A stretch of 38,353 bases of DNA from Opitutia bacterium (GTDB lineage: Bacteria; Verrucomicrobiota; Verrucomicrobiia; Opitutales; T3Sed10-336), in assembly GCA_050506795.1 (NCBI GenBank), contig JBJHCF010000047.1, positions 1 through 38,353 of the forward strand, in the 5' to 3' direction. The notes below the pieces were generated by a model. It was not told the origin of the DNA. It worked only from the letters and a program-made list of their open reading frames with translations, and searched no databases. The translations under genes were made by a program, and so were the position numbers. Positions 1 through 38,353 of the stretch are shown one piece after another; position 1 is the stretch's first letter, and each line of letters begins with the position of its first letter.

Positions 1-439
1 GAGGGGCGTGCGGACGGCGATTCCAGGAGGGAACAACTCCGGCTGAAGCACGGACCTACGGCGGTAGCGCCCTGCTTTAGCGGGCGTCTGAGGGGCGTGC
101 GGACGGCGATTCCAGGGAACAACTCCGGCTGAAGCACGGAGCTACGGGGGTAGCGCCCTGCTTTAGCGGGCGTCTGAGGGGCGTTCGGACGGCGATTCCA
201 GGAGGGAACAACTCCGACTGAAGCACGGAGCTACGGGGGTAGCGCCCTGCTTTAGCGGGCGTCTGAGGGGCGTGCCGACGACGATTCCAGGGAACAACTC
301 CGGCTGAAGCACGGAGCTACGGCGGTAGCGCCCTGCTTTAGCGGGCGTCTGAGGGGCGTGCGGACGGCGATTCCAGGAGGGAACAACTCCGGCTGAAGCA
401 CGGAGCTACGGGGGTAGCGCCCTGCTTTAGCGGGCGTCT
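1..439. repeat. Tandem array (BIME-like) of GTAG-type REP doublets; 5 units, probably continuing beyond the left edge
   Basis: Units start at 1, 90, 176, 265 and 351 (89/86/89/86/89 bp). Each carries CCGGCTGAAGCACGGAGCTAC and the inverted relative GTAGCGCCCTGCTTTAGCGGG. There are no unique spacers. Confidence 0.9.
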
Positions 440-483
440 GTGCGGTGTTGGGACGGCGGCTCCAATGCGTTTAACTTCCAACT

Positions 484-2205
484 TCAAAACAGGCTCGCCA
501 AAATCACCCCGGCCACGGTGAGGAGGGTCAGGCCGACGCTTATCCCCAGCGAGGTGCGGTCGGCGTCGGGATCGTAGGATTCGCCGCTCTCGCTGCGCAG
601 ACGCAGGGATTTGAGCGGATTTCGGAACGGCGGCACGACGCGGGCAATCAGCCGGTCGAGGCCGGCTTCGCAGGCATCGAAGAAGCGGTTCACCCCGCCG
701 AGCACCACCAGGCCCGCATAGGGGGCCGAACGCCGGTACAGCCAGTCAACATCGAGCACGATCTTGGCTTCGCCCAGGATCTTGTGGCGAAAAAACCAGA
801 ACACCACAAACGTCCCCAGCGGGATTTGTAACGCCTTCGCCAGAAGGTCCGGGCGGTAGGCGAAAAAGTCTTCCGCGTAGGGAAGCTGTGCGTACTGGGC
901 GTACGGGTACACCCCGTAAAGCACACAAAACGCCGCCAGAATACCCATGGCGAGAAGCATATTGCCCGGAATGGGTTTTGGCGCCGGAAGTGCTTCGGGT
1001 GTTTTCCGATAAAACCAGGTGTAGTAGGGAAGCTTGATTCCCACGCTGAGAAAGGTTCCCACCGATGCCAACGCCAGCAGCGTGTACCCGAGGTCGCGGC
1101 TGTAGGCTGCCTCCATCACCATGCTTTTACTAACAAAGCCGTTGAAAAGGGGAAACCCGGAAATGGCGGCCGCCCCGACCAGGTAAAACACCACCACCCA
1201 GGGCATACGCTTCGCCAGGCCGCCAAGGTGGGTGAGCCGGGTTTCATTGACGGCGAACAGAACCGCGCCCGCGCCCATAAACATGAGCGTCTTGTAGAGG
1301 ATATTGTTGTAGGCGTGCGCCGTGGCTCCATTGATCGCGAACTCGCCTCCCAGCCCGATCGCCGCCACCATGTAACCGACCTGGCTGATAATGTGGTAAG
1401 CTAGAATCAGACGAATGTCATTGGCCAGCACCGCGTAGGAAACCGCGTACAGCGCCATGATCAGGCCGCAGACGTACAGGACTTCCCAGCCGGGAAAACA
1501 GACCGCCAGCACGTAAACCGCCGTCTTGGTGGTGAAGGCACTGAGAAAAATCGAGCCGGTTACAGTCGACTTGGGGTAACTGTCCGGCAGCCACGCGTGA
1601 AGTCCGGGCATGCCCGCGTTGACCAGCACCCCGATGAGAATAAGAATCTTCCCGGGCGACACCTCCGGGGCGAAAGCACGGATGGCCAGGTCGCCGGTGG
1701 CATAAAACTCCAGCACGATTCCCGCGAGCAGAAGGCTCCCCCCGAACAAGTGGAAGATAAGGTATCGGAACCCGGCGGCGCCGGCCTGGGGCGTGCCGCC
1801 GGCCCACACCAGCAACGCCGAGGCCACTGCCATCAACTCCCAAAAAATCAGGAGCGTGAAGAAGTCTCCCGCGAACACCACGCCCAGCGCCCCGCCGGCG
1901 TAAAGCATGGCCGCCAGTTGCTGACGCAGCTCGTGCATGTGCCAGGCGTAAATTCCCGCCGCCACCGAAACGCCGGCAAAGGCGAGTCCGAAGGCTTTCG
2001 ACAGCCCGCCCACCTGGAGAAATACCAGGTCATATCCAACAAAGGACACACCCACTGCGGTTCCGATCGGCAGGAGTGCGATATGCACCAAAGCCGCCGC
2101 CGGCAGGGCCACACAAACAGGCCCCCGCCAGCGCACCGGCAACAACGGCAACAACGCCGCTCCCACCAGCCAGAAGAGGACGGGAGGAAATTCAAGAGCG
2201 CTCAT
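484..2205 (-). CDS. Na+/H+ antiporter subunit D-like membrane protein (MrpD/NuoL-M family)
   Basis: 573 aa, highly hydrophobic; FWELM, LHAWLPDSYP, LSAFTTK and PLFNGFVSK motifs; last gene of the mrp operon. Confidence 0.85.
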   Translation of the reverse strand: MSALEFPPVLFWLVGAALLPLLPVRWRGPVCVALPAAALVHIALLPIGTAVGVSFVGYDLVFLQVGGLSKAFGLAFAGVSVAAGIYAWHMHELRQQLAAMLYAGGALGVVFAGDFFTLLIFWELMAVASALLVWAGGTPQAGAAGFRYLIFHLFGGSLLLAGIVLEFYATGDLAIRAFAPEVSPGKILILIGVLVNAGMPGLHAWLPDSYPKSTVTGSIFLSAFTTKTAVYVLAVCFPGWEVLYVCGLIMALYAVSYAVLANDIRLILAYHIISQVGYMVAAIGLGGEFAINGATAHAYNNILYKTLMFMGAGAVLFAVNETRLTHLGGLAKRMPWVVVFYLVGAAAISGFPLFNGFVSKSMVMEAAYSRDLGYTLLALASVGTFLSVGIKLPYYTWFYRKTPEALPAPKPIPGNMLLAMGILAAFCVLYGVYPYAQYAQLPYAEDFFAYRPDLLAKALQIPLGTFVVFWFFRHKILGEAKIVLDVDWLYRRSAPYAGLVVLGGVNRFFDACEAGLDRLIARVVPPFRNPLKSLRLRSESGESYDPDADRTSLGISVGLTLLTVAGVILASLF

Positions 2206-2389
2206 AATAATCCTCCTTGCGGCTGAGCACCTTCTTGGCCACCCCCTTGGTCAAAAAAAGCATCAGCAGACACCCCACCGCGCCGAACAAAGCGTAATAC
2301 ACCGGCAATGCCGAGGGCTTGTACCAGAAGTCCAGCACGGCCGTAAGCACCAATACCACCGCCAATACTATCCAAATATTCCTGTTCAT
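2192..2389 (-). CDS. Small two-TM membrane protein of the mrp operon
   Basis: 65 aa, two hydrophobic helices, C-terminal RKEDYYE; overlaps the next gene start by 14 nt. Confidence 0.7.
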   Translation of the reverse strand: MNRNIWIVLAVVLVLTAVLDFWYKPSALPVYYALFGAVGCLLMLFLTKGVAKKVLSRKEDYYERS

Positions 2390-2431
2390 ACGAAATAAAG
2401 AATCTTCTCTCCGTTTGCGGCCGGTTTGATT

Positions 2432-2454
2432 CGGCGGCTAAAGCACGCCGCTAT
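2432..2454. repeat. Single degenerate REP related to the 1-439 array
   Basis: CGGCGGCTAAAGCACGCCGCTAT resembles CCGGCTGAAGCACGGAGCTAC and forms a CGGCG/CGCCG stem. Confidence 0.5.
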
Positions 2455-2545
2455 CAAAAACTCCGGTTTCGAGTCCATCCTTCCAATTTCTCGTTTTATT
2501 GCCGTTTCCATCAATCAAGAACAAAGAACCACGCACCAGGAACCA

Positions 2546-4039
2546 TCATTGAACCAACACCGACTCCGCCACCGCCCTGGCCAGGTCGAACAGACCGAAG
2601 ATGGCATTCGGAAACAGGCAGAAGACAACCGACAGAAACGCCGTCAGGCAGAGCGGAACCACCATGAACGGTGATGCCTCGCCATATCCCTTGAACTGAT
2701 CCGACGCCCGGAAAAAGCCGCGGTACACGATGGGGAAGAGGTAAGCCGCATTCAGCAGGCCGCTGATCAGGAACACACAAAGCACGATAATCTGCCCCGC
2801 CTCCAGGCTTCCCATACAGAGGAACCATTTGCTGAGAAACCCGTTGATCGGCGGCAAACCCGCCAGTCCCATGGCTCCGATGGCGAACGCGGTGAAAGTC
2901 CACGGCATGGCCCGCCCGGCGCCGTCGAGGTCGGTGACGTTCTCCTTATGCAAATGAACGATGATCGCCCCGGCACAGAAGAAGAGCGTGATCTTCATGG
3001 TGGCGTGGGTCGATATGTGGAGAATACCCCCGGTAAAGCCGTCCGCGTTCAGCAGCGCCGCCCCCATGGCGATGTAGGACAAGTGCGCCACGGTGGAATA
3101 AGCCAGCCGCCGTTTCAGGTTGTTCTGTCGCAGGGCTATGATTGAGGCCAGCACGATGGTGAACCCGGCGAACACCGCCAGAATGATGTTCAGCCCGTGC
3201 GCCGCCATGACGTCGGGCCCGAACACAAATCCGACCATCCGCACCACTCCGAAGACCCCCGATTTGACCACCGCCACCGCGTGCAACAAGGCGCTCACCG
3301 GCGTCGGCGCTACCATGGCGGCCGGGAGCCAGCTGTGCAACGGCATGATACCACCTTTCACTCCCACGCCGATCATCAGCATGAAGAAGAGGACCCGCAT
3401 GCCTTCCGCGCTGATCATGCCTTCGTCCAGAATGCCGCCGGGTTGGAAATCGATGGTGCCGGTGACGCTGTAAATCCACCCGGCCCCGGCCACCATGAGC
3501 AGACCGGCGGTCAGCGCGTAGGCCAGATACTGTCGGCCGGCGCGGACGGCCTCCTTGTTTTCCGAGTGAACCACCAGCGGGTAGGTGGCCAGGGTCAGCA
3601 TCTCGTAAAAGATGATAAACGTCAGCAGGTTCCCGGCAAAGGCGATCCCGATGGTGGCGGACAGACTGATCGCAAAACTGGCGAAATAACGGGTTTGTTT
3701 CTTCTCATGGTGCCCCCGCATGTACCCGATCGAGTAGAACGAGGTCAGTATCCACAACCCGGATGCGATCACGGCGAAAAACACCCCGAAAGCATCCGCG
3801 CGCAGGCTCAACTCGATTCCCTCGGCGATCTCCAGGAGCACGAACTCCGCCACCCTTCCCTCCTGCGCGCCGGGAAGTAAAGTGAGCACCAGGCAAAACT
3901 TGATCACCGCCGCCAGTATGGTCCAAAACTCCCGCAGATTCGGACGGCGCGAAGACCACAGGATAAACGGCACCGCCATGAGCGACACCACCAGGGCCCA
4001 GAAGGGAATCGAAGAGCTGTAGGTTTCAGTCAAAGGCAC
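2546..4039 (-). CDS. Monovalent cation/H+ antiporter subunit D family protein
   Basis: 497 aa; FYEML, PLHSWLPAAMVAPTPVSALLHAVAVVK and LKRRLAYST motifs. Confidence 0.88.
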   Translation of the reverse strand: MPLTETYSSSIPFWALVVSLMAVPFILWSSRRPNLREFWTILAAVIKFCLVLTLLPGAQEGRVAEFVLLEIAEGIELSLRADAFGVFFAVIASGLWILTSFYSIGYMRGHHEKKQTRYFASFAISLSATIGIAFAGNLLTFIIFYEMLTLATYPLVVHSENKEAVRAGRQYLAYALTAGLLMVAGAGWIYSVTGTIDFQPGGILDEGMISAEGMRVLFFMLMIGVGVKGGIMPLHSWLPAAMVAPTPVSALLHAVAVVKSGVFGVVRMVGFVFGPDVMAAHGLNIILAVFAGFTIVLASIIALRQNNLKRRLAYSTVAHLSYIAMGAALLNADGFTGGILHISTHATMKITLFFCAGAIIVHLHKENVTDLDGAGRAMPWTFTAFAIGAMGLAGLPPINGFLSKWFLCMGSLEAGQIIVLCVFLISGLLNAAYLFPIVYRGFFRASDQFKGYGEASPFMVVPLCLTAFLSVVFCLFPNAIFGLFDLARAVAESVLVQ

Positions 4040-4065
4040 GGTTGGACATTAGTTTGGCGGGAGGA

Positions 4066-5577
4066 TCACAATCCCCCGGGAATCATCGGCCGAATAAATC
4101 GGACCACGATAAACGCGTTGAAAAGACCGAGCACCAGCAGGCTCGCGCCGAGGAAAACGGTGGGAAAAAGCATCGACCCGGACACTTCCTCGCGCCCGAC
4201 GGTTTCGTCCTCGCGCTCGCTGGCGTCGTCGTAGGCTTCACCATCGTCGCGGAGATAAATCTTCTCCAGCACCCGGAAGAAATAGACAACGTTGAGCAAG
4301 CTGCTGATGAGGATCACGGCCAGAAAGATGTAATTGGATTTTTCCCACGACCCCAGGACCAGGTACCACTTACTGAAGAACCCGGCGGTCGGCGGCAGAC
4401 CGATCATGGAAATCGCCGCCACGGTAAAGGCGGCCATGGTCCAGGGCATTCGAATACGGTAACTGCGGTCGAATTTTGTGATGCGACAGTGGCCGAAACG
4501 GGTCAGCACGTTCGTGTTCACCATGAAGAGGCAAGCCTTCATCACCGCGTGGTTCAAGGTGTGCAACACCGCCCCGATCAGACCGTAGGGGGAGGCCAAC
4601 CCCACCCCGAGCGCAATGTAGCCGACTTGGGAGACACTGCTGAATGCCAGCATCCGCTTGAGATCGCTTTGGGCGATCGCCATCAACGACCCCCAGACGA
4701 TTCCGGCGGCGCCCAGGTAACCGATGATCAGGGTGAGCGGAATCTCGTCGCGCACGTAGTCCGGATCGAACATGAAAAAGCAGGTCCGGATCAACACGTA
4801 GGCCGCCACCTTGGTGCCGATGGGCGCGACGAGGTTTGTGGCGGTGGAGGTGGCGTAGGTGTACGCGTCGGACAACCACCCGTGCATCGGAAAGAGCGCC
4901 ATCTTCAGGCCGATGCCGAACACGATCAGCACCAGTCCGGCCATCGTCGCCGGCGACTCGCCCATTACCGGAATCACGTCGGCCACGTCCCGCATGTTGA
5001 GGGAACCGGTTTCCATGAACAGGAACGCCACTCCCAGGAGGTAGAACGAGGCGCCGATGGTTCCCAGGATCAGGTAACGAAACGCCGCCACCGGCGCTTT
5101 TTTGTCGCCCACCGCCACCAGCGCGTACCCGGCCAGCGAACTGATTTCCAGGAACACGTACAGGTTAAAAAGGTCCCCGGTCAACAGAATGCCGGTCAGA
5201 CCGCCGAGCAGCAGCATGGCGGCGCTGTAGAAAGGGATGGTTTTGTCGCGCGTCTCCAGCTCGACCACCGATTTGCCGTGCAGGAAAACGAAGAACGCCA
5301 TCCCGGTCACCACCGCACAGAAAAAGGCGGAAAGCGGATCCATGACCAATTCGATGCCCATGGGCGGCGCCCAGCCGCCGAGGTGATAAGACACCGCGCC
5401 GTGCGTGACCACGTAAATCAGCCCCCCGATCGAGGCCAGAAAGGCGAGCGCGGTGGATACCACCGCCGCCGCCCAGGCGCCGTACCGCCGCCGGTACGGA
5501 AACAGGGCGGCAATCAACGCCCCGAAAAACGGCGGCAGAAGAATGCCGACGGCCAGATGCTCCCAGGCGCTCATCAT
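4066..5577 (-). CDS. mrpD: Na+/H+ antiporter subunit D
   Basis: GDLFNLYVFLEI, KMALFPMHGWL, LKRMLAFSSVSQVGY and GLPPTAGFFSKW motifs; coupled to mrpC by an ATGA overlap. Confidence 0.88.
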   Translation of the reverse strand: MMSAWEHLAVGILLPPFFGALIAALFPYRRRYGAWAAAVVSTALAFLASIGGLIYVVTHGAVSYHLGGWAPPMGIELVMDPLSAFFCAVVTGMAFFVFLHGKSVVELETRDKTIPFYSAAMLLLGGLTGILLTGDLFNLYVFLEISSLAGYALVAVGDKKAPVAAFRYLILGTIGASFYLLGVAFLFMETGSLNMRDVADVIPVMGESPATMAGLVLIVFGIGLKMALFPMHGWLSDAYTYATSTATNLVAPIGTKVAAYVLIRTCFFMFDPDYVRDEIPLTLIIGYLGAAGIVWGSLMAIAQSDLKRMLAFSSVSQVGYIALGVGLASPYGLIGAVLHTLNHAVMKACLFMVNTNVLTRFGHCRITKFDRSYRIRMPWTMAAFTVAAISMIGLPPTAGFFSKWYLVLGSWEKSNYIFLAVILISSLLNVVYFFRVLEKIYLRDDGEAYDDASEREDETVGREEVSGSMLFPTVFLGASLLVLGLFNAFIVVRFIRPMIPGGL

Positions 5578-5948
5578 TCGCCCCGCATCCTTTCCATCAA
5601 TTCGGGCTCCTCAAGGGTCCCGTAGTTACGGTAGATGGCGATCAACAGGGCGAAGGCGACGCCGACAATGGCGACGCCCACCACGATGGCGGTCAGCATG
5701 AGGGTGTGAGGCAAAGGGTTCAGGTAGTTGGCCACCTCGTCGGTGGGATAGGCCGCGGTCCGAATGGGCACCGTGGCGTCCCACTTGAAGGCCGCGGCCA
5801 CGAACAGGAGAATAATCGAATTCTGAAAGATGATCATGCCGATCACCTTTTTCATCAGATTCTTTTTCATGAGCATCCCGTACAGTCCGACGACGAGCAG
5901 CAGCATGATGGCCCAGTAGGCGTAATAATCGTGCAGCAAATCAACCAT
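5574..5948 (-). CDS. mrpC: Na+/H+ antiporter subunit C
   Basis: 124 aa; NLMKKVIG and NPLPHTLMLTAIVVG signatures. Confidence 0.92.
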   Translation of the reverse strand: MVDLLHDYYAYWAIMLLLVVGLYGMLMKKNLMKKVIGMIIFQNSIILLFVAAAFKWDATVPIRTAAYPTDEVANYLNPLPHTLMLTAIVVGVAIVGVAFALLIAIYRNYGTLEEPELMERMRGE

Positions 5949-6432
5949 GGGGACCCTCCTTCTCCGCCACCTTGCGGTCCGCCAGCGCCGGGCGCTCTTC
6001 CGGCGGAGTTCCCAGCAGATCGTCGAAAATGCCGACCAGCACCGTCATCACCGCCAGCCCGATGCCGAACTCAACCAGGAGAATGCCATAGTAGCGCACC
6101 ATCGGCTCCTCGATTCCGGGCACCGGCACGGCCCCGTAATCCATGTAATGCCCCCCGAACGCCAGGGTGATCAGACCCACCCCGGCGAAGAGCAAAGCGC
6201 CGATCGCCGCCAGGGGAATGGCGGCCTCGGTCGAAACCTCCCGCTGCGACTCCTTCCGGCCGTGTCCCATCCGCATGAGAATGACCCCGGCGGCCAGCAA
6301 CGCCCCGCCCTGGAATCCGCCGCCCGGACTGTAATGCCCGTGAATGATCACATAGATCCCGAAAACCTGGATCAACCGCGCCAGGGCGCGGCTGGCGACC
6401 AGGATGATAATACTGATCGACCGGTGGGTCAT
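5941..6432 (-). CDS. mrpB: Na+/H+ antiporter subunit B (MnhB domain)
   Basis: HGHYSPGGGFQGG signature. Confidence 0.9.
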   Translation of the reverse strand: MTHRSISIIILVASRALARLIQVFGIYVIIHGHYSPGGGFQGGALLAAGVILMRMGHGRKESQREVSTEAAIPLAAIGALLFAGVGLITLAFGGHYMDYGAVPVPGIEEPMVRYYGILLVEFGIGLAVMTVLVGIFDDLLGTPPEERPALADRKVAEKEGPHG

Positions 6433-6734
6433 GACCCGCCCTCCTTTCGGCGCCGAAGAATCAGGCAGCAGGCGATGCCGGCGGTAAACACCACGATCAC
6501 TTCACCCAGTGTATCCACGCTGCGATAATCGGCCAGAACCACCGTCACCATGTTCGGCGTGGCGGCGTCACGGTAGGCGTAACGGATAAAGTAGGCGCCG
6601 GCCACCGGGTTCCCCACCAGGTTCTCTTCCCGGTGCATGGGAGCGTCGGCGTTTCCCCGCTCGGGCAGGTGGAGCGTGGCGTAAACCATCAGACCGGCGA
6701 AGATGGCCAGCAATACGTAATTAAGCGCCTTCAA
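6429..6734 (-). CDS. MbhE-like antiporter subunit (split MrpA/B segment)
   Basis: PNMVTVVLADYRSVDTLGE motif; translationally coupled on both sides. Confidence 0.85.
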   Translation of the reverse strand: MKALNYVLLAIFAGLMVYATLHLPERGNADAPMHREENLVGNPVAGAYFIRYAYRDAATPNMVTVVLADYRSVDTLGEVIVVFTAGIACCLILRRRKEGGS

Positions 6735-6976
6735 TCCTTGGTCCTCCTTGAAGTCTGGTAAATCGCGGCGAAAAAGTAGACCCCGACAATGCCCGCGCCC
6801 ACCACGGCCTCGGTGAAGCCGACGTCGATCGCGCCCATGGAGACGAACAACAGCGCCATGGTGAAAGTGAACGCCGTGGCGGCGGCCGCGCCGGCCACCA
6901 GGTCCCTGACCGACAGCGAAAGCAGCGCGGTGGTCACCAACAACAGGTAAAGCACGATTTCAACCAGCCAGTTCAT
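6731..6976 (-). CDS. DUF4040/MbhD-like antiporter subunit
   Basis: 81 aa, three TM helices; AIDVGFTEAVVGAG motif. Confidence 0.85.
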   Translation of the reverse strand: MNWLVEIVLYLLLVTTALLSLSVRDLVAGAAAATAFTFTMALLFVSMGAIDVGFTEAVVGAGIVGVYFFAAIYQTSRRTKD

Positions 6977-6979
6977 CGC

Positions 6980-7306
6980 TCAGTCCCCTTTGTCCTCCCT
7001 TTTTGGTTTCACCCACGGACGTTCGCCGTGGTACCAGGCCGCCCGCGAGAGCGCGTGAATCGCCACCGGGTTGGCCAGCATGATGACCGCGATGGCGATA
7101 AAGATCTTGCCGGTCGCCAGGGTGAAACCCTCGTACACCGCCAACCCCAACAGCAGGAAGATTATCCCGGTGGTATCGACTTTGCTGGCCGCGTGGGTGC
7201 GGGTGAAGAAATCCGGCAGGCGCAGAATGCCGATGCTGCCCACCAGCATGGTCAGCAAGCCCACCACAATGAGGAAGGCAGCCAATCCGTTTTGAATCCA
7301 GGTCAC
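6980..7306 (-). CDS. mrpG: Na+/H+ antiporter subunit G
   Basis: GILRLPDFFTRTHAASK and NPVAIHALSRAA motifs. Confidence 0.92.
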   Translation of the reverse strand: MTWIQNGLAAFLIVVGLLTMLVGSIGILRLPDFFTRTHAASKVDTTGIIFLLLGLAVYEGFTLATGKIFIAIAVIMLANPVAIHALSRAAWYHGERPWVKPKREDKGD

Positions 7307-7584
7307 GACGACGCCCCCCTTCCCTGTTTGCTGAAATACTTGGCCACCGCGATTCCGGCGATGAAGTTCAGCGTGGCGTAGGCCAACGCGATGTCGGCGA
7401 ACATGTAAAACCGATCGTAGAGAAACCCGAAAATGCAGAGCAGACCCACCGTTTTGGCGCCCATGGCCCCGATGGCGAGCAGCCGGTCAAACGCCGTCGG
7501 GCCCCGCACCACGCGATAAAAGGGAATCAGAATGATCGCGACCAATGCGGCCGCCGCGCCGGTTAAAAAGATATCCATGGTCAC
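7303..7584 (-). CDS. mrpF: Na+/H+ antiporter subunit F
   Basis: RVVRGPTAFDRLLA and DIALAYATLNF motifs. Confidence 0.92.
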   Translation of the reverse strand: MTMDIFLTGAAAALVAIILIPFYRVVRGPTAFDRLLAIGAMGAKTVGLLCIFGFLYDRFYMFADIALAYATLNFIAGIAVAKYFSKQGRGASS

Positions 7585-8162
7585 AGGTCTCTGAAATCCC
7601 GGATCTTCCGCCCGTCATAAACGGCCTGTTCCCCCGAGGCCCCAAAAAGCCGCGCCACGTGCCGGGGAATCTCCCCTTCCAGCAATTCATCCGCGTTGTC
7701 CTCGGTCAGGGCATGCACCCGGTAGCGATCGTTCAGCACCTCGATGGTCAAGGTCCCCGGCGTCAGGGTGATGGAATTTCCCAGGGTCACCCGGGCGACC
7801 GAATGGGGTTGCGAACTCTTGAACTCCACAAAACAGGGATTAATGTCCATTTTTCGTCCGAGCACAATGCAGGCCACCTGCCAGGTCGCCTTGATCATCT
7901 GGACCGCCAACCAAGGTACGTAGAAAGGAAATCGGTGAAAATGCGCCAGGAGCGCCTGATCGGCCTTTTCCTCGACGCTGCCGGGCATACGCCGGTCGAG
8001 CCACATAACAATGCCCACGGCGATCAGGCCAAAACCCAGATGCACCAGGTCGAACTGACCGCTCATCATCACCCAAAACACGAACAACACCGCCGCCTCG
8101 CGCCAGAAAAAGCCCCGGCCCGGTTTCGAATCTGCTGAACTGACGGATGGTTCTCTCGCCAT
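7581..8162 (-). CDS. mrpE: Na+/H+ antiporter subunit E
   Basis: LGNSITLTPGTLT motif. Start placed at ATG 8162 because the longer ORF reads through REP repeats. Confidence 0.88.
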   Translation of the reverse strand: MAREPSVSSADSKPGRGFFWREAAVLFVFWVMMSGQFDLVHLGFGLIAVGIVMWLDRRMPGSVEEKADQALLAHFHRFPFYVPWLAVQMIKATWQVACIVLGRKMDINPCFVEFKSSQPHSVARVTLGNSITLTPGTLTIEVLNDRYRVHALTEDNADELLEGEIPRHVARLFGASGEQAVYDGRKIRDFRDL

Positions 8163-8289
8163 GACAGATATGCATGAAGAATCCAGCCCGCCAGTCAACC
8201 GTTTCGCGTAAAAACACCACCGAATCCCCCCGAAGCGCGACGCTCCCGATCCGAACTCACAACGGCGACCGCCGCCACACCCGTCCCCC

Positions 8290-8457
8290 CTGGTGGGCGG
8301 CGCTCCCGCGCCGCCGCCGAACGCCCAACGACGACCGCCGCAAAACCCGTACCCCCCTTGGAGGGCGGCGGGGATGGACCTCCCGGGCGCCCGGGAACGT
8401 AATCGTCGCCGTTCCCGGTCGGGACGCGTACGGCCATGGCGGAGCATGGCCCTCCAG
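8290..8457 (-). repeat. GGAGGG-type REP cluster including an inverted, internally shortened copy of the ~124-bp doublet
   Basis: 8358-8457 is the reverse complement of the 12437-12560 unit with a deletion; 8290-8316 is a further half-unit. Confidence 0.85.
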
Positions 8458-8671
8458 CGGAGAGAATCGCGTCGATGGGTGTGTTCGCATTCAAACCGCC
8501 TGTGACAGGCGCCCGAGGAAAAGCGATAAAATTCTGTAAAATATTGTTCTGTAAACAGTTCTACCTTGCTATCGCAGCGAGCCTCCGCTCTCATCAATTA
8601 TTGATCTGTCAGGACAGATCCTATCGAACACCGATGACAGCTCCGGCCCCCCACCGGAAACCCGTCAAATC

Positions 8672-9580
8672 GTGAAATTTCGCTTTCAACAGGGACTTTT
8701 AGCTGGATACGCGCCCTTCGTCGTGTTGCTGCTGGTGACCGCCTACCTCGGCATCACCTGGACCCTGGTGGTCCTGGTGGATTTTCTGAACCTCGGCGGG
8801 GTGCAGACCGGGATGGTGGAGAATCAGTCCACAATGCCTTTGATCTGGTACCACCTCTTCTCCGAAGGCCGCTGGACCGAGCGCGGCCAATGGGTGTTGC
8901 TGGGAGGGTGCGCTCTGTGCGCGTTCTCGATGTGGCGATGGACCCGCCGGGAAGCGGTCGCCGAACTCCGAACCGCGATGTTTCTTCTGACCGCGGGCGT
9001 CTGCCTCTTACTGGTTCCCGCCTGCTTTGATACTACCGCTGTCCCGGTTGCCGCCGGAACCTTTTGGACGGTCGGCAGCAGCCTGTTCGTAGCGTCCCTG
9101 ATATTCGGACCCGTCGTGGTGCTCTTCCTGTACCGTCGATTCTCACGCCGGGTTTACCGTCTGACCTTTGTCGCCTGCGGTTTTTACGCGATCGCCGGAA
9201 TCGGCCTGATCCTGAAAGGCCTGAGTCAATGGCAGGAAAACCTCGGTCAGTGGATCATACTGCGTTTCGATCTGGCGGCACTGCCGGCCTGGGCTCACAC
9301 GCTCGAGAACGCGACCATCGAAAGCGGCGGCGCCACCCTGGGGCATCTCCTGACCCTTCACCTTTTCACCGGAAGCCTCGAACTGATGGCCGCCGGCGTG
9401 TTGCTCGCCGCCTTCCTGGCCATTCGTACCGAACTTCTCAATACGGACAACGGAAACAGTTCCCGCCGCCACGACCGGGAAGCCCAGGTACTCTTTAAAG
9501 TGGTTCGCCGCGGACTCGATAACACCCATCGCCGACACATCACTCACTCCCGGCCACCGGCCGCCTGCGCGATCCGTTGA
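8672..9580 (+). CDS. Hypothetical multi-pass membrane protein
   Basis: 302-aa ORF with about six hydrophobic segments; no family recognised. Confidence 0.6.
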   Translation: MKFRFQQGLLAGYAPFVVLLLVTAYLGITWTLVVLVDFLNLGGVQTGMVENQSTMPLIWYHLFSEGRWTERGQWVLLGGCALCAFSMWRWTRREAVAELRTAMFLLTAGVCLLLVPACFDTTAVPVAAGTFWTVGSSLFVASLIFGPVVVLFLYRRFSRRVYRLTFVACGFYAIAGIGLILKGLSQWQENLGQWIILRFDLAALPAWAHTLENATIESGGATLGHLLTLHLFTGSLELMAAGVLLAAFLAIRTELLNTDNGNSSRRHDREAQVLFKVVRRGLDNTHRRHITHSRPPAACAIR

Positions 9581-9636
9581 GGGGATAATCGGTTACAGTT
9601 GTCCGTTGTCGGTTGTCGCGAAACGCCTGTATCGTC

Positions 9637-9658
9637 GTAGGTCCGTGCTTTCAGCCGG
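9637..9658 (+). repeat. Single GTAG REP of the 1-439 family
   Basis: GTAGGTCCGTGCTTTCAGCCGG equals the reverse complement of the unit-1 arm CCGGCTGAAGCACGGACCTAC plus one T. Confidence 0.8.
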
Positions 9659-9717
9659 ACCGAGGTACGCATGGATACGTAGATCACCGCCTCGGCGTAG
9701 GACACGCAATCCACCCC

Positions 9718-9752
9718 CTGGAGGGCCATGCTCCGCCATGGCCGCGAGCGGC
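9718..9752 (+). repeat. Half copy of the GGAGGG-type REP doublet
   Basis: CTGGAGGGCCATGCTCCGCCATGGCCGCGAGCGGC is identical to the start of the unit at 12437. Confidence 0.85.
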
Positions 9753-9818
9753 GCCGGTGAAATTCCGAACGAAGCAACCGCTTGACTTGGTTCGAAATCT
9801 AGTCCACATTCGAAAGAG

Positions 9819-10049
9819 ATGATCGAAGTGAATATTCACGAAGCCAAGACCCACCTTTCCAGCTTGATCACTCGGGCCGCGACCGGCGAGGAAGTGATCA
9901 TTTCGCGCTATGGCAAACCCACCGCGAAACTGGTGCCGTTCTCCGCGACGTCAAAGAAACGTCGCGGCGGACGCGACCGGGGGTCGTTTCAAGTTCCGGA
10001 CGATTTCGATAAGGAACTTCCCGAACTGAACCGGCTGTTCGAAGCATGA
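9819..10049 (+). CDS. Type II antitoxin, Phd/YefM family
   Basis: VNIHEAKTHLSSLI..A..GEEVIISRYGKPTAKLVP and VPDDFD motifs; ATGA overlap with a PIN toxin. Confidence 0.93.
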   Translation: MIEVNIHEAKTHLSSLITRAATGEEVIISRYGKPTAKLVPFSATSKKRRGGRDRGSFQVPDDFDKELPELNRLFEA

Positions 10050-10447
10050 GGTTCCTTCTCGACACGCATGTATGGCTCTGGTGGATCACCGAACCGGAAC
10101 GCCTTCCGGACGCTATGGCAGAGGCGATCGAGTCGCCGACCGGGCGGCCTCTCTTCTCGGTGGCCAGCTCCTGGGAAATCGCCGTCAAATACGCGATCGG
10201 CAAGCTCCCGCTTCCCGAATCCCCCGAAACCTTCGTCCCGGCACGGCTCAAGCGCGACGAGATCGAAACCCTCCCCATTGAACACCGCCACGCGCTGCAC
10301 GTCGCAGCGCTCCCCGCCCACCATGGCGATCCCTTCGACCGCCTCCTCATTGCGCAAGCCATGCTTGAAAACCTTCCCATCGCGACCGTTGACCCGAGAT
10401 TTCGAGCCTACGAGGTACGCCTGCTGCTTCCAGGCTCTTCGTGGTGA
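10046..10447 (+). CDS. vapC: PIN-domain VapC-family toxin
   Basis: LLDTHVWLW, SSWEIAVK and HHGDPFDRLLIAQA motifs. Confidence 0.93.
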   Translation: MRFLLDTHVWLWWITEPERLPDAMAEAIESPTGRPLFSVASSWEIAVKYAIGKLPLPESPETFVPARLKRDEIETLPIEHRHALHVAALPAHHGDPFDRLLIAQAMLENLPIATVDPRFRAYEVRLLLPGSSW

Positions 10448-10478
10448 AAAACAAAACGATATCGGCCTCCATTAGCGA

Positions 10479-10877
10479 TCACCAGATCACCCGAACACGG
10501 TACGGCGAGAAAAGGCTGTCCGAGGACACGACCGGACATCTGTTCATACGGGCGGTAGCCAGGATAAATCGATCGGCCGGATCCCGGTGGTGCCAGGGGA
10601 GAAGCTCGGCCGTATTCGCCACATCGGCGGTAACCGGCTGGCACACGACCCGGTGATGGTCGAGTGCACGGTCGAACCAACGTTTCAATGTCTTCTCCGT
10701 GCACGGGAGCCGAATCCGCTTAATCCTCAGCAATCGATGAATCTCCGTCAGCGATATGGCACAATCCACCGGTGCCTCCGCTCCTTCAATCGCCGCCCGC
10801 GCCGGGTCGGTCAGTCTGCCGGCATCAACCACCAACCACAAGAACGTGCATGTATCCAGGACCAAATCGGAATTCAC
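10479..10877 (-). CDS. vapC: PIN-domain VapC-family toxin
   Basis: LVLDTCTFLW, ISLTEI and HHRDPADRFILATA motifs; GTG start at 10877 gives a GTGA overlap with the antitoxin stop. Confidence 0.88.
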   Translation of the reverse strand: MNSDLVLDTCTFLWLVVDAGRLTDPARAAIEGAEAPVDCAISLTEIHRLLRIKRIRLPCTEKTLKRWFDRALDHHRVVCQPVTADVANTAELLPWHHRDPADRFILATARMNRCPVVSSDSLFSPYRVRVIW

Positions 10878-11125
10878 CGCGCCAGGTCTCCCCACTCGTC
10901 ATCCGGCAAAGGACGGGCCAAAAACTCTGGTCCCGGCACAACGGCGCCCCGTTTCAGGGCAGGATCGGGCTCCATCCTCGACCCGGACCGCGCCGTCCGC
11001 AACGACACCAAACGAAACTCCGGCTCCTCTCCTTTGCCCCGAGCAATCAAAACCTCCTTCCCCGATTCCGCCTCGCGCAACAACCTGGAAAACTGGGTCT
11101 TCGCCTTATGAACGGTATACAACAT
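10874..11125 (-). CDS. Type II antitoxin, Phd/YefM family
   Basis: TVHKAKTQFSRLL..AE.GKEVLIARG and PLPDDEW motifs. Confidence 0.88.
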   Translation of the reverse strand: MLYTVHKAKTQFSRLLREAESGKEVLIARGKGEEPEFRLVSLRTARSGSRMEPDPALKRGAVVPGPEFLARPLPDDEWGDLAR

Positions 11126-11328
11126 AACAATCTCTAACTTAGTCCACCTTAGTCTTTCGTGTCAACCCGAAACCCGTAAAGAGACGTCCCGAAATCTAAC
11201 CGTCCCCGAACGAGCGGCTAATCGTCCTAATAATCCGCCTCTTGTGGCGAATCCAATCCCGTTTTTCTCACACGGAGGCGATCCCGTTTCCCACCGGCCA
11301 AAACGCGAATCACACGCACCCCGCACCC

Positions 11329-11440
11329 CTGGAGGGCCATGCTCCGCCATGGCCGCGAAGGGCCTCCCAAACGGGAACGGCGACGATTCCGTTTCCGGAC
11401 GCCCGAGTTGGCCCATTCCCGCCGTTGCGCCGCCCTCCAG
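11329..11440 (+). repeat. Diverged copy of the GGAGGG-type REP doublet
   Basis: Starts CTGGAGGGCCATGCTCCGCCATGGCCGCG, contains ACGGGAACGGCGACGATT, ends GCGCCGCCCTCCAG. Confidence 0.85.
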
Positions 11441-11757
11441 CGGAGAACTGCCGCCCCCCTCAAGAGAGACAGCTTCTGGTCGGCAATATCCTTGCATATC
11501 CTCTGACAAACATCCCCGCGCAGTTTACTACCCGGTCGGACATTCCGATTGGGCTCACGCAAAGACCCGAAGACCCCAAGGTTTTCATCATCGAGCCCGT
11601 TTATCATCCGCTTGATTCCGTCATTCGTTAGTCAGGAACCGAAGTTCCGGATCGGGAAACAGGTAGTCAATGGGTGGGCAAGATGCCGGCGACCCCAGGG
11701 GGGACTGGGCCTTGCTCCTGGCGCTTGGTCGCCGTTTCCTGGTCCTCACCGACTTGC

Positions 11758-12144
11758 CTACATCGCGGCGCGGAACTCTTCAAGCGAACCGGCCAGGGCG
11801 GCGTGGCGGTGGAGGGATTTCAGGCGCGCTTCGTCCTCAAGGACCGCTATCATTTCACGGATTTCGCCGGGAACCTCCCCGAACCGGGCGTCGAGGATAT
11901 CCAGGATACCTTCGCGCAAGGTTTGAAGGCGGCCCTCCTTTTTGCCCACTTTCCGGCCTTCCTGCCGACCTTCCTTTCGGCCCTCTCTCCGGCCATAGCG
12001 TTCTGCGAATGTGACGTAAGGCATCTTTTTCTCCTCCTCATAAGCTACGAGCCGGCGGTGGAATTGCAACTCCATCAGAGGTTGAAGGTATTTCTCCAGT
12101 GCTTCCTTCCACGCACCATCGAAGTCGTTGTGGGGCAGTTCCAT
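11758..12144 (-). pseudogene. Rpn-like gene with in-frame loss of the nuclease core; C-terminal small ORF (12024-11758, 88 aa) intact
   Basis: N-terminal DFDGAWKEALE is joined within about 25 aa to the C-terminal EEEKKMPYVT..ER.G..EG repeats and RFG motif; no PD-(D/E)xK core is visible. Confidence 0.7.
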
Positions 12145-12326
12145 GGGGTCCGAAGAGTTATCCAAAACAACCTGCCGGATGTCAAGTCCGATCTTCGTAC
12201 TACAAACCGTCAAATTCTTGTTTTTTGAGCAAACTTTTTATACCGCAAATCCTGTAAGCTATTCAAAATAGGCCTCTTAGGCGGAAAAATCGCTCCGGCC
12301 GTTTTCCGACTCTTTCACAATCCAGT

Positions 12327-12418
12327 GCCCTTTCGTGTATTTCGTGCCCTTTCGTGGGCAAAACAAGCCGTCGTTCTCGCGGGAAATCAGCCCACGAAAC
12401 ACACCAAACACACGAAAA
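12327..12418. repeat. Inverted pair of TTCGTG/CACGAA triplet repeats
   Basis: TTTCGTGTATTTCGTGCCCTTTCGTGGG followed by CCCACGAAACACACCAAACACACGAAAA. Confidence 0.75.
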
Positions 12419-12436
12419 ACGAGCAGCTGACCACCT

Positions 12437-12762
12437 CTGGAGGGCCATGCTCCGCCATGGCCGCGAGCGGCCTCCCTAACGGGAACGGCGACGATTACGT
12501 TTCCGGGCACCCGGGTCGCCCATCCCCGCCTCCGCGGCGGCGCGGGAGCGCCGCCCTCCACACACGGTTGAGCACCGTGCGCCGAACGGAACCGGCAATC
12601 CCAAACCTCCGCCACACCCAACCCCGCGATTCGCACCCTGGAGGGCCATGCTCCGCCATGGCCGCGGGCGGCGTCCCACACGGGAACGGCGACGATTTCG
12701 GTTCCGGGCGCCCGGGTCGCCCATCCCCGCCTCCGCGGCGGCGCGGGAGCGCCGCCCTCCAG
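12437..12762 (+). repeat. Two tandem ~124-bp GGAGGG-type REP doublets (REPIN-like)
   Basis: 12437-12560 and 12638-12762 are near identical, each bounded by inverted TGGAGGGC/GCCCTCCA. Confidence 0.9.
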
Positions 12763-12844
12763 CGTCTCGGGCGCTTGGCGGCACGGGGCTTGTTTTCGTG
12801 CGAATCAATCGCTGGTTCCAAAACGGAAACGATTGGAAAATGTG

Positions 12845-12881
12845 AAAAACAAAAAGGCCGCATCCCCCCAGGATGCGGCCT
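12845..12881 (-). terminator. Rho-independent terminator of the pilin gene
   Basis: 11-bp stem AGGCCGCATCC/GGATGCGGCCT followed on the minus strand by TTTTGTTTTT, about 40 nt after the stop codon. Confidence 0.8.
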
Positions 12882-12918
12882 AAATGAATCGTATGCGTTT
12901 CGTTAAACGATCAGATCA

Positions 12919-13365
12919 TCACGGATTGGGATCTGTAGCGGCCGAGTCAATGAATTGACCTTCCGCATTGTACCAACGGAGGTCACCAGTCTCACCAACA
13001 AGCGCATGGTCCATGCTAAAGTTTGCATTGGTCGTTAAATTACCACCGGTGGGACTACCGATCACGTCGGTGTACCCGCGTCCAATGGTATTCAAGTAGC
13101 CCTCCAAGTCGACACCGTCAATTGAGAAGGTAACTGCGCCAGTATCAGCGACGTAAGCAACCGCAACGGTGCTGACGTTCTCTTCCAGGAAGATCTGCTG
13201 GGCAGCGGAAGCCAGCTGACGGGCGTCGTTGTCCATCCGGCTGGCAATGGAGTTTTCACGGACCCGCTGGAAGGCGGGGATGGCCATGGCGGCCAGGAGG
13301 CCGATGATGACCACTACGATCATGATTTCAACGAGCGTGAAACCTTTTTTAGATTTATAGTCCAT
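12919..13365 (-). CDS. Type IV pilin (probable major pilin)
   Basis: Short basic leader MDYKSKKG, cleavage G|FTLVE with Glu5, IMIVVVIIGLLAAMAIPAF; 148 aa; own terminator. Confidence 0.85.
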   Translation of the reverse strand: MDYKSKKGFTLVEIMIVVVIIGLLAAMAIPAFQRVRENSIASRMDNDARQLASAAQQIFLEENVSTVAVAYVADTGAVTFSIDGVDLEGYLNTIGRGYTDVIGSPTGGNLTTNANFSMDHALVGETGDLRWYNAEGQFIDSAATDPNP

Positions 13366-13547
13366 AATACCTAGTCCTATTACTTTGTGTTTTGCGTTTA
13401 TTATATCCACTTCGCCTCGTGGTGAAGTAAACCGAACGGTAGGACCTGGCCAAACACAAATCAAACTCTTTATTGTCAACGATTTGTAAAATGGTTTGTG
13501 ACAATTTTTTTACAAAAATGAAATCTTCTGCGAAGCTTTCATAAATG

Positions 13548-13582
13548 CCTGGTTCCTGGTTCTTGGTTCTTGGTTCTTGGTT
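13548..13582. repeat. Heptamer tandem repeat (TGGTTCY x5)
   Basis: CCTGGTTCCTGGTTCTTGGTTCTTGGTTCTTGGTT. Confidence 0.85.
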
Positions 13583-13732
13583 GAGGAAAATCGCCAAAGG
13601 ACGGAGACTTTGCCACACCTGCCTTTTCTATGTGCTCTTTGTGTTCCTTGTGGATTATCTAATCCCATTTTCTCACACGGAGTGACACGGACAATACCTA
13701 TGAAAAGGCGCCTGCGTGACGCCGAAATCAGA

Positions 13733-13942
13733 AACCACGAAGGACACGAAGTGCACGAAGGGTCGGAGCTTCCGGATGGGCGCTGGGGTGATTGCTACTC
13801 GGTTAAGGTTTACTTTCCTGGCACCCAGGAATAAAAACCTCGATAGCGATTTCGATAGCGATCCCGATACCGATTTATGGCCGCGTCACCTGCCTTTACC
13901 GCCAACCCCCTCACCTTCGTGTCCTTCGTGCTCTTCGTGGTG
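13733..13942. repeat. Inverted pair of 9-bp-period CACGAAG triplets enclosing a CGATNN hexamer run
   Basis: ACCACGAAGGACACGAAGTGCACGAAGG ... CCTTCGTGTCCTTCGTGCTCTTCGTGGT, with CGATAGCGATTTCGATAGCGATCCCGATACCGAT at about 13840-13875. Confidence 0.8.
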
Positions 13943-14096
13943 AGAGAATCCCAGTTCCAGGGTTCAACAGCTGAGCCCTTTGTCTACTAGAAAACACGGA
14001 ACGCTGGGGGACCATGTTCCGGATCAGGGAAATTGTGTCCGTTTCAGCGGTCAATCAACGTTTATCAGCGGCACCCCGCGAAGCCGCCCCAACCGC

Positions 14097-15077
14097 CTAC
14101 TTTTCGAACACCGATTCCAGGTCGGGCGCGTCCAGCAAGCGCTCGCTCCAATCTTCGAGTTCCGAGGTCGTCGCACCGTTCAACCGCGATTCCGCCCATT
14201 CCGGAAGCGTGCCGAAGCGACGGGAGAGCTGCCGCCGCAGAATGGCCACACCCTCTTCACGGCGCCCTTCTTCCAAACCTTCCTTTCGTCCCTCCCGAAT
14301 AAGTTGCTCTGCGAATGTCATCACGTCCTTCTTGATTTCTCCAATTTTTAGTCTCTCAAGCCTACCCCGGAAATCCTCAAAGTCAACCTCCCCGCCGCTA
14401 CCCATCACATACTCCAGGCAGGTCCGCACAAACCGCGAATCGCTTTCCTTCAACGCCCCATTCAACAATGGCGCAAGCTCCTCCATCCGGCCCACCCAGT
14501 CACGCTCGCGCACCACCCGCATCACAGCCAGAATCGCCCGAAGCAGAACGTCCCCGCGCAGCTTGTCTATCGGCAATTCCGCCAGGTCCACCAGATGAAA
14601 CTCGAAATCCGGGACAAACCCGTCGAATCCGCAACCGGCATCCCGGGGCAAATCGATCAATGACCGAAACCGCCGGGAAAAACGCCACCCTTTCACACTC
14701 TGGTGCAAGACCACCGGCAAAACCGGAGGGAGGACGGTACCGCTCGGAGCGGATTTCAACTCGGCCTCCCAGATCCGCATCATGTAGCGCAACAAACGTA
14801 ACGCCATCCAGCGATCCGGTTCGCTCTGATGTTCGAACAGACAATACAGAAACAACTCCCTGTTTTTCCACTGAACCGTAAAGAGCAAATCGGCATCACG
14901 CTCCCGCAGCGTCTCATCCACAAAACTCCCGTCCTTTCGCTCCAATCGATCCCAGTCCAGAAGCAATCCCAATTCAGGCGGCAGGTAAGTCCGGAAAAAC
15001 TCCGCCGCGGTCGTTGTGCGACCGAACGTCTCCTTGAAGAACTTATCGTGGGGATTGTGCAGCGGGGGTTCTGACAT
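14097..15077 (-). CDS. Rpn family recombination-promoting nuclease (YhgA/Transposase_31) with DUF4351-like C-terminus
   Basis: NPHDKFFK, SFVDETL, DLLF, LFEHQS, MALRLLRY, LPPVLPVVL and MTFAEQL..EG motifs; start at ATG 15077. Confidence 0.93.
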   Translation of the reverse strand: MSEPPLHNPHDKFFKETFGRTTTAAEFFRTYLPPELGLLLDWDRLERKDGSFVDETLRERDADLLFTVQWKNRELFLYCLFEHQSEPDRWMALRLLRYMMRIWEAELKSAPSGTVLPPVLPVVLHQSVKGWRFSRRFRSLIDLPRDAGCGFDGFVPDFEFHLVDLAELPIDKLRGDVLLRAILAVMRVVRERDWVGRMEELAPLLNGALKESDSRFVRTCLEYVMGSGGEVDFEDFRGRLERLKIGEIKKDVMTFAEQLIREGRKEGLEEGRREEGVAILRRQLSRRFGTLPEWAESRLNGATTSELEDWSERLLDAPDLESVFEK

Positions 15078-15194
15078 GCCTCGGGGTGAAGGTTTCACAA
15101 CATCGTCGGAAAGGTTCCCGGCGAAGCAAGTAAAAAACCGACCCGGATACTGGCCACAACGATTACAAAAGGGACCTCTCCCGATAATGATTTT

Positions 15195-15257
15195 CTCACA
15201 CGGAGTCACGGAGCCATGTCCCGTAAAAATCTCTGTGTCTCCGTGCCTCCGTGTGAG
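15195..15257. repeat. Palindromic CACGGAG-family element
   Basis: CTCACACGGAG(TCACGGAG) ... (CTCCGTGC)CTCCGTGTGAG with 11-bp perfect outer arms. Confidence 0.8.
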
Positions 15258-15333
15258 CCCAATTTCCGCTGTATTTTTTGCTTTATCAAACAATGAACCG
15301 CCTTAACCGAGTGCCATTCCGTCTTTGCCTCTA

Positions 15334-18300
15334 CTATTCGTTGATCTCCACCCTCAGCCTTAGGAAGCGAGGGCCCGCCCCGATCGGTTGCGTGTCGGTG
15401 AACGTCACCGTCCCAACCGTCACGAACGAGAACGTCTCTTCGACACTCCATCCCCCGTTGAGGTCGTCGGAGGACTCGATCACGAAGAGAAGCGACGGAT
15501 CGTCGATGTGACTGAAGGTCAGCGTCAGGTAGCCGCCGGCCTGACCTATACTCACCGCGCCGGCCCCGTCGCCGGCAACGGTCGGATTTGATCCCAGCGC
15601 GTACTCGATCAGGTTCAATAATCCGTCGCCATCGAAGTCGGCATCGTTGGCTGCGAGACCCGCGTTATCCGATGTTCCGAAATAGGTCATGCGCCAGTCC
15701 GCGATTCCCTCTCCCGGCGGAATCAGTTCACCTTCGGCGGTCAATAGCAATTGGAAGCCGTTGAAGGCGTTCATTCCCGTGAATCCCGGCGCCTCGCCGA
15801 TGGTCCAGCTTACCGTGCCGTTCGCCGCCACAACCACATCGAATGCCACGTGCGCGAAATTGTTATACCGCAGGTCGCGTCCCTCCACCGGATCGGTGAC
15901 TCCGGACTGCGCCTCGCCGCTCGGGCTGTTCGCCGCATCCAGCGTAACGGTTGCGACATCATTACGCTCGCCGCCCCAGTGGGTGCTCTGCGGTCCGTGC
16001 GAATAAACGACAAGCTTCCCTTCGAGCCCGGCAAACTGATTCAAACCGCTCACGGTGAAGCTCATTGTGGCATCGCCCGCGGTGACAATGGAGTCGCGCA
16101 GCAGCGGCCCCGACCAACTTGTAACCGGATCGTCGATACCACCACCCGTGGGCGCGTCCTGGGCGGAGGCGCCCGGCGCGTTGATAGACAGTGTCAACCC
16201 CGGCAGTTGAAAGCCCTCATGATCGACGAGATTGTCGTAAGCGCGAATGCCGCGCGCGAACTCGCTAAGACGGTTCCAGACCGTATCCCCCTCGCCGATT
16301 TCATGCGGGTTGGACGCGGCCTGCCCGGGATCGATTTCGACAACCGTCCCGTCTTGCCGCAGAATGGCGTGTCCGGACATGTGATCGTGACGACTGCCGT
16401 CAATGTGATTCAGGTCTCCGCTCACCAGGATCGAACGCCCGGAACCGGCAACCGAGAGCGAGGCGTTTGCTTCGTTCGTTGAACCGGCGCTGTCGGTGAC
16501 GACAACGGTATAGATCCCGCTGTCCGCACTGTCGACGTCACTGAGGTTCAAGGTGGCCGAGGTGGCGCCCGGGATGTTCACTCCGTTCCTTTGCCACTGA
16601 TAGGAAAGCGATCCTCCGTTGGGAGACGTTGCCGCAACGGAAAACGACGCATTGCCTCCGGCGGGCCTGAATTGGCTCATCGGACGGGACGTCAGCACCG
16701 GACGCGGAACCGAGCCCGCGCTTCTGTCAACGATCGAGATCCCGGCGATTCCGCCGAGGTTCCAACCCACCACATCCTGATGGTCAACCGTAAAGCTGGA
16801 ACCGCTCACGTTCGTAAACCGGAAAACAGTCACCGGAAGGCCTTGATTCGCTTCCGCTTGCGTGGTCGCCGAAGCCAACACGAAAGGAATCGAGGGTAAA
16901 GGCGGATTGCCGGAATAGTTTCGTCCATAGAACGTGGTTTCCGTGCCGCCGGCGGTCAGGGTGACGCTGCGGATGTATTCACCCGCGCCGCCCTCGATAC
17001 CCCGGGGATAGACATAGACATCGTAGGTTGTGTACGGAACATTGCTGATGGTTACCGAAGAACCGCCGCGGCTTTCAATATAGCCGTGAAACATCCGTTG
17101 GTGGGCGTCTTTTTCTGCCAGCGGCGGTCCGCTGTTCCAAGGACCCCACGTGTTGCCCGACGCCCATGTCGCGGTCGCGGTGGTGGACTCGCCGAGGTCG
17201 TCGACCAGGGGAAACGGAGTGGACTGACTTGGGACACTCGGGGAATTGTTCCAGTGGGTGACCGCGATGAATCCGGCTTCCTCCCACGGGTGAACTATTC
17301 CGAGTTCGCCGCTCCACGTTTGGAAATCATTTTGGGCCGCCCCAACGAAGTTCAAGCTGATCGCGCCGGCCGGGCGCGGGATCAGGATCAACTCCGTCTG
17401 CAGGGTCACCGTCGTCGGCGGCAATTGGTCGGCCTGCGCCGCATCATCCGAGACGACGACCGAATAGATCGCTTCGGAATCGAGATCCACCGTACCCAAA
17501 TCCAGCGAGGTGCCGGTCTCACCCGCCTGTTCCTCACCGTCTATGAACCATTGGTAGGTGAGATTCCCTTGTCCGGTTGCTTCGACCGTCAAAACAATAT
17601 GATCGCCGACAAACGCCAGCAGCAGTTCCGGCGGCGCCTGGACGATCTGGGGAAGCGGATAACCATCGATGGTGAGCGTCGCCACGCGGCTGATCTCCTC
17701 ATGATCGGGATCGGAGCGAGTCGCAATCACCCGGTACTGGTTTCCGTCCTGATCGAGCGTCGCGGATTCGATCGTGTATTCGGTGCCGACGACTCCTTCA
17801 AGATCGGTCCAATTGGCGCCGCCGTCGGTCGAAACCTGCCACTGGTAATCCGGGGCGCCCGTGCCGGCTCCAGCGGCAACAGCCGTGAAGGTGATCGTGT
17901 CGGTGACATGGGCGACCACGTCCTGCGGCTGCGTGGTGAACAGCAGGACCGACGGGTTGAAGTTCAGGAACTCATTTGTGGAGAGTGCCCTGTCGCTGAG
18001 CCTGACCTCGTCGATCAGCCCCTCCGTCCATTCACCCTGATTCGCCGTCCACTGGCCCATGCCGATCGTCCAACGAGGTTTGACCCCCGTTGGATGCCAC
18101 ATGCCGGTGAAATTATTCAGTTGTCCGACTTGCTGGCCGTTCGCGTACGCGATAAGGGTTTGCGCCTCCAAATCGGCGACCACGGCAAGGTGAACCCATT
18201 CGTTCACCGGGGGCTGATAGCCGGTGGTGAGTTCCCGCTCCAACGTCGCGTCACCCTCTCCTCTCGTTGTCGCCCGGAAGCCAAAGAAACCACCTCCATT

Positions 18301-19782
18301 CACCTGGAAGCGGAGCAAGGGATTGTTGTCGTTATTCTGATTGTCCCGGTCATCGCGTCCGACCATGGTTTGCCAACCCCCGCCCACGCGGCCGAAGTTC
18401 ACCCAGGCTTCAATTGTAAAGTCTTCCCACTCGATTTGGCTCAGAGAGTCACCATCGACCCCCGTGACCCCATAATCTCCGCCGCCGACATCCAGGGAAA
18501 AGTTATTGGCCTCTCCCGTTTGACTCAGCCTTGCGGCGGGAACCGACGACGAGTACACGGGCGAGCCTATGATGTTCTGCAAGTGGTGTCCATTTCCTGA
18601 GGAATCGATCCCGCTGGTCACCGGGGCGCCGGCGGAGGCGCCCTCGAACCGATAGTGGGCCACCACGCCCTGCGGCTCGGGAACTTCTCCATGACCCACC
18701 CGCAGGATGGCCGCGTCAGTCGTCAGGGTCATGTCGTTATCGAGGCGGGTGACCACCGCGCGATACCGGTTCCGGTCCATCGATTGATCCACCACCCCGG
18801 CGGAGTAAGAATCCTCTGTCGCTCCTGCAATATCGGACCAGGTCGCCCCCAGATCCTCCGAGATCTCCCATTGAACGGAATAAGCGGCTCCGGAGAAAAC
18901 CGTCGTGCTAAACGTCGCCACGTCTCCCTCCCAGAGAACGAGGGACGCGGGGTGACTCGTAATCTCGAAGGTTCCCGGTTCAAAATTCAAAAACTCCGTT
19001 GGGGCAAGCGCCGCGCTGCTGATACGAACTTCGTCAATCAGCCCCTCCGTCCATTCACCCTGATTCGCCGTCCACTGGCCCATGCCGATTGTCCAGCGAG
19101 GTTTGATCCCCGTTGGATGCCACATGCCCGTGAAATTGTTCAGTTGCCCGATTTGCTGGCCGTCGGCGTACGCGATAAGGGTTTGCGCCTCCAAGTCGGC
19201 GACCACGGCAAGGTGAACCCATTCGCCCACCGGAGGTTGGAAGCCGGTGGTCAGTTCGCGCTCCAATGTACCTCCACCCGCTCCCCTCGTTGTCGCACGG
19301 AAACCAAAGTTGCCGTCACCATTGACCTGAAAACGGAGCAAGGGATTGTTGTCGTTGTTTTGGTTGCCCCGGTCATCCCGTCCGACCATGGTTTGCCAAC
19401 CCCCGCCCACGCGGCCGAAGTTCAACCAGGCCTCGATGGTGAAATCATCGAGCTCCACTTCGCTCAAACCTTCGTCGTCCACGCTGACGAAACCGACGTT
19501 CCCGACGCTGAAATCAGTGGAAAGGTTGTTGTCCACATCGAGAATCGGGATGTGTGTCATCGCCACCTCGTCGGAATAAACGGGATTGCCGCCCGCGAGC
19601 GACACCAAGTCATAGCCGTTGCCGGAGGAGTCGATCGCTCCGGTCGCGGCTTCACCGGCCGTTCCTTCTTCGAAACGGTAATGGGCCACCGTATTCGCGG
19701 ACGCGGCGGCGGATGTGATGAGGACAACCGCGGCGAGCACGCAGGGCAGCTTAATTCTGATTGAGGCAAGCCATGTATTCAT
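15334..19782 (-). CDS. Large secreted protein: 2x LamG-like jellyroll, several Ig-like domains, verrucomicrobial-type C-terminal domain
   Basis: Signal peptide; two AHYRFE..FTIEAW..WVHLAVV..GLIDEVR.S repeats; YQW/Y.VVV Ig motifs; C-terminal DFDGDGLLNLIEYALGSNP...RFLRLRV. Confidence 0.85.
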   Translation of the reverse strand: MNTWLASIRIKLPCVLAAVVLITSAAASANTVAHYRFEEGTAGEAATGAIDSSGNGYDLVSLAGGNPVYSDEVAMTHIPILDVDNNLSTDFSVGNVGFVSVDDEGLSEVELDDFTIEAWLNFGRVGGGWQTMVGRDDRGNQNNDNNPLLRFQVNGDGNFGFRATTRGAGGGTLERELTTGFQPPVGEWVHLAVVADLEAQTLIAYADGQQIGQLNNFTGMWHPTGIKPRWTIGMGQWTANQGEWTEGLIDEVRISSAALAPTEFLNFEPGTFEITSHPASLVLWEGDVATFSTTVFSGAAYSVQWEISEDLGATWSDIAGATEDSYSAGVVDQSMDRNRYRAVVTRLDNDMTLTTDAAILRVGHGEVPEPQGVVAHYRFEGASAGAPVTSGIDSSGNGHHLQNIIGSPVYSSSVPAARLSQTGEANNFSLDVGGGDYGVTGVDGDSLSQIEWEDFTIEAWVNFGRVGGGWQTMVGRDDRDNQNNDNNPLLRFQVNGGGFFGFRATTRGEGDATLERELTTGYQPPVNEWVHLAVVADLEAQTLIAYANGQQVGQLNNFTGMWHPTGVKPRWTIGMGQWTANQGEWTEGLIDEVRLSDRALSTNEFLNFNPSVLLFTTQPQDVVAHVTDTITFTAVAAGAGTGAPDYQWQVSTDGGANWTDLEGVVGTEYTIESATLDQDGNQYRVIATRSDPDHEEISRVATLTIDGYPLPQIVQAPPELLLAFVGDHIVLTVEATGQGNLTYQWFIDGEEQAGETGTSLDLGTVDLDSEAIYSVVVSDDAAQADQLPPTTVTLQTELILIPRPAGAISLNFVGAAQNDFQTWSGELGIVHPWEEAGFIAVTHWNNSPSVPSQSTPFPLVDDLGESTTATATWASGNTWGPWNSGPPLAEKDAHQRMFHGYIESRGGSSVTISNVPYTTYDVYVYPRGIEGGAGEYIRSVTLTAGGTETTFYGRNYSGNPPLPSIPFVLASATTQAEANQGLPVTVFRFTNVSGSSFTVDHQDVVGWNLGGIAGISIVDRSAGSVPRPVLTSRPMSQFRPAGGNASFSVAATSPNGGSLSYQWQRNGVNIPGATSATLNLSDVDSADSGIYTVVVTDSAGSTNEANASLSVAGSGRSILVSGDLNHIDGSRHDHMSGHAILRQDGTVVEIDPGQAASNPHEIGEGDTVWNRLSEFARGIRAYDNLVDHEGFQLPGLTLSINAPGASAQDAPTGGGIDDPVTSWSGPLLRDSIVTAGDATMSFTVSGLNQFAGLEGKLVVYSHGPQSTHWGGERNDVATVTLDAANSPSGEAQSGVTDPVEGRDLRYNNFAHVAFDVVVAANGTVSWTIGEAPGFTGMNAFNGFQLLLTAEGELIPPGEGIADWRMTYFGTSDNAGLAANDADFDGDGLLNLIEYALGSNPTVAGDGAGAVSIGQAGGYLTLTFSHIDDPSLLFVIESSDDLNGGWSVEETFSFVTVGTVTFTDTQPIGAGPRFLRLRVEINE

Positions 19783-20294
19783 GTTTTTCGTGGATTCGGG
19801 TTTTTGGGTCGGTCTTTATCGGTTCGGAGATTGTTTTCCACAGGTTCTCCGAGAATCGAACTTGGAAGTATGGTAGCGCTGATCGAAGGCTTTCCACCCT
19901 GGGAGATCAATCGCCGCGCGAACGGGAAATATGGCATCAAACCGCTAATAAGGCCGGTTCGGGGACGAAAACATAACGTCCACAACAAACGGTGGAATCA
20001 GGTCAGGGACAAATTTTCCTCGATGGCATGGCAGGGGATCGGGAACGTTTCTTGGCGAATCGAAGTTTCGAGGAAGTATAGAGAAGCCTGCCACCGGATT
20101 TCTTGTATTTTTTGGACAAAAAACCGGCGGTTTTTGTCAAAACGGATCCAATATCACTCGGCCAGGCTGCCGGCAGTCACTCATCGAAACGAAAAAGCTT
20201 GCGCAGTCGCCATAAATAATATGTAAACTGTACCTGTAAGGAATCCCAATCTTTCTCGTACCTTTCAAATCCCACAACAGACAAGGCGGCGTTT

Positions 20295-21032
20295 ATGAAG
20301 AGAAAACAAGCCGGATTTACCCTGATCGAATTGCTTACGGTTATTGCTATAATCGGAATTCTGGCAGCGATATTGGTTCCCGTCGTTTCTACCGTGCGGG
20401 AGTCGGCGCGGCGATCGGCTTGCGTGAGCAATCTGCGCCAGATCGGTCTCTCGGCATTGCTGTATGGCGCTGAGAACAACGACCGGCTGCCGGTCATTAA
20501 TCAAGGTTATTGGCCCCATGACATTACGGTGGCAGCCATGAACCAATTGGTGGCAACCGGCGGAGGCGAGATGGACATGTTCTATTGCCCTTCGGATGCG
20601 GGAACCCGGCGCGACCGCTGGTCCCTGGCTGACACCAGCACCCAACAGGAAGTCTCCGGCTACAGGGCCATCAGCTACGTGATCCTATTCGAAGGCTCTC
20701 CGCGGGTGAGGCCGGAGTTCACCAACAGCAGGCTTGGGGAACCGAAGCCGGTTACGATCGGCCGTAACGTAGTCTACCAGACCGAGAGCCAGAGGGAACT
20801 GGCCCTCGATGCGGTGATGTCGATGGGCGACAATTTTCACAATCTTGTCTCCACCGTTACCCATGCGACCGGGGGCACGATGTCGGACTGGATTGATCGA
20901 ACCAACCATCTAAACGGGACCGATCCCGCGGGCGCCAATATCGTCTTCCTGGACGCCCACGTCGAATGGCGGCCGTTTCACGAGATGACAAGAACCGAGA
21001 GGACGCAAGGCAGCCCCAGGTTTTGGTGGTAA
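20295..21032 (+). CDS. Prepilin-type N-methylation / H-X9-DG-type pseudopilin (DUF1559-like)
   Basis: [36 protein letters not shown] and NH...[13 protein letters not shown] motifs. Confidence 0.9.
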
Positions 21033-21144
21033 TGCGGTCAGTCGTCACCCGTTTTGCCTGCGCGCCTTGTGAAAGGGCCATTTTGGTGCCGAACCTATTC
21101 GTTCGGTCACGAATCGGCCATTCGTAAACGGCCCCAAACTCCGG

Positions 21145-21238
21145 CGGCAGGGACGGAGCCCTGCCCTCCAAATTTACCGCAACCCTGGAGGGGGCGGTTC
21201 CACCCGCGCCTCGGCAGGGACGGAGCCCTGCTCTCCAG
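21145..21238. repeat. GGAGGG-type REP cluster between convergent genes
   Basis: GGCAGGGACGGAGCCCTGCYCTCCA occurs twice, with CTGGAGGGGGCGG between them; overlaps the 3' tail of the downstream ORF. Confidence 0.7.
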
Positions 21239-23831
21239 GAGGGAATACGGGGCGGGACTGCGACGCGCCGGGGAAATAGGAACCCGGCCAGGCGGTGGGG
21301 TCGGCGCCGGGATCCCGGAGTAGCCGGGGCGGCAGGGTGTCGTGGAGTTGCCGGCGGTGCTCGGCGCGATCAATTTCGCCGCGACGGAGTTGCAGTTCCA
21401 AGCCCGCCAGACGATCGGCTTCCCGGAGACGTTCCGGAGAGGCTTCGTTGCGGGCGATGGCGTTCTCGCGCATCTCCCGGCTCAAGGTGTGCCAGCGCTC
21501 GCCAGTGAGGTACTTTTCCTCCGGCCGACCGGTGACGCGTTCCCGGCCGGCCCGCAGCTCGATCAACAAATTGTTCAGGGTGTGCACCGAGCCAACCGAG
21601 GGCTCCTTCACGGAACCCAGGTATAACATTTCCACTCCTTCCACCCACCGCATCAAGGGGTCGCTCACGCCACCGTGATCCCGTTCCCCAGCGGTGCGGC
21701 GTTCCACCTGCTCCCAGTTGATTCGACCCCCTTCCTGAAATCCCACCATGGCCAGAGCCGCGGTATCGGGTCGAAACCCGTTGACGAAAAGATGGACCTC
21801 CGGAAACACCATTCGGAACGTAGCCACAATCACCTGCAAATCCTCCGCGGTAAGCTGATACAGCGGCAGCCACTGACAAAACAAGCCGCCGGGACGCAAC
21901 GACCTTTTCACCGCCCCAAAATGTTCCCGGCTGTACAAACGGGCTTCCCCCGGCCCCCAGGGCAGAAACAGGTCGCCGGCCACCACATCGAAACTCTCGG
22001 GAGCGGAAGCGATATAGGTGCGGCCGTCCGCGATGGCCACCCGCGACCGGGGGTCGGTGAACAGTCCGTTCTGGTGCTCGCCGAAATAGGCGCGGGCCGC
22101 TTCGGTCACCGTATGGGAAAGTTCGATCGACACCACTTCCTCCACCCCGGCATGCAGCAGGGCCGCGCCCGGGGTTATGCCCGTCGCCAGCCCGATGAAA
22201 GCCACCCGCTCCGGCGCCGGATGCAGCATCAGGGGCAGATGCGCCTGACGCGCCTGGTCGTGCCGGGCTCCTGTGGTGCCCAGCATGTACTGATTGTAAA
22301 CCAGCAGGCCGCGTCCGAAATCCTCCCGTTCCACCACCGCCACCGTGCCTTCACGTCCGCTCCACTCCTCCACCAGATCGATCCTCATAAAGGGGTTGAT
22401 GGTGGTCAAATTCTGCACCGGACGAGCCAGAAGCAACACCACCACACAACTGCAAATCGCGATCATTCGTCCGGAAAACATCCGGGCCTCATCGGCTCGT
22501 AAAAGTGTGCCGGCCGCCAGCGCGCACACCCCGTATACCAAACCCACGCTCCATATCGCCCCATAGAGTCCGAACTGTGGCAGCAACCAGCGGTAAGCCA
22601 ACTCCGCCCCGCACAAACCGCCTATTCCGTTGACCGCCAGCAGCAGCCCCCAGTTGCGGCCGCCGGGATCGGAGCCCGCCCGGTCGCTCCAGGCGGTTAG
22701 CAGCGGAAAGGTCAGTCCCGCCATGAAAAACACCGGTCCACAGACCAGAAACGAAAAAAGCAATAATCGCCCCAGAAACAAAGTGAAATTCGCCGCCGGA
22801 GGAAGGCCGCCCGATATCTGTGAAACCAGGAAAAACACCACCGGGGTCGCAGCCGCCACCAGTGCCGTCGCCCCGAGTGAACCTGCCATCAACAACGGAA
22901 TGGACGCCACCCGCTGCGCCGGTCCGGCTAGAAAAGCCGCCAGGGCCAGCAACAAAATCACACAGGCCAGAACCGCCGCCGGCGCGTAAAAGGAAAGCGG
23001 CGCCACCAACATGAGCGTCTCCAGCAACGCCACTTCCAGGGCCAGAACTCCGAATCCTGAAACAAACGCCAACACCCCCACCCCCCAACCCGGCAATGAC
23101 CGGGAGGACGCGATAACCGGTCGACGCTCGGGAGAAGCCGACGGCCGCGGGGCCCGCCGGTCGAGCCAAAGACACCCCGTCGCGGTCACTGCGTTAAACA
23201 CCAGCACCGCCGCAAACGCCCCGGCCGCGCCGAACAGCGGCAAAAAAACGGCCGCGGTGAGACTCAAACCGATCACTCCCCCCAAGGTGTTCCAACCGTA
23301 TAACCTCACCCCGTGACGACGGAGTTGCCGATCCCCTCCCAGGACCGCCGAGGCCAGAATCGGCAAAAACCACCCCATGAGAAAAGCCGGCGGAAGCAGA
23401 ATTAACACCGACAGTCCCAGTTTGAGCCACCCGCCCTCCCAACCCGTCAGTCTCTCCGGTCCCATCAACGGCCAGATGGCATCACTCCACCAAGGCAGAA
23501 AGTAGATCGGCAACGCCAGAAGCAGGATGCCGATCTCCGCCCCCGCCAACCAGCGCCAGGGAGACCGTATCCGATTCAACATGACAAAAGCCGCCGCCCC
23601 TCCCAGCGCCAACCCCAGAAAAAACACCCCGAAAACCCGCGAGCTGGACTCCGCTCCCGCCCCCAGCAGATCGATCATGCGGCGGGTCCAAAGCAACTGA
23701 TGCCCCAACGCCGCCGCCCCGCTGAAAAGCGACAACACGACCGCCCAACGCCAGGTGGCCACCCGGCTGATTCCCCTCTCAACGGCGGCTTCCTCCAGTT
23801 CCCCCGATTTGCCAAAGGTCTTCAATAGCAC
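21174..23831 (-). CDS. Fused MFS-like membrane domain / spermidine synthase-like SAM-binding protein
   Basis: FSGAAAL..QLLWTR and duplicated LY..NTLGG membrane repeats; IGLATGIT, DGR, FDVVAGDLF and LYSREHF..L.PGG..CQWLP motifs. Start uncertain. Confidence 0.85.
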   Translation of the reverse strand: MLLKTFGKSGELEEAAVERGISRVATWRWAVVLSLFSGAAALGHQLLWTRRMIDLLGAGAESSSRVFGVFFLGLALGGAAAFVMLNRIRSPWRWLAGAEIGILLLALPIYFLPWWSDAIWPLMGPERLTGWEGGWLKLGLSVLILLPPAFLMGWFLPILASAVLGGDRQLRRHGVRLYGWNTLGGVIGLSLTAAVFLPLFGAAGAFAAVLVFNAVTATGCLWLDRRAPRPSASPERRPVIASSRSLPGWGVGVLAFVSGFGVLALEVALLETLMLVAPLSFYAPAAVLACVILLLALAAFLAGPAQRVASIPLLMAGSLGATALVAAATPVVFFLVSQISGGLPPAANFTLFLGRLLLFSFLVCGPVFFMAGLTFPLLTAWSDRAGSDPGGRNWGLLLAVNGIGGLCGAELAYRWLLPQFGLYGAIWSVGLVYGVCALAAGTLLRADEARMFSGRMIAICSCVVVLLLARPVQNLTTINPFMRIDLVEEWSGREGTVAVVEREDFGRGLLVYNQYMLGTTGARHDQARQAHLPLMLHPAPERVAFIGLATGITPGAALLHAGVEEVVSIELSHTVTEAARAYFGEHQNGLFTDPRSRVAIADGRTYIASAPESFDVVAGDLFLPWGPGEARLYSREHFGAVKRSLRPGGLFCQWLPLYQLTAEDLQVIVATFRMVFPEVHLFVNGFRPDTAALAMVGFQEGGRINWEQVERRTAGERDHGGVSDPLMRWVEGVEMLYLGSVKEPSVGSVHTLNNLLIELRAGRERVTGRPEEKYLTGERWHTLSREMRENAIARNEASPERLREADRLAGLELQLRRGEIDRAEHRRQLHDTLPPRLLRDPGADPTAWPGSYFPGASQSRPVFPPGEQGSVPAEARVEPPPPGLR

Positions 23832-23850
23832 TCCCGCGATTTAAAGGGCT

Positions 23851-24010
23851 AGGCGAAGCCTCAGACCAGCAGTAGTGCACGCATCTTGCGTGCGAACCTC
23901 ACGCTGGCCTGCGACGAGCTCAGCCGAGTCGAAGCGTGACCTACTTCTTTCAACCTGATTTGCAAAACTTGATTCACCTACAACAACTTTTCGTGTTTTA
24001 GGACTCTAGA
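23851..24010. repeat. Bipartite intergenic element, family I copy 1
   Basis: Ends shared with 35100-35257 (19/19 and 41/47 nt); the core is a GTAG...CTAC REP doublet. Confidence 0.8.
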
Positions 24011-24053
24011 CCCGGTCGCCTCCGGAAACCCGCTCGGGCCGGCGCCTCACTCG

Positions 24054-25244
24054 TCAACGTCGGCCGCGGCGGCCTCCGGCGGTGGCGGCGGAGCCGCTTT
24101 GCCAGGGCATGGTGAGATCGCCAAAGTCGAAGCGTTCGATCGGACGTCCCAGTTCGGCTTCGATTTTTTGGAAAGTGAGCAGATCCCCCGGGGTCACGAA
24201 CGACAGCGCTTCCCCGTCGGCCTCCGCCCGAGCCGTGCGGCCGACCCGGTGCACATAGTCTTCGAAATTGTTCGGAAGGTCGTAGTTGATCACATGGGTG
24301 ACATCCTTGATGTCCAATCCCCGGGCCGCGATGTCGGTGGCGATCAGAATGGCAAAGTCGCCGTTGCGGAAGGATTCCAAAGCGCGGGTACGCTCTTTTT
24401 GATCCCGGTCGCTGTGCAGCACCCCGACGCGGAAGCCGTCCGAGGAGATCACTTCGTGAATAAAGTCGGCCTCGACCTTCATCCCACAGAACACCATCAC
24501 CGAGGTCATGTTCGGCAAGGCCAGCAATTCGCGGAGGAGGCGCGGTTTGCGCATCTTTTCCACATAAAAGGCGCCCTGCTGGATTTTCTCCGGCGTGCGG
24601 ATGGGGGGTGAGACATCGACCCGGATCGGATCATTGAGCAAACGCGCCGCCAGGCGTTCGATGGGCGCGGGAAAGGTGGCCGAAAACATGAGGGTCTGCC
24701 GCTTTCCCTTGCCGAGGAAGCCAATGATCTGGTGGATCGCCGGCATGAACCCCATATCCAGCATGCGGTCGGCCTCATCGAGGATGAACACGTCGACGGC
24801 GCGCAGATGGGTGTTCTTTTGCTGCAGATGATCGATCAGGCGTCCCGGGGTCGCCACAATAATTTCCGGCTCCGAATCCAGCGCCTGCAACTGCTTGCGG
24901 TAAGGCACGCCCCCAAGCAGGAGGGCCACCCGAAGGTCGGCGTACCTGGCCAATTGCTGAATGTTTTCATCCACTTGCGCCGCCAGTTCCCGGGTCGGAC
25001 TGAGAATCAACACCCGAGGTCCGGCATAGACCTCCCCGGGATCGCGCTGCAGGTAGCGTTGCAGGGACGGCAGCACGAAGGCGGCGGTTTTTCCTGTGCC
25101 GGTCTGGGCGATGCCGATGACATCGCGTCCGTCGGCAATGGGCTCTATGGTTTGGCTTTGAATCGGTGTGGGTTTGGTAAACCCCAGGTCGTCTATGGCC
25201 TTGCGGATCCGTTCATCGAACGGGTAATCGGAAAAAGAATTCAT
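24054..25244 (-). CDS. DEAD-box RNA helicase (RhlE-like)
   Basis: PTPIQ, AQTGTGKT, PTRELA, TPGRL, DEAD, SAT, ARGLD and HRVGRTAR motifs. Confidence 0.96.
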   Translation of the reverse strand: MNSFSDYPFDERIRKAIDDLGFTKPTPIQSQTIEPIADGRDVIGIAQTGTGKTAAFVLPSLQRYLQRDPGEVYAGPRVLILSPTRELAAQVDENIQQLARYADLRVALLLGGVPYRKQLQALDSEPEIIVATPGRLIDHLQQKNTHLRAVDVFILDEADRMLDMGFMPAIHQIIGFLGKGKRQTLMFSATFPAPIERLAARLLNDPIRVDVSPPIRTPEKIQQGAFYVEKMRKPRLLRELLALPNMTSVMVFCGMKVEADFIHEVISSDGFRVGVLHSDRDQKERTRALESFRNGDFAILIATDIAARGLDIKDVTHVINYDLPNNFEDYVHRVGRTARAEADGEALSFVTPGDLLTFQKIEAELGRPIERFDFGDLTMPWQSGSAATAGGRRGRR

Positions 25245-25310
25245 TACAAATCAGGTTTTCGTTTGGCAGGTTTTTGGGGCGGAATCAACGGGAATTTACC
25301 CCGGGAGGCG

Positions 25311-25703
25311 TCAGCGCGATTGCAGGCGAATACGGTCGATTCCGTTGCGACGGACCTGGTCCATAACAAAGGTCACTTCCCGCAGCGGTGTGCTTTCGTC
25401 CGCCATGAGCAGCACGGAAACCTCTCGTGCCACCGGTCGGAGGTCGGCCAAAAAAGCAGTCAACTCCTCGCGCTCGACCCGGTTGCCGTCGATGAAGAAG
25501 GCGCCCTCGGCGTCGATTCCGATCACCAGGGATTCGTCCACCGCGCCGGCGCCGGCGGTTTCGATTTGGGGCAGAACGAGATTCAGCGCCTGCAGTTCGC
25601 GAAACTGCATGGTCATGAGAAAAAAGAAAATGAGTATGGCCAGCACATCGATCAAAGGAACGATGTTGATTTCGGGGCGACGCCGTTTGGGCTTAAGGCT
25701 CAT
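25311..25703 (-). CDS. exbD: ExbD/TolR family biopolymer transport protein
   Basis: INIVPLIDVL..L.FF TM motif and LMAD; coupled to the upstream exbB-like gene. Confidence 0.88.
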   Translation of the reverse strand: MSLKPKRRRPEINIVPLIDVLAILIFFFLMTMQFRELQALNLVLPQIETAGAGAVDESLVIGIDAEGAFFIDGNRVEREELTAFLADLRPVAREVSVLLMADESTPLREVTFVMDQVRRNGIDRIRLQSR

Positions 25704-26263
25704 GCCTCGTCGTCGGTTCCGTACATCAGGTCGATCAGCGACTCAATCCGCACGGCGTAGGTCTCCACCCGTCGCTGCAGGTAACCATTGGCCACCAGGG
25801 AGGGAATGGCGATGGCCAACCCGATGACGGTGGTGGTGAGTGCCAGCGCCACCCCCTCCACAAAAGCCTGTGGCTCGGGGAGCCCGGTGTCCGGGGCAAT
25901 GTTCGCGAACACCTGGATCAGCCCTGTGACCGTTCCCAGGAGCCCGAGAAGGGGCGCGGCACCGATCACCATTTCCAACAGCACCAATCCCCGCTCCAGG
26001 CGGTTGATTTCCACCCGCGCCACCGCCTTGGCGGCGCTTTTATCAGCGGCATTATTTCGGGAGAACCGCACCACCCGGCCCAGGGCCGAACGCTCGTTCG
26101 GTTCGACCGCCTCGCCCCGGGAAATCTTTTCCACCAGCACCGGCGGGCAAACGCGGTGGCTGAGGAGACCGTAAAGGCGCTCGACCACGATAAACACCGC
26201 CACCAGCGAACAAATCGCCAGCGGGTAGATGAATACCCCCGCGCCTTCAATCAGCTCCATCAT
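25700..26263 (-). CDS. exbB: MotA/TolQ/ExbB proton channel protein
   Basis: APLLGLLGTVTGLI and ALTTTVIGLAIAIP motifs. Confidence 0.88.
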   Translation of the reverse strand: MMELIEGAGVFIYPLAICSLVAVFIVVERLYGLLSHRVCPPVLVEKISRGEAVEPNERSALGRVVRFSRNNAADKSAAKAVARVEINRLERGLVLLEMVIGAAPLLGLLGTVTGLIQVFANIAPDTGLPEPQAFVEGVALALTTTVIGLAIAIPSLVANGYLQRRVETYAVRIESLIDLMYGTDDEA

Positions 26264-26390
26264 GGTCTCGGCAGCCTCCCCGACATCAACACATCAACGA
26301 AGACGCCTCCGCTCGTCAACCGGCGAAGACCGGGTGCTCCGGATCGCTCGTCCATCAAATCATCAATTGTCCGGAACGCCATGCTCTGAT

Positions 26391-26507
26391 TTAGTCCCTT
26401 CATTCTGAAATCCTGCGCAAATCGCACATTTTTTTTGGAGGGCAATCCCGGCTTGCCGGGATTGCCCACCACGTAACTCCTTATTGGGGCCGGATCCGCC
26501 GGGTTGG
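26391..26507 (+). repeat. Bipartite intergenic element, family II copy A
   Basis: Ends shared with 29745-29892; core hairpin GGGCAATCCCGG-CTTG-CCGGGATTGCCC. Confidence 0.75.
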
Positions 26508-26522
26508 TTCCGGTTCATTCGG

Positions 26523-27122
26523 TCAGTGAACGTAGTGGAGTGAGCGCGCCGTCGCCGCCACCTGCTCCTCGCCCTCCAACAGCTCGGCGATGGGATCCCA
26601 TTTTCCGCTGAGCAAAGCCGTGCGGGCGGAATCCCGCAACTCGGCCGGGTACTCCCGATCACCGCAACGGATGCTGCGGTTTTCCACGTCCAACTCGATT
26701 TGCACGTTCGGATCCGCCTCGATGGTGGCGGCCATCTCCCTGATATCCTGACGCGAAGCCGCGAAACAGGGCATGCCCAGCGTGATGCTGTTGCCAAAAA
26801 AGATCTCGGCGTAGCTTTCGGCGACGATTCCCCGGAAACCGGCTTTGTGCAGGGCCTGCGGGGCGTGCTCGCGGGAACTGCCGCAACCGAAGTTCGACCC
26901 GCTCAGGAGGATTGTGGCGCCGGCGTGCCGAGGATCGTTGAGCGGATGCTTCTTGTCGCTGCCGTCTTCGTTCTTGCGCACGTCGTAAAACGCGAATTCA
27001 CCGAGACCGTCAAAGGTGATGCACTTCATAAAACGGGCCGGGATAATCCGGTCGGTGTCGATGTCATCACCCGGGATATAAACTCCCCGGCCGGTAACTT
27101 TGCTGATTTTTTCCAATGCCAT
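26523..27122 (-). CDS. leuD: 3-isopropylmalate dehydratase small subunit
   Basis: DIDTDRIIPARF, NFGCGSSREHAP and AEIFFGN motifs. Confidence 0.97.
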   Translation of the reverse strand: MALEKISKVTGRGVYIPGDDIDTDRIIPARFMKCITFDGLGEFAFYDVRKNEDGSDKKHPLNDPRHAGATILLSGSNFGCGSSREHAPQALHKAGFRGIVAESYAEIFFGNSITLGMPCFAASRQDIREMAATIEADPNVQIELDVENRSIRCGDREYPAELRDSARTALLSGKWDPIAELLEGEEQVAATARSLHYVH

Positions 27123-27134
27123 GATTCTCTCCTT

Positions 27135-28565
27135 TTAGACCTCTGCGAGATTGGGACTTCCCACGCCGAACACCTCGCGGGCGTCGCTGACCTGACCGGT
27201 CACCGCGGCGGCGGCCACCATGAGCGGGCTCATCAGGATGGTTCGTCCGATGGGACTTCCCTGACGCCCTTTGAAATTACGATTGCTGGAGCTGGCGCAC
27301 AGTTGATCGCCCACCAGCTTGTCCGGGTTCATGGCCAGGCACATGGAACAACCCGCGCCGCGCCACTCGAATCCGGCTTCACGGAAGACCTTATCGATGC
27401 CCAGCTCTTCGCAGATTTTCCCCACTCCCATGGAACCCGGCACCGCGATGGCTTTCACTCCCGGCGCCACATGGCGACCTTTGAGGTAGCTCGCCACCTC
27501 CTGGAAATCGGTCAGGCGCCCGTTGGTGCAGCTCCCGAGAAACGCCACATCGATAGGTGTGCCCTTGATCGGACTGCCCGGCTTTAGTTTCATGTGCTCC
27601 AGGGCCTCGATCACCCCTTCCCGCTGCTCCTCCTCGACCTTCTCCGGATCGGGAATGGTTTGGTCGATGAAAACCCCCTGTCCCGGAGTGATGCCCCAGG
27701 TCACGCTCGGCCCAATGTCCTCGGCGCGGAAATTGACCACGTCGTCATACTCACAATCCGAATCGGACGCCAGGTTTCTCCAGCGCTCGACGGCTTCGTC
27801 CCAATCCTTTCCTTTTGGGGAGTACGGACGCCCCTTCAGGTACTCGAAGGTCTTTTCGTCCGGGTTCACGTACCCGACCCGGGCGCCGCCTTCGATGGAC
27901 ATATTGCAGACCGTCATCCGCTCCTCCATATTAAAACGGTCAAAAACCTCGCCACCGTACTCGTAGGCGAATCCCGTGCCGCCCTTAACGCCGAGCTTGC
28001 GGATGATATAGAGGATGACGTCCTTGGCGTAGATCCCCGGCGCCAGTTTCCCGTCCACATTAATGCGGCGCAGCTTGGGTTTGCTGATCGCCATGGTCTG
28101 GGTGGCGAGCACATCGCGCACCTGGCTGGTGCCGATGCCGAAAGCGATGGCGCCGAAGGCGCCGTGGGTGGAAGTGTGCGAGTCGCCGCAGGCGATGGTG
28201 GTTCCGGGCTGGGTGATCCCCTGCTCGGGACCGACCACGTGGACGATGCCCTGCCGGCCGGAAGCGATGTCGAAGTAGGTCACCCCGAACTCCTCGCAGT
28301 TGCGCCGCAGTTCCTTGATCATCGCGTCCGCCAGGGGGTCGGAAAACGGCTCGTTGCGCTCGTCGGTGGGCACGATGTGATCCACCGTGGCGAAGGTGCG
28401 CTCCGGAAACCGCACCTTCAATCCAAGTTCGCGCAGCATGCCGAATGCCTGCGGACTGGTCACCTCGTGAATGAGGTGGGCGCCGATCAAAAGCTGGGTG
28501 TGGCCGGAGGACAACTCACGCACCGCGTGAGCCTCCCAGACCTTGTCAAACAAACTTTTAGCCAT
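27135..28565 (-). CDS. leuC: 3-isopropylmalate dehydratase large subunit
   Basis: [38 protein letters not shown] and [10 protein letters not shown] motifs. Confidence 0.98.
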
Positions 28566-28737
28566 AATAGACAGTTCCTTACGTTCAGATCAAACGAACC
28601 AGCGTAGCCGGTCACGGCCTTCCGCGCAACCGGAAAACGCAGAGCGGGAGAAACCGGAAAACACGGAACCGAACGCAACCGACGATGATCGTCCTCGACG
28701 TTTGACCCGCGGCCGGCAAGGTGACATCATGGGATTC

Positions 28738-29673
28738 ATGAAAGCGACAGGTCAAGACGGCGAAAGGGCGAAACCGGTGTTGATATCAGGAGCGTCCGGC
28801 ATGGTCGGACGGGCGCTGGCTGCTCGGCTTTCCGAGCACGGTTTTTCGGTGCGTCGCCTGGTGCGCGAAAAACCCGATGCCGGCCCGGACGCGATTTTCT
28901 GGGATCCGGCAACCGGCGAAATCGAAGCGGAGAAACTGGACGGAGTCGGCGCGGCCATCCATCTGGCCGGAGAAAACATCGCCGCCGGTCGCTGGACCGC
29001 CGCCAGAAAAAAGCGAATTCTGGACAGCCGGACCCAGGGAACCACGCTCCTCACCCAAACGCTGGCGAAACTTAAGAACCCGCCCGAAGTTTTGGTTTCC
29101 GCCTCCGGGATCAACTACTACGGCGACCGGGGCGACGCCGTCCTGACCGAAGACGAGCCGGGCGGAAACGGTTTTTTGGCCGACGTGTGCCGTCAGTGGG
29201 AAGCGGCCACCCAACCAGCGGAGAAAGCCGGCATCCGAGTGGTTCGGCTGCGAATCGGTCCGGTGCTGTCACCCGAAGGCGGCATGCTAAAAAAAATCCT
29301 CCCTCCGTTCCTGGCCGGAGCCGGAGGGAAAATCGGCAACGGCCGCCAGTTTATTTCCTGGATCGCCCTGCCCGATTTGCTGACGGTACTTGAATACGCG
29401 CTCGACAACTCCAACATTCAGGGGGCCTACAACGTGGTCGCCCCCAATCCGGTCACCAACGCGGAATTCACCCGCACCCTGGCCAAAGTCCTCTCCCGTC
29501 CGGCCTTCATTCCGGTACCGGCGATCGGCCTGCGCCTTGCCTTTGGTGAAATGGCGGACGAAATGCTACTTTCCTCCACCCGCGCCCTTCCCCAACGGCT
29601 CCAGGACGCAGGCTTTCAATTTCAATACCCGGAACTGGAGAGCGCATTGCGCAAAGTCCTGGACAAGGACTGA
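28738..29673 (+). CDS. TIGR01777 family NAD-dependent epimerase/oxidoreductase (YfcH-like)
   Basis: ISGASGMVG, HLAGENI..RWT, SR..GT, WE and G.Q..SWI motifs; start at 28738 or 28729. Confidence 0.92.
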   Translation: MKATGQDGERAKPVLISGASGMVGRALAARLSEHGFSVRRLVREKPDAGPDAIFWDPATGEIEAEKLDGVGAAIHLAGENIAAGRWTAARKKRILDSRTQGTTLLTQTLAKLKNPPEVLVSASGINYYGDRGDAVLTEDEPGGNGFLADVCRQWEAATQPAEKAGIRVVRLRIGPVLSPEGGMLKKILPPFLAGAGGKIGNGRQFISWIALPDLLTVLEYALDNSNIQGAYNVVAPNPVTNAEFTRTLAKVLSRPAFIPVPAIGLRLAFGEMADEMLLSSTRALPQRLQDAGFQFQYPELESALRKVLDKD

Positions 29674-29744
29674 TCCCCGACCGAAATAAGCGCCGTTTAC
29701 TCCAATCTGAATGGCGCTCCGTTAAGCCGGTTCATCGAAGCAGC

Positions 29745-29892
29745 TTAGTCCCATATTCCTCAAATCTTGCGCGAATCGCGCAAGATTTTCTGGAGGGCAA
29801 CGCTCCGCCGTTGCCGCTGGGCGTTCGGGCGGCAACGGCGGAGCGTTGCCCTCCAGTGGGACCACTTATTGGTACCGGCTCCGCCGGGTTGG
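29745..29892 (+). repeat. Bipartite intergenic element, family II copy B, containing a perfect REP doublet
   Basis: Hairpin AAATCTTGCGCG/CGCGCAAGATTT and a 28-bp perfect inverted pair at 29790-29856; further GGAGGG REP remnants follow up to about 30005. Confidence 0.8.
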
Positions 29893-30062
29893 GTATACGC
29901 GAATCAAATTGGTTCTTCCCCTGGAAGGCCGTGCTCACATGCGCGCGCACCGACGGAGCGGGAGCACCGCCCTCCAGAAAAGGGAGGGCGCGATCCCTAG
30001 CGCGATTCGGTTTCATCAAACGATCAACCGGCTTAACCGAGCAGCATTTACCCAAAGCCCCC

Positions 30063-31295
30063 TTACCCGCGCCGGATGAAATCCTTCTGCGCGGCGTGGC
30101 GGGCCCGCAGGCGCAGGCCCTGAAGCCGGATGAAGCCAGTGGCGTCGTTCTGGTTGTAGCTGCTGGCCACGCCTTCCATGGAAGCGATGTGCGGATCGTA
30201 AAGCGAGTACGGGGACTGGCGTCCACAGGTGATTACGTTGCCTTTGTACAACTTCAGCTTCACCGTGCCGGTGACCGGCTTTTGGCTCTCGTCAATGAAA
30301 GCCTGCAACGCCTCCCGCTCGGGAGCATACCAGAATCCGTAGTAAATCAGCTCCGCGTAACGTGGCATCAAGGTGTCCCGCAAATGCGCGAGTTCGCGGT
30401 CCATGGTCAGGCTTTCCACCTGCCGGTGCGCATGCATCAGAATGGTGCCGCCGGGGGTTTCATAGACGCCGCGGCTTTTCATGCCAACGAACCGGTTCTC
30501 CACCAGGTCGACCCGGCCAACCCCGTGTTTCCCGCCCAGCCGGTTCAGCTCCTTGAGCACCGCGGCCGGGTTCATCCGTTTTCCGTTCACCGCCACGCAG
30601 TCGCCGGACTCGAACTCGAGTTCGACGTATTCCGCCTCATCGGGCGCGTCCTCCGGTGAAACCGAAAGTTTGAACATGCTCCGGTTCTCCCTGGTCGTCG
30701 GATCGAACCACGGATCCTCCAGAATCCCCGCCTCGTAGGAAATGTGCAGGAGATTGCGGTCCATCGAATAGGGTTTTGACGCGCTGGCCTCGACATCGAT
30801 GCCGTTGGCCCGGCAGTAATCGATCATCTCGGTCCGGCCCGGAAAGGTCTGACGAAACTCATCCAGCCGCCAGGGGGCTATGACCTCGATTTCCGGCGCC
30901 AAGGCGGTGTAGGTCAGCTCAAAACGGCACTGGTCGTTCCCTTTTCCGGTGGCGCCGTGGGAAACGGCATTGGCGCCGGTTTTCTCCGCCAGTTCGATTT
31001 GCGCTTTGGCGATGAGCGGACGCGCGATGGAAGTGCCCAGGTAATACTGTCCCTCGTAAATGGCGTTGGCGCGAATCATCGGGTAGATAAAGTCGCTGGC
31101 GAACTCCTCCACCAAGTCAAGCGTGTGGTGCTCGACCGCCCCGGTGGCGCGCGCCTTCTCCGGCAGACCGCCCAGTTCCTCCTCCTGCCCAATATCGGCG
31201 GCGAACGTCACCACCTCAGCCTGATAACGTTCCTGAATCCACTTGACGATTACGGAGGTGTCCAGACCCCCTGAATAGGCGAGAACCACTTTCAT
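30063..31295 (-). CDS. argG: Argininosuccinate synthase
   Basis: [30 protein letters not shown] and [12 protein letters not shown] motifs. Confidence 0.98.
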
Positions 31296-31455
31296 AGCCG
31301 CTCATGATCATTCACCCCCCAAACCCTGCCAAGGAAATTCTCCGCCGACCGGCGAATGATTTCCCGGTATTCCAGGAGGGTACCAGGTTCGATCTTCAAT
31401 CGATCGAATAAACCCCTTGAAACCGTCCCGGGAATGTGATCTCAATCCCGTTTTT

Positions 31456-34400
31456 TCAAGCGTCGCCGTCCAGCAGGAACGCCAGGTCGTCGCGACTGAG
31501 GGAAGCGCTGCCTTTGCCCTTTTCATTGGATCCAAGCACCCGTTGGTAGAGGGCTTTTTTGTCGGCTTTTAATTCCGCGATCTTTTCCTCGATGGTGCCG
31601 CGCATGGAGAGGCGCTGGATGAGCACCTTCCTTTCCTGGCCGATACGGTGGGCGCGGTCGGAAGCCTGGCTTTCCACTGCGGGATTCCACCAGGGATCGA
31701 GATGGATCACGTGGTTGGCGCGGGTCAGATTGAGCCCGACGCCGCCCGCTTTCAGGCTGAGAAGAAATACCGCGGGACCGGCGCCGGACTGGAAATGCTG
31801 CACCCGTTCCCGTCGTTGTTTCTGGGTCGTTTTCCCCTCCAGACGCACCGACTCCACTCCGGCCTGTTTCAGGCGGGCATCGAAAAGGTCGAGCGCCTTG
31901 ACGAATTGGGAAAACACCAGCACCGCGTTGCCTTCGTCCAGCAACTCGGTCACCGCCTCCAGGGCGAAATCGAATTTGGGTGACGCCGGTTTTTCCTTCG
32001 GGTCCAGCAACGCCGGGGAAACACAGAGCAAACGCAGGCGGTTGAGCGCCGACAACGCCGCCACCCCCGCCCGCGCCGGGGTCAGGCGTTTGAAGGCCGC
32101 CGCCACCTCCTCGCGTACTCTCGCCACTTCGCGGACGTAGAGCGCCTTCTGACGAGGAGCCAGCTCCAGAACAATATCGGTCTCGGTTTTTTCGGGAAGC
32201 TGCGACAAAACCGCCGTCTTGGTCCGGCGCAGTACAAACGGGCGCGAGCGCGCCAGAATCCGGCGCTCCATCTCTTCGCCGCCGCCGCGTTTTGCTTTGA
32301 TGTCCAAATCGTCAAAGATTCCAGGCAGGGCCAGGTCCAGGATGGCACGGTATTCACCGAGATGGTTCTCCACCGGCGTTCCCGTCAGACAAATCCGGCA
32401 CTCTGCGGTTAGTTCCCGCACCGCCCGGTGACGGGCCGAAGCGCGGTTCTTCACCGCCTGAGCTTCGTCGAAAATCAGCACGTTAAACGTTTGCTTGCGC
32501 AATAACTCCCGGTCACGCCGTGCGGTTTCATAAGTGGTCAGCACCACATCGACGCCTTTGAAGTCGGCCGATCGCTCCCCTCCCATGTATTCCAGCACCG
32601 TCAGCCCGGGCGCAAACCGCTCGATTTCCGAACGCCAGTTAAAAATCAAACTCGCCGGCGCCACCACCAGGTGCGGGCGTTTCGCCGTGCCGCGGTAACG
32701 CGTCACGGCGCCCTCCTTTAACGCCTGCAGCAGTGCGATCGCCTGCACGGTTTTTCCCAGGCCCATGTCATCCGCCAGGCAGGCGCCGAAGCGGTGACGG
32801 TAAAGAAACGCAAACCAGTCGTATCCGGATTTCTGATAATCACGGAGCTCCGCCCGCAGTCCCTGGGGCAAAGGGGTGGTCTCCAATTCGCGAAAGCGCG
32901 CCAGCGATTCGAGCACCTTGCGCCCCTCGGCCGGCAGCTTCAGGGAAACGCCCAGCCGCTGAAGGTCCAGCCATTCGAAGATCCGCAAGCGGGGGACCTG
33001 GAACCGGTGGTCATCAATGCCTTTCCGGGTCTCACGCGACTGCAACAGACTCCGGGCTTCGCGCAGGCGGTTCAGGGAATCGACATCGATGACCACCGGC
33101 CCCGTTTTCGTTTGGGCAATTCCGTTGCCGTCGGCGATCGCCTCCCAGTCCGCGGTTGATAAAGCTCGTCCGGCCAGGCGGATTTCCGGTTTGAGTTCGA
33201 ACCAGTCGCGCTTGTCCTTTGCCTCGCTCACCTCCACCGAGATCGCCAGGGCCTCGGTTTCCACCGGATGACCATTCAACAAGAGAGACACCCCGCGTTC
33301 GCGGCACTCGGCGAATATCACCGAAAGGTTTCGTGACAAAGCCGGCGCCGAAACCGTCAACTTGCCGCCTCCACGAAACCGATCGCGCATCGTCCCGGGA
33401 CAGAAGAGCGCCGCCAGATAGAGATCCCAATAAACCACGTCCCGAAAAGTGACTTCGGCGAATTCCCATGGCGTCGAGCCGCCTGGTTGGGAATTGGCGA
33501 AACACCATTGGCAGGAGGCTTGCAGTTCCGATTCCAAAGCCTGCAATACCCGCCGGGTATACCGTGCCGCATTTCGACGCGGCTCCGAAGCGACGATTTC
33601 CCGGGCAAGACTCCGCCGCTTTTTCGGATCCGGCTCCCCGGCAAATCCAACCAGGTCATGGGCCAAGCGCTCCATCCGGGCGCGGCCGGCAAAAAGACTG
33701 CGATCGCCCTCAGCCGCGAAAATATGATCCAGGCTTTGCGCCGGCGTCTCCAACGGCACCGAGAATCCCTTTCCTTCCCAATGCAGGCTGGCAACGTAGC
33801 CGCCGAACTCCTTGACCTCGTCGAATCGCAAACCCGGAGCCGATCCGCTCAACTGCGGAGTCACCTTCCGAGACCCGTCCAGGAAGGTCACTCCTTCGTA
33901 CGTCTGCTGTTTCGGAGATCGGTCGAAAAAGTAGTCGGCCAACGGATTGTAAACCGTGGCGGGCAATTTCCAGGGAACAAAGTGGAGCGGTTCGGTCGGC
34001 AGGTCCGAATGCCCCTCCGCCAACAAGAGGTAAGGAAGGAGACTCAATTTCTGAACCCCCGGAGCTGAAGTCAAAAGCACCAGACGGCATTCCCGGGTTA
34101 ACCCGACCTCGGGACTGAGTCCGCAGAGAACTTCCGTCGAATCCCGATCGCCCCCAAACTCAAACTCGGCGCCGACTTCATCCTCCTTCCGAATCAGCCT
34201 GGCCGAAACCTGCCGCTCACGCTTGTCGATTCCGGTGATCCGGCTCCATTTGCCCCCGAGACGAAGCCACACCGATTCGGGGTCCCTTTTCAGCTCCAGG
34301 TGCTCGAAAACCGCCCTGACGGCATCTCCGGACAGATTGATCTTCGCACAGGTTAACTGCAGTTTCGGATCCCACGGCTCTTCCCGGACCCTGTCCCCCG

Positions 34401-34929
34401 AGATTTTCAAGGCGATCGCGCTCCAATGCCGATCGTCCTCGAACGCCAGTCCGATGGCAACGAACGCCGGGTCACGGCGCGGTTCACTGGAAGGAACCGG
34501 TTTGGGGTTCGTTCGGATGGCACGGGTGTTAATCGAAGGCTTTTCCTTCTTCCCATAAATTCCGGATCGCAGTTCTTTTAAATAGGCCTCGGAATGGGGA
34601 CGGTTTAAAAACTGCGTGCCCTTGGTGGCGGCAAAAAAGGCCGCCGCGGCCGCCACCATGTGTTTGCAGGTCGCGCCTGACGCGGCGTCCTGACAGGTGC
34701 ATTGGCAACGCAAACTCCCTTCAACCGCATCCATCGTCACCCGATACCGCCGAACCCCGAGAACCACCGCGCAAAGCTTTTTACCCTCCGAATCCCATCG
34801 AAACTCCAAGACCCTCTGCCGCTGCCAATATTCGAGACCCCGACGCGTCCGCATACCGTCGGCCAGCCAGTAAACGGTGTGAGGAGAAAGCGAAAAAATC
34901 GGATGATTGGTATTAACCTCCTGGGTCAT
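31456..34929 (-). CDS. SWIM zinc finger + SNF2-family ATPase/helicase
   Basis: CQCTC..CKH SWIM motif; LRDYQ, LADDMGLGKT, DEAQ, LTGTPVEN and WWNPAVESQASDRAHRIGQ motifs; start likely ATG 34929. Confidence 0.93.
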   Translation of the reverse strand: MTQEVNTNHPIFSLSPHTVYWLADGMRTRRGLEYWQRQRVLEFRWDSEGKKLCAVVLGVRRYRVTMDAVEGSLRCQCTCQDAASGATCKHMVAAAAAFFAATKGTQFLNRPHSEAYLKELRSGIYGKKEKPSINTRAIRTNPKPVPSSEPRRDPAFVAIGLAFEDDRHWSAIALKISGDRVREEPWDPKLQLTCAKINLSGDAVRAVFEHLELKRDPESVWLRLGGKWSRITGIDKRERQVSARLIRKEDEVGAEFEFGGDRDSTEVLCGLSPEVGLTRECRLVLLTSAPGVQKLSLLPYLLLAEGHSDLPTEPLHFVPWKLPATVYNPLADYFFDRSPKQQTYEGVTFLDGSRKVTPQLSGSAPGLRFDEVKEFGGYVASLHWEGKGFSVPLETPAQSLDHIFAAEGDRSLFAGRARMERLAHDLVGFAGEPDPKKRRSLAREIVASEPRRNAARYTRRVLQALESELQASCQWCFANSQPGGSTPWEFAEVTFRDVVYWDLYLAALFCPGTMRDRFRGGGKLTVSAPALSRNLSVIFAECRERGVSLLLNGHPVETEALAISVEVSEAKDKRDWFELKPEIRLAGRALSTADWEAIADGNGIAQTKTGPVVIDVDSLNRLREARSLLQSRETRKGIDDHRFQVPRLRIFEWLDLQRLGVSLKLPAEGRKVLESLARFRELETTPLPQGLRAELRDYQKSGYDWFAFLYRHRFGACLADDMGLGKTVQAIALLQALKEGAVTRYRGTAKRPHLVVAPASLIFNWRSEIERFAPGLTVLEYMGGERSADFKGVDVVLTTYETARRDRELLRKQTFNVLIFDEAQAVKNRASARHRAVRELTAECRICLTGTPVENHLGEYRAILDLALPGIFDDLDIKAKRGGGEEMERRILARSRPFVLRRTKTAVLSQLPEKTETDIVLELAPRQKALYVREVARVREEVAAAFKRLTPARAGVAALSALNRLRLLCVSPALLDPKEKPASPKFDFALEAVTELLDEGNAVLVFSQFVKALDLFDARLKQAGVESVRLEGKTTQKQRRERVQHFQSGAGPAVFLLSLKAGGVGLNLTRANHVIHLDPWWNPAVESQASDRAHRIGQERKVLIQRLSMRGTIEEKIAELKADKKALYQRVLGSNEKGKGSASLSRDDLAFLLDGDA

Positions 34930-35099
34930 GGTCGAATTAAGAATTCGCGACAATGCGTGCACTGGCAAATCCCGAATCTCTCCGGATACAGGGCCTCTTC
35001 ACGAAATTGCCAAAAGCCGCAGGAAAAGGCTTTTGAATTCAGGAACATTGGAATCACTGGCAAATCCGGAATTCCCTCGGGGATTAGATTAATCCAGCG

Positions 35100-35257
35100 A
35101 GGCGAAGCCTCAGACCAGGAAAAATGACACCGCAGAGAGGGGAAGGTCGCAGAGAAGGACAAGACATACCGAATGATTTCTCTGCGACCTTCCAACCTCT
35201 GCGGTGCCAAAAAACTTGACTCAACTACGACAACTTTTTCGGTTTTAGGACTCTAGA
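35100..35257. repeat. Bipartite intergenic element, family I copy 2
   Basis: Ends shared with 23851-24010; the core is a long CGCAGAG hairpin with a 16-bp perfect inner stem (35141-35156/35178-35193). Confidence 0.8.
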
Positions 35258-37117
35258 TCAAACCGGATTTCCTGGACGAAGGGTGTACCCCAGGACGCAC
35301 TCCGCGGCGAGAGTACTCGGGCGAAACACCAGACGGCTGACTTCGGCCGGCCGGCCGGAGTGGGTTTTCCATTCGTGGCGCTCGACATCGGCCAGAACCG
35401 ATCCTTCATCCAATGCAACCAGTACCCGGATACCGTCCTGAGTCAAAACGATCGCGTCACCTTCAATCGATACCCGGGCGTCAGTGATCAGGGCCGTCTC
35501 CAGACTTTTCACCCGGTTCAAGACAAACCGGTCCTCAACCCGCAACGCACCGGTACGGCGATCAAACGCGAATGACCGAAGACAGCGCAGACACCCGGCC
35601 GCCGCCGGATAGGCATTGGTCAGGTCGAGTTGCAAAACCGTGGGATCAGCATCAGGATCAGCCGCCAGCACCTCGGAGCCACATTCTTCGCCGGCGCTCT
35701 GTTCGCAGTCGTTGATCAGGGGCACGGAATGACCGAGTGAACGGGCGGCGAAAAACCGGTACCTTTCGCCCGAGAAATAATCCCTGGTGTACTCGGGCGA
35801 ACCGAGTTCGATGGCAAAACGTCGCCCGGCGACATGGTACAAAAAGCTGCCGCAATCGTTGTGATTGTGGTGCTCCCGGTTGTCGCCTCCCTTGGCGGCG
35901 AATTCAACGGGGAATTCATCCTCACCTCCGCGGACGATCAGCACGCCCAGACGGGGATACCAGGCATCCTCGCGTGGCGGAGGTTGCGGGTTTTCGGCAA
36001 CATTGTCCGGGCAATACAGAAAAAGACGGAGGTGGTGAAAAAGATCCTCTCTCCGTCCCCCGCTCAACAAAGACTTCGAGGCCGCCTCCGCATAACGGTA
36101 ATGAGACTCCTCCCGCAGAAGATCGTCGTTGAGGCGCTCTCCGAGGTACTGTAAAAATGCCGGGTGAAAGGAGGCTTCCGGTACGCTATCCGAGAAATTG
36201 ACCACCTTTCCGCCAAGGAGGGACACCCGACAGGGAAAACGTGCGATTTCGTTAATCTCGGGCACGCCCTCAAAAAGGGAAAGACGTCCCCCGGTTCGGG
36301 TTTCCAACTGCTCGTTAAGCACCGTGAACCACCCGAACCCATAATTCCAATACGCCGGCCCCTCGGAGCAACCGCCGTCATCAGTAAATCCCTTCAGAAA
36401 TCGACGCAGGCAACGCGAACCCAACCGCAAAATCTCCGCCACCAGCGCATTATCCTCCTCAAGTCCGAGTGCCGCTCCCAACACCCCTTGGTGACAAACC
36501 GCATTCCAGTTGTGGGTCTGGTGGGTCCACGGAAAACGATCCCAGCGTTCGAGATAATTTTGAAAAATAGTCGTTTGCAGACGTAATCGAATCCTGCGAA
36601 TCAGGCTTTCGGACAGTCGCTCTCCAAACACCGTCACCAGTTCCGCCATCAGATTCGCTGTTTCCGCAGCGAAAAGATCGATCGAGTAAGGGTCCTTTCC
36701 GCTCGGATCCTCCACGTGGGCCGGAAGCGCCCAGGATTCTTCCGCCAGTATACTCTCCGTGCGGTCCACCAGGTCCGCCATCCAACCTCGCTCATCCGCT
36801 TCTTCCGCGAATAACGCGGCCACCGCGACATCCCCCAGGCGTCGACGACGCAGGAAGTACAGCTCTTCAAACGCCCTACGGTGGCCGGTGGCGGAAAAAT
36901 CAGCGTACAATTCAGCCGTCAATTCCGGAAGAGCGTCGTTTCTCTCCGCTTCCGCCCGGGCTGTGATTTCTCCAATCCAGCGGTTGACCGGAAAAAAGGC
37001 CGCCACATCCCGCCAACAGGGATCCTCTCGCGGCGGCAGCAGCGGCCGAAGTCCGGTCTCGCTGAGAACCGCTTCAATCTCAGCGGCGGAAACATTCTCC
37101 AAAATCAGGTTTCGCAT
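35258..37117 (-). CDS. Heparinase II/III-like protein (putative oligosaccharide lyase)
   Basis: EESWALPAH, IDLFAAET, HNWNAVC, DGGCSEGPAYWNYG, HNHNDCGSF and GHSVP motifs; no signal peptide seen. Confidence 0.8.
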   Translation of the reverse strand: MRNLILENVSAAEIEAVLSETGLRPLLPPREDPCWRDVAAFFPVNRWIGEITARAEAERNDALPELTAELYADFSATGHRRAFEELYFLRRRRLGDVAVAALFAEEADERGWMADLVDRTESILAEESWALPAHVEDPSGKDPYSIDLFAAETANLMAELVTVFGERLSESLIRRIRLRLQTTIFQNYLERWDRFPWTHQTHNWNAVCHQGVLGAALGLEEDNALVAEILRLGSRCLRRFLKGFTDDGGCSEGPAYWNYGFGWFTVLNEQLETRTGGRLSLFEGVPEINEIARFPCRVSLLGGKVVNFSDSVPEASFHPAFLQYLGERLNDDLLREESHYRYAEAASKSLLSGGRREDLFHHLRLFLYCPDNVAENPQPPPREDAWYPRLGVLIVRGGEDEFPVEFAAKGGDNREHHNHNDCGSFLYHVAGRRFAIELGSPEYTRDYFSGERYRFFAARSLGHSVPLINDCEQSAGEECGSEVLAADPDADPTVLQLDLTNAYPAAAGCLRCLRSFAFDRRTGALRVEDRFVLNRVKSLETALITDARVSIEGDAIVLTQDGIRVLVALDEGSVLADVERHEWKTHSGRPAEVSRLVFRPSTLAAECVLGYTLRPGNPV

Positions 37118-37123
37118 AAACCC

Positions 37124-37828
37124 TCAATTCACCGCAGGCAGACGGAGCGACTGACCGCTTTCCCGGGATGAAAGTTTAAGCAGATAGGGAGCGGCGACCC
37201 TTGCCCAGCGGTCCGGCGTCGGATAGTCGGCCGCTCGCTCGCCATAATGGCTTCGCAGCATATCAGTCTGAACCACACCTGGCTGAAACGGGATGGCCGC
37301 CATACCTTCGGGAAGCTCTTCCGCCAGGCTCTTGGTGAATCCTTCAACCGCGTGTTTGGTGGTGCAGTAAGGACCGATCGCGGCAAACCCGCGCACACCT
37401 GCCCCGGTGCTAATGTTCACAATGACTCCAGTGCCCCGCTCGATCATCGCCGGTACAAAAGCACGGCAAACATTAAAAACGCCGATCACATTTACCTCCC
37501 ATAACGCGCGAAACTCCTCGAGGGGTACCTTCCAGAGCGGTGCGTGCCGGTTGATGATGCCGGCGTTGTTGATCAGTAAATCCGGCGGTCCGTCCCTCTC
37601 CAGACATTTTCTCGCCCAATCAGCAACCGACTGCGGATCGGTCACGTTCACCACAGCATGTTGCTGGTGTCCGCCAGCCTCTCGATTGAGCCAGTCCACC
37701 GCGTCGGCGGATCGTCCGCATCCGCTCACTTGATGTCCCAATCGCCCAAACTCCAACGCAAGAGCCCGACCAAGCCCGCGCGTCGTTCCAGTGATTACAA
37801 TCGACTTGGCATCAGACTCCGGTTCCAA
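37124..37828 (-). CDS. Short-chain dehydrogenase/reductase
   Basis: ITGTTRGLG, INNAG, NIS, YCTTK (YxxxK) and PG motifs; TTG start. Confidence 0.92.
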   Translation of the reverse strand: MEPESDAKSIVITGTTRGLGRALALEFGRLGHQVSGCGRSADAVDWLNREAGGHQQHAVVNVTDPQSVADWARKCLERDGPPDLLINNAGIINRHAPLWKVPLEEFRALWEVNVIGVFNVCRAFVPAMIERGTGVIVNISTGAGVRGFAAIGPYCTTKHAVEGFTKSLAEELPEGMAAIPFQPGVVQTDMLRSHYGERAADYPTPDRWARVAAPYLLKLSSRESGQSLRLPAVN

Positions 37829-37867
37829 AGTAACAATCTCCCACTCGAAAAATTATGAACCCGTAAC

Positions 37868-38353
37868 TCAAAGCTCGTTACTGGTTATCGCATTCTTCTG
37901 AAGATTACGCAAACTGTACATCTCCCGCAATCCCTTTCCCCGCATTCGCACCGCGCCGCTCTTGCGCTTCTTGCCGAACATCCCCGCGTTCTGACGCAAC
38001 ACCTCCTCCACAAACTCTCGCGTCCCGATCGCCGCTCCGGCCGTGAAATAACGCACCCGGCAACGCAACACCTCCGGCAGAGTCAATTCACCCTCCCGCC
38101 CCTTCACCCGCGCCACCACACTCTTGGGCAACCCCTGCCCTTCACCCATCAACGCCGCGTTCGCACGCCCAAACAGGTGCACCCGGTACGCCTTCTGGCA
38201 CTCACGCCAATCCTCCAACTCAAGCATCCGCTGCAACCCCGAACGCGAGGGCAGGCCTCCCCCGCACGCCTCCGCGTAGCCGCACCAGCGGTAGTCCTTC
38301 GGGTCCGTGCATAGCCCCGCACGCACCGCGTTCAGGTCGATGTAACACGACAC
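37868..38353 (-). mobile_element. 3' part of a Y1 (HUH) transposase, REP-associated tyrosine transposase (RAYT)-like; 5' end outside the window
   Basis: YIDLNAVRAG..DP.DYRWCGY matches the YIxxNPVRAG..P.dY.WSsY motif of IS200/RAYT-type enzymes; extended C-terminus RVRYFT.G..IG..FV. The HUH motif is not visible here. Confidence 0.75.

Follow-up and report, generated by a model that had tools for sequence, protein, structure and literature searches.

Small elements with two conserved ends and varied cores as derivatives of an unannotated insertion sequence encoding a predicted Rep_trans-like protein

Judging from their sequences, two small segments of the window, the 38,353-nt stretch of DNA analysed here (contig C47 of the 4.94-Mb source genome G000), are non-autonomous derivatives of an unannotated insertion sequence (IS) of 1.8-1.9 kb with the same two unlike ends. 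We consider it probable that these and similar small elements (minis) are IS derivatives with likely passive cargo, likely moved in trans by a predicted Rep_trans-like tyrosine enzyme that would nick and join single strands at CT^AG. On balance, albeit with somewhat less confidence, we further propose that the parent represents a very large, unannotated transposon class whose tyrosine enzyme has a TBP fold of the Rep_trans type and a chemistry distinct from that of the DDE, HUH, DEDD, serine and tyrosine recombinases. Ends of ~70-90 bp would suffice for mobility in this class, and its carriers would repeatedly have spread REP-type repeats, even between genera. If this is true, rolling-circle-type transposition has two unrelated initiator folds among its origins, the second in a large family (at least 8,000 clusters at 90% identity) that is still labelled hypothetical.

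Miniature IS derivatives are of a known kind; their parent is absent from the libraries searched (Pfam, NCBIfam and PHROG), and we found no description of its family in a literature search that left subscription journals, preprint supplements and ISfinder outside its range. New here are the position of the cut, read off from empty sites, the definition of a minimal element, and evidence that REP-type repeats have been taken up as cargo more than once. The minis define minimal cis sequences (21 nt on the left, 46 nt on the right), the place of cutting and a tyrosine that is a candidate for catalysis, which opens the mechanism to direct tests with oligonucleotides. In addition, they illustrate how REP-type repeats can be dispersed in the absence of a transposase of their own.

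Elements in the window and the source genome

The two segments share an identical 19-nt left block (19/19, at positions 23851 and 35100) and a 47-nt right block with 87% identity (41/47), in agreement with the earlier note. Its description of the interiors of 94 and 92 nt as unrelated is equally borne out, because their global identity of 50% compares with 48 ± 4% in shuffled sequences; the first contains a GTAG..CTAC doublet and the second a hairpin with 32-nt arms. The position reported for the segments, beside the stop of a minus-strand gene and in one case abutting it, also holds: such a stop lies to the right of each copy, at a distance of 3 nt in copy 2. With corrected limits, the copies and their parts are as follows:

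About 23847..24007, plus strand: mini element copy 1, 161 bp, core A with insert, left end decayed
23851..23868, plus strand: left end of copy 1, a short stem with a GAA loop, then the conserved CAGAC motif
23872..23944, plus strand: core A of copy 1, a REP doublet of the form GTAG..CTAC; on contig C16, a Y1 (RAYT) gene is flanked by this REP
23908..23931 (approximate limits), plus strand: hairpin insert of ~24 nt within core A, found in 5 of 21 core-A copies
23964..24007, plus strand: right end of copy 1; the corresponding block of the long form lies directly 3' of the transposase stop codon
35096..35254, plus strand: mini element copy 2, 159 bp, core B; missing at the orthologous site of the related genome G001
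35096..35116, plus strand: left end of copy 2, with a 5-bp stem and a 3-nt loop at 35099-35111
35125..35209, no strand assigned: core B of copy 2, a long hairpin of paired CGCAGAG repeats and inverted copies
35211..35254, plus strand: right end of copy 2, with terminal GGACTCT
35255..35256, plus strand: target-site AG, retained in the empty site of G001

Throughout G000, the 19-mer is found 3 times without a mismatch, 12 times with one and 24 times with two, and end profiles applied separately at a loose threshold returned 39 right-end and 41 left-end matches. Among the right-end matches scoring above 14.4 bits, 31 of 38 are paired with an upstream left end on the same strand within 260 nt. 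Given these counts, the sharing of the ends is not due to chance, and the two ends travel together. The resulting 31 complete elements span 132-231 bp and comprise four core types:

Core A: 21 copies, of which 16 are plain (132-139 bp) and 5 carry the ~24-nt insert (151-161 bp)
Core B: 7 copies of 152-160 bp
Core C: 2 copies of 161 and 193 bp
Core F: 1 copy of 231 bp

Given this range, and that of 81 to ~380 bp among metagenome minis, the proposed constancy of core length is not supported. The near-equal lengths of copies 1 and 2 are a coincidence, since the former is a 137-bp type with the ~24-nt insert and the latter carries core B. The closest copies within G000 are 94-98% identical, and a few copies are one-ended. 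In four cases, a copy overlaps the TAG that terminates an open reading frame (ORF) on the opposite strand; for one of them, the orthologous gene of the same-genus genome G002 stops at the same codon. G002 also contains a core-B copy that is 93% identical to copy 2, although the genes shared by the two genomes are only 72-81% identical, and a copy from another genus (G006) shows 94% identity to one G000 copy. These similarities hint at recent or horizontal spread, with the caveat of possible mis-binning. Exact patterns had no matches in broader searches, for the left end in 300 other genomes of the phylum and for the right end in GTDB contigs; viral contigs yielded no full left end, and 33 junction-pattern matches in them were set aside as chance.

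Comparison of 13 G000 sites with relatives uncovered empty sites of the kind whose existence the earlier note had considered, two of them base-precise. In G001, the locus orthologous to that of copy 2 lacks the element. When the left and right flanks of copy 2, and likewise those of a copy on contig C27, are joined, with the cuts placed ahead of the first AG and behind the last CT, they align with the empty site of G001; no target sequence is duplicated in either case, only a shared AG being ambiguous. The 11 further sites compared with G001 and G002 included the base-precise C27 site and imprecise absences on contigs C17 and C13, with the remainder mostly lacking a usable orthologue; at a site on contig C1, the element is missing from a relative whose orthologous gene has the same stop codon. 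Two of eight copies present in relatives are empty in G000, at lower identity. Within G000, the copies are dispersed over unrelated locations and have unique flanks; none of the 31 joined flanks had a paralogous empty site, and the contigs of sequencing run X1 contained no joint that skips either window copy.

A CT precedes the element in all 31 long forms and in 98 of 121 metagenome loci (among the matches listed). The left flanks of the 31 G000 copies end in CC (9), CT (9), GC (6) or other letters (7), and several copies of the GC group look like a subfamily that is three bases longer. CTAG spans the right junction of 20 of these copies and the left junction of only 4; it is rare in G000 as a whole (1,000 observed vs 2,737 expected), and neither empty site of G001 reads CTAG. 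As the C27 site has CC before the junction in both genomes, the sequences suggest a target relaxed to C(T/C)^AG. Alternatively, the sites that deviate from CTAG may reflect the decay of a former CTAG.

The gene-carrying parent and its protein

The right-end pattern was also detected in 3 of 40 relatives. One locus in G002 (L037) is the long, gene-carrying version that the earlier note had envisaged: a 1,855-bp element reading CT^AG, left end, a leader of ~190 bp, a 540-aa ORF, its stop codon, right end and CT^AG. A scan of GTDB contigs added 40 related loci, several of them multicopy, with record titles that include Verrucomicrobia, Chloroflexi, Gammaproteobacteria, Myxococcales, Bacteroidetes and Actinomycetota. 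The left end is present in 31 of these loci (21 CT^AG, 10 CT^AA) and the right end in 35 (31 CT^AG, 3 CT^AA and one mis-call); 29 have both, at a spacing of mostly 1.79-1.94 kb. In long forms and minis alike, the left and right ends are unlike each other, without terminal inverted repeats. Metagenomes gave, among the matches listed, 126 left-end matches in 121 loci and none for the reversed control; these matches divide into 49 minis (~80-380 bp), 15 that continue into the gene, 47 of other kinds and 15 that are too short.

Both ends are thus common to the minis and the gene-carrying form, which agrees with the earlier reading of the window segments as non-autonomous. The transposase gene occurs in 2 of 11 other genomes of the host family, and gene and minis co-occur in G002 and a further genome, G337. 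Protein and profile searches revealed no parent transposase in G000, an assembly that is 97.8% complete and in which repeats may be unassembled; likewise, the contigs of run X1 held no full parent at ≥80% likeness, only one low-depth end fragment. The minis of the window are likely moved in trans by the protein of the parent.

The 540-aa protein has no match in Pfam, NCBIfam, PHROG or the PDB sequences, and its Atlas neighbours are unnamed clusters. None of 86 family members matched the PF02486 profile at E <= 0.01, and the DEDD, serine, tyrosine-recombinase and HUH families of Pfam and NCBIfam were likewise without a match among them. Homologues of the protein, which make up the clusters mentioned above, number 9,611 representatives at 50% identity, fragments included, and plasmid records mostly annotate the gene as encoding a hypothetical protein. 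A structure model built from the 86-row alignment reached a pLDDT of 90.6; a single-sequence fold of residues 11-380 (pLDDT 34.6) was set aside, so that all searches rest on the whole model. Foldseek ranked RepSTK1 (4CIJ) first (E 6.5e-4, probability 0.97), but this match is weak (TM 0.18 for the query and 0.34 for the target, rmsd 16.6). VIA assigned residues 10-385 to TBP (Z 8.8, rmsd 4.2, 181 aligned) and residues 390-514 to a winged helix (Z 9.9, rmsd 2.7, 90 aligned); 4CIJ lay outside its top 50 rows, which winged-helix matches filled. Matches in a viral structure library were TBP-like and inovirus proteins, including A0A345MNV4, which is named as a Rep_trans protein in an excerpt of PMC13107129.

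In the non-gap rows of alignment A1, conserved residues comprise D30 (67/68), E259 (78/80), K333 (83/84), Y335 (82/84), K337 (78/84), R343 (81/84) and E345 (78/85), with D30, E259, Y335 and E345 located on predicted strands. The order D30, E259, K333-x-Y335-x-K337, R343-x-E345 is that of the RepD active site (D46, D142, R189-x-Y191-x-K193, R212-x-E214; PMC4797284, excerpt), an equivalence based on motif order rather than superposition. The five Rep_trans motifs given in an excerpt of PMC5714925 fit in part, since I, II and III deviate (QxE for RxD, no G, no E). In addition, the right junction GACTCT/AG resembles the pT181-family nick site TACTCT/AATAG (PMC8407400, excerpt) over 6-7 letters. 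The model thus predicts a protein with a TBP-like fold and a winged helix that resembles a rolling-circle initiator more than any catalogued transposase, with Y335 as the predicted nucleophile and D30, E259 and E345 as putative metal ligands.

Cores, proposed mechanism and alternatives

Near the Y1 (RAYT) gene of contig C16, the REP of core A is present as four half-copies, placed on both sides at distances of up to 440 nt, and it also occurs elsewhere as free-standing copies; GTAG repeats have been reported from Verrucomicrobia (PMC3733652, excerpt). Cores B and F consist of paired short repeats with inverted partners, and free copies of them exist. Repeats of similar build flank six PDDEXK_3 genes in G000, a type also known as GxxExxY. 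An identity of core B with these flanks was rejected, because the architecture is alike but the CGCAGAG variant is absent at all six genes. Core F retains the right arm of core B, and one partial copy retains the tail of core A behind another REP; these hybrids indicate nested insertion. Cores similar to B and to F reappear in unrelated minis from metagenomes (L154, L265 and L166). Strong folding (z < -2) characterises 27 of the 31 G000 cores and 15 of the 36 distinct cores from metagenomes (among the matches listed), compared with 3 of 40 random pieces.

Some minis lack a core altogether. Of 18 matches in G337, 16 loci were read, and 11 of these, two of which share a flank, are a 93-bp mini made up of the left end, the last codons of the transposase gene and the right end, beside three full copies. 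Outside G000, hairpin-free minis of 81-93 bp are multicopy. The idea that the element requires a hairpin core was therefore rejected, given the multicopy coreless minis of G337 and the share of metagenome cores that fold strongly. The cores are better regarded as passengers, likely borrowed from other repeat families. Elements are also found in arrays, with five units joined head-to-tail, right end^left end, at one locus (L224) and tandems of a mini and a full-length element at two others (L061 and L062). Such arrays are compatible both with rolling-circle over-run and with successive insertions at the end of the element itself.

In the mechanism that we propose, the enzyme would bind the end hairpins and, at either end, introduce a nick between CT and AG into the left-to-right strand, remaining attached to the 5' end through Y335 as a 5'-phosphotyrosine. 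A single-stranded circle with a right end^left end junction would then be closed and inserted at a C(T/C)^AG site; for this pathway, we slightly prefer rolling-circle copy-out to peel-and-paste. Internal deletion would give rise to a minimal element of 80-95 bp, in or into which REP doublets or other mobile palindromes could land or recombine. Each composite might then spread as a subfamily, and later nested insertions could replace part of its core.

Among the alternatives, a double-strand site-specific recombinase acting on a 2-4-bp CTAG or AG core, like those of the IS110 and IS607 types, would also account for the head-to-tail arrays, for a core common to both junctions and for the lack of terminal inverted repeats and target duplications. 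We regard it as unlikely, since the 86 members match no DEDD, serine or tyrosine-recombinase family, the structure matches are RepSTK1, TBP and inovirus-type proteins, and hairpins form in or beside both ends. It is less likely still that resident RAYT (Y1) enzymes move the composites of G000 through their REP cores, with the IS ends hitch-hiking. This genome indeed has 16 Y1_Tnp matches and no transposase of the family, its cores mostly fold strongly, and core A is the REP that flanks a RAYT gene; however, both base-precise empty sites belong to core-B copies without GTAG, the limits of the moved unit are those of the IS and not of the core, and coreless minis have multiplied in G337.

Similarly improbable is an active exchange of cores between the ends of a cassette, carried out by a recombination step dedicated to it. 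In its favour, end variants are common to several core types, hybrid cores occur, and a poorly resolved tree of the ends (3 of 27 branches starred) is not sorted by core, with 7 changes for A (shuffled mean 8.7) and 5 for B. However, in a test on 70 columns, uniting A or B in a single origin was not rejected (p-AU 0.08 and 0.09), the core-end junctions have no common crossover word, and nested insertion together with ordinary recombination explains the hybrids. The exchangeable palindromic core of the earlier note stands in so far as the cores do differ, whereas a dedicated exchange step is not supported, as 21 of 31 copies share core A and each type spreads as its own subfamily. The least probable explanation is a structured-RNA scaffold retained for a host function, which the earlier note had also entertained. 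By mechanical ORF calls, 29 copies have a long ORF on the right side, and 20 of these face the 3' end of a gene there, which counts in its favour; however, an Rfam scan of the window gave no match, and the presence of elements varies between relatives. Pairing in the left stem reaches 98.8%, and two related rows contain one compensated pair; the right end folds weakly. GNA loops are especially stable in DNA. In 77 of 121 metagenome loci (among the matches listed), the left loop is a GNA triplet or TNC, its reverse complement, as against 8 of 64 possible triplets, and its occurrence in either orientation is what a DNA hairpin readable on either strand would show. The RNA reading is thus not sustained, and derivatives of the IS moved in trans by its predicted enzyme remain our preferred interpretation.

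Relation to known systems

MITEs derived from IS630 are small, gene-less elements with terminal inverted repeats that insert at CTAG, often at TAG stop codons, and duplicate TA. The window-type minis share their small size, lack of genes and location at CTAG and TAG stops, but they have unlike ends and no duplication. An assignment to MITEs of the IS630 or IS5 type was accordingly rejected, as terminal inverted repeats are missing and the empty sites show no target duplication; an IS110/IS1111 origin was discarded because the parent protein has no DEDD transposase match.

The HUH Y1 enzyme of IS200/IS605 elements has ~150 aa, and PATEs are gene-less derivatives of these elements that keep only the ends. 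Subterminal hairpins at both ends and the absence of a target duplication are common to IS200/IS605 and our elements. However, the parent encodes a 540-aa non-HUH protein and has other ends, and no element end lies within any of the 16 Y1_Tnp loci of G000. REPIN/RAYT systems and BIME-like mosaics, as far as described in an excerpt of PMC3733652, are comparable in that core A is a GTAG-tagged REP doublet that flanks a RAYT gene in G000. In our elements, by contrast, the REP is only cargo, the moving unit reaches to the IS ends, and the other cores are not GTAG REPs.

IS91, which follows a rolling-circle mechanism with an HUH enzyme (PMC5714925, excerpt), comes close in its general design, with no terminal inverted repeats or target duplication, two unlike ends, a short target word and a single initiator-related gene. 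Its family differs in that the IS91 enzyme is of the HUH Y2 type, whereas the parent protein is without an HUH match and has a predicted TBP-like Rep_trans fold; ends and target differ as well. The Rep_trans/MOB_T proteins (PF02486; RepD and RepSTK1) share with the parent protein this predicted fold and, as far as motif order tells, the K-x-Y-x-K and R-x-E motifs and three acidic residues, as well as a CT^A nick-like junction (PMC4797284, excerpt), and Rep-Arvir likewise has a MarR-like winged helix after its catalytic domain (PMC13107129, excerpt). In the excerpts of these two sources, Rep_trans, MOB_T and Rep-Arvir proteins start plasmid or virus replication or conjugation, and none is presented as a transposase. 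The parent protein, without a Pfam match and 540 aa in length, differs from Rep_trans in that it stands alone between the ends of a transposon.

Inverted left ends and a second transposase subfamily

In many of the long forms, the parent elements that carry a transposase gene between the same two ends as the gene-less minis (L041-L045, L048, L050, L052-L054 and L059), the leader, which is the stretch between the left end and the open reading frame, contains the left end of that element a second time, in inverted orientation. This copy co-varies with the end itself (CTAA versus CTAG) and could serve to regulate or guide it. More distant homologues of the transposase are encoded at L082 (G002, contig C245; E = 1e-46) and L081 (G009, contig C90; E = 4e-33), whose leaders share a hairpin that differs from that of the studied family. 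These two loci are a second subfamily of the transposase with other ends.

Joined copies and neighbouring small repeats

Among the minis of the Opitutia genome (G000), one pair is joined right end to right end (C10:967-1332), and at C32:6515 a right end leads into a partial left end. One kind of small hairpin module is found inserted into unrelated cores, namely in core A (REP doublet) and core C copies of this genome and in the metagenome mini L261.

Several small repeats of G000 adjoin the minis. A palindrome of ~36 bp bounded by CTAG (C31:59944-59980, and likewise on C10, C57 and C63) has 23 matches in the genome, five of which adjoin studied elements; it may represent a minimal MITE that uses CTAG sites in common with them. 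An 18-nt repeat with 84 matches follows five element ends within a few bases (several copies). Moreover, the copies on C61 and C38 are both followed by one and the same sequence of ~35 nt, starting with TGTAGCCC and matched four times in the genome, which is perhaps the end of another IS.

Other repeats and a gene in the window

The window contains the following additional features:

1-525: tandem array, spacing alternating between 86 and 89 bp, 30-nt conserved block
8290-8460, 9705-9753, 11316-11405, 12424-12768, 21145-21237, 29790-29983: second REP-like family, starting with TGGAGGGC
13734-13941: two ACCACGAAG-type repeats in opposite orientations
14097-15293, minus strand: YhgA-like (Transposase_31) gene with DUF4351

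The TGGAGGGC family has 77 matches throughout G000, three of them close to studied-element ends. The array looks like a REP-type tandem, and the ACCACGAAG-type pair has the same build as the repeats flanking PDDEXK_3 genes.
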